64,000 nucleotides of DNA, taken from assembly GCA_964247055.1 (NCBI GenBank), contig OZ176059.1, forward strand, positions 1,178,001-1,242,000. Direction: 5' to 3'. The notes below the pieces were generated by a model, which was not told the origin of the DNA, did no database searches, and worked only from the letters and a program-made list of their open reading frames with translations. Shown here in pieces: positions 1 to 64,000 of this stretch. The first letter of the stretch is position 1. Each line of letters begins with the position of its first letter. The position numbers and the translations under genes were made by a program. This DNA comes from Paragordius varius. Its lineage: Eukaryota > Animalia > Nematomorpha.

Positions 1-78
1 AGTCATATATGTTAAGTGTTATTCAATGTAAATAAAACACAATTTTTGCATTATTTTCAGTATGATGCATTATATTTA

Positions 79-255
79 CAGTATGAGTAAGTATACATTG
101 ATAGAAAGTTATTAATTATTACCAAATAGTGAATTCAACAAAGGGCAGTATCATTGGGTAATCATAGCAAAAAGTAAATAAAATAACTATAAGCCAATAA
201 TACTGCCCTTGGCAATAACTAATAACTTTCTAGCAATGTATACTTACTCATACTG
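79..255. mobile_element. MITE with CAGTATGAGTAAGTATACATTG TIRs
   Basis: Perfect 22-bp TIR with further inverted similarity inside. TA is present on the left flank only. Confidence 0.65.
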
Positions 256-3200
256 TTTAAAGGTAAAAAAATAAAATAAAGCGCTTGTTCTTACATTTGT
301 AATTTTGGAATTGAATCATATTGAAAAAAAAATTTTTGCCATGTATGACAAGGGTAAATACCAAATTTCACAGTAAAGGATTAAACTTTTTTACATGAGA
401 TTGATATTTTATTTTTATTCAAACTTGATTATAAAATATAAACCAATATTGTCACATATGAGCATAGGACATTCTTGGTAGAGTAGATAAGTTAATGTAT
501 ATATGTTTGATTTGTAACTTATACTTTTGACAATGATCTCACACTTCCAAAATAGCAGTCTATCACAATATTTATTTAATGAAATTGATTCTGTGGGAGA
601 ATATTAATAATAGTAGTAAGTAGTATTAAATTAATAAACGGATTTTATTTTCCATCCATAGTACATAGATCTGATAGATTTATTGCTTATGTTTTATTTA
701 TTAATCCTCTTAAAATAACCACTTTTATAACTAATATTGTTATGAGAGATTTTACACCATAAAATCATAATGCTACTTGTTAGTTATTATATATATATTT
801 AAGATATATATAGCGTTCAAGTATTTATTTTGCTTTAGAAATACATATCGCATTTTTAAATTTATTTTTAAAGTTGATTTTTTTAGGAACAACTTCACAC
901 GGTGGCAAAAACCAATAAAAAAAGGAGAATTTGGTATAAATTAATTTTTAAATATAATCCACTTAAAATTTGTGAGATGAGTGGATTATACGTACAGTTT
1001 TAAAAGAATATTTATTTCAAGTGCCCACTTTGCATGAATGTAAAAATATAAAATTTATAAAATATATTCTAAAATTATAAACATATAATTCTATAATTTT
1101 GATGGTGTGGTGTGGTGGTGATTTAAAATAATAAAAATGGAAGGAAAAAACTGCATTTTAATTATTTTTAATGTCTCCATATATTAACTCTACAACTGTT
1201 AACACTACCAAAGATTTAGTTAGCAATAATGGTATAAATTTGGTTAGTTTTTTTTCATTACATATGACATCTGTCACTAAATTAAAAGCCCCTATTGTTA
1301 TTATTACTTTTTATTCATGTACACACTAGTATGTGGTGACAAACAACAAATGGTTGAAATCAAACAATTTTTTTCCTATGTTTATACATTAATTTCGTTT
1401 ATTTAATTAGGGATAAACTACATTTTATACCATACGCTACTGTGTGTATATATTGGTGTATGTGTTAGAAACATTATTAATATCGTAAAATAAAAATGTG
1501 TAAAATTTATTGAATGTCTAAGTATTCTGTAAAAATTCTATATAGGTACATCTTAATTATATATATAGATAATTTGAAAGAAAAAAAATAAAGGGTAAAA
1601 TAAAGATACATAAAATAAAAACACATAATCGCCTTTAAAATATTAATTAATTTATTAATTAATATTTATAAATTTTGTACAGCGTAATGATAATCTTGTA
1701 ATTTAATAATCCTGAATTTTTTTATCCTTCTTTCATAATATAACAACTGTTAATATAATTTTTTATGGATATGATGTATCTGAAAGGTATCATATGACTA
1801 ACTTTTTACCATAGCTTATTATTATTACAATAAATTTTACTTATCAAAAATTAATTATCCCAAACAAATAAATTTTTCAGTCACAAATATACTTTAACAT
1901 TATATTTTTCATTATACGTATATAAATTTTTGATATTGTAAAAATTTAACCGTATATATTATAAAATATAACGAAAACTCTATATATACGATACTCAAAT
2001 CCCTGTATATCTACTTTTGTGGTCTTTGTTCAACAAATTTTAACACTACAATATTACAATATGCTTAGTTTTTTAATGCGATTTTGTAACACTCTCTTAT
2101 TCATTATATATGTTTTTTTTCTCGATATGTACAAATCAAAATTTTATTTTAGAATTATAAATTTTATAATTTTTAATGTTTTTATATCGATTGTTTGCGA
2201 GTGGCTCCTAACATCACATATTATCCAATTATTATTCGGATTTTGTCAATATATCCTCATAAATCCAAATATGGTAAGCGATTATTTTTTTAGTATATTT
2301 TAAAATTTTCTATGCGAGTTTATCAAACATAATTGAATAAATATTTAATTATTTTGTTTAAATAAATCCAGAAATTTTACGTAAAATTATATGATGAAAT
2401 GTTCATAATATTGGTGTCAAAACGCAAAAAATGAGATGTTGTTTTTTAAAATTTTTATAAATCTATGTAATGTAAAAACAGTTACGTGTATGAAATCTTT
2501 GATAAACTTTGGCGTCAGCTAATTTATCTTTTCCTTAACTTATAATATATTTGAATTCTATTGAAATTGTCGTCATATCAGAACCATAATATTTTCCATT
2601 TATGTTTCAGTTATGTATAATAATATATTACATATTTTATAAAAAAAACAATTGAAATCATAACTTGACGCAAAAAAGTTTATATTTTTATTATAATACA
2701 AGTCTTTTTTTTATTGCCCAATTTATATTTCTTATGAGAAAAACGATGTATAAATTAAATTTTTAATTCTTTTGTTCAAATATTATATCTTTTGATGTTA
2801 ATTAGTGAGCAATGTAATAAACTTTTTAATTTTATTAACTAAACCGCTCTTTTATATCCATTGCAATTGCCTTATCTTGGTATTCGTATATTCGTTTCAA
2901 TATAGTAGGAATTTAAAACTTGGTTTGTCTATTATTCCCCGCTGCACTATTTTTTAAACTCTATATTCCAATAGTTTCATGTTTTTAAATTAAACAGTTA
3001 ATTAAAAAACAATTTTACGAAATTATATATGGGCATTTGTTTTAAGATGTACAATAAACTCTATATGTAAAATAAAATAGAGCAAAATTATACTTATACA
3101 TCTGTAATACATTATGGAATGAACCATTTTGCTATTTATACATACATATATATGTAATAAAGAAAATATTTTTATTTTTGTGTAGTTAAACATTCGCATT

Positions 3201-3494
3201 GAACTTGGATAGATAGCTCCTTATGCTAATTAATCAATCACACAATCAATCGTCTGCTCTCAGCTTTCATTCAAAACACGTTTTTAATCGTCTGAAATAA
3301 TGTTCAGATAAATCTTTGATTGCAACAAAAAATTGCAAAATATTTGAATCAAACTATTGCCTCAATGTTTACTATATGCTTTGCAAGAATTGACAAATTT
3401 TATTAGTATTATCCTAATGCACATGAATTATAAAATTTTCCACAAAAGACAATCAAAACCAATAATTAGCGTTTAACATTCCTCTGTCGCCAAA

Positions 3495-3576
3495 ATGTCT
3501 TCTAACTATATCGCCATAGCCTTCCTATTTGCATTTCTTATTCACACTACACTGTGGCATTTGGGTAGCACCAAAA
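3495..3576 (+). CDS. Putative first coding exon of robo (signal peptide)
   Basis: caaaATG context. MSSNYIAIAFLFAFLIHTTLWHLGSTK has a hydrophobic core and ends at a phase-1 GTAATT donor (3577) that matches the phase-1 acceptor at 8770. Ig1 has no signal peptide of its own. Confidence 0.55.
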
Positions 3577-6500
3577 GTAATTACCTTTTCATATTATTTA
3601 TTGATTATACCTTATTTGGGTTCTTTTGTTTCTCTCACACTTACAGGTTTTATAATAATTTTTATTTGCCAAATTATTTATAAATTAAATCAATTCAAAT
3701 GTTAAATTGTTGAAATATTTATGCAAAACTATTTTATGTGCTATATTTTTATTTATTTATATGATACATATAACTAAAGTTAAAACATTTATCAAAATTA
3801 ATAATTTTTTACAAAAATTCAAATAGTATAACATTAATTGTAAAACGAATAATATCGATTTTGTTTGAATATGATTATATGGTTTTGTGGTTTTTTTACT
3901 ACCAGGGAAAATATACAGATATAATGGAAATTGGCTATTGATTTTTGCGTACTAATCCATAATTTATTACATTGGTTTGATTATTATCATTATCCTATGT
4001 ATGTTTACATAAGGATATATAAATATAGGTAACATTATTTAAAAGTTAATATTATATATTTATTTCACAAATTCTTGCTATATTAAACAAAAATGACCAA
4101 AAATATGAAAATATTTATAATGAGTAGAATGCTATAAACAAAATAGGAAATAGGCAATATATTTAACACAGTAATATAGCTCGCGTGCGACCGGAAAAGG
4201 TTTAGCGTAAGGCTGTTTTTTTCTTCAAATATATTTTGTAAAATGTTGATGTTAAACTTTTATAGGGACATTAAAACATTTTATTGGTTAAATCTTTAAA
4301 CTTTAGGTTTTCTTTTAAAACAATGTCCTAAAATTGAAATTGCATGAATCGTTGCAGAATTTTTAGCGATTCCCAAAAAATAAAATTACAGTTTACGATA
4401 TTAAACTCGCTTATAAAAAGATAAATTATTCTACTTTCGTTCGCATTCCCTTTCCCCCACACATATTGCAAAATTTTGATAGATTAAAAACTTAGTGACC
4501 TTATCCCCAAAAGTATTAAATTTTACAAAATATCGCTCTTAATGTAACATACTTTATAAATTATTATACTTTATCTATAAGGATATATCTTTTTAAAGGT
4601 TACAGTTTTAATTTAATTCATTTACATTTGACGGAGGACATATTATGGTGAATTAATTGAGTTAAAAGTGTGCATAGGTTAAAACGTTTGCCAATTATTG
4701 ATCATCTTTTTTTGGAGATAATCACAAATTGACCACTGCATTATACTTAAAATGTTATATTAAACATAATAATTTATTTATATGATCCTTTTTGCCAAAC
4801 ATATATAATACTTATTGACTAGATAAAATATGCAAAAAGTTTATATCCTTAGTTGTTAGCTTTTATCCGAGGTTTTACCAAAGTAATATGAAAAATTATT
4901 GATTTTCTTATGCAATTTCTTTTTATTTCTTTTGTCCGTTACTTTACTACTATTTGGTGTGATTGGTATTTTGTTGGTTTTCTACGTTTATTTTCCGTCC
5001 TCCTCGTCCGGAAAAAACCAATATTCAGAAATGACTGTCTTTCTTTTATAATCCGATAAGTTATTACTACAGAAATATTATACCTTAGTAGCTATTATAT
5101 TAATATTGGTCATATTAACATGAGAAACCTATATAAAACAAATTATATATACATCCGTTTAAAGTCTTTTATAATATCAAAAGTTAAATTATGCATTTTA
5201 CTTTTGCAAATAGAAATATCTTTAAAATATAAATATAAGATATGAATATATAAAGAATTATTACCAAATTTTATGTACCAAAAAAACGAATATTAACTCT
5301 AAAATAGTTTTCTTCACATCGCTGCCACAACTTACCATCATATCGATTTTATTTGGCATTTGTTGTGGTGATGATGGTGACATAGCTGCCAGCGGAAAAT
5401 ATTATAATGTTATATCATATGAAATTTCATATTTTTTTGCTACTACTAGTCAATAAGTCCACCACCACTCTACTCTATTCCCTTATTTACAGTAGCGTAT
5501 GGAGTAAAACAATATTAGTCCATAAAACAATCTTATAAATGCACATATATCTATAATATCCCCTTTATTCTATTATGGACTAATATTGTTTTAATCCATA
5601 CGCTACTGTATATGTGCATATGTATAAAAACAGAGATAGAAGATGTTAAGAATAAAAAATGAAATTATTATCACTATATTTTATATTTCGTTATGTTTAT
5701 TAGCAAAGCTGCAACATTTGTAGGACCAAATGGTATGGTCCCAACTATTTTTGTTGTTGCAACAACAGCAATATTAACATAAAATTGATTAACATTCCAG
5801 TGTCAAAAATTATTTTTTGTATAAAAACATATATATTGTAAAATATTTAAGCATATATATCCCAAAGTTTTTATCGGATTAAATTAATATATAAATCTTA
5901 CATAACTTATATATGGAAAAATCTAATATTAATTAAAAATGACTGTAAGCATAATATTTTTCTTTTATATAATTTAATAGGCTGCTAGACTTGGATATTT
6001 TATTATACTTATAATTTTATCGTTTTATGGATATTTTTGATAATTTATATATATCTTATATCTATTAATCCTCTTTCTCCTCTCAAAAATCTACTTAAAC
6101 AGCTTAAGCCATTTTTGTCACTTTAGTATCTTTGAAAGCGTTTTTCAAATGACCATTTTAAGCTCAACAATGATATATATATATAGTATAATAATAGGAT
6201 CAACAACATTAGATTTTTTATTTGACACACCTGTGTTATTTTTGCAATTTTTCATAATATATTAACTTACTATGAGATTTAGAGTTCGTTTGAATGATAT
6301 TAATATTAACATATAATATATAGGACCTCTGTTTGATACTTTAAGCAAAGAATATCTTAAAAATGTAATATATAATTTTTATATTAAAAATTATGCTTTC
6401 ATATAATAATATATATATTTTTTCTATATGGGTGGTTAAGACAATGAGAGAGATATTTATTACAAAAAATATTACATATACCCATTATAAAGACAGGTGT

Positions 6501-7968
6501 AAAAATTTTTTTTTCTTCAAATTTAGAGCCACCTAGCTAGCTGGTCATTTTTGCATTTAAATACTAAAAAAAATCGGTGTCAAGTTAATTTAAAAATAAA
6601 ACTTTATTTTTTAAATTGAAATTTTTGTAATTAACATTCATTCCTCTAGGGATTTGTTAATTTTTAGATTTGTTTTTTTTTCATAGTTTTTGACATTTAA
6701 CCAGTTTTTTTATCCTTTACACAATAAATAAATTGCTAGATTATATCTATTATACAGTTGCGGATGAACATGTATTAATTATTATATTCAGCTAGTGTAA
6801 AAATTAATTACTTTTTAAACTTTTTAAAGAACAAATCAAAGTATAATTTATATACATTTTTTTGCGTACAATCATTAATCTTTGAACGTTAAAATTAATT
6901 TTTATTTTTGTTCCCTTATGTATTTATTTTTAAGGTTACATAATATTATGACACCAAATTTTATGGAAAAAATTCCATTCCCCTAATAATAAAATGATAT
7001 GTTTATTATCATATATACATATACAGTAGCGTATGGCATAAAACAATGTTGGTCCATAAAAGAATAAAAAAATGTTTTTTTAAAAACAAGTGGATATTAT
7101 AAAAAAACAATTTTTTTTTGGTTTTCGGACTGCCATTGTTTTATGCCATACGCCACTGTATAAGAAAAGTTGACTTTTTGTAAGCTATCTCAAAAGCTTA
7201 AGTTTCACACCTGTCCTTTTGGCACCTGGTATGTATATGTGCATTGTACTACTTCAAAACTGTAAATGATTGATAGATATTTATAAGTATACGTAATATA
7301 TAAAATATGAATATTTATGACATAATTATTAATATTAAACAAAAAATATGCCACATTCTTATATAATATAAAATAACAATAATTTACTATAGGTATTATG
7401 AAATTTTCAAAGTGTAAATTAGCGATTTTTCGAAAAATAATCTATCTTTTTGGGTAAAGGGACTTGGACCAATGTTATATAAGCAAGTAATTATATAAAT
7501 ATGTTTTTAATCATTTGTTAAATCATCATGTGATATTATAAACATTATGAAATTTAATTATTAGGTTGTTGGACATAAAAGTAATTTGATAAACTCAATA
7601 TTATCAATATGATTGAAATTCGATACTAACTTTTTTCGCTTCTTTAATTACAGAGTTGAGGTTAATCATTGATTAATATATAAGAAAATTACAAAAACTA
7701 TTGGAAAATTTAGGGTCATATATGTTTTGGTATAAATTTTAATAGTCAAATCTAATAATAAAGAATGAAAATAGTCAAATCTAATAATAAAGAATGAAAA
7801 TCCAAATCAAAACATTTCAACAAAGTATAGATGTAGTGTAGAGTGTTAAGTCGTCCTTATTTTATGGCATTGATAAAATTGCGTATCAATATGGTTTTAA
7901 ATATCATTAAATCCTCGCTATTTTATTCAAACATTTTCTCAATAAGTTATTTAAGTTATGTAATATTT

Positions 7969-8020
<52 letters not shown>

Positions 8021-8667
8021 AACAATTAACATCTATTTGCGTTTGATATGGTGGTGGTGTCAACCATCTAAAATTTTTTTTGATTATGAATAATTTTATT
8101 TAAAGTAATTTTAATAAATCATTGTATCAACAGGTTTTGAGACTCCAATTTACTTTTACCTTGTTGTAAAACTTTTTTTACCTTTTGTCCATCGTATATA
8201 TTATATATATGTATAATCGATCAATCATACATTCAAAAGTTTAAATTATTTAATTAATCAATCATTTTTTATATTTTCTTTAATAATTAAAGTTAACACA
8301 TTATGTAGCAAATATTTATAATACATAAATTTGAATAAATTTTATATAACAAAAAAAAAGAAAAAAAAACTTAAAAGAAAACCAAGATAGATTAGTGGTA
8401 AAGACATAATCACCTTTAAGCCGTTTTTGATATATTCCATGTGATAAATAAAATTTTTTAAATATATTATAATTTTTCAAATGTTATATATTAGCATAAT
8501 CTCTTCACCTTTATATATAATATATATATAATATATATATTGTCTGTCCCCTTTTGTTTGAAGTGATGATGTAGTATATAATAATATTTATCGCCGTTTG
8601 CAAAATTTGTTTTTTTTTAAAAATCAAATTAAAATGAATTTAAATACCCTATATTAATCTCGGCCTA

Positions 8668-8719
<52 letters not shown>

Positions 8720-11700
8720 ATCAAATAATTCTTTAATAAATTTATATAAATGTCTTTTGTCTCTTTTAGAATCATACGGTTTTGCGCCGCTTATATTGGA
8801 GCACCCACGTGACACATGGGCCAATCCGAATGACACTATAACGTTAGTATGTAAGGCGGATGGGAACCCATCACCAACCTTTACCTGGTTCAAAAATAAT
8901 GAACCTGTAATTATTATTTTATAGTTTTTAACATTATTCATATTAGTAAAAATACCCCCCATTTTTGGGGTAACTGGATCATAGTTTAAAATGTAAAAAT
9001 GGATGGATTATATCCTTGAAAATGGAAAAAAATTAAGTTTAAAATATTGCAAACTTCTGAAAATCGGTTGTATCAAAAGCAAACAATTTTTTTAATGTTG
9101 TTGATGCCAATCGGTACTCTATACGGATATAGAGCAATTATTAATTGCACATCAAAAACTGTTAATTTCCTTGAGAACTAATATGAACACTCATAGTCAC
9201 AAATTATTTTCAATTTTATTTTTTCCCTAATTAATGGTAAGAATTTCAGCATAAATTATTTTTCTTACCCGGGAAAACTATATTTGGTAATACCTTTAAA
9301 TTGGATGTTTTATATCAGGGGTGTTCAACATGCTGCCCTTCATAATATCTCTCAGCCCCGTAAAACTATACAAAATTTTACAAAATCTAAACAAGAATGA
9401 TTTCCTTAAATAAATTTTCTTTACAAGATTCGAATTTTGGCATGGAAAAAGCAAAAATTGTTAAAATTAAGAGTAGTTTTAACAGTCTTATTATGATTGA
9501 AATCTAATATAAAATTTGATATTTCCCGATATCCATCCATTCATTTTAGGTCCCAGGGTATCTGGGGTTTCCATGCACCAACTTCCTGAACAATGTCCTA
9601 TCAAAGACTTGTTCGTGTTCAATATTGAAGTGTGATAGATCTTGGGTCAGCTGTTTGGACCATGTGAGCTTAGGGCGGCCTTTTCTGTTTGGGCCGGGTA
9701 TATTTAAATGTTGTATTTTTTGGACCCAGTTATCGGAATTCATACGTTGAATATGTCCGTAATATCGCAATCGATTGCGCTGGATGAATAGAGCTATGGG
9801 TTCATCTTCTTCTATGGTATTATCAAAATTATTGTTGCAGATTTTGAGCATGTGATTTTCAGCTCTAGTAAGTCTATTTAGGTCTGTTGCTGTAAGGGCC
9901 CAGGTTTCTGTAGCGTATGTCATAGCTGGTCTTATTCCCATTTTGTAAATCTTTATCTTGTGATTTGATTTGATATTTTTATTAGTTAAAATATATTTTA
10001 ATTGATTGAATTTGGCCCATCCTTGTCTGATTCTATGAGAAATGGCATCCCTCAAAGAACCATCAGATGCTATATAATCGCCCAGATATGGAAACGATGT
10101 TACCACTTCTAGTTTATCTCCATTAAAGTTTAAAGTACGGGAATTCGGTATTGGCAGTGGTATTGATGAAGCACATGGTGTGCAGATGAAATTATTATTA
10201 TTAATTAACTTTCCTTTTATGTTGGAACATTTTTTATGGACCCAATTTCTGCATTTTGTACAACAAAGTGAGTTTAGTTTTACCTCAGTGGTGCACACTG
10301 GGCATGGGAACTTTATAGTTTTATGTTCATCTCCTGTGATTAGAATTTTAGTTTTGTTTGTATTGATTTTAAGACCGTATTTATGTAATTGTTTTGACCA
10401 TATAAGATATTTATTTTCGAGTATTGAAATATCTTCTGCAGTGATTATGAGGTCGTCTGCATAAAGAATTTCATAAGGCAGACCTTCTCTCATATCTTTT
10501 GTTATGTAATCAATTATAGTTATAAAAAGAAGTGGGCTAAGGACAGATCCCTGATGCAGCCCAGTATTTATACTAAAATACTCTGAATTCCCAACAGGAG
10601 TAAGAACACAACTGATTGAGTTAGTGTAGATTAACATAATTAACTTAATGGTATATTCATCTACGTTGTTGTAGCGCAGTGATTCTATTATTAGTGCTCT
10701 AGGTACTGAGTCGTAAGCCTTTTCTAAATCGACAAAAAGGTGGAATAGTTTACGACCTTTTGCTCGGTATTTATCTTGTAATTGTCTGAGTAGGAAAATT
10801 GGATCGATTGTGCTTTTGCCCGCTGAAAAGGCGAATTGCATTGGATTAATTGATATGAGCTGGACGATACGATTTTTGAGGCACATTTCAAAAATTTTTA
10901 ACCCATGTTCAAGAAGTTTTAAGGGCCTGTATGAGGAACAGGTTAGGATATCTCCTTTATTTTTGAAAATGGGAAATATAATGCTTTTTTCCCAGTCTTT
11001 GGGTATTTTCATTTCAACTATTATTTTGTTAAATAAATTTGTTAGAAGCATGGTTATATTGGGTATTAATTTAATGATATCAAAACATTGTTCACTAGGG
11101 CCCGAAGCCTTGTTTGATTTCATTTGGTCTAAAGCAATCTCAATTTCTTGTATTGTGAATGTATTTAATGGGCCACAACAGGGATCTCGGTCAGAATTTA
11201 TTATGGGTGTTAAAGGGTTGTTTAGATTTTGCTCCATATATTTTTGCCATATGGATTTAATTAATTCTGGTTGTATTTGTAAATTATTATTATTATCTTT
11301 TATACATTTAATCGTTGGTATATCTTTTTTGTTATTATTGTAAAGTTTCATATGTTTAAAAATTTTATTATTTTGGATTTCCTTTTCCAATTTATCGGCA
11401 GTATCTTTAGCCTTTTCATTCATTAATTTATTTATTTCCTTTTGAACCTTTTTGTTGTATTTATAATACTCAGATTTGTCGTTTTCTGTTTTCGATTTCT
11501 TCCATTTTTTATACAAACGCGCCTTTTCTTTAAGTAATGGCTTAATTGCATCGTCCCACCACCATTTCTTTTGGGCTTTGCTCTTTCTTCTACCACACCA
11601 TTTTTCTACATTTTCAATCGTATTGCTTCTTAGACTTTGCCAGGAGTCTTCAACGTCAAGATTATCAATGTTTAAGTTAAGCGACTTTTTGAAATTATTC

Positions 11701-14700
11701 ATTATATCAGGTTTTTTAAACTTGTGTATATTAAGTTTAGGTTTGGTTCTATGATTGAAAGGTCTTGAGTTAAATTTGAAAATTGATGTTAAAACTTTAT
11801 GCTGTGTTTCAGAGTTATAAGTGGTTGTATTTCCCGATATATTTTACGAATGCGGCCCGTGAATCACTCTTAGGTTAATTATTACCTTTATTATCTAATC
11901 ATTTTTAATAAATAATATAATTATTTTAGTATCATCATTACCATGGTAACAACGTACCATTTAGTCAAGGGGACAAAGAAAAATTATCATCAGCCTGGTT
12001 ACGCTTCGATCAGTTGTTGTCCGAAAATGAGGGGGCGTATCATTGCGAAGCATCAAATATACATGGCCGAGCCAAGAGTACGTCGGCTCTTTTGCGGTTA
12101 CGCGATACCTCATCAAAGAAGGCTTCAAAAGATATCCATGGTTCTTTTTTGTTTAATATAATATACATTCCAAAAACATTTTTTTAAATATAGTATTTGG
12201 CCATTATCAAATACATTAAATGGTTGAAAAAAAATGTTTGATTGCAAATTATTTGTTGTTGTTTTACTATATGTCAAGTTCTTGGAATTTAGAATACATC
12301 TATGTATAATCTAGTCTGTTTGCAATAGATGCAAAAAGTTAATGTTAAGTACAGGGAATAGTTAGATTAAGACAAGTAGAATAATTTCATATTCTATTGT
12401 GGGCTATAAAAATAATAAAATTTTATAAATATATATGGTAAAATAGTAATTCGGATTTAAACGAAAAATAATTTAATAGCTTTGATGTTTGGCATTAAAA
12501 TTTTATTATTTTTTGAATAAAACTTGGCAAAGCTTTTAATTTAAATCTTTTTTTATATTTGCATTCTTTTAATTCCAATAGAAATGGAGGGAAATAAATT
12601 TTATTTAAATTGAATACTTATTAAATAATAAATTTTTCATTTAAATAAATATATTTTATTAATTTATGGAATACCTATTTTATTTTCCAAACATAATAGA
12701 TGATAAAGGTCAATATCTATCCAACAAAATTAGTAATGCTAAATTTGTTTCAAGTGCAAATGTAATCGCTAAATACAACCAAAAATATAGTGATGATAAA
12801 TTTACGCCACCCACAGTTATAACTGTTAACGAGAGAGAAACGATTGAATTAGCATGCCCATTAATGGCCATTATGAATGGCACGACTAATACTAATTATA
12901 ACTATGCCACTACTAAAGGAGCTAAAAGCGGTTTAATTCTTCAATGGTGGCATAAAAAATTGGTAGGGGAAAAACAATCAAACACATATCAATCCTCTGA
13001 GACTACGGAAACTCAGGAAAGCGTTACAGGTAAAAAGAATATTATTTTGCAAAAACCATTTTTTTAACTTATTCACTCATACAAATTCCATACAAAAACA
13101 CTAGATATGAATGATTGGCTCATTATAACACCCCGACACGATTTTTACAACAAAAATGGTATGTTAGATCAACCAGATTACAACAAATTACCATATCCAT
13201 TTGACGCGCCCGATAAAATTAATGAACTTAATAATCATGTTATTACATTGACTTCGAATGGAAAATTAAAATTTGTATCGGTTAAAGCAAATAATGCCGG
13301 TATGTATAAATGCGTCATCATATCCAATAAAGCCACTATAGAATTGGAACTAGGTAAAGGGAGACATGGGCATATTCACGCCCAACCTGATTCAATATTG
13401 TTCCAGGGAGCTGCTTCTGCTACTACTAAGCTAAATAATGATGATTTAGCTAATGTGCCATTGCCATTAGTTTCTAGTCTAACTAATCTTATTGTATTTA
13501 GTAAGTATTTATTCTTCTATTTCAATGCCAATTTAGTGTGTGTTTAAAATATTTTTATGTTTTAAATTCGTATATTACATAAATGATTGTCTATACAATC
13601 TTATTATATTATATTTGGTAGGTTTTTTTAGTAGTTGACAATATATAAATTTTTTGCTTTCGATCATCATATTCAAAAGCAATTGTCTCTATTAATTTTG
13701 AATGTCAAATAACGATAACTAGTTTTTCGTTTTTTTACATAACATAAGGTTTTTTAAACTCTATATTATATTTATATTTCTGCACTAGCTAAACCCCAAA
13801 TCATTCATCCGCCAGCTGATGTGACGGTACTCGAAGGTGAGGACGCTGAATTCGAATGTGAAGTAACCGGTGTCCCTGACCCTACCGTCGTTTGGAGTCG
13901 GAAATCTGGGGCGTCCGGATATCAACTCTCTATTCCGTATGAACGGGCAGCTATAACGGAGGGACGTAAATCCCTACGTATTAGCCGAGTGCAATCAGCT
14001 GATGCCGGAACATATGTTTGTGAGGTTCGTAACCGGGCAGGGGTGGTCAAAGCCCCGGCCCATCTAGCCGTTCATGTTCGGCCCACGTTTGTCGTTCCGC
14101 CCAGGGATGTGAGTGTCTTGCCCGGAGCCACGGCCACTTTTGATTGTGTTACGACAGGTATGGTAAATAATTGATCAAATAAAATCGCTTATTTAAATTG
14201 TTAAAATTGTGTAAATTTAGAATCTCACCGTATAAAATTTTAAAATTGTAATATTAGTTAATAGTTTAATTCAGGGGCACTTTTTCGCTAATTATTTTTC
14301 GTTACGGTTGTAAGGAATAAAACTGTGTTGCCTTGATTACAGAAGGTTTTTATATAAGGACTAATATCACGTTTAAATTATAAACATATCAAAAATTGCT
14401 TATTGGATTAGTTTAAGATAAATCATTCTCTTAAGTTAACAAACATTTACAAAGTTTTTTCATATCATATCACCATTAGTTAGAATATTGGAAAATATAA
14501 ATATTATTATGGTTTTCTATATAAGATAAAAATTTGTACGGATGATATAACATAAACGTTAATTATAATCAGCAATAACATGTTGTTTTAAAACCTACAT
14601 TTATAATTTTATATACATAAATTATTAGGTAATCCTACACCCAGCGTATACTGGACCCGTGAAAGTAGTCAAGTCCTTTGGTTCCCAGGGCGACCACATG

Positions 14701-17700
14701 GCCGATTTTCTGTTGGACTGGATGGGGAGTTACGCGTTACTGATGTGACATCATTTGACCAAGGTTATTACGTGTGTTCAGCCCTGAGTGTAGCGGGTAG
14801 TTCTATTGCTAAAGCCTATCTTGAAGTAATCAGTAGCAGCAGCAGTAATACTAAAATAATTGATGATACAATTAAACAAGCCGGCTCCCAAGATAAAGCC
14901 CAGGAGGAGGGGATAGAAACACCCTTTGATAATGATTTCAATAGTAGATATAAGGGTGAAAACGGACAAAATCAAACGGATAACATTGAGAATCTTACCT
15001 ATTTAACCGCGCGTGATAATGTAGCAAGACGGAATGTACGGGTTAGACCATTACCATATCATCCACCCATTATAACACGCGGACCGGTTAATCAAACGCT
15101 CCCGCCTCACACCGATGCCCTACAACCGTGTGTTGTGTTGGGAAAACATAAAAAAATGAACAACCCCAACCCTAAGCCTGGCGAATACAAAAGCGGAAAC
15201 AAAGCCATAACACATTATCGAAAAATGAAATTCGAAGGTATTTACCCTACATTTATATGTTTTCATTTATAAAATAAATATTTTTACGCATCTATTTTGT
15301 ATCTATATATTATAATAGCTTCAGAACCTAATGTGACCTGGTTCAAAGGAGATGCTGAAATAGTAAAATCTTCGGCTCGCTACAAAATTCTCCCTGATGG
15401 AAGCCTACAAATATTAGGTTAATATACTTTACGGCCATATTGATTTTTAAATTTTGAAACCAAAATAAATTCGAAATTATTATAATGAAATATATTGCCT
15501 TTTAAAGAGTTACCTCTTTATACCATAAAATGTTTGTACAACTCTAATGTTAATGTAAATTTTTGAACAAATATCTTATAAAACAATCTTGTAACATGTA
15601 TACATATATAATCATCATAGATTTGCGTATTGAAGATAGCAATATATATACATGTTATGTCACCACAACCATACATGGCCCACCCATCATCAAGCCTAAA
15701 ACAGTCCAGACTTCTTTAACGCTAGCTACTTCATGGTCTGGCGCTCTATGGGTTAAACCGAATTCACCCGTCCTAGATGGTACATTGCAAGCAATCAACA
15801 ACAATAATAACAATGTTGAATACAATCGTATCCCTGAAGCATACACATTACCAGGCATACCTGGGAAACCGGAATTATTAACCATGATCCACGGTGCTAA
15901 AGGTAAGATTTGTATTTATTTCCAAATTTTAAATCAGGTATAGTTTAATTTTATTGCATTGAAACTGCTTATCTTATCTATTCCATGATATTGTTAGCTA
16001 TATTATTGTATTTGTGTATGGCAAAACCTAATTTGTTTGTATATTTTAGGACCTATGGCGGTAACACAGAATACCATATCTATTGTATGGCGTGCCGTGT
16101 CAGAAAATGAAAAAGGAAGTTCCCAAATTTTAGGTATTATTTTTCTCTATTCTCCATCTTCTAGAAATTAAGAAAAATGTAAATTTTCCATTAAATTTTG
16201 ATTGGTATGTAATATTAGTAACATATTTTACTAAGATTTGATGTTTTTGGGGAAAATTATTCCGAAATATCAAATTTTATGGAAAACATAACTTTTAATA
16301 GCTTTTTTTGGATTCTTCTGATAGATTTTATATTTATTCTTCATCTATAAAGGTTACATGATTGAATATTTCACACCATCGGACGCAGAGTCAGGATGGG
16401 TTGTTGCGGCCCGCCGACAGCAGGGAAGGCGTGTTCACGTGACCACAGACCTAAAATCAGGCACCTCCAACCACGTGACCGTTAATGTCACCCAACTATT
16501 GAGCGGAACTGGCTATGCTTTTTTAGTCCGTGCCGAAAATGCGTATGGTTTGGGACCTCCGAGCCCGGTTTCTGACTTAATTTATACCCTGGATTCACCT
16601 TTTATCCTGGACAATGATGGTATATCTTTTTCAACACTCTTTAATACATTTTTGTACCATAACTGTTTATTTAGTTAAGGGAAAAAGTAAATGATAAAAC
16701 AAATCAAAATTATGCAGACAAAACGTAAAAACAGACATATATTTTCTTTCAAAAGAGATTAACATACTCTTTCAAACTTTGATTTTTCTACTTAAAAATA
16801 ATCCCAATAAAATATATAATTGAGTGTCCTAGTAATTTACATCGCTAATTACATTTCGCATACCTCTTTTTTTTCAATATTTGTCTTTTAGTTGTCACCA
16901 ATTATTTGAGTGATTTAAATTTTACTGTTTAAAATTTAAAAAAAATGTGATTTCGAATGTTTTAGTCAATCAAAAATCCGAAAATCATGAAGAACTTTCA
17001 CGGGCCCGCTATATACTCGATCAACCAAACATTATATTGCTTAAAGAACCTCAACCCCTTTCATCAACGGCTATTAAATTGGAATGGGAGGTAATATTCG
17101 CTTATATATATTATATTGGTCATTAATTATCTGCTCTTTTACATACCTTGAATAAAAATATTGCTAGCATCATTTTACATATTGTTAGGAGATATATTAA
17201 TAATATTTTTGTATGCCCCCCCCCCCCTTCCCCCATTTAGGTAAGTAAATCACAACAGAATAATTTGGCATACATACAAGGCTTTTACATAAAGTATCGT
17301 TTAATTCGCCCAAAAACTCTTTCTATCACTGACAATCCACAATCCCAACAATCCCTAACTGGTCAACAAACTCGGCTACCATTTCAAACCATAACCCTGA
17401 TGGACAATACATTACACAATTTTGTCGTAGATAATCTTAGGCCATGGGCACCCTATGAATTTGTAATTGCACCATTTTACGATGCTATTGAAGGATGGAA
17501 TACCCCGCCCCAGCTTGCATGGACCTTGGAAGATGGTATTGTTATTGTATTTTTAATATGTGTGATATTTTTAAAATGCGAATATAATTATGACATTTTT
17601 ATTGTAATTTAGATTAAATGTGCTGTTTTTAGTCATTTCTTCACCTAAAATTATGATTAACTAATAAAAATTTAATATCGTCCAATTATGTGAGATAATT

Positions 17701-20700
17701 CTTTTCGTAAGTGTGCAATTGACTGTTTTTTCACATTATCATCACTGTTAATTGTCAATAAAATTTAATTATATTTAGCTCCATCCGGTCCACCTTTAAG
17801 CTTTAACGGCCAAGTTGTAAATAATTCACACGACAATAATGATATTGGAATCGCTTCCGATCCCAACACAGCAAAGTCACCATTGATTTTTGTGAAATGG
17901 CGACGGCCCTATTTTAGCCGACAAAATGGTCGCTTACGTGGATATCGACTGCAAGCTTTCTACATTGCTAATCCGTCTTCGTCATTTTCTTCCCACATTA
18001 ATAATAATAAAAATCAAGCTGGGAACCAAGTATTATCTTTGGACAAGACACAAAAATCAAAATTAGATATATTGATCAGGGAAGAACCTTTTGTTTCTCT
18101 GGAGCGTGTTGTGAATACCAGTACAATGTCAATCGTTATGGATCCTATGGAACTATTTCAACACGGTTATATCAAAGTGAATGGATCCATTTTTAACATG
18201 GAAACATATGGAAAAGGCGGTAAAGGAGGAGAAGGCCTGGAAAATTTAATGATAAATAATGATGGTATTATACGGATTCGTGTTGCAGCATTTACAAATG
18301 CGGGTGTTGGTCCTTACACGACACCCATTGATTTTGCATTTAAACCGGTATCATCCAATAGAGAAATATCATTTACAAATGGCAATCTCAATAATAATAA
18401 ATTCTCATATACTTTAACACTTATGGCTGGTTATGTTAAAGCTCATGATCCTAATCTTGAAAATCACCAAAAAATGCGCGATGATGATGATGATAATATA
18501 AATGATCCATATTACCTTGATAATAATAATGAATACTATTATAATCCAGGAGAATATTCTGGACCCCATAACACTGATGACAATATGGATTATGAATCTA
18601 AACCTTTTCCAATCATGACGCGAAAACTGAACGCTTTTTCACACCTTTCGGCCCGTTGGTTAATAGGTTTTGGTGTGGGCTTAGGTTGGATAGGGATCCT
18701 TACACTCATACTTTTAACGTATCGAAAGTTTGTGGGACTATCACAACAACACACCTCTCTTATGCACAAACGAAGTGGCAAAGATAATTTTTGTACCTAC
18801 TTAATCCACACATGGTCCGGTTATTGCTGTATAAGCAAAAGTCCTGGCAAGAACAAAAATGTCTCTACCACGGTCGGACACATGCAACAGCGACAATCAA
18901 AACATGTGTATGATCCATCAAACATGGTTAAGAAGACATATCATGCCCCCATAGGGAACAATAACGATGAACATAAGGGTTCATCCCCATCCCCATCATA
19001 CTGTTATTGGAATTGGAAAAATGAAAAATCTTCAACAACGAATGGAAAGGTAACCACATCCGTAGTTATGATCCCTTGTTCAAATGGCACACAAATCGAT
19101 GATTCTCTTTCATCATCGAATGGCGGGCAAACAAATCTTTCACCACCACCATGCCAAATCTATACCAATAAACGTAATAACGTTATGTCAACGATGGAAC
19201 AGCCAACACTAACCAAAATAATGGATCATAGTGAAAATCTTTTGATCGATGATATGACTGACGTTTGTCATGCTGCTGCTAACAATACCAACAAAAGTAA
19301 TACAAACAACATACAATATGCATTTGTGGCTGACAATAATTATAATTGTGACAATCAAGATCCGTTTACTTTGAAAAGGTGCTCAGATCGGAAATTAAAC
19401 GAGAAAATAGCAGTCGCAGCACAAAACAGCACAAATAATAATCCCAAAAATAATGGGCAAAATATAACATTATCATTGGGTCGGAATCAAAAAGGTGAGC
19501 CAGAATATAACGATGGGAGAAACAATTATCACGATGAATATGGCTTGCAAGATTCCTTACACATTCAACAACTACAGCATAGACAACAACCAAATCATTA
19601 CTATTATTTTCATACCCTTTCGGGCGGTCACCATGCTAACTTGGACACAGCTAAAAATATGGTTATACCCATGATACCACCACCACCAACACAATCTTTA
19701 ACACATACGCAACCGCTTTACCCAAACCACAATCCTGATTTGGGACCGGGAATGAATAACACACATAATACAAACATAAATAATGTGTATTTCAGCGCAC
19801 AAGATAATAATCATGAATCGATCAATCGCAATCATCAACCAGCAGGTATTTTTCAAAAATTATGGGTTATGTTTGATAAAAGGAAAAGAAATAAACGTGA
19901 TAATGAACGAAAGGAGTATGGCTTTGGTCGTTCAGCAGTCAACAATTTAACTGCCCAAAACGAGGTAGCTCTCAATTTGTATTGGCAACAAGCACTATTA
20001 GCTCAACAAAGACATCCAACAAACAACCCATCTGACCCATCACATTTGATAAATGGTCCAGGTTATTATGTCACCGCAACGCCTTATGACAAAAATGCAA
20101 TGGGAAACGTAAATTTCATGCCCAACGTAGTTGGTTTCGATCGTGATGGAAAACCTTGTTACAAATCATTGGAGGCGCCAGAAACTGCAATAAATTTCAA
20201 TACTAAATCATCATGCATGATACCAAATGTACCACCAGCAGCAGCTTATTACTATCCTTTACCCCCGTTACAACAACAACAGCAACAACTAAACGATGGA
20301 AATTACCATATACAACGACAAGCTAATGGTTCAACACTCTCCAATCCCTATTATCGACCTTACTCTGCCCTTCTATGTTATAATAACGCAAATGTTAAAG
20401 ATTACCCTTCATGGGCGACCACTGCCCAGTATCACAACTATATGGATATTAATGATATCCATATGGTTAATGCGACACCATGTGGAAATTCACAAAGAAA
20501 ACGGCAACAAATGACGATGCCACCTACTAACCATGACAGAGGTGCTCAAACCAACCAACCGACAGAAACGGAAAGTGACGATAATGATGCCCATTTAGCT
20601 ACCACAAGTTTTGATGAGATTCATTCTTCTGGTTCTGATTCACCCCCTGTACTAAAGCCAGACACTAACATATCTCAAGGAAATAACACTACAAATACCA

Positions 20701-21353
20701 CTACACCATTCCTTTACCAATACTATTATTACGATGATAAAAGGGGAACCAATAATACAGGAGGCACATATTATCCCACGAATCCTGCATGTCCTGGTAT
20801 ATGGGTCCCTCCTCCCTGTATACCTCCCCCACCTCCTCCAGCTTCTACGTTACCACCCGTACCTGGTAACAATATGAGAATGCCCGTTGATGTTAACAAT
20901 AATAAAAATAAAAACAGCGGTAAAAAAAGCGTTGCAAATTCCAAAGGAATGAATAGTAAGTCAACAAACAAGGCTAAAAGGAAGAAAAATGATGGTAATA
21001 CATCTGCTAATAATTCCACTTCAAAGAAGATTAGTAACGACAATAATAATAATCTCATTCTGTTAGACATTGACGATAATCACAATAGTATTGCAACTCA
21101 AAACAATACAAATGATAAGGATAATTTATTTTTGGGCAATTTAGTAGCTTCTAGTTCCAAACTCAATGAGAATAATATATTTAATCAAACTATTATCAAT
21201 CATCATAAAAATTTTGAATTAATCGATGAAAGTATGAATTCGGTTAATAATAAAAATATTGGCCGTTCGAAACAAAACAACCCCCTACAACCTCCTATTT
21301 ATGAAACGCCACAACAATTGATGGCTATTGGCGAGCGGTCAAAACTGTATTAA
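3495..21353 (+). CDS. robo: Roundabout/SAX-3 family Slit receptor (signal peptide, 5 Ig, 3 FN3, TM, long cytoplasmic tail), 14 coding exons, about 2286 aa
   Basis: Exons with matching phases: 3495-3576 (putative signal-peptide exon, least certain), 8770-8906, 11930-12140 (weak GTTCTT donor), 12700-13029, 13105-13500, 13789-14157, 14629-15237, 15319-15417, 15621-15902, 16050-16133, 16353-16619, 16966-17090, 17241-17535, 17779-21353. Total 6861 nt = 2287 codons. Robo-like motifs: Ig1 PLILEHPRD..TLVCKADGNP..TWFKN; Ig4 GNPTPSVYWTRE..LWFP..GRFSVGLDGELRVTDV..DQGYYVCSALSVAGS; Ig5 PPIITRGPVNQTL; FN3-1 GYMIEYFTP..SGWVVAA..YAFLVRAENAYG; TM WLIGFGVGLGWIGILTLILLTY; PSWATT (CC1-like) and a polyproline motif (CC2/3-like). 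Confidence 0.92.
5490..5608. mobile_element. Tc1/mariner-type MITE, TA|CAGTAGCGTATGG family
   Basis: About 35-bp near-perfect TIRs with TA on both sides. Confidence 0.75.
7024..7158. mobile_element. Second TA|CAGTAGCGTATGG MITE
   Basis: CAGTAGCGTATGGCATAAAACAATG ... CATTGTTTTATGCCATACGCCACTG, flanked by TA. A lone right end of the same family lies at about 1421-1442. Confidence 0.75.
7741..7798. repeat. Perfect 29-bp tandem duplication
   Basis: AATAGTCAAATCTAATAATAAAGAATGAA occurs twice in tandem. Confidence 0.9.
7973..8016. repeat. (TA)n microsatellite; others at about 8672-8714, 29939-29961, 32316-32342 and 46314-46339
   Basis: Directly visible dinucleotide runs. Confidence 0.95.
9533..11827 (-). 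mobile_element. Young 5'-truncated RTE-clade non-LTR retrotransposon in robo intron 2 (antisense)
   Basis: Perfect 13-bp TSD TATTTCCCGATAT at 9520-9532 and 11828-11840. The uninterrupted ORF has RT motifs (QFAF..GKSTIDPIF, FVDLEKAYD, GLHQGSVLSP, LYADD, FPYLG, YATETW, RLRYYGHIQR) and begins at the TQHKVL end of the AP endonuclease. The stop at 9546-9548 is followed by a 13-nt AATGAATGGATGG microsatellite-like tail. Confidence 0.93.
9546..11702 (-). CDS. RTE reverse transcriptase ORF with inserted PHD-like C4HC3 finger
   Basis: 718-aa ORF, open further upstream to the truncation point. YADD is near 10452-10463. C-x2-C-x10-C-x2-C-x4-H-x2-C-x14-C-x2-C lies at about 10173-10304. Confidence 0.9.
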   Translation of the reverse strand: MNNFKKSLNLNIDNLDVEDSWQSLRSNTIENVEKWCGRRKSKAQKKWWWDDAIKPLLKEKARLYKKWKKSKTENDKSEYYKYNKKVQKEINKLMNEKAKDTADKLEKEIQNNKIFKHMKLYNNNKKDIPTIKCIKDNNNNLQIQPELIKSIWQKYMEQNLNNPLTPIINSDRDPCCGPLNTFTIQEIEIALDQMKSNKASGPSEQCFDIIKLIPNITMLLTNLFNKIIVEMKIPKDWEKSIIFPIFKNKGDILTCSSYRPLKLLEHGLKIFEMCLKNRIVQLISINPMQFAFSAGKSTIDPIFLLRQLQDKYRAKGRKLFHLFVDLEKAYDSVPRALIIESLRYNNVDEYTIKLIMLIYTNSISCVLTPVGNSEYFSINTGLHQGSVLSPLLFITIIDYITKDMREGLPYEILYADDLIITAEDISILENKYLIWSKQLHKYGLKINTNKTKILITGDEHKTIKFPCPVCTTEVKLNSLCCTKCRNWVHKKCSNIKGKLINNNNFICTPCASSIPLPIPNSRTLNFNGDKLEVVTSFPYLGDYIASDGSLRDAISHRIRQGWAKFNQLKYILTNKNIKSNHKIKIYKMGIRPAMTYATETWALTATDLNRLTRAENHMLKICNNNFDNTIEEDEPIALFIQRNRLRYYGHIQRMNSDNWVQKIQHLNIPGPNRKGRPKLTWSKQLTQDLSHFNIEHEQVFDRTLFRKLVHGNPRYPGT

Positions 21354-21964
21354 ATAACATCAAAATTTTAAAGATTGTAAAAATATGTTAATTTTATAGT
21401 TGAGAAACTATATTATAGAGTCAAAAATATTACATGCATTTTTATACAGTTGTTTGTTAAATATTGATTTGTTTGTATTATTAACAAAAAAATTATACTC
21501 CTTTTTTTATAGCTATGTTTCCATGCGAAACTGCAATCTTAATTTTTCAACATTAGTTTACATACCCAATCATCCATGTGTAAAAAAATGTTATAGTAGG
21601 GAAAATTACAATTAATTTTTTTGATATGGATCGCAACCTTATGTATCATTATTGCGTTTATTTGTTATAAAATATATTCTCATAAAGATATTATTATTAT
21701 TATAATTATATTTTTTTAATCATTGGTTAATATTATTGCTACTGCTCTTTAGTGTATAGTAATTTACATAAAATACGTTAAAAATAAATGTTGTTAATTT
21801 CAAAATATATATTTTTGTTTTCAGACACTAATTTTGAGCCCCTAAGCTCAATGGCAAAAACCAATACACCGCCAAACTCTACGGCTTAAAACTTTCACAG
21901 CCCTTATGTATGAAAATATTTAATTTTTAAGTTCCTTTTTTTCTTTAGTATATTTAGTATAGTT

Positions 21965-22600
21965 GGGTATGCCACGCCGCCATGCTTTTTAAATAGTACC
22001 GATATTAAAAGAACACATCATCCATTTATCCTGTAACAAAGACGCTCGGCCAATATCGTTTTGCACATGGCAATAGAGAAGGTCTAAAATATTAAAACTT
22101 CGCCCTTGAATTATTATTCGATAGGATACGATAAGGCCTTGGAAATTCCTACTAATAAACACTGCCACTTTCTAATTACACATACAAGCGCTGAAATTTA
22201 AAAATTTATTCATTTCCCCATAATAAGCAAATTCCTAGTATCGACTGCAGACTAAACATCCGCAAGCGATTTTTGCCAAAGACGGACGCTAAATGTCGGA
22301 GATAAGCACTCTCCATTACAAAGTACATTTTTCCAACTCACCAAGTACAAACTTCGAAACTGCGCAATTTTTCCATCATCACTGTGAGTTCAGTAGTGGA
22401 CAGGCAAGTGGCAAAGATTTCAAGAGATTTTTATAAAATTTAGGTCTAAAAGGAAAATTTTGACATATCAACTGAAACATATTAGTGAGGTTAGATATGC
22501 CCACGGACCATAAATATTTCTTTACTGATAATCCCGGCTCCATGATACCCTTTTTGGATAGGAATAATGCATTCAATATTGCTTATACCTTTTCCGTTTG
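21965..22600 (-). pseudogene. Decayed non-LTR reverse transcriptase fragment between the convergent robo and XPR1 3' ends
   Basis: GC-richer stretch. Frameshifted minus-strand translation gives IQKGY, VSVDMSKF..KSLEIF and SLYLVSWKNVLCNGE..PTFSV, resembling RT domains 2-4. Confidence 0.4.
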
Positions 22601-23595
22601 TTGGTAAAATAAAATGTTAATACCATCACGAGCATATGGAAATAGGCTTAAAGTTTTTTAGTATATGTAAAAATATGATATTTATACTAAATAATTCCCC
22701 CGCAAAAAAGATGGCCGGCTACATGGATTCTACTGCGTTAAACACCAGAGCAGGGATGGCCCCCGAGAAAAATTTGGGAATCTATAAATTATTAAAATAT
22801 GCTAACAAAATCTTAATATAATTGATATTTTCAAAACAAATTTATTAAATATGTTTATCCAATTGGCAAGAACTAGAAAAAAAATGCTATATTATGTTTG
22901 CATTTTACAGTTTTATGTTTGAAATTTAATAAATTTTTATGAAAGCCCATATGTATTTCGAACACGCGCCAGGTTTTTTGAGACAAAAATGCGGCCGAAC
23001 ATTTTTGTTGACACCCCTGCATTAGAGCATAATATAATTCCACAAACTGTTTATACAACTAGCGTAATAAATTGTGACTATTGATTTGATAAAAAAGTTA
23101 AATGTTGATGAGACTAATAATATGAATAAAAACAGGTCAATTTGAAAATGTAAGTATTTAGTCTTAAAACATAAACAATATTCAAAAGTTGTACATAAAG
23201 AAGACCCGACAATCTGGCATCTGATCAACAACAAAAAATCGGTATATAACAAAACTAAAATATCAAATAATAGGTAAAATAATGTATAAAAATTTATTCT
23301 CATATTGACCTAGCTCATTTTAAGTAATATAAAAAAAGGGAATAGAAATTGTATTGTCTCAAATGCATCCATTGTATACAATACATAAATGAGTGTGTGT
23401 ATGTGTGCATGTGTGACTGATCCACATAATTTTTACATTTAATTAATTATTATACATTATTATGTGTCATATAACAATTTTTTAACCATAAATAAAAGTA
23501 AAAAATATTTAACAATAAACAAACACAGATCATAGAATATCTTCACAACATAAAAAATTGTTGACATAGTCTTTATGAAATTTTTAGACTTTTAT

Positions 23596-26500
23596 TCAAA
23601 ACTTTACAGATGTCGACACTTTATCACTGCTAGGCGTAAGCTGTTCTGTTTCACAATTGGCATCTCCAGACAATGAATTGTTGGAAAAATCGTTGGATGT
23701 ACTTGCCGTTGTTAATAACTTTGTCGCATTATGCCTGTTAAGGGCCGTAATTGTGTTTATGTTAGCGTTGCTGTTTTTCTTTTGACGTTTTTTTCTGCCA
23801 TAAGATCCAGGCCCAGCATTGTTTAGTGCAATGATATCATCATCATTATCTTCATTATTTATAACATGATTTTCTGTGACGGTGGGTATTTTACTCAATT
23901 TTGCATACTTATTTTTTGATTTTTTTCGGTTTCGATTAGTGGTAATATTAGTAACACTAAGGTTATTGTCAACAAGTTTAGATTTTTCATTAGAAGGTAA
24001 CAAGACATCATCCAAAGTAGAAGTAGGTGGAGGTGTAGGCATAGGCATAGGATTATTAACATTAATAGAAAGGGGCCAAGATGCCTTTTTAACCGCCATT
24101 TTTTGACGTGGTTTATGGTGTCGCAATTTAAAGGACGTCGTTGTACTGTGCTTACCGCCGCTGGGACCTTTTTTGGACGGTTGAGCGAAAAATTCATTAA
24201 TGGGTACAAGGGGGGACGCAGTTTTTTGTTTGGTTGCTGTGAATGTGGTTAGAGGTGTAGGTATGGTAGCCATAGTTAACATATAATTTTTTCTAAGTTT
24301 TGTTAATAGTAACAAATATTATAGTAATAGGTGAGTATCAATTATATGAATAAGCATATTTTGTTTACAATAAAGTTATTGCGTTTTTTGTATAAAAGTT
24401 AGTTAAATGAGCAAAAAAATCGAAAAGTTAAATAACTGCTTTATTACGATACAAATGTAATCAAATTAATTTATGTACAAAAAAATTTAAAAAACATAGC
24501 TAATTTAATCTTGCATCAACTTAATATAAAATATCTCCTGCGTTATATTTAAACATATATAATTTTGGCATTAAAACTTTTATAACTGAATATTTTCCCC
24601 TCAAATTGTTGAAAATTGAATTGATCAGATAACAACCGTAAATAAAGCTAGGTAAAATAAGTTATATAAGGTATAGGCTACAAAAAGAGTTAATTTATAT
24701 GTTTTAGAGACATTATTAATTACCAGAGTTAATAGTTATTTTACCAATAAACACCAAGAAATATACCATTTTTCATGCAAAAACATCATTTTTTCAACCA
24801 AATGCAACATTTTTTCAACCAAACTCAACATTTTTCAAGCAAACGCATCATTTTTTCAAGCAAAGACAACATTTTTTCAAGCAAACGCAACATTTTTTCA
24901 TCCAAACGCAACATTTATTCAACCAAAGACAACATTTTTTTCAAGCAAAAACAACACTGTTTTTAAAATAAAAAAACAATTTTTTTATTTTAAGACATAT
25001 TAAATTTAAAGTTAATGTAAATTAATTTTAACGTAGAATTATCATTTTTATTGTTTTATCATTATTTGATGGTAAATTGATTGATCTTCAAACATCTTAA
25101 TTTAGCCCATAAATTTTATTTATTTATCAACAATAGTTTGACCTAATTAATCTACACAATTTGCGCTTTAAGAGTCTCAAGTTATCCTTCATAAAATTCC
25201 TTACATTTTTTGCAGTTTCCATACAATCGTTATTTTTGTGTGTAATTATCTATTTTTTAAAATGTTAATATCTCTATTTATAAGTATTTTTTGAATTAAA
25301 ATTAATATTTTCATAGTAAAACAGCTTTATTTGTTTAGGTAATTTTCTTTAATTTATCAATATTATAAATTTTTATTGTTTTAAACTAAATATTACGATC
25401 AATAACCCACAAAACGTAGATATAATATAGTTAATTTATAGAAAATAATACGGTTCTTATGAAAGAAATGTATTCACTTAAAGGTTTAAGTTATATAAAA
25501 AAATAGATTTAAAATGATTAAATAATGAATATTTTACTGCTTCATTAGTAAACGTTAGAATCAAAATTAAAATATTGAAGGACCAACTTGAAGTGTTCAA
25601 GAACACTCTTGAAGTGCAAATGTCATAAATGCAATTTATGGGCTAATTTAAAATGTTTGAAAATCAATTATACCATCAAATATTAATGATTCAACAATAA
25701 AAATCATCATTCCACATTAAAATTAATTTACATTAACTTTAAATTTATGATGTCTTAAAATAAAAAAATTGGTATTTTTATTTTAACCAAAAATGTTGTC
25801 TTTGGTTAAAAAAATGTTGCGTTTGGATGAAAAAATGTTGTCTTTGCTGGAAAAAATGTTGCGTTTGCTTGAAAAAATGTTGTCTTTGCTTAAAAAAATG
25901 TTGTCTTTGCTTAAAAAAATGTTGTCTTTGCTTAAAGAAATGTTGAGTTTGGTTGAAAAAATGTTGCATTTGGTTGAAAAAATGATGTTTTTGCATGAAA
26001 AATGGTATACTATATGGCTCCGAAATCGACAAATTTCAAAGGCCCATATATAATTTACTTAATCAAATATGTAGATAACCCAAAAAACGTCTCTCAACTC
26101 AGATGCAATCTTAAAATATATATAACCAATTTAAAAACTTAAGTTATCCATGCCTTAAACAAAAAAATTCAAAAATAGATCATTACTTAAATGCAGCCGC
26201 CAAAGCACCACTCAATGTTTGATTTGCATTATTGGAACTGAGATAAGGGTAATATTTGTTATTGTGATGATGACCGCTATTCCCAATCGTAATAGTATGA
26301 TAATTCTTTTGAAATGATAATGATGTGGCTGTTGTTTGATTTGGACCAAGATATACGGGAATTTTATATATAGATGAGTATTTATATGCCCCTTTACGGC
26401 CTACGGCATTCATGGAAGCGTCACCGGAACCAGCGCTCGGTCCTTGTTCTACTTTAGGGGGCGGTTTGGGTTTGGAATTAGAAACTACTACAGTAAAAAT

Positions 26501-29500
26501 TGACATTATTGTATGGCTAAAAACGTTAAAAAGGGAAAATATTTGATTTTTTTTTTGAAAAAAAAGACAACCATATTTTTATAACTTAATTATTTTAAAT
26601 ATATAGTGAAAATTGAAATTATAACAAGGATAAAGCGTAAAAATATAAAGACGAGTATTTGTTTTCTAAACAACCGTTTTACAAATATTGATTTTTATAA
26701 ATATGCATCATTGTTAATAGTTACAAAGTATGAAATAGAGATGAGTATATGTACAATTAAATATATATTTTACAATTGTAATTTAATAATATATGTGGGA
26801 AAAACTAAGGTTTTAAAATAGTATGGTTGTTTTTTGACAAATATTTGTCTTATATTTTTAGCTTTGTCTGTATAATCTCAATTTTTACTGCATTGAGTTT
26901 TGGTTTGCAAAATGATTGGAAATGTATATTGATAACATAGATTTCATGAAAATACCCTAAAATTATAAGCAAATGCAAATTAGAGATTTAAAAAGTTATA
27001 TAATACATATTATATGTGCGGTACATTTTATTGTTTAATTATTAAAAAAACAATTTTTATCATTCATAATATAATACAAACCCTATAAACGCACCTTAAA
27101 CTGTTTTTAAAATTATACTAAATTGGTAGTTTTTTTTTCAACTAAACCCAAAAATAACGCTAAGTATATAGTGCCGAAATACAAAAAATAAAATTAGATA
27201 TAAAAATAACAATATTATTAGGTTAGAAATGACAAAATGCCTTCGGTTTGTCAATAAAACCAGTATAAAAAAACTTTACTACAAATATATAAATCAAAGA
27301 AAATATTATTTCATACCTATATTTTCTATCTTAGTCTTATTATCATTAAGCGGTGGTGTGGGTAGGTAACTTATTTCAGGTACAGTTTCTAACGGACATT
27401 CTTTATTACTATTAAGTTTCTTTCCTATAGTTTCCACATTTTTATGCATGTTAACATAACTTGGAATACTTCGATTGGAATTAACTAGGGTTTGAGGTAT
27501 GATGCTAACATTATCAGTAAAATGATTATTCTGCTGATTAATTAAAGTATATTTCTGTTGACGTTTTGTCCTATGTAATTCAGGCTCGATATATTCTTCA
27601 TTACTTATAATTGGTGTATCTTTTTCTGTTGTTATATGCTTATTGGGTAATTCAAGTTTTTCAGTGCTACCATTCCTATTTTGATTGCCATTTTTATCCG
27701 GCATATTTTCAATTTGGAGTGAAAAAAATTCGGCGTCGTCGTCGCCATCATCATTATCTATATTGTTCTGGTTGGTTTTATGATATATGGCATTACCATT
27801 TTTCCCATCTATCATCAATAAAATGGGAAATAAGTAAAAAGACATATATATATATGTATATTATATACCATTTACAGTTCAAATTCACCCTTGAACAAAA
27901 CGATTCAAATTCACCCTCGAACAATTCAAATTCACCCTTGAACAATTCAAATTTAACCTAAAAATAAATTATGTGTTTTCGTACTAATATACCATTTACA
28001 GTTCCTAATTCACCCTCAAACAATTCAAATTCACCCTTGAACAGTTCAAGATCACCCTTGAACAAAACGATTCAAATTCACCCTTGAACGATTCAAATTC
28101 ACCCTAAAAATAAATTATGTGTTTTCACAAACTAATATAACTCCTTATTAATGATATAAAATATATCTTTATGGCATAATTTATTATTTTTTCAGTATTA
28201 TTTTAAGTTAAAACAAAATTTTATTTTTTAAAAATATATTTTAAAATATAGGTAATTTTTAAGCTATACATGTTATTTATTTGAGCCTGAACTTGAATTG
28301 TCAAAGGGTGAATTTGAATTATCGTTTACGGGTAAATTTGAACTGTAAATGGTATAGTATATTTCTTATTTAATACACAACTTAATATTCTCTTTTGCAA
28401 AACAAATCCTTTTTCCATTCACATAGAAAACATATATGCCGTTTAAATATACAGTATAGCTTTCTGAATTGGATATCATTTAAATTTATAAACAAATGAT
28501 TAAAAAAATTTTTCGTATATTACAAGATATCTTTGTCAAATGTAAAAATACAACAAAAAACTATACAGATACGGTTCAAAAATTAAAAACTTAAAACCAA
28601 TATAAAATTTTAATTGCTGGAGACAGCTAAAAACCTTTTAATGTGCGGTAATGAGGTCAAAAAATACCTAGTAAAATAGCCATGTAGTTTTGATTATAAT
28701 ATTTTCATTTTAGTCCCTAGTTATATATATAATATTTATTCTTTTGATATGGGTATAAATTAAATTTATTTTGCCAAACTAACCAATTTTTAATGATGAT
28801 ATATATAGGTGGTTATTTATATAACAGCAACTAACCTTATGGCATTTATGTTAAAGACACCGTATCTCACAGGAGGAATCAAGGATGATCCAAATTTAAC
28901 CAAATACAATAATATTAACTTTAAAATAAAGTATAGACTTAACCCACAAAATAAAGATGTACATAATGGCCATCAAATCCTTAAAAAATTTGCAAGATTT
29001 TAAATACACAAAAAATTGGATAAAGAAAGACATTATACGGAAACTTGAATCTTTTAGTTTTTTACTTAATAAACATATACACTGAACAATACTTATAAAA
29101 CCATTTTAAACCGGAAAAATTTATTACATGAAACATATATTCCGGCATAACCATCTAAAATAAGATTACAAAAACCAATAAATCTCGTCTTTTTTTAATG
29201 TATACCTTCACATTCGTAATCCCTTTCATCCATTAGCGTTTCAAGTTGGGCCAAATCATTCTTAGATATGGGTGCTATGCTAATATCCCTTACGGCACGA
29301 AATTGTCCACAATTATTGAGGTGTTCATTTTCAAGGCGAAAAAAATTCCATACAAACCTACGAAATACCTCAAGGGGAGCCAAAATGGATATAAGTATAT
29401 CGGCTTCTAATAATTCTTCCTTACCCACACTAACTGTCAGGGTCCAGGCAAAACGTAATACCAAATCTTGGACCTGAGAGGGTAAATACGTTAAAAACTA

Positions 29501-32500
29501 TGGAATTCAATGTTGATATTAGTTCAAATAAAAGAATGGATGAAAAGTTAAAAAATGTTTTTTGGGGTGTGTTAAAACAAAAGGGCATGCATGACATAAA
29601 GAGTAAAAGACGTTTTGTATTGACAAATTAACAAATTACCATAGCCAGGTAATAGTATGAAGGACGCCCATATACCATTTGTTCCCTCAATAAAGGATAT
29701 TCGTTTGATGATGCTGATGAATTGCTAGTTCTTAAAGATTTTATAACGCCGCCACCACCTCCGGTTTTATTAGTAGAGGCAGAATTTATAATGGTAGTAT
29801 TAGAGGGATTAGTAATACCTGTATTATCCAACAGTCCCCAATCACGTTTAATGTCCCAAGCATAAGCATACAGGCTGCTAAATATGGCAGCTCCTATCCA
29901 CATATACAGCGTTATATCGTGTCCTCGTGTAGCTTCTATAATATATATATATATATATATATCGAACAGGATTTTTACATGAATAATAATTATATATATA
30001 TATCATTTACAGTTCAAATTAACCCGAACAGTTCAAAACCCTCGAACAATCGAACTAATATAACTCATTGTTAATATTAAATATATCTTTATGGCATAAT
30101 TTATTATTTTTTCAGCATTATTTTAAGTTAAATCAAAATTTATATTTTTGGAAAATATACTGAAACATAGGGAATATTTAATCTTAAAAAACATGTTATT
30201 TAATTGAGGGTGAATATATACCATTTGCAGTTCAAATTCACCCTTGAACAATTAAAATTTGCCCTTGAACAATTCAAATTCACCTTAAAAATAATTTGTG
30301 TTTTTTAACTAATATAACCCATTTATGAAACATATCTATATGGCATAGTTTATTATTTTTTCAGCATTATTTTAATTTATGTAACACAAAATTTTCATTT
30401 TTTGAAATATATAAAAATATAGGGAATTTTTAATCTTAAAAAACATGTTATTTAATTGAGGATGAATATATACCATTTACAGTTCAAATTCACCCTTAGT
30501 CAAATTTACCCTCGAACAATTCGAATTCACCCTCGAACATTCGAATTTACCCTCGAACAATTCAAATTTGCCCTTGAACAATTCAAATTCACCTTAAAAA
30601 TAATTTGTGTTTTTTAACTAATATAATTCGTTGTTAATATTAAATATATGTATATGGCATAGTTTATTATTTTTTCAGCATAATTTTTATGTAACACAAA
30701 ATTTTTATTTTTTGAAATATATAAAAATATTGGTAATTTTTAATCTAAAAAATCATATATTTTATTTGAGAGTGAATTTAATTGTTTAAGGGTAAATTTG
30801 AATTTTTAGGTAAAAAAAGGTCCAAACTTTTGAAATATAGAGTCGCAAATTGCAAACGGCAAATGTTATCAATTACTTTTGCTCTATGATAGATTTTTAT
30901 ATAAAGTTAAAGGGAGAGCATCCTATCATATAATTGGATTTAAAACGATTAAAAATTAATAACGGTTTTTGACTGCTTATAATGAATGCCAAGTTGCATT
31001 TAACTTTCGTAAAAAGAAAAATAAAAACACAAAAATGAGATAGATAAATTATATGTATGTTAAAAACCAATAAAAAGACTCTTCATTTACCGACAGAAAA
31101 AAAATTAAAATAATATATTTTACAAATTAGTACGTATGTAAGGTGAAAAAATAAACAAGAACACAAAAATGCGAAATATTTATTAAATAATATTTTAATA
31201 TTTTTTAATTTATAACATAGCCTATAAAGGTATGTAAAGTATATGCGTTTAATGTTTATACATTGCTATTTTTTTAAACAAATTGAATATTGGTGACAAA
31301 TAGCATATATACAATACAGTAAAAAGTTTTATTATTAGTGAATAACAAGAAACAAAAAGTGAAAATAACTTAAGGCCAATATCATTTCTCCTTATATTAC
31401 AATAATAATAATCAAAAAATATTAATGTATATTACTTAAAAAAACTAAAATTTTTAAAGAACTAAACAAACTACTTGTTTGAAATGTATGTAAGGTTGAA
31501 AACAAAACGACAAAAAATGTGGTCGAATACTTCCCAGCATTGAGGAGATGTGGGAAGGCTTGTTTAGAGTCCCGATAACGGCGAAGACATTGGAAAAAAC
31601 GAAACCAAGCCGGTAACATAGCTATAACGGGTCGGACCCCGTATGAATTTGTAAAGCAAACCCCCTTCCCTTAAATAAAGATAGAAAAAAATAAAAAATA
31701 CAATAAAAAAAATATTTGACAAAAATTAATTTTCTTATGTGTATTATAATATGTTTAATACTCGTAAAATATATTATTTAAATTAAAACTATAACTCCAA
31801 TATTTTTGATAAAAGGTGGTAAAAATCAATGGATGAATAATAGAATAATTAGTATTGATAAAATAAAATATGTTTTATAATGATATAGTTATTATTACCG
31901 TAAAATAAATATTATATCAAGGACGAAGAAATATGGACAAGAATAAGTTGTATCAATATCAATAATATATAAACCTTTTAAACAAGTATTTATTTCCTTT
32001 CTTAATTAAAATGATTTAGTTAAATTTTTGATTTGAATAAATAGAACATAAATCTAAATTTTAAAAGTATATTTTAATGACAATAAAATATTTAAAATAA
32101 ATTGTACAAAAAAAGGTTTTTTTCATACTTCGATCGGGTAACCATTCAACTTCAAGGGCATAAAAACAAAACAAATATTCAAAATCTAAGAGGACTGTAA
32201 CTAGGCTATTAAGTTGATCGGCAAGCCAAAAATCTGCAAATCCCACATGGTAAAATGGTGCATTACAGATTCGCCACTACAAATATTAAAGTAACGGGAG
32301 GCGTGAAATATTAAGATAATATATATATATATATATATATATGCTCGCATAACTTATTTAAATATATAAAATGCCAAATTTTTCGGAAAAAGCCAATGTT
32401 TTAATTGATTAAAATATAGGATATATATATAATGAATAATACTTAGTAATAGGTTTTAAATGAGTAATACAATACTTAATAGTAATTCTTAATCGCTATT

Positions 32501-35500
32501 TAAGCATAAATTATGTACTCAAATTCCCTTATAATTTCTTTTAACAAATTTTATATTTTTGTTTGTTCACAGTGAGTTAAAATAATAATTTTATATAATA
32601 ATAGTTTATATTTATAAGTAAAAAACAGTAAACTTATATTAATCCCATCGTAAGAATAAAAAACAGCAAAAAACAGTTAACTTAAAGGCGTATTTTACAT
32701 CATGTGTTAAGAATGATAATTAAATATCAACAATTGTGATAAATCCGTGAAATAATAATAAATTAGAAAAAAAAACTAACCAAAATTCTAAGTAACCAAA
32801 ATCGACTCCGGTAGTAAAGGGTAGGCGTTGGATTTAGGAGAAATAGGACAAATAACGCAACTAATATAAGGGGACTAAGTAAGGCCGGGATTCTAAGTGT
32901 TTCACTAAAGAGGTAAACTAATACGGCACAGGCCCACATAACACCTAGGATACTTGCAATCTATAACATTTTTATTGGAAAAAAATCTATAAATTAATAA
33001 GCGCAAAAAACAGCGATACAATTAAAGGCATGAATGTATGTCTATATTTGAAATAGAGTCATAATTATGGGACTTTGGCTATTTATTTATTTTGCGCAAA
33101 AAGTGGAAATCATTGTATAAAGATTTTCCGATAATTTTTTGCCAAATAATGTTTTGTTCAAATACCATTGTTTTTTTGGTTGATTTTACGAGTAACCCGA
33201 ATTCGATACAATGTTAGTGTATGACCTAATTTTTACATTCTTAGAGGAAAAAAATATGGCAAAAGTTATTAAATTGGTAAAAAATGAACACAAATTTAAG
33301 TACCGCAATCGCAGTTAATTAATTTTTTTGGTTTAAAAACTGTTTATAAAGAAATTAGAAAAAAAACTATCCAAATTATTATAGAATAGTCATCTATTTT
33401 ATAATCACCTCTAAAATTTGTTGGTCCGTTAAATGATTCCTTGGGTCAATCTCAAAAATGAGGACGTGATTGACACCAGCTGATTGCCAACCATATGTGT
33501 TGATGCCTAGGAGATAGGTAAATAGGACGACTAGAAATGCGCCACGAAAGATGCGAACAGCTGGTCTCCAATCATCCCGATGATTCGTGAAAATGGCTAC
33601 AAACAATGATGTGTGACATATTATTAATATGTTAAAAATTATTAATAAATTTTAAGTTATATATATGGTAGGTAATATTTTAATTATTTTTCATATATTG
33701 TTCTATAGATTTTGCCAATATTATTGTATAACTTGGACCACATAGTTTGTTTAATAGAAAACAAAAAAACTTAAAAGTAATTATATTGTATGATATTGAA
33801 ATATATAATCTAATTTAAATATAAATGAACTTATAATAAAAATTTAATTATTTATCATATATCGTAAATTGTATTAAAAAACATATAAAAACTAAATTAA
33901 TTTTTTGTGGTCTTTTGTTCCATATTATTATTATTATCATTAATATTTTAAACTGAAAATCGGTAAAAATATATATTTGAAAAGCTAAGCATTGTAAATT
34001 AATAAGGAAAAATGTGAAATTTAAATATATATAGAATAGTTAACTTTGTTTATCATATAAAAAAATAATATTTACAATTTTATATTATATAAAAAATTCT
34101 ATAATAGCGCATTTAATAATTTTACTTACCAGCAAGTATTATAACAATGACTAGAATTATAAAAAATCCCAGGAAAAGACCGAGTCGAAATGAAGTCCAT
34201 AGAGATTTCTAACATGTAGCGCGGACAATATTATATAAAATAATAAAATCATAATCAGAAATATAAAATAATATTTATTGAGTTAGCTAACTATACAATA
34301 AAAATTAATAATTAAAAAATATATAAATTAATCGTTTTAGGTTGTAACACGTCTATAATAAATGGTATTTATATAGTTTATGTAGAAATTATTAAAGTTT
34401 TAAAAAGTATGGTTGTCTTTTTAAATAATATTATTTGTTTTTACGTTTGGTCCGTAAAATTTCAATTATTACTGTAAAATTTGTGTGCAATATTAGTTAC
34501 AAGGTAATTAATTGTTTAGTAAAAAAAATTGCAAGCAAATAAATTTTTACCTGTTCACTCAAGGGTGGGACTCGTAACCTTTTCATGGCTTTAGTCCTAT
34601 CTCCGGCCACCAATTTATTCGTATATAATGACTATATTTTATTTTATATAGTGTGTAAAATTATGTTAAAAATAATGAAATTAGGTTTTTTATACTACCA
34701 ATATATTATAAGTAAAAACGGGGTATTTACGAAAATAATTTAGATTTTTATGCAAAATCTCATAATCGGTAATACATGTTTTTGGAAAAGGTAAATTAAT
34801 TCAAATTTTACCTGCCTAAAATCCAATAATAATACATAATTTTATTGTCTATCAGAAAAATTTTGTGATGTTAAAATTGCCGTTTTCACTATTTTTTAAA
34901 GGGAAGGGGAAAATATTTTTTATGCAGATATTCGCAGTGATCCTTTTTATTTTTATGTTGATCAATAAGTAACATATTTTTGATAAATTTTTTTATATAA
35001 CGGTTTCAATATAAAATGAATATGATTAAATAACCTCAACTTCTTGTATAAAACGATTGATATCTTGATTGGTGTAAAAGGGGGCATTATCTACATTTTG
35101 AATGCGCCAATTAGTACCAGTTTCGGTTGAAAATAACTGTCAATATAACACAATGAGCAAAATATATATAATCGCAAATTTAAAAACTCTATTTATTTCA
35201 CAATACATATGATGAATAAAAAAATTAAAAATATTAGTCACTGAAAATTTGATGGAAAAAAGTGCATGTGAAAAAATGTATTTAAATTAAAATTATTGGA
35301 AATTAATGATTGATAAAATAAATTTTAACATACAATTATTAAACTAAATATACCATAATTATAAATAAAATTAGTGGTCAGAGCAGGGTTTAATACAGGA
35401 ACCGCAGATACCATCCTAATTTTGTATTGCTTTCTTAAAACACAAAATTTGATAAATTTGGAAAACTAACCCTCCTACCCAATGATACAATATCTATTTT

Positions 35501-37914
35501 TTTCGATATGCATGGACAAACAAAAATACCTTATCATGTTTCTTTAGGATTTTTCGGAAACCCGTGTAATTGAGTTGCTGATAATTTTGCAGTAAAACCA
35601 AGCTTAAATAGTATTCGGAGAAAGCGAGTTTCAAATCTTCCGCCTTTTTCCGGCTGCGTTTAGCTAGGCCAGGTGTTAGCGTAGGGAGTGTATATGCTGT
35701 CCCTAAGCTATTTGCATTTGCATTAGTAGCTAGAGTTGAATGTGCTTTGGCATATGCATTGATACCGTTGCGGTTATTAACTGCGTTATGACTGTCCTTT
35801 TTATCAGACGGTCGTCGCCAAAATGATGTCCACATACCTTGGGGTCGGGAATTTCGTTTTCCTACTATGCCCCCATCATTTTCATTGTTGCTATCAGTCA
35901 TGCTATTTATATCACTATTATTAATTATTATGTTTGGCGTTGTTTGATCCGTAAATAGGATCTTAGTAGTTTTATCCTCATTATTATTGGTATTATTGGT
36001 ATTGGCGGAATTATGTTGATTATTGAGCAATTGTGTGTTATCCTATTTAACATACAATTGTGTAAAATCATTTTTAAATGGATAAATTTGATATACATTT
36101 TACTGGTTTACAACGCCAATATTTTAGCTGTGATACCAGAAAAAAAGATTTCTTAGTGTTATACTCAACATTAAAAAAACCGTTCTTGATTAAGTATTAA
36201 TGTGATGTAAAGATTTTATACTTAAAAGTTGGCTTAATTGTCAGCTTTCCGCATTAACAAATCTGGTTATTGAGATGGGTAAATAAATTTTGCCTAAAAA
36301 TTTTTTTTGTAATTTAACGTAATAAAAATTATTTACGTCTTATATTTTTGCATGATACCCAATCTTAATATGCATATAGTTAAGTCAATCATGCATTTTC
36401 CACAATCAATCGAAACTTTACTCAGCGCCTAAAAACATTTTGCCAGTTGTTTAAGACATTTTCCTACCCGGTTAATGAATAACGCATTTCCGGTCTTTAA
36501 AACATATGTCCATTCAATATAAACATGTTTAACGCTGAAAAAAGTTATATCAATTATATATTTGCTTACATCATCCTTTTTATCAGGGGAGAAATTTGTG
36601 TTCGCTGCCGAATTCATCAAGATTTCTAAATCATCGGTTAGACTGCTATCCACGCCAAAAACTCCATTAATTTTGCTCGCTTTTTTATTCGTATCCTTAA
36701 GATTAGCGGGTGTCCGAAAACGCGCTTTACCCGTGCCGACATTTCGGGCCCCGACCAACCCCAATTTAGAGGTCCCATCTGCTGAGCGTAATTTGGACAT
36801 TATCATTTTGTTTGTGGCTGTTGATTGGAGGTTAGCCATTGCATCCGTGTATATGGCTAATTCAAATTTTAAACTAGCTAATTTACGGATGGCTTCAGCA
36901 AGTTTTTCTAGATTAAGTGACAAAACAATTAATGGGTGGGTGGGTGAGTTATAAGTTTTTTCCACTAATATTTACTGACTCGTTATATATAAATACCTTG
37001 TTGTAGCAAACTCATTTTCACATTTTTTATTATACTTTAATATTCTCGAAAAAGGGTTATTACACTAATAATATCGAAAATTAGCTAAAAAAATTTATCA
37101 TTTGATTTTGTACCATTTTAATTAACTGTTGAAAATTTTTTATGGATTTTGATTTTTTCTATATGATTGATTGAAAGCAAGAAATATATATTGGAAGTCA
37201 AAAACCTAAAAGTAAAAAATGTTTGTGTTAAGGTTGTTTAAAGACCGTCAGTGAAATCAATATCAAAGTATTCAACTCAAAACATTTACAAAAACCTTGA
37301 ATAGCAATTAAAACATACAATAAATCATTCTATTTGTTAGTTTTGTTAACAATTACTCTAGTTTTGTTATTTATAAAAAAAACTTTTACTTAAATAAAAA
37401 GGCTAATTGAAAAAGGTACCATTAATTTATCATGAGAACTGAAAAAAAAAGATGATTTAATTTGAAATAGGTATCATGATAATTCATTAAAAAATTAAAT
37501 GTAAGGGAGCCCTAGCCAACAGGCATCTATCTAACTATTATAGATTAAAAGCATCTTTTTACAAAAAACACTTATATAAATTAATTTTAAAAGTTACAAA
37601 ATGGAATATGTAAAATGATGATGGTTAGAGATAGGAACATACCTGCAAAAAAAGTGTTGATTTTGGTTAACTCAGCTTCACAAACGTTAAAAAATTCTTC
37701 ATCAAAATTAATTATAAATCTTTCTTGCTCAGCCTGACTATATCCTATGAAATTAGATATGATATATAACCTTCCTCAATAAACTCCTTTTCTTTCGCAT
37801 AAAGCATGTGTTTCAAATCCTAAAATTATATTTATAATGATATACCTCATAACGTATGTATTGTTTTCTCCATTCTGGGGTCAAATGCGCTTGCAAATGC
37901 TCAGTAAATTTCAT
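23596..37914 (-). CDS. XPR1: XPR1/SYG1 SPX-EXS phosphate exporter, 17 coding exons, about 1365 aa
   Basis: Exons in transcript order: 37914-37846, 37819-37771, 37744-37643, 36907-36570, 36042-35530, 35136-35035, 34631-34551, 34208-34130, 33596-33409, 32960-32781, 32276-32129, 31669-31475, 29935-29640, 29473-29206, 27808-27317, 26487-26187, 24292-23596. Total 4098 nt = 1366 codons. Motifs: [136 protein letters not shown]. The last three exons are supported by phase match only. Confidence 0.96.
24762..26009. mobile_element. Foldback-like element with about 350-bp inverted arms containing about 21-bp tandem repeats (XPR1 intron 16)
   Basis: Termini TATACCATTTTTCATGCAAAAACATCATTTTTTCAACCAAATGCAAC and its reverse complement. 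Tandem units resemble CAACATTTTTTCAAGCAAAGA. The inverted similarity continues to about 25110 and about 25640. Confidence 0.8.
27864..28356. mobile_element. MITE family A copy 1 (TATACCATTTACAGTTCAAATT TIRs, about 20-bp subterminal repeats)
   Basis: TIRs at 27864 and 28335-28356. Internal CAATTCAAATTCACCCTTGAA-type repeats. A second left end occurs at 27988. Confidence 0.8.
29999..30806. mobile_element. MITE family A copy 2, tandemly amplified (three left-end units, partial right end)
   Basis: Left-end motifs at about 29999, 30217 and 30469 (spacing about 220-250 bp), next to a (TA)n run. Confidence 0.75.
37745..37770 (-). other. 26-nt GT-AG intron (XPR1 intron 2)
   Basis: Minus strand GTTATATATCATATCTAATTTCATAG, phase 1. 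It joins EFIEE(G) to [18 protein letters not shown], and the following exon is 102 nt. Confidence 0.85.
37820..37845 (-). other. 26-nt GT-AG intron (XPR1 intron 1)
   Basis: Minus strand GTATATCATTATAAATATAATTTTAG, between ...YIRYE and DLKHMLY. Retaining it gives a stop (..F R I *). Confidence 0.85.
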
Positions 37915-38095
37915 CTAAATAGATACCAAAGAGTGGCTAAACGTAAAATTTGTTTAAAATTTGCATTCGTCTGCGCTCGACTCTCAAAAATTTGAAAAGG
38001 ACAAAACGAATATCGTATGACTAACGCATGACTTTATTTTCTATCACATTTTTTTTATAAATTATTGATTTGATATTTCTTTGCATATTTAGATA

Positions 38096-39323
38096 TTAAC
38101 ACTTGGATACAACAGATTCATTGTACTTAGATTTAAATTAGGGTAGTTGGATTCTCCAGACCTATTTAAAATTAATACCCTGAAATATATGGAAGAAATT
38201 GAAACCATGGCAAAATTTTTCACTTATATAACATTAAAAAACCGAAATATATAAAAAAATTTAGTCAAGAATACTTGATATTACTTATTATAATGCAAAA
38301 CCCAATGGTAAAAATTTATTCGATGAACATGTGTGCACCGGCTAAATGGAAAAATAAGACAAAATGCACTACTTTTTCCAATTCTATCAATGTTAGATGT
38401 AATTTAAATAGAAAATTGGCTATAATTATACTTTTAAATTTAGAAGAATACGATATTTTTAAAAAAAATTTTGTAAAATAAAAATGGCGTCGAAAGAGTT
38501 TGCAAAACGAAATTTTAATGAGATAATTTGGTTTATTTATATAATTTTTATTAGGATAGAAGCAAAAATTTAAATTGGGGCCGTTTCCTACAGTACTTTA
38601 AAAATGTTAATTTAAGTCAGGGGTTTTTAGATACCCCAATTTAAATCGAAGTGTTAAGGTAGAAAAAATTAAATAGTATAAAATTTTAAGATTAATTAAT
38701 GTATGGCTTTAGGTAAAATTTAAGTTATCAACTCATATTAACACTTCGATTTAAATTGGGGTATCTAAATACCCCAGACAATATTTAAGTTAAAATTTTA
38801 AAAAACTCCTGAAAGAAACGGTCCCAATTTAAATTTATGCCTCTATCCTAATACAAATTATATAAATAAGCCGAAATATCTAAATAAAATTTGGTTTTGA
38901 AAAAAAGTTCTTTATATCAAGCTACTTCAACGTCGTTTTTATTTTACAACATTTTTGCCAAATATCGTGTTTATTTATTTTTCAAGGTATAATTTAGACT
39001 AATTTATTATTTAAATCACATCTATTACTGATTTAATTAGAAAAAAAAGGTTTATTTGTATTATTTTTCAATTTAGCCAATGCACACATTTACGTTGAAT
39101 AACTTTTTACCTTTGGGTTTTATCTTAAAATAAGTAATATCAAGTATTTTTGAAAAAAAGTTTTTTATAATTCCGGTTTATTAATGAAATATTGCCAAAT
39201 TTTGCCATGGTTTCTTTTCCTCCCATAATTTAAAAAGTATTTAATTTTAAACTGGCCTGAGGTATTCAACTACCCCAATTTGAATCGAAGGATCGAAATG
39301 AATGTGTTGTATCCAAGTGTTAA
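38096..39323. repeat. About 1.2-kb imperfect palindrome (old foldback element) just upstream of the XPR1 ATG
   Basis: Outer arms TTAACACTTGGATACAAC (38096) / GTTGTATCCAAGTGTTAA (39306). Inner arms GATACCCCAATTTAAATCGAAGTGTTAA (about 38630) and its reverse complement (about 38739). Other paired blocks lie between them. Confidence 0.75.
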
Positions 39324-39875
39324 ACATTAAAAATTAATTACAAGAGGATTTGCTATTCATTATATAATTATGATTTTCAAAAAATAATTAGGGTAAAAAA
39401 TTAACGCTTTCTTTCCTTTTAAATATGTTTATTTGGGGTAATGTTGTCCTGCAGCTTTTAACTTGGTACATTATAAAAAAAATATTACTTAATACATGTC
39501 TATTTAAGAAATATTTACTTTTGCAATATCTAGGAAGTTGGCCATAAAAAAACTAACTAATTTTAAATTCATCAATCAAATAATTGCTGTCAAAATTTTG
39601 CCAAAAACTTTTAAAATTAATTAATTATATATTTTATGTTTTTACAAGTGATTTCTGAACATTAAAAAATTGGCGCTTAAAGTCTGAAAAAAAATATATT
39701 TTACAGTCTCTAAAAAAATATTTTTAAAATTGCCCTAAGGCCATAGAATTCATATTATTTACCAAATATCATAATATTAATTTTTTAATTTAAAATTGGC
39801 ACTTGGCTAAAAAACCGAAAGGTATTGAAAATGTTAATTAAAATTTTTTAATAACAAAAAACATTTTATTATGGA

Positions 39876-40399
39876 CTAGAGTAAATGTCGTGCTGCTACG
39901 CAGCCCGAGGAAGTCCTTCGGACTTCTGGGGGGAGGGCTATTTGAAATAAGGGACAATAAAATGATCCAAATATGTGGATTATTTCGAAATATTATTTAA
40001 TAGATATGATTTTATAGGAATTTTAAAACGGATCATTCATACTAATATATTGTTTAATTGGAGGAAAAATAGATTTAAAAAATTATTTATGTGGACTTTT
40101 TTTTAAAAAATGGCATTTTGGGGGGGAACGGTTAAAAAGAGGGACTAAATCAAAAAAGCGAGACGACTATGTTCGGCGCAATCGAAAATAAGTAAACAAA
40201 AATTATATTTGAAATTGAATGGTCCAACACGTTATCCGGAAAATTGTCTCAAAGACACGATTTTTGTGGACTTCTGTTTTCAATAAAAACCCGTTTTTCA
40301 CATGGGGTGGGCCCGAACTGGGGGCCTATTTCAAAAAAAGGGCGAAGCTATTGTCGGTTAATTAAAATTTTTTAATAACAAAAAACATTTTATTATGGA
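39876..40399 (-). mobile_element. Non-autonomous Helitron-like element (524 bp)
   Basis: On the minus strand it starts TC after an A and ends CTAG before a T. Two GC-rich hairpins lie near the 3' end: GCTGC-TAC-GCAGC (39892-39904) and GAAGTCC-TTC-GGACTTC (39910-39926). No TIRs. Confidence 0.7.
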
Positions 40400-40611
40400 T
40401 TAAGGTGAATCAGTTTTTGGAATAATATGATGTAACATCAGCAAAATTAATAATAAATTTATCAATGTTTTTCGTTTTCATCTAACTTTTTAGGATCAAC
40501 ACAAAAATAAAATTAAAATAAAGATGAAAATTAAAATTATGAAATAATTTATAAAAATAAAGATGTATATTTATGAAAAATTCCGTTTATAACCTTTTAA
40601 AGTAGTTATTT

Positions 40612-41277
40612 TATCCCAGAGCACTTTCATATTAAATTCACAAAAATTATTTCTCATATTGGTAAATTAGAAATTTAATGTTAAATGACTTGGCAGATAT
40701 TTTACTAGATCACTAAAAATGATGTATGCATAATTATTCTGCTAAAAATATATATTCTGAAATAAATATATCAGAATCCCATGGTGCTTTTGGTTTTGAG
40801 CCTTGCGTGCGAAATAACACATGTTGACACTTTTGTGTTATCACTCCCTTATTTTAGGGTATAAATATCTTAAAATGTATTTAAGGTATTAGATATATAA
40901 ATATGCTTTTATTAGTCTTTTAGACCCATGATACTAATTTTTAATTTCAAATGTAAAATTGTAAAATAATCCTCATCTCAACCTCCATTTTTTTCCATAT
41001 TTATTTTTAATCTTTAATACAACAGGCAAATGAATGTATATTATGTTTATATGAAAATAATTAACTTTAACAAGCTTTCCTGCTATAGTTTACCATCAAA
41101 AACTTGTTATATATTCATTCAGTGGTTTTTTCAGTTTTAGAGCTGTCTTTTTGGCTCTAGAAACTAAACTGGAAAAATTTAAGCTTTTTCTAATACATGA
41201 AATCAATGTTTGATAATTAAATTTTAACTGAAATAATTTTCAAAAATCTAGTTTATTTACGAAAGTGCTCTGGGATA
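40612..41277. mobile_element. Inverted-repeat element; its internal part resembles about 54045-54270
   Basis: Perfect 17-bp inverted pair TATCCCAGAGCACTTTC (40612-40628) / GAAAGTGCTCTGGGATA (41261-41277). The block AATCCTCATCTCAA..AATTAACTTTAA..CTAGAA recurs in diverged form near 54.1 kb. Confidence 0.5.
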
Positions 41278-44200
41278 TAAAACTATCCCAAAAAGTAGGC
41301 TAGGAAAAAAAATGGAAAAGGAATCAATTGAACTGCTCTATAAAGGAAAATGGCAAAATTTGATCAAATTTTGTTAAATATTTTTTGGTTTACACCTTGA
41401 TTAAAATTGAGGTAAGTGACCTCGGACCATTTATAGAAAAACTACTGAAATGGAAGGTTTTGGTTTGAATGTATGCTTCTATTTTAATAAAATATATAAA
41501 TAACACAGCGTAAGCAAAAAAATATCTTAAGGAAATATTCTGATAAGAAAATGTATCAGGATTATCATGTTGCTTTTATTTTTTGCCCTTAGGCGTTAAT
41601 TTAACATTTTATAGCTTTTGTAGAATCTGCTCCAGACCATAAAATAGTGAATCTGTAATAAAGTTATATTTAACAAAATTTTTAAAACGAACGAATGAAA
41701 ATCAAAGGGTGGGATAAAAAAAGCTGCAATTTACTGCAAGTCAGGCGTGAAGTTGAGCAAGTTTAGCTAAGCTACTATGTGTACACTTAAAAGATCGGTG
41801 ACAAAATACTTAAGGCCTGTCTTTTGCTTATGACTGTATTTTTTGACACCCAATTCGAATTTTATGAAAAACAACCAATACAATAATATGCATTTATTAA
41901 AGTTTTTCAAACTCAATGGCACGTGTGTTAATTATGATATTACATATATATTTTTAAATTTTTAAGTTGATGAAACCAACCATTTGCCCTTGCAACACTT
42001 ATCTATTATTTTACCTTTAGCATATTATTTTATGATGTAATACAAAATAATTAAGGGTTATTTTCTAATTATTTATTCCAACTACCCCAGAATTATCATG
42101 AAATAGTTATTTTATATTTTGCGCTATTTTTCAATCGAGAAATTATGTGCCCCGCGTCCACCACGAATTCCAGGTGAATATCTCTCTAAACTGATTACAT
42201 TTTGCTACTCATTCTGTTGGAAGCCCTTTTGCAAATAATGGGTTGTTGATTATTTATAACAACTAATTATCATTTTTAATTAATTAACATTACAATTGAA
42301 ATTAATATATAATAAAAAAACTCTTTATAATTTTTTATATGAATCAACCATTAGCGTTTGACAATTCTACAAGATTATTTATTTAATTAGAAGAAAAATT
42401 GCTTCATGACTTTTAAGATTATTTAATCAATTAAATTTTAAAGGGATAGTTAATTCATCAAGTTAGAAAATAGTAAATTTAAGATATACCTTCATCAGTT
42501 AATTGACTCATGAAAGACATAGTGAATTTAATTAACATCATATTAAAAATATATTTTTTTGTTATTAAACAAGGGAAGAAATTTAAGTAAAGATTAAAAT
42601 TATACGAACAAAGAATAAAAATATAAAGACAAATATTTTTATCTAAAAGACAATCATTTTTAAAACCTTTATTCTCATCTAAGCTACTTAGTACAATTGT
42701 AAAATATGGAATTCATAGTGTTAGTAATATATATCTCTATTTCACATTTTGCCATAAAAAACAATGAGAAATCAGGAGGTAAAAAGTATGGTTGTCATTT
42801 AGCAAAAAATATTTGTCTTTATATTTTTACATTTTGTCCGTATGATTTCAGTTTTTACTGTCATTTTTATTTCGTTATGTGTTGTTACAATTAAAATAAA
42901 TTATTTTTATTTTTAAACGAATTTGCAAATAAATTTTCATATTTGTACGGTTATTATATATCAATTTTTCCTTATTGATAAAATTAACAATAATCACACA
43001 TTAATACCCAAAAAATCTTTATATTTTTGTGGGATAATTAAAATACAATCAAAATATATCTGTCTTTTTTGTAAAACGTCTGATTAACAGGTTAATGATT
43101 CCTACAGATATGTTTTAGCTACTTAATTGTGTGTTTGCATAATGGTGTAAAATCTATTTTAAGTATAGTATGTGTTTTTTTTTAAACTAATATTGCACAG
43201 CGTTTACAACTTATAGATTAAAAGTTGTCTCAATATAGCTTTTTTTGTTCCGATTTCCTCCACACATAGCTTCAAACAACACATTCTAAATAAAAATGAT
43301 AATGAAAATATACCAATATATCATAATTCTTAAATGTTGAGGTATTAAATCATATTCAGAATATTTTATATGCAAGTTACACTGCTAATTTTATTATTGC
43401 CAGTTAGCATTTACAGCAAAGAGCTATGTGATTGGCTTAAATTTGGTATAGAAATATATAATTTTTTGCTTATACTACTTTAAAGCCAATATTGCTCTGT
43501 AATATAAAAATCCTGTTGCAACAAAAGATGAAAAACTAGTAATTTATAGCTAACATTGTATTTTAGCGAATTGTGCGCACATTATACCTAAATTTTTGGC
43601 TGAATGCATTTTTATTCATAATTATTTTTGTATGTGCATACCGAAATTCAATTTTATCGTGCGTGCCTGTGACTTAGTCAACACGCTTATCAATAAATTT
43701 ATAATTATTAACACTATAGAAAATAAATATTGTTTTAGGCTGGAGACGTTTTACATAAGTTCGAGTGGGCTTATTTTAAAACGTTTTGAGATAGTAGTGA
43801 TATCCTTCATAGATTATAACCTAGGATTATTATTCAGATAATCTCATACAATTTCCAATATCTATAAGCAACTTGTATTTAACAGGGTGGAACCCTAATC
43901 ATTGTTTATTTAAAGCTTCCAACTAATTTAACCTTTAAACACACAAAGGCCCTAACCAAAAGGTAAATTACACAGCGCTCACAAAAAATATTCTGATAAA
44001 ATATGTAAAATTATATTAATATATTTTGATTTTTAGATCTGGGCTCCGAAAGTCTCAAATTTTTACCCGTAAAAAACTGGCCTAGTTCTCTTAAAATAAA
44101 CACCGAAAGGCTGAAATTTAATTTAAGTATTCGTTCATCTTAAAATCTATGTTAAATTAAAATTATTTTTTTAAAAAATTGACCCAAATTAAAGAGCAGA

Positions 44201-44289
44201 ACTTTAAATTAAATTTATGAGGTGATAAAAACGTACAATTTTATATTTTTGCATCATTTCTAATATTATGTAGTATGTATTTTGATAGT

Positions 44290-44620
44290 AGAGGTCGATA
44301 TTTCCAAATATTTCCATAGATTCAAGTTTTAGAGTTCTGCCAAGAGTGCATAGGTTTCTTTTAAAATATCGTCCATCCAAATATTGTTCTTTGGTTCTTA
44401 CGAGTACCCTAAACCTTTCCCATCAAGGACTTTTGCAATTTAGATCTCATAATGTGCCAAAGTAGGATAATTTGGTGCGGATGGACATTCCAAGCGATAT
44501 TATATCGGGATTGATTTTATATTCTTAGGTATGTCCGTACATTGTGTTTTTATAAAATTTCCAACCAGAGTTTAAAAATTTTATCCATTCATCGGATTCA
44601 TGGGGTCCAACTTCACATCC
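44290..44620 (-). pseudogene. Decayed RTE-type 3' ORF fragment
   Basis: Frameshifted minus-strand translation GCEV.. KLSYFG(H)IMRSKLQKSLMGKV*GTR.. (W)MDDI resembles the RTE C-terminus (YGCETW, KLKYFGHIMR, WMDDI). Confidence 0.45.
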
Positions 44621-45940
44621 GTTAAAAAAATAGAAAAATGATTCCATTAACACAAATTTCAAGCTGAAAGTATGCTTTATATTTCATAGATTAAATTCTT
44701 AAGTAAAACATTCAATATATCAAAAATTTTCCGAAAGCGCCATCTCGGCTTTTCCGTCATTATTTTAAGACACCCCATTTTAGAGGGATCTAAAAGACTT
44801 TTGGAGCTCTTCCCTAAAATTTCAATTATAAAAATATTGTTGCTTATTATATGTAGTTTATATTATTACTAATATCTCAAATGAGATATTCAGGTTTTAC
44901 CAATTATAAACTAATAAATCTCAGAAAGTTTGTCCTTTTCTGATATGGGGGAGTTATCAAAAAAGTGATAACTTTCTAATCTTTATAATAAGAAGCACCA
45001 TAAGAATCGTGGGCGTTTAACATATATATTTATTTTAGTTGTGAATAATATGTTTATCAATATTGTATTTCATCAGGATATTTTTTATATGCAGTGTGTT
45101 AATTGCAAGATCTTAATTTAAAGCCGTTAAAAACCACGCTACCAATTGTTTGATTTAGATCGCCTAAATTTATTTTAGAACCCTTATCACATGACACTCG
45201 TTATATTATTATAAACCATCTTAAAATCGTATAGGCCCATTAAAAACAGTATGAATGCGTTGGGTTTTGCAAAATATACAAATTATCATAATTATTTGCA
45301 AAAGCTTTAACATTATTGCATAAGTAATATATATGAAGAGCAGGCACAAGGATAAAATTTTATATGGTTCAAAAAATATTATGTTCCCTAATATTTGTTC
45401 TTATTTTTTTAAAATCTTTCCATTATTTTAGCACGTGAAAAGTAGCAAGATATATTGCAAATTAAATAATATTATTTAACCATATTTAAAATTTTTAAAA
45501 ATTTAGGATGATCAATATTTTTATTAATTTAATTATTTGAAGATTCAATATTTTATTTTTTAAAATGAATTTGCGTTCATTTTGAATCATATTCACAATC
45601 TCTACCATCTGTTTACCTTCTGTTGCGCTCAACTGTTTTCAATATGGAAAACATCGTAAAGCACTTCTAATAGTCCGCCAAACCCTGGAAAACACATTTA
45701 TAGCTCTCGATTCAAATATTAACACCTATATATTGAATATTTTACTTGTAAATACTAAATAATTTTATAAATTTTTGTTTTCCACATTTTGCCGCCATAT
45801 TGAATTTTTACGAGGGTTATATAAATATTCTTTGGACGGATAAAACACAAGGTATTTATTTAATATACATATAAAAAATATATATATTTAAAGTTTTGTG
45901 TTTAATACGTAATTTATTTTCTTAGATTTGTTGGAAGTCT

Positions 45941-48900
45941 ATGGACAAATTGGTTATAAAAGGTATTCCCACTAACTCCTTAACTTCTCCCCAAAATTCA
46001 AGCGGTGCTGGAATGAACGATACATTTGGCTCTGTTCAATCGGCTACTAATGGCTCATTTGACATGGATATATATTCGTAATATATATATATAAATATAT
46101 CCATATTTTTATTTGAATGGCACTTTAAATCTAATCGCGTCCTTTTATATCGCCTTTTCAAAAAAATATTATCATTCTTTCTAGGTGTCATTTATTGGGT
46201 ATATCTTTTGTTGCCTATTTTTTTCTTAAAATACTTTATAAAATTAAGTTGTTATAAGCCTAATTTTTCGATTTGAGGGTGGGTTTATTAATTTTCCTTA
46301 ATGAAAATCCTTTATATATATATATATATATATATATATGCTAATATGTTTAGTTCTAAAACGTCGGACGATTTATTTGGGGCTGGTCGATACCAATTAG
46401 AGCGTGAAAAGCGTTTAAGGCGTGAAATTGCAAACAGTAATGAACGGAGACGGATGCAAAGCATTAATGCTGGCTTTAACAATCTCCGTAACCTAATACC
46501 CACAAGGCACAAAGAAAAAATGTCAAAGGTTTGATATATTTACTTATGCCATTAGTAAACTGCCATATTTTTGGGTAATCTTATAATTTGTTATAAACTG
46601 TATATTTTCAGTAAAATATTTAATTTTTTTCTCCATTAACCAATTAATAGTCCCACTAATAATATACAGTAGGATTATAAATGATTAACAAAAAAATGAA
46701 ATAAATGAATATCTAAATAAAATGATTAGCACATGTTTAATAAATATATCAAATGTGTAAGTAGATACAATAAAAAGGATTCCTCATGGGTCGTATATGG
46801 TGTATTTATTACATTTTTTTTTATCACGTGCTAATCATTTTTTCATTTGGATATTCATTTGTTTTTTCGTGATAATTATTTAATAATCTTACCGTAAATT
46901 TTTGCTGCATTTTTTTAAATTATTTGTAATTCTATTTTTCCATATTTATATTAAAAACTGTATTAACCATACAAAATTCAAAAAAATGTAACAATTTGCG
47001 TTCTAATATCTTATATAGTTTATTTTTATAGAATATAACGTAAATCCATTCCTTTTATTATATTATGATTTTAGGCTTCAATCCTTCAACAAACAGCTGA
47101 TTACATCCGATTCCTTGAGGAGGAAAAAAGTATCTTGATTAAGCGTAACAATCAACTGGAGAGTTTTATCAAGAGTTTGAATCAAACAACTAATACAGCA
47201 GCTGGGACCACAACGCTTAGTGTTAATCAGGTGGCCGCTACTCAGCTGTTGAGCGGTGTTAGCGGTAACGCTAATAATGCTAACAATAATAACACAGCTA
47301 ATAATAACGGAGTTGGAACCAGTAATTTAGCGGCCGGAAACCAGCAGCAACAGTTAACTATACAACAAGGACAAGGAAGTGTAGGTTCCACTGGAGCTGC
47401 TACTATACAATTTTTACGGTATAAACTAGGGGAAAGTTTTATTCTTTGCTTTTTGTTACTATATCTATGGGGAGGGAGGGTGTAAGGGTCAGTTTTGTTT
47501 GTGGTTGGTGTAGAATAATTTAGAATGGACATTTTACTGTCTTGAACAGCGGTATCAACACAAATGGTCGAACCGCAGTTTTGGATCATTGACAGGCCGC
47601 ATTTGCAAAATACATGGCTATTAACAAATGTTTTATTAACATAAGACTGTATATAGCAATTTTTGCTATAGTTTATTGCCAAATTTTGGAAAGACTTTTT
47701 CAGAAACTTTATATGATATAATTAATTATCCTTAGGCTTTGTAAATTTTTTAATTAAAATTTCTAACGGGAGCAAAGATATTTCGGAGTGTCGCATGTTG
47801 GACATCCCTGGTTTAGAGATATTGTTTTTTTGGTCTTTTATTTTCCAATTCTTCCAATTAATTCAACAGTTAACCACTCTTGCCATACAAAAATATTATA
47901 TAATGTTTATAAATCAAAGAGTTATATACATATTTAAAATTTATTCGCTTTATCTTGCATTAGATCAAATTCAACACCTCAACAGATAATAATTAAATCG
48001 GCACACGGGGCACCCCTTACCGGCCAACAAATCATGAAAATAATTCCAGCTCAAAGAGGTTTTTTAAAAAATTATTATAAAAAGTACCCTCATTTATTAT
48101 GAAACATGGTTTGCAAAGTTAACACGTTTGTGCTCGTCTAAAACTTAAAATTAAGTTTTTAATTTCAGAGCTAAATATACTTAAAAGGTTCTGATTTTAA
48201 GCTTATGTTCAAATATATTTTATTAACATATAACAGCGAATAATTTGACACCTGGGATAAAGAACGCTGCTGTAATACGCACGGGCGCTACCATAGGCAC
48301 CGTGAATAATGCCGCTATAACCCCTACCTCATTATTAACATCTACAACTAACGGTATATAATTTTTCTTTTTTTTGGTATATATTTTTGTTGGATTATTG
48401 CGAAAATTTTATAACTTGTATAAATTGCTATATACTATGTATATTCATATTGTTTTAAAACCATTTATAATTAATTAATGGTATTTTTTTGTTTAGCATA
48501 AACTAAAACATAATTCCCTATGAAAATATGTTTGTAAAAACAAAACATAAAAAGTCATCACTATGAAAAATATAAACCACAAATATTTTGATATATATAT
48601 ATATATATAAATATATATATACCATTTACAGTTCAAATTCACCCTCGAACAATTCAAATTCACCCTAAAAATAAATGTGTTTTCGAATTAATATAACTCA
48701 ATACTAATACGAAATATATGTTTCTGGTATAGGTTATTATATTTTCAGTATTATTAAAAAGCATATATTTTATTTGAGGCTAAATTTGAATTGTTCGAGG
48801 GTGAATTTGAATTGTAAATCGTATATATATATATATATTATATATAATATATGCAGGTGGAACAAACGTTGTTGATGATGGCACTACGCAGGGCTCCAAT

Positions 48901-51900
48901 TCAACCCAACAACTCAAGAAACGCATAAAAATGTTGAATGGACCCGTGTATCGTAACTTTGCACCCCAACCCGTTACGTTGGTTAGTAGTGGCGGGACCG
49001 CTAATAACCCAAACCAACAAACCTCACCATCATCCTTGGCTACGGGTGGACATCAGCTGTTGACGGAGATTCAAGAGGGCGTTACAGATGATCATCAACA
49101 ACAACAACAACATCAACAAACTTTCCAACAGTTATCTCAAACGCCGGCACAGGCACAACAAAATCAGCAAGCATCATCGCTTATTATGACAGCAGCTGGA
49201 AATTTGCGTAATAAATACTTAATTTGTTTTTAGGCTGACAACTTTTGTTAGTATAAAGTTTTTTGTCATTTGCACTTTTTTATGAGATGTAATAAAAAAG
49301 GATATAATGGGGCCTTTTTCTGCATACCCCGTAAAAGGTGATATTTTTCTGTTGATAATGGGATTAATTTTATTCATTATTATTTAATGAACAGTTTGTC
49401 TATATAATATTGTATTTGGCTGTCTGTTATTTAAAAAATCTGGGATCCTAAACATTGTTTATACTTTGTATGCAATTCTAACCATAATAAAATAAATAGT
49501 TCCAATATGTATTGTCCAGAGAAATTTATATTTGTTACTAAGTTTGTATTTATAAAATTATATTTTCTAAGTCACTGATTATATTACACTATAATTTAGT
49601 AAATGGTACTTCGAATAATCAAACCATTTTGATTGGAAATAATAGTGGTTCTACTGTTGGCTCAGCCAATCTAGCCACAGCCTCTACATCATCGGTCTCA
49701 CCTAATGTCATTGTTTTAAAGTAATTTGTCTTTTTATACATTTTTATTTTAAAAACTTTTTAGCATACATTTGAAACTCTGTAGGTGGAATCAGAGCATT
49801 TAACACATTTTTTGTATATTATTTTATTTAATATATATAGATCTTGATATTTTACATACTTTGAATCGTTAAACATTAAAATATTCCAGATACTGTACTG
49901 TAAGTTAAAACCATTATTTTAAATGTGTCTCAACTATTTTGGTCAATTTTAAAATTGATAAATATCTAAAACTTTTAGAAATTCACTTTCACTTCCAACG
50001 ACACCCCTCGCTTTGGCCACTTCAACGGGTACGAGCCCGGCCGGTCTGACCGCCATACGTTTGATTGCGAGTCAGCTGACTCCTGGATTATCCGCTAATA
50101 ACGCTGCTCTGTCATCAGCTGGCGGTGGTGCATCAGCTGTTTTGTCGCCAACAGCTAATAACGGTAATGGTAATGTGGTTATAATGAATAGCGGTGATAA
50201 TTCCACATCAGCTGGTGTTTCCATCGTTAATACAAGTGATGGAGCGGCCATAACTGTTAACAGTACAGGGGGTTTGCACAATTTTAATTTTTTATAAAAT
50301 GAAATTTTATTAGTTCTAAATAAACTTCAATTTTTTTTTTATAATATAAAAATATCTTTTAAGATTTTGAATATTATGTTGAGACTGTATCCTAATTGAA
50401 TAGTGTTAAAAATATTTGATTAAAAGTTGTAAAGTATCTTATCTCTAGTCCTTAAAATTATTATTTTATAATATTGTCAAGTGTAATAAATAATTTGATT
50501 GACAAAATTTCAAACAATTATAGTTAAGTCACACAGATAACTGATTTCAATTTAATTTTTTGATTATATGTAATTTTTAAATTTATCCATTATTATAATA
50601 GATGAGGGAAGGCGCAACTTACAAACCATTGTTGAAGCCATAAAGCATTTGGAAGGCGATTCTTTATATTCCATTATGTCAACTTCAAGTATGCTTATTA
50701 ATTTATACCGGGGGTGTCCAACATAAATGGCTTCGCGGGCCGCATTTTAGTCTTAATTCAGCGGGCTGCGGCTATAATTATATGAACAATTATAATTATT
50801 TATTAAATTTCATGTATCTGAATGCAAAACTCTCTGTTCTTTAGTTATTTCTAATAGGATGGATTTTTTACAAATTTGAATAAAAATATCAATTTTATTT
50901 TGTGGGCTTATTTGTAAAAATTAAATTTCTATTTTTTTGCGGGTTGCTTGGTGGCCACCTCAGATCTTATGTACAAAAATTTAAAATTACAGTGGTATAT
51001 GTGGTTATATATTTGATAAGCACTTTGCATATATTTTTATTAAAAAATTGTAGATCAAAATAGTAACATGATTGTTGGTTCTTCGACTGATTCCCAATCT
51101 CAGCAAACACTCCTTTCGGGTACTATTTTTGGCTAATTTATATGAATTTTTAATTAATTATAGAAACTCATGTATTATTTGTATACGGCATCGAAAATTT
51201 TTGGTATCTTGTTGAATTTTGCGATATTCTTTTTTGCCTCTATAGTTATAAATACATATATACTGCTTAAAATTTACTCTACTCAATTTTTTGATTGTTC
51301 AAATCAAGAAAAACTTTGTTAGTCAATAGTTTTTTTGTCCTATGTCTGATGTTTTTTTCTTGTTTAGATGTAAATAATAATGGGACAACAAACATTACTG
51401 ATATCCTTACATCTGCGCTCAAGGGTAGCGATGTATCAGCCGCCCTGAACGACGGTACATTAGAGGAACACCACACCATTGTGACGACCAATAAAATTGT
51501 GTCACATGCTATTGAATCACATGGTGACAATGGTATGCTAAATAATGGAACAGCCACTGGTGATGGACAGAATCAAGATATGATAACAACCACTGATCTT
51601 AACATTAAGGTAATAAGATTGATTGACTGATAGATGGATAGAGAATAAATGTTGAAATATATGAATTAATTGAAAATTGAAAATATGTTTAGTAAAAAAG
51701 ATTGAATTGTAAATTTTCGTTTACTTTTTATATAAGAATCTTAAAATTAGTAGTACTGTAAATTCAAAGTAAATTGTTTTACAAAACATAAATATTATCC
51801 ATATTTGTATATAGATTGAAACAACCACTGAAATGGATACCACGACAACCAGTACGGAAGATATTCTGTCTGCTATTGCTATGGCAACCGATGAGAATAA

Positions 51901-51961
51901 GAAGGGACTTGTTGATGCAAATAACATGATTACAACGGAATCTAAGTTTGGTTTAGCTTGA
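45941..51961 (+). CDS. TFAP4: bHLH-ZIP transcription factor AP-4 (TFAP4/cropped), 12 coding exons, about 724 aa
   Basis: Exons: 45941-46077, 46354-46528, 47075-47418, 47964-48058, 48237-48353, 48857-49207, 49600-49720, 49979-50271, 50602-50688, 51054-51119, 51368-51609, 51815-51961 (2175 nt, all phases match). The bHLH reads EREKRLRREIANSNERRRMQSINAGFNNLRNLIP..EKMSK|ASILQQTADYIRFLEEEK. The AP-4-specific C-terminal motif RNLQTIVEAIKHLEG lies at about 50612-50656. An acceptor at 45925 suggests a further upstream exon, so the start is uncertain. Confidence 0.9.
46667..46894. mobile_element. Degenerate TA|CAGTAGGATTAT MITE in TFAP4 intron 2
   Basis: Imperfect long inverted arms (e.g. TGAATATCTAAAT..AAATGATTAGCAC vs GTGCTAATCATTT..TTTGGATATTCA), flanked by TA. 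Confidence 0.55.
48618..48825. mobile_element. MITE family A copy 3 (208 bp), inserted in (TA)n in a TFAP4 intron
   Basis: TATACCATTTACAGTTCAAATTCACCCTCGAAC ... GTTCGAGGGTGAATTTGAATTGTAAATCGTATA, with TA repeats on both sides. Confidence 0.8.
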
Positions 51962-54900
51962 CGACAAAATTAATTTCCTATATGCTAAATCAAACAAAAG
52001 TTATTTTATGAAACAAAAAGATTATATATTATACATCATCGCTTTTAAATACATGCATATAAAATAATATATCCATTTTCATTCTGTAGTTTTAGTTGAT
52101 TTGATTTATTGATACAAACATTATTATAACACCTACCTATTATTATACAACAACTGTTATGTTATTATAAAATTAATTTTACCCATCCCATGCTCTTATT
52201 ATATTATTTTACCAAACCCGATTCAATCATATATACATATATATAATTGTTGCCCATATAATTATAATTAAAACCCTCTCCTTCCCCTTTAACGCAGACC
52301 CCACACATCATGTCAGATATTTGATCAAAATTTTTCTAAAAAAATTTTCCCTATTTAGATTTAACGTTTTGGCTGATAAATATTTACATATTAATTAAGA
52401 ACCAAAGGAGTGGTTTAGGAGAACATCGATATTGTTAGATATTTACGTTTTTGGATTGTGTACATATATAAATTATATACATATATATATATATATATCT
52501 TGTTATATTAATTACTTTTCTCATGTATATCATTGTTTATGAAACAATTTCGGATGGAAAAAAATGTGATTAATGTGTTGCAAGTCGTAAGATTTGAGAT
52601 AATATACTATTGGTTTATAATTCTGTACACTTAAGCAAAAATATTTTATAAACGCATACGCATCCAAAAAAGTTATCTATTATAATTTAACGTATAAATT
52701 TTTTCATTATAAACATGTTGTTAATTGAAAATTTTATAATATATATACATATATATATATATTATTGAATATATCCATATTTTTATTTTCCCATGTACCG
52801 GCAGTGTTACCTTTTTAGATTACAATTTTGATTTAATTATAATCATTATTATTAGTTCAACACAAACATATTTTCACTTTTTTCCCTAATGAAAATTTAT
52901 ATGTTTTTATTGTTTTATAAATATTATTTCCTCTTATCATATGTATGCCAAATTTATGTAATTACACCGGTTAGGTCTTTGATGTAAAGTGGTGTCTCAT
53001 TTTTATGATAGGCTATTGAAAGCAATATGCTAACATAATATTAATATTTCTCTTTGAGGGTTAAAGCGAAGTGTGGCGGTGTGATTAAAAAGGGTGAGAC
53101 GGTCAATATCTAAGAAGTTGGAGATTTAATCAATATGGCATAAAGTATTTTATAAATAACTCTTGGAATCCATACTAGAATTTTTTTGTTGTCTAAAATA
53201 TAATTAGAGTCTGAGTAAGTAAATATTGTTTTCGGAGATAGTATATTAAAGAAATTATTTGGCCTCTGCTCTTTGGTGTATAAACTATCTGTCAATATAC
53301 AATAAAAAATTAGCAACGTATACATACTCATACTGTAAATCAGTCATAATCTATAAATGATTTAGTTGCAATTAAACAAACAAAATTAGGGCAAAAACAG
53401 AAAACTTTTATGGATCAAGGAACTAGCCGGACAACAAATAAACCATATATTACAATATTAAAATTAAATTTCAGGTTTTGGTTGGATTGGTGGTTGTTTC
53501 ATACTTCCCTGCTTGTATTATTTGAAAGCTCCTGGTAGCGCCGATGAAAACAGTTAAATTAGCTATAACACATGATTTTACATCTTATTTTTGTAAAAGC
53601 TTGATTTTGATCTCAGGTTTTTTTAGCTAAAATTTTGTTGGTATAATTGTCAAAGGTCATATAGAACAAAATTTTTGCGAAATTCATTCAAAATATACAT
53701 AAACTATTTCATATATCCCGTTTTGATGTGAAAAATTTCTACAAATAATGGCAGCTTCAATCTGGAATCACATTTATGTAAAATACTCCAGCATCATTCG
53801 TCCCCATAACGGATGTTAAAGGTGTTTTTCAAATAAAACTTTTAAAATAAACTATGCAATCGGTAACTCAAATTATAATTTTTCTTCTTTAAACACTCCA
53901 TTACCTTTTGGGGTAATTTTATAAACCAGGGCGGTTAGAAATTTGAATATCTTAAAAAGTAATTATATTAAGCCGAATTTAAAAATATGCTTTCTTTAGC
54001 CTTTTAGGCGCATTATACAAAACATAATTTTAAAAAAATGTAAAATAAAAATCCTCATCTCAAACCTTTGACCGCCATTTTTTCTATAAATTCTAAATTG
54101 CTAATGCAACATTCAAATAAATGTATATCATGGTTCAAAAATGTGTAATTAACTTTAAGAAATTTTTAGGCTACATTTTACCAACAAATCTTTTTATATT
54201 TTGATTTAAATATCAGCTGTTGGTTTCAATCATTTTTGGAGTTGTCCCAATTTTGATTCTAGAAGTCACAAAATAAAAAAATATGGTGAAGTGTTATTAA
54301 CTTTAATAAAATGATAATGCGAAATATTTTACGATCTCAATATTATTTCATTTGCTAAAAAATTAGGTTAAATTATAATAATGTCAAGAAGAAACAGAAA
54401 TTATAATTTAAATAATATCAATCTCCAATTCTCATTGTAACACATATTTCCAGATAAAAGTGCATCTCTTGAGTTAACACACATTTTTAGTAGGTTGGTC
54501 ATACGCTTATTGTTCAATTCATAATCTTGTAAAATTTTTAAGACCGTCTGTCCTGTAGGAATATTAAATTCATGATATACAAATTTTGTTTGGGGTTATC
54601 CCCCACATGACGAAATGACAGTTATTTTAAATACCAAATAAGTTAGTGTTTTCTAACTTATGCCATCAATTACAAGTGGTTCTCTCCAAGCTCGATTCTT
54701 CAAGACGAATACAATTTTTTTTTGAATCAGTTGGTTTTTGCAAAGTATTTTGCATGTATTGACATGATCAATATTTGGACGAAATATATTTTTTATTTGA
54801 CGAATTATTGGAATTTGTGTTTCTTCAATTGAATAAAATTATAATAAATTATATATAAATCAACAAAACAAGGATGCAAAAATTTAAACTAAATGAATCA

Positions 54901-57452
54901 AGGAGATAGGTAAACATTAATTATTTAAGTTAAAATATGTGAATGGTGCATATACATAAGAATTACCTTTTAACTAAAGTGGGCCTAATAGTTGCGCAGA
55001 TTGTTTTAAGAACTGGATTCGCGGTTCCGAACATTTCCGAAAAATAAGTTTTTTTCTTTTTTCAATGTTTAATACCAGAGTCTCTTTTTTATTAAAGGAT
55101 TTAAATTGTGTAAAGGACACATAAAAGCTTTAACACTCGCTTGCCTAGGCCTGACGGATGAATTTGCGCACTTTTGAAATTCCGACTCTGGACACCGCCC
55201 ACCAGTGTAAGAGACCGCCGCTATAGGAGAGGGTGTAATTCTATCTTTCTTTCGACCGCGACGGCTAACATGGCATACGCCTAATACGTTTAGTGGATCG
55301 TTGTTGTACGTTGCCGGAGGCTTGCGGAGGGAACTCATCGGGCTTACTCTCGTCTCCCCTCCTTCCGATAATTGAGACTTTAGCTACAGTTTCGAGTATC
55401 TCATAGTATCTATTTATAGTTAAATTTATTCGGGGTGACACCGTTAACTATCGTATTTCATATGTACGGCAACTACTGGCCCTACACACTCTGCCAGAGA
55501 GGTATTATATCTGAGGAGGCATTTGAAACACCTTTTACATTCTTTTTGTATAAGCATGTTGAGAAAATATGTAGTTGCATATACATGCCTCCTGAAGATT
55601 GTTTTGATTGAGGATGCATTCGTATATTTTATGTTATTTTATATAAATTACTATTTTAATCGTTTGACCTCAAATTTTGTGCCCTGATGACAAATCATTT
55701 ATGGGATAAAATAATAATAATAATAATTATTATTATTATTTTTATCATTATTATTTTTTTTATATTATATTATTATAAATAGATAGTGGATTAACCCTGA
55801 AAAACAAATAATAATAATGATAACATGATTAACAAAATGACAAACAGGTCATGCGGGAATCGTGGTTACCAGCACGGTTTTTTCTCCTTGTTCAGCGAAA
55901 GGCCGATTGTTCTCCAAGTGTCCCAGATTATAAACACTTCGGTAGGGTATGTAGGGCCAGTAGTCGCCAGAGACTTATGATTCGCACGATGATTAGCGAA
56001 GTTATCCCTTGAATAAGGCTAATCATAAATAACATACCATGTGAGATGATATTCAATACCGGGGCCGAGGCATCAATTATCAGGAGAAGGGGAAGGGAGG
56101 CGAGGTGTAAAGCCCGAATGGTTCCCTGCGCAAGCGTCCAGAGAGGTCAACAACAATCCAGTTCGTATACTAAGCAAAGCTAAAATAGCCGCGGCAATCC
56201 AAGAAAAGAACATGGTTTTACCCTATGTGATCGCCAAATCCAATTCCCCTATGCAAACCAGTATTTCGAAAACGTATTTTTAAAGTATTTATAATACATG
56301 GATAAATTGATTTGCAATTGGAAACGTTCATTGGCCCAATGATTAAATTATTTATTGACCCGGAGGCCGAGCCCACCCAAAATATTCCGTGTCGTCAAGT
56401 CCCGTTAGCTCTAAAACGTGGGTCAATTTAAAAATACTTTGACCAGTTGACCATCTCAAGGTCAGATAACGAGGGCTTCCTCAAGGTGAGCATACTTAAC
56501 GGAAATGGATAAGTTAGGCTATGTGCCGATTTTCGAATAAATATCAATTGCTATTTGTAACAAGATTTACACCTTATACACACACACGCACAGGCAAATT
56601 TCATGAGTTAGTTGCCAAGGCGTTAGATAGGGTTGTATTTTCAACGACGCCTCTTTAGAGTTTTCTATTAGCGAATCCTAGTCAATCTTGCGATTATAAC
56701 CTACAAACGTTCTTTTGTGCCAATGACTTCAATTCAGGTTGATATCCACCCCGATGATTTTTCAAAAATGTATAACTTTTGAGGGATGTACTTGGCACAT
56801 GTGTTTGTCCAGACCAGTGATACTCCGCAAAAAAATTGAAGGCGTCGCAAAAAATATTTATCTTGTCTCAAAGGCCGTGCACCATATAATAACAATAACT
56901 TCTTACGTTTGGCCTGTTTGCAGATATTTTTACTCAAAGTAAGTGTGTTAAGCACTTTAACAAATAATTTGGAATCTGAAAAAGCACTTTTAGGGCCGCA
57001 TGCTGCCCGTGAGCCGCGGTTTGAATAGCACTAGCTTAAAAGGTGTGTTAGTCTCTGGTGCGACAAAAGATTAACATGATAAAATTTTAAGAGTTGTTGA
57101 GCAGGTTGCAAGAGGCGCCGAATTGCGATTGCGCAAAGATAAAGTCTAAATCGCGATTCTCTAATTTAAATACTTGGGTTGCGTAATCTCTGGAAAAGGG
57201 ATTCAACTTACCAATGGAAAATTAGAGATCATTCAAAAATGTCCATCTTTTTAGGATTAATAAATTTTCATGGTTTTTTTTATCAAATTTGCTTCAACCT
57301 TATTAATTTGCACAAAATGTGAGGTAAAAATCACTTGGCTGAGAGCACAGGCAGTTGAGGGTGAATTTATACCAAAAAAAGTCATTAACCAATACCCATA
57401 TTGACCTATAATAAACGATTTTCTTCATTAGAAACAGATGCCTCAATGGGTT

Positions 57453-57704
57453 CAGAGGCGTAGCTTGCATTTCTGGCGCCCAGTGCATGAATCCGTGATA
57501 GCGCCCCCTTTCCCACCATACAGCTCCTTGCATTTTAATAAAAATAATTATTCAAACCGTGGTCATGGCCACTCATTGAGTAATTTTATTTAAAACAATT
57601 TTGAAATACCCATTTTTTTAAAATCAAATTACGAATCCTGCACCCATTCAACCATGGCGCCCGGCGAATCAGCCCCACTTTTCTCCCCCCTAGCTACGCT
57701 TCTG
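57453..57704. mobile_element. hAT-type MITE (252 bp)
   Basis: TIRs CAGAGGCGTAGCT / AGCTACGCTTCTG (12/13 match). 8-bp TSD AATGGGTT at 57445-57452 and 57705-57712. Removing it restores the RNase H motif LETDASMGLG. Confidence 0.9.
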
Positions 57705-59298
57705 AATGGGTTTAGGGAAATTTAATTCCATAATAACTAGCAGGAGAGCCGCTCGATCTTTTCCCCTTCTCAAACATTTCCGTGAGCGGAAAAGGGTATT
57801 CCACGATTGCAAGAGAGGTTAAAGCAGTATTTGCTATCCAAAAATATGATCCTTTTGAAATTTCTGCTGACCACAAATTTTTAGGTGGCCTTTTTGGGAG
57901 GAAAAGAGACATTAATAATATTAGTATTTCAATATTACTGAGCTGGATATATAAGTCCATTCTATACGAATATGAGATATGTCAGAAAAGGGTCGAGAAA
58001 ATTTGCCTGATTCCCTATCAAGATTGCTTCGCGTATACAGCGTTTATGACGGGGAGGAGGATGCGGCTACTATACAATTCCGTTTTCTCTCGTTTAAATA
58101 TCTCGATCTAAATTGGAAAACAGTTGAAAAAGGTATAATGAATGACAAACTTTTAAACAAAGTTAAAATGGCGCTGACAAAAATAGATAAAAGGAGGGGA
58201 GATCTAAATCCTTTTAGTAAGCGTAATAACAATTTACAAACCTGCTACAACCTATTTTACCTAAATTATCGATTAAGAATATTACGCGCAAGACAAAATA
58301 CCATTGGAAAAAACTGAAACCCCGGACATAAAGGGTATAGGACTATGAAATTCTACGCCCTCTATTCAGTATCTCACTCGTGGGTAAAAAATGTGAGGCC
58401 TGTCAATCCAACCGACCCAACGCCCCGAAATTCCACCCTATCAATGGAATTTTAATACGCCGACATGGGAGCGGATTTATACGGATATTTCTGGCCCAGC
58501 CGACGGTTACCCCTAATAATTTCTATCGATAGCATCACCCGCTAGGTGGAAGTGGATCTGCTTAAAGTGATTGTGACTCAGGTTATTCTGAATTGATTGG
58601 AAAAACATATGGCCTAGAGATACCCTCGGCAAATCCTAACTGAAAATGCTGACTGCTTCATATCAAAAGAATTCGAATCAGATATAAAATTAGATATTAG
58701 GCACATTCGCGCAACACCCTATTACCCATAAACCAACTGGTTGTTGGTAATGGTAATATCTTAAAAAATAAATATTGATCCGCCAAAGCCGTAACAATGC
58801 ATGCAAATAAAATGAACGGCGTTTTAAAATGCTACAGAATGAGTTTTCATGCGTTGTTATAAGAAACCTCTTCCGCTATGTTCCTAAAACGTAAAGCTAA
58901 CAACCCTGTCGTAAGTAAAGTCGACTCCGGCCGAATTTATAGAACAATCGAACCGCGTCGCTAATTTCGGCCCAATCACCTATTTAAGAAGAAGAGTTGA
59001 GGAAGGGATGAAGGCGCATATCACAGAAAGAAGAGTGCTCCTATCTCACCAAATCAAGGACGAGGAGAGAGTCAGCCGAAAACACTCAGTTCAGCTGCGA
59101 GAAAGATTAAAACATTTTGAGAGGGATACTGATGTGGCCGTCTGTAGTTAATAAAACTTGTTTTCATTTTTGATAATCTTCCAGCTGAATTCCCAAACCT
59201 TTCACCCCGGAAACGAATGCCCCAGGAATCAAAACGCATTCAAAACTAGCATGTCAAACCACCCCTAACTAACGTGTTGTAAAAAAAACCTAAACCTG

Positions 59299-62200
59299 GA
59301 TAGATTAGAATACATCAAGTTAGTTAACCTTAGACAAGACCAATTTATATATTAGATTTGAATACATTTTGATGACCTTTTATATATGATTTAACGATTG
59401 TATCAATTTTGTATTTAATCTGCACAAGTTATTTTACCTTGGCTTAACATGTAAATATTGTATTCACAAAAAGTATATATACATCGCAAACTGTATGTAG
59501 TTTAGTTTTTGCATTTTATCTCAATAAATCTTATTGTTTTACGGTTTCTTGATTTACTACATTTGGCGCGGTCGAATTTTTTTTTTACCTCATTACATTC
59601 GCGCATGGAGAAATTAAGTTTAGAACCCTATGATCCAGCAATGAGTTTCGAGGATTACATAGATTATATAAAGAGAATGTTAAAAGTGAAATTAATTCCA
59701 GAAGATGATGAAACAAAAAAAAAACATACTATTGGCCTACATTGGTCTATCCCATATTCCAAAGTTGAAGAAATTCTTTTATCCTGTACTGTTAGAGGAA
59801 GTGGGCTGGGATGCTTTGGTAGCAGCTGGAAAAAAAATATTTGCTCCGACATACAATGCGTTTGCAGCCAGGTTCCAGTTTACGCAACTCCGAAGGGAAG
59901 CCACGGAATCAGTGATGGATTTTTTGATTCGAGTAAAGGAATGTGCTGCCCGGTGCAACTTTGGGCAAGATGCAATGCTAAGAATCAGAGATGGGTTTGT
60001 TGGAGGGTTACAACTCAAAAGATTGGAAATAGATCTGTTCACAAAATTTCCAGATGCAATGGTTGATGGGAAACCGGTTACGTTGGAGATGGTGGTAGAA
60101 ATGGCGATGGCATACGAAAAGGCGGACAGCTGTTTGATTGATCAGGGTCCCGACAATAGGCAAGTTATGATGATAAGAAAAAAATGTGGAAAATGTGGAT
60201 ACGTGCATGCGATCAACTGGTGTCCCGCTTCAAACAAGGAGTGTTATCGATGCAAAGGACGTGGTCATTTTGGCAGGTGTTGCCGGCGCGTTAATAGACT
60301 TCATGGTAACAATAATAATAATGAAGCCCGAACGCAAGCAAGTCTGAATGGCCATTGGGTGAGGATGTTGTACGATACCGGAGCTCAAATATCATTGATT
60401 GGGAAGAGCCCGTGGATGGAGATTGGGAGGCCGACCTTAGCTCCCGCGGGTCCAATAGTTGGGTTCAACCAGCAAGGTGTAGAGGTGATGGGACAAGGTA
60501 TGGTAGATGTGAAATGGAATGGTATGGTCAAACAGTTGGAATGTATGGTTACGAGGGATGATTGGGGTAACATTTTTGGGCTACCATGGATGAAAAGTTT
60601 TGAATGCAGATTTCCAGAGCCTGTATGTGTAAAAAATGTTAATTACGTGGAATTGAATAAATTTAAGGATTTGTTTTGTGAGGGTATGGGGTGTTATACG
60701 GGACCACCCATTAAGTTGTTTCTCAAAAAAGGGAGTATCCCCAAAAGATTTGCGGCAAGAAGGGTACCTATTCCGCTTCAGTCTAAGGTGGAGAGTGAAT
60801 TAAAGAGGCTGGAAAGTCTGGGGATTATAGAGTCCATAAACCCCTCGCAAACACGAATTGACTGGGTAACTCCATTGGTGATAGTTAAAAAGAATGATAA
60901 CAATATTCGTATATGTGGTGATTTTAGAGTTACTTTAAACCCAAGTCTGGTTCCTGTAGATCATCTGATTCCAACGTTTGATCAGTTAGTGTTTAAAATC
61001 GGGCAAGGAAAAGTTTTTACGACCTTAGATCTAAAAGAAGCTTACTGGCAAATGCCGATACACCAAGATTATCAACATTTACTCACGTTTAGTTCACATA
61101 TAGGCCTTTTTCGATTTAAGAGACTGCCATTTGGAATATCTAGTGCACCCACGATATTTCAACAAATTATGGATGAGTTATTAAAAGATTGTCCAGGTAC
61201 AGCGGTTTACTTAGATGATGTAATTGTTAGTGGAACAACGGTAATGGAGCATAAGGATAATTTAGAAAAAGTGTTGAACAAATTAGCTGCTGTGGGTTTG
61301 AAATTAAAAAAGGATAAAATCCAATTAGCTCGTTCCTCAGTGTCATACTTAGGATATATAATTTCAGACAAAGGAATTAAACCAGATAACGAAAAAGTAA
61401 AAGCAATTTTGAATTGTCCTACACCTACCAATAAAACATTACTTCGGTCTTTTTTGGGAATGTTAAATTTTCACGCGCGTTTTATTCCATCTTTGCATGC
61501 TACAATCGCGGACTTACATGCGCTTACAGGTTCTAAGAAATGGTGTTGGTCGACAAAAGAAGAGAGGGTTTTTGATAAAGCTAAACTGTTGGTGAGTAAT
61601 GCCTTATGTCTAACACCGTTTAACCCGAACCTTCCGTTAGTGTTGGAAACAGATGCATCGAATGACGGATTCGGAGCAGTTTTATCACATATGACAAGTG
61701 AGGGAAAACGGCCGATAGCTTTTGCGTCTCGAAAATGTGCGAAGGCAGAACAACATTTCTCTGTAATTGAAAAAGAAGCAAGGGCAATTTTATATGCGCT
61801 AGAAAAATTTAAAATGTTTGTGTATGGCAGAAAGTTCGTATTATTAACCGATCATAAACCCCTGATCAAGTTGTTTGGTTTTAAGAGAGATCTAAGTAAT
61901 ATTAACAATAGTAGATTAGTAAGATGGATACTCAGAACAGCCGATTATAATTTTACTATACAATATATTAATGGTTCGGAAAATTTAGCGGATTGGTTAT
62001 CTCGTCTACCGTATGAAGAACCGACTGAGGAAGTGGAGGAGCAACCCAGGCAAATCAACTTTCTACAACTGACAACTTAAGCGTACAGCGAATGAAAGAA
62101 AATACTTTACGGGATGAGTTTTTGATGGCATTAAAATCGGCTCTACATCATAATGATTGGTCAGCTCCAATTCTAAATTCGGTATTGAGTATAAGAAACG

Positions 62201-63614
62201 AAATGCAAGAATCATATGGTTTGTTGTATTGGGGCGATCGTCTGTTTATACCCAGGGCGTTGCGAAATGAAACGTTAAAATTTTTGCATGTTGGACATTC
62301 GGGGGCTAATGTAATGAAAGAGTCTGCCAAGGCTAGGGTTTATTGGCCAGGTATAAACCAAGATATTGAAAATTATGTGAGATCTTGTATGGGGTGTCAG
62401 TTAAACCGGAGTAACATAAAAAGTAATCCAACGTACAAATGGAATTTTAATACGGGTATCTGGGAAAGGATACATCTTGATATTGCCGGTCCTATAGATG
62501 GGTTGTATTGGTTAGTAGCTATCGATAGTAGCTCCAGATGAGTTGAAGTCGAATTGCTAAGAACTGTTAATTCTGCAAACATACTACATTGGTTGGAAAT
62601 TTGGTGTGTAAGGTACGGGTTTCCCCGAATGATCGTTACCGATAATGCAACATATTTTGCATCGAAAGATTTTAATGAGACCTTGCAACGAGCAAACATC
62701 AAACACGTCACTAGCGCCCCCTATCATCCACGAACAAATGGGCTGGTGGAACGAGTCATTTACACCTTAAAAGCACACTATAAATCGTTAACGGATTCTA
62801 AGCTGACTCCTGACAAAAAAATAAACCAAGTATTATGGGGTTATCGCTCCGCCGTACATAGCGCCACAAAAGAGTGCCCGTATAATTTATTTCTGAAAAG
62901 ACCAATTAATACCCCCTTCTCTTGGGTTAGGGAAACACCCGCACAACAATTAGAGGACGACATAATTCCTAATCAAACTTTTAGACCGGACGAAGAAGTG
63001 TACATAAAGAATGAAATCAATTCAGGGTGGAGAAAAGGTATAATTTTGGAGAGAACAGGGGTACTCTCGTACACGGTTAAAGATGGAAATCGAACACTTC
63101 GCAAGCATGCGGATCAATTACGGCCGACCGGAGTCGAGAACGGCGTTGAGGAGGAGGATAATGTAACGATAAACCAAACAGATGAAGAGATGACAACCAA
63201 TAATCGGGAGGTGGGGGAGGAACCAAGCAAAAACGAGAAAGACACCCAGGTTGAAATAAGAACGGAAAAAACAACTGAGAAAGAACCTGAAAGGAGATAT
63301 CCTCTTAGGGAAAGAAAAGCACCAGATCGGCTCGGATTTGGATAAGGAGATATGATAGATTAGAATACATCAAGTTAGTTAACCTTAGACAAGACCAATT
63401 TATATATTAGATTTGAATACATTTTGATGACCTTTTATATATGAGTTAAACGATTGTATCAATTTTGTATTTAACCTTCACAAGTTATTTTACCTTGGCT
63501 TAACATGTAAATATTGTATTCACAAAAAGTATATATACATCGCAAACTGTATGTAGTTTAGTTTTTGCATTTTATCTCAATAAATCTTATTGTACGGTTT
63601 CTTGATTTACTACA
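59299..63614 (+). mobile_element. Gypsy/Ty3 (Mag-like, K02A2.6-type) LTR retrotransposon, full length, three coding lesions
   Basis: LTRs 59299-59561 and 63353-63614 are nearly identical (a few substitutions and small indels). The 3' LTR is TG...CA and the 5' LTR lacks the first T. Flanking ACCTG duplication at 59294-59298 and 63615-63619. PBS-like TGGCGCGGTCGAA at 59564; purine tract AAGGAGA before the 3' LTR. Domain order is gag Zn knuckle (CYRCKGRGHFGRCC), protease (YDTGA), RT (YLDD), RNase H (LETDAS), integrase (HHCC, DIAG..TDNA..NGLVER). Confidence 0.95.
59605..63345 (+). pseudogene. gag-pol of the Mag-like element, interrupted
   Basis: The ATG at 59605 is joined to ORF 59705-62080 only by a +1 shift in an A10 run (59715-59724). 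There is a frame change near 62078-62092 and an in-frame TGA at 62539-62541 where Trp is expected (SSR*VEV). Confidence 0.8.
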
Positions 63615-64000
63615 ACCTGGAAAGAAGATATCCTTTGCGCAAGCTTCAATCCCCCGATGAGGGGAAAGTAATGTAAGACGAAAAAATTGTAGATTCATCC
63701 AACATGATACACATGCATTTTTTAGAGATATGTTGGACACACAAAGATAGATCATGCAAATAAGATTTCATACTGATTTGGTTTTCATGTTTTACTTTTT
63801 TATTTCTTTTTGCATACGCATGATGGTTATAACCTGTATTGTAGAATCTAATTTTTGCGCTTAATGATGTATTCGTCCTTTAAGGCTATTTATAAAAACA
63901 GTATGCCCATTTATGCTGGCCTATTCAAATTATTGTGGGTTAATTGGCAACACAGCAGTGTATGGGCAATAACAACAAAATGCTGATAATCATTTTTTAC

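Follow-up and report, generated by a model that had tools for sequence, protein, structure and literature searches.

The first two introns of the XPR1 (SLC53A1) gene of the horsehair worm Paragordius varius are very probably genuine U2-type GT-AG spliceosomal introns of 26 nt each, shrunken forms of longer ancestral introns at the same sites. This reading, made from the DNA, is based on the logic of the reading frame, on the homology of the flanking exons, and on the intron sites found in three other animals; the assignment to the U2 type is based on the GT..AG ends. The gene lies within the 64,000-nucleotide stretch of contig OZ176059.1 that was analysed here (the window), where its two smallest introns are accompanied by eleven of ordinary size.

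An XPR1 gene with two probable 26-nt introns

An intact 14-exon XPR1/SLC53A1 gene occupies the minus strand of the window between positions 37914 and 29198, in the AT-rich genome of P. varius. Exons 4 through 14 were placed by tblastn searches with two XPR1 proteins together with a boundary-by-boundary reading. All 14 exons (Table 1) are open and conserved, and their coding lengths sum to 2,616 nt, which is divisible by three. Pfam matches across the exons reveal an N-terminal SPX domain and a C-terminal EXS domain, and the last exon matches structures of human XPR1 (SLC53A1) with an E-value of 1e-32. At its 3′ end, the coding sequence either terminates at a stop codon at 29197-29195 or, alternatively, proceeds through one further donor.

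Table 1. Features of the XPR1 gene in P. varius (positions in the window)
Feature	Position	Strand	Description
Exon 1	37846..37914	-	69 nt, codons 1-23; ATG at 37914; ends in phase 0 after ..YIRYE
Intron 1	37820..37845	-	26 nt, GT..AG, 12% G+C
Exon 2	37771..37819	-	49 nt, residues 24-39 plus 1 nt
Intron 2	37745..37770	-	26 nt, GT..AG, 19% G+C
Exon 3	37643..37744	-	102 nt; ends in phase 1 after ..TFFA, then GT donor; weak Pfam SPX match
Alternative acceptor CAG|GCT within exon 3	37733..37734	-	in frame
Exon 4	36570..36907	-	
Exon 5	35530..36042	-	
Exon 6	35035..35136	-	
Exon 7	34551..34631	-	
Exon 8	34130..34208	-	
Exon 9	33409..33596	-	
Exon 10	32781..32960	-	
Exon 11	32129..32276	-	
Exon 12	31475..31669	-	
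Exon 13	29640..29935	-	
Exon 14	29198..29473	-	

An earlier note on this DNA had proposed that two GT-AG segments of exactly 26 nt flank a 49-nt exon near the start of the gene, and the frame analysis bears this out to the base. When both segments are removed, the 220 nt of exons 1 through 3 form a single open frame. Three other paths through these exons fail early: retention of intron 1 brings in a stop after 10 codons, retention of intron 2 likewise leads to an early stop, and so does the skipping of exon 2 by joining exon 1 directly to exon 3. The further claim that retention would truncate XPR1 thus holds for either segment. It had also been suggested that ultra-short introns make up a separate size class. 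Within XPR1 they do, since two of the 13 introns, at ordinal positions 1 and 2 only, measure 26 nt, whereas the other eleven (introns 3 through 13) measure 735, 527, 393, 403, 342, 533, 448, 504, 459, 1,539 and 166 nt, a range of 166-1,539 nt. The G+C content of the gene is 39% in its exons and 22% in its long introns, to be set beside the values for the two 26-nt introns in Table 1.

Elsewhere in the window, all other placeable introns had been described as at least 75 nt long, and the shortest that we could place is indeed 75 nt (13030-13104, plus strand, placed by frame only). It belongs to an Ig-domain receptor gene on the plus strand (8.6-21.3 kb) whose introns, where placeable, range from 75 nt upward. 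The neighbouring bHLH gene, with its ATG at 46346, has a first coding intron of 547 nt, which indicates that tiny first introns are not universal. Additional GT..AG units of 18-40 nt, sought by a naive scan across the window, were mostly noise inside long open frames. An Rfam scan at gathering thresholds, covering the window on both sides of 34291-34327 (within intron 7 of XPR1; masked or unused in the later scripted analyses as well), reported no family, and thus no snRNA genes. The window also carries a non-LTR reverse transcriptase and an LTR-type pol. These retrotransposons, together with a G+C content of 22-39%, fit the published genome of another horsehair worm, Gordionus montsenyensis (26.93% G+C, 63.8% repeats); the word "intron" is absent from the text of that genome paper.

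Intron sites in other phyla

Annotated XPR1 genes of an annelid, a bee and a mite were compared by mapping their proteins back onto their own DNA. The first three exons of the annelid Paralvinella palmiformis measure 69, 52 and 102 nt, and are separated by introns of 1,613 nt at the first site and 2,078 nt at the second; the corresponding series in P. varius is 69, 49 and 102 nt, with 26 nt at each site. The bee Osmia bicornis has a 69-nt exon 1 and an intron of 107 nt at the first site, with none at the second, and the mite Tetranychus urticae has no intron at the first site and one of 243 nt at the second. In the compared genes, ..YE closes exon 1 in phase 0, and the second site, in phase 1, follows the residues aligned with the last ones of exon 2 in P. 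varius. The correspondence extends downstream. Exon 3 of the annelid ends in phase 1 before EKLAEA, the same as here, the next annelid exons (102, 81 and 79 nt) are equal in length to exons 6 through 8, and the site of intron 3 is also present in the bee.

The annelid, bee and mite genes support the statement of the earlier note, made there for the human gene, that the junctions fall at conserved XPR1 exon boundaries. By this comparison, both 26-mers occupy intron sites that are older than the split of the compared phyla. The sites held in common with other phyla argue that the 26-mers are ancestral introns that have shrunk 4- to 80-fold, rather than chance pairs of GT and AG.

Searches for the XPR1 gene of a close relative, made with the exon-4 frame, exon 5 and the last exon, found none that would show the 26-mers evolving as introns. 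An exhaustive search with exon 5 recovered only generic XPR1 fragments, a word search with the exon-4 frame returned nothing, and no match to the last exon, by word search, exceeded 70% identity. The contigs behind three sequences (P0001, P0007 and P0046) proved to be unrelated metagenome or RNA pieces, and another sequence (P0100) is an intronless gene copy.

Exon 2 and the InsP8 site

Exon 1 matches residues 1-23 of human XPR1 (E 5.5e-9) and residues 7-32 of exon 3 match human residues 48-73 (E 4.7e-5), so that about 24 residues are required in between. Exon 2 and the beginning of exon 3 supply 23, which brings the spacing to within one residue of that in the human protein. Moreover, exon 2 starts with D-L-K-H-M-L-Y, and the motif of the family at XPR1 residues 24-30, taken from 99 distinct N-termini, is [ED][ML]K.MLY, with Lys26 present in 98 of the 99. 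The first eight residues of exon 2 score 16 bits against the family motif (residues 24-31). Not one of 200,000 random 48-mers drawn from the long introns of this gene (53,054 of them open) reaches this score, and thus the feature is far beyond chance. The exon-2 frame by itself (24 aa), a very short query, has no match in the Protein Data Bank.

In human XPR1, InsP8 site 1 comprises Tyr22, Lys26 and Tyr30 together with Arg157, Lys158, Lys161, Lys162 and Lys165 (PMC11926068). The corresponding Tyr22 is encoded here in exon 1, and both Lys26 and Tyr30 are encoded in exon 2. In exon 5 the partner motif, RK..KK..K, is intact. An exporter encoded by a transcript that lacks exon 2 would be expected to have a damaged sensor. 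The earlier argument that exon 2 carries the SPX lysine and is probably not skipped agrees both with the encoded Lys26 and with the stop that skipping produces.

A different choice of acceptor would do away with tiny introns altogether. The in-frame CAG|GCT acceptor that had been noticed near 37734 is present at 37734/37733, and if it were joined to the intron-1 donor at 37845, a single ordinary intron of 112 nt would be removed, in frame and at a size manageable for any animal spliceosome. Exon 2 would then go unexpressed, and the SPX N-terminus would be 20 residues shorter. However, this loss would delete Lys26 and Tyr30 from the InsP8 site, and would cut into a spacing that otherwise differs from that of human XPR1 by no more than one residue. 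It would also leave unexplained the family motif in a 49-nt piece that is bounded by stops in its own frame, and the annelid expresses the matching 52-nt exon. We therefore regard a 112-nt intron as improbable.

Splice signals and intron retention

If the two 26-nt segments are introns, as we favor, then their splice signals are sparse. Both donors (GTATAT in intron 1 and GTTATA in intron 2) are weak, agreeing with the U1 consensus at no more than their first two or three positions, and neither intron has a polypyrimidine tract to speak of. Intron 1 contains a branch-like ATAAT, which fits four of the five positions of yUnAy, and intron 2 contains CTAAT at 37756-37752, which fits it fully, although such words are common at 12-19% G+C. 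The candidate branch A of intron 1 (37826) would be 19 nt from the donor, with the last G of the intron 6 nt further on; for the candidate in intron 2 (37753) the two distances would be 17 nt and 8 nt. In sequence this rich in A and T, both branch-site assignments are a guess. So short a stretch between donor and branch, 17-19 nt, falls far below the distances that animal spliceosomes of the ordinary kind are known to tolerate. The weak donors, the conjectural branch sites, this short distance and the in-frame alternative acceptor count against our preferred explanation.

Two other proposals of the earlier note concern these signals. The motifs said to be common to the two introns are present, but they do not exceed chance: among random pairs of 22-mers from the long introns of this gene, 9.7% share a word at least as long. 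As for a reduced or altered spliceosome, nothing in this analysis points to one.

It is also conceivable that the micro-introns are real but are spliced inefficiently on purpose, such that retention truncates XPR1 and serves as a phosphate-responsive switch. An early stop does result when either intron is kept, and tiny microsporidian introns are reported to splice poorly, to go by work cited in Hadjez et al. (Mol Biol Evol 2026, PMC13644364). Regardless, the phosphate-responsive switch is pure speculation, and we give it little credence.

Integrity of the region and of the gene

Every word sampled from the DNA at 35400-38000 is present in two public sequencing runs, which may represent the source sample. 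Of the other public runs, one from a second organism, taken as a close relative, contains 35% of the sampled words, another contains 22%, and five contain next to none; none of the nine is recorded as RNA. The presence of all sampled words in two runs indicates that the DNA of the XPR1 region is as assembled. This bears on the view that the breaks in the frame reflect an assembly error or a pseudogene, with GT..AG ends arising by coincidence. The region is very AT-rich, which speaks for this view, but both breaks are exact GT..AG units at intron sites of other phyla, all 14 exons are open, conserved and in frame as a total, and the sampled words recur in full in the two runs. An artefact or a dead gene is thus highly improbable.

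Non-spliceosomal excision, as for the IRE1-cut 26-nt intron of XBP1 or tRNA-type bulge-helix-bulge introns, has a coincidence of length as its only attraction and can be dismissed as exceedingly unlikely, given that G+C-rich twin hairpins are absent, that the GT..AG ends lie at ancestral spliceosomal intron sites, and that the surrounding 141 nt fold worse than shuffles (z = +2.0; 197 of 200 shuffled versions are as stable or more so), a lack of stable structure that makes cutting of the IRE1 or tRNA-endonuclease type very unlikely.

A possible class of tiny introns near gene starts

We propose that ancestral XPR1 introns 1 and 2 shrank to 26 nt in this lineage. Constitutive removal of both would yield an mRNA for the complete XPR1 phosphate exporter, and the encoded protein would keep an intact SPX sensor domain. 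The cutting would presumably be performed by the spliceosome, with a candidate branch A at 17-19 nt from the donor that leaves only 6-8 nt to the last G of the intron. The XPR1 pair may in turn exemplify a class of tiny introns (20-35 nt) that occurs throughout the genome close to gene starts, alongside long introns of the ordinary kind.

The two introns, as read from the gene, appear to support the existence of an intron class whose members are much shorter than animal introns usually are. A larger claim is that a repeat-rich, non-compact genome maintains a discrete class of 20-35-nt introns, proximal to promoters, that arose through the shrinkage of ancestral introns. We offer this tentatively, as a possibility that we consider rather unlikely. 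If true, then the same spliceosome would join a donor and a branch that are 17-19 nt apart while removing kilobase introns from the same transcripts. Such a class would also constitute a third independent animal origin of introns below 30 nt, and the first to depend on position in the gene instead of extending across the genome. In addition, introns of this size are not modelled by common gene finders and aligners, so that annotation errors could account for some of the gene loss that has been reported in Nematomorpha. XPR1 and genes like it would come out truncated, or be missed, wherever a gene finder prohibits very short introns. This matters for the gene counts, and for the gene losses claimed, in a poorly studied group, although a link to published BUSCO figures is something that we only infer.

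According to the textbook view, animal introns below 30 nt are confined to two highly reduced parasite lineages in which almost every intron is tiny. Introns of 26 nt at ancestral sites in a conserved and otherwise ordinary gene, beside introns of up to 1.5 kb, suggest that extreme shortening is not tied to genome compaction. Rather, it seems to depend on position in the gene. The arrangement also makes a question testable, namely how small the donor-to-branch distance can become for a spliceosome that must also handle long introns.

Comparison with known tiny-intron systems

The unconventional intron of the XBP1/HAC1 type is likewise 26 nt long, its removal shifts the frame, and it needs twin stem-loops that are cut by IRE1. 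The introns described here are alike in length and in the frame shift on removal, but they have GT..AG ends and are without twin stem-loops.

Closer counterparts are the GT-AG introns below 30 nt, with medians of 22-27 nt, of myxobolid Myxozoa and Dicyema japonicum (Hadjez et al., 2026, PMC13644364). There, as in XPR1, introns of this size lie at conserved positions between conserved exons, and the splice-site motifs are weak with little or no polypyrimidine tract; a few A residues shortly before the AG are taken there as the branch site (PMC13644364), a layout that the candidate branch sites of XPR1 resemble. The settings differ in that nearly all introns of Myxobolidae and Dicyema are tiny and their genomes are small and compact (PMC13644364), whereas here two of 13 XPR1 introns are tiny, the others measure 166-1,539 nt, and retrotransposons are present in the window. 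In the literature that we searched, animal introns below 30 nt are reported only for these myxobolid myxozoans and Dicyema, and a survey of 51 animal genomes encountered such introns in no other group, with Nematomorpha absent from its main text (PMC13644364). Our searches found no paper on intron length in Nematomorpha.

Ciliates and microsporidia also tolerate spliceosomal introns below 30 nt, according to work cited in the same paper (PMC13644364). These organisms, by contrast, are unicellular and have tiny introns as the norm, and for microsporidia the cited work describes low splicing efficiency.

Parasitic flatworms have short-mode introns. Gyrodactylus salaris has a mode of about 32 bp, tapeworms have bimodal length distributions, and at intron positions 1 and 2 the short mode (about 32 bp) predominates (Hahn et al. 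2014, PMC4040987). This pattern in Neodermata is the layout of XPR1 here, with short introns at positions 1 and 2, as seen in one gene. The 26 nt found here nevertheless falls short of the flatworm mode of about 32 bp and of the roughly 32-37 nt expected of a short mode of this type, and the host of the XPR1 introns belongs not to the flatworms but, as a horsehair worm, to the ecdysozoans. The tiny-intron class looks unpublished for this animal group and, unlike the known tiny-intron regimes, looks restricted to the starts of genes within a non-compact genome.

Intron 4 of XPR1

The phosphate-exporter gene XPR1 contains an intron that may have been gained in the lineage of the window's genome. 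Intron 4 (527 nt) interrupts a region that is a single exon in both the annelid Paralvinella palmiformis (residues 75-167) and the bee Osmia bicornis (residues 75-156), and it adjoins a lineage-specific, Asn-rich insertion. Together, these two features of the sequence make it a candidate for intron gain. Intron 12, the longest of the gene at 1,539 nt, carries two stretches of 21-nt tandem repeats.

Features in and around XPR1 and in other genes of the window
Feature	Position	Strand	Basis or remark
Non-LTR retrotransposon	9549-11843	-	765-codon open frame; RVT_1, E 4e-30; weak PHD finger
75-nt GT..AG intron, Ig-domain receptor gene	13030-13104	+	frame reading only
Exon 13 insertion, XPR1	29640-29935 (exon)	-	Asn/Thr/Ser/Gly-rich
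21-nt tandem repeats, XPR1 intron 12	30234-30284, 30500-30593
Exon 5 insertion, XPR1	35530-36042 (exon)	-	Asn/Thr/Ser/Gly-rich
XPR1 intron 4	36043-36569	-
28-nt GT..AG unit	37915-37942	-	abuts XPR1 ATG
bHLH gene	46346-47076	+	HLH, E 4e-9; AP-4-like by eye
First coding intron, bHLH gene	46529-47075	+
LTR-retrotransposon pol	59696-63342	+	RVT_1, RNase H, integrase core; two adjoining open frames

Gene starts and other introns

Directly upstream of the XPR1 start codon lies a 28-nt GT..AG unit (..CTATTTAG|ATG), free of coding constraint, that could represent either a tiny 5′-UTR intron or a trans-splice acceptor. Tiny introns at the gene start are not universal here: in the bHLH gene, the first coding intron measures 547 nt. 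Apart from the 26-nt introns 1 and 2 of XPR1, the shortest intron placed in the window is the 75-nt example in the Ig-domain receptor gene (Robo-like by eye), near an I-set domain (E 1e-24). Another intron of this gene, roughly 3 kb long, hosts the non-LTR retrotransposon. The LTR-retrotransposon pol region has a G+C content of 38-39%, versus 22-30% in flanking DNA.

XPR1 in other genomes

In an unrelated genome (NCBI GCA_032884065.1, locus L005, 6001-7974), an intron-free XPR1 of 657 residues, probably a retrocopy, is spanned on the opposite strand by a large NFACT gene. The long insertions encoded by exons 5 and 13 of the window's XPR1 are not found in other XPR1 proteins; with them, its length reaches about 872 residues, compared with about 660-700 elsewhere.
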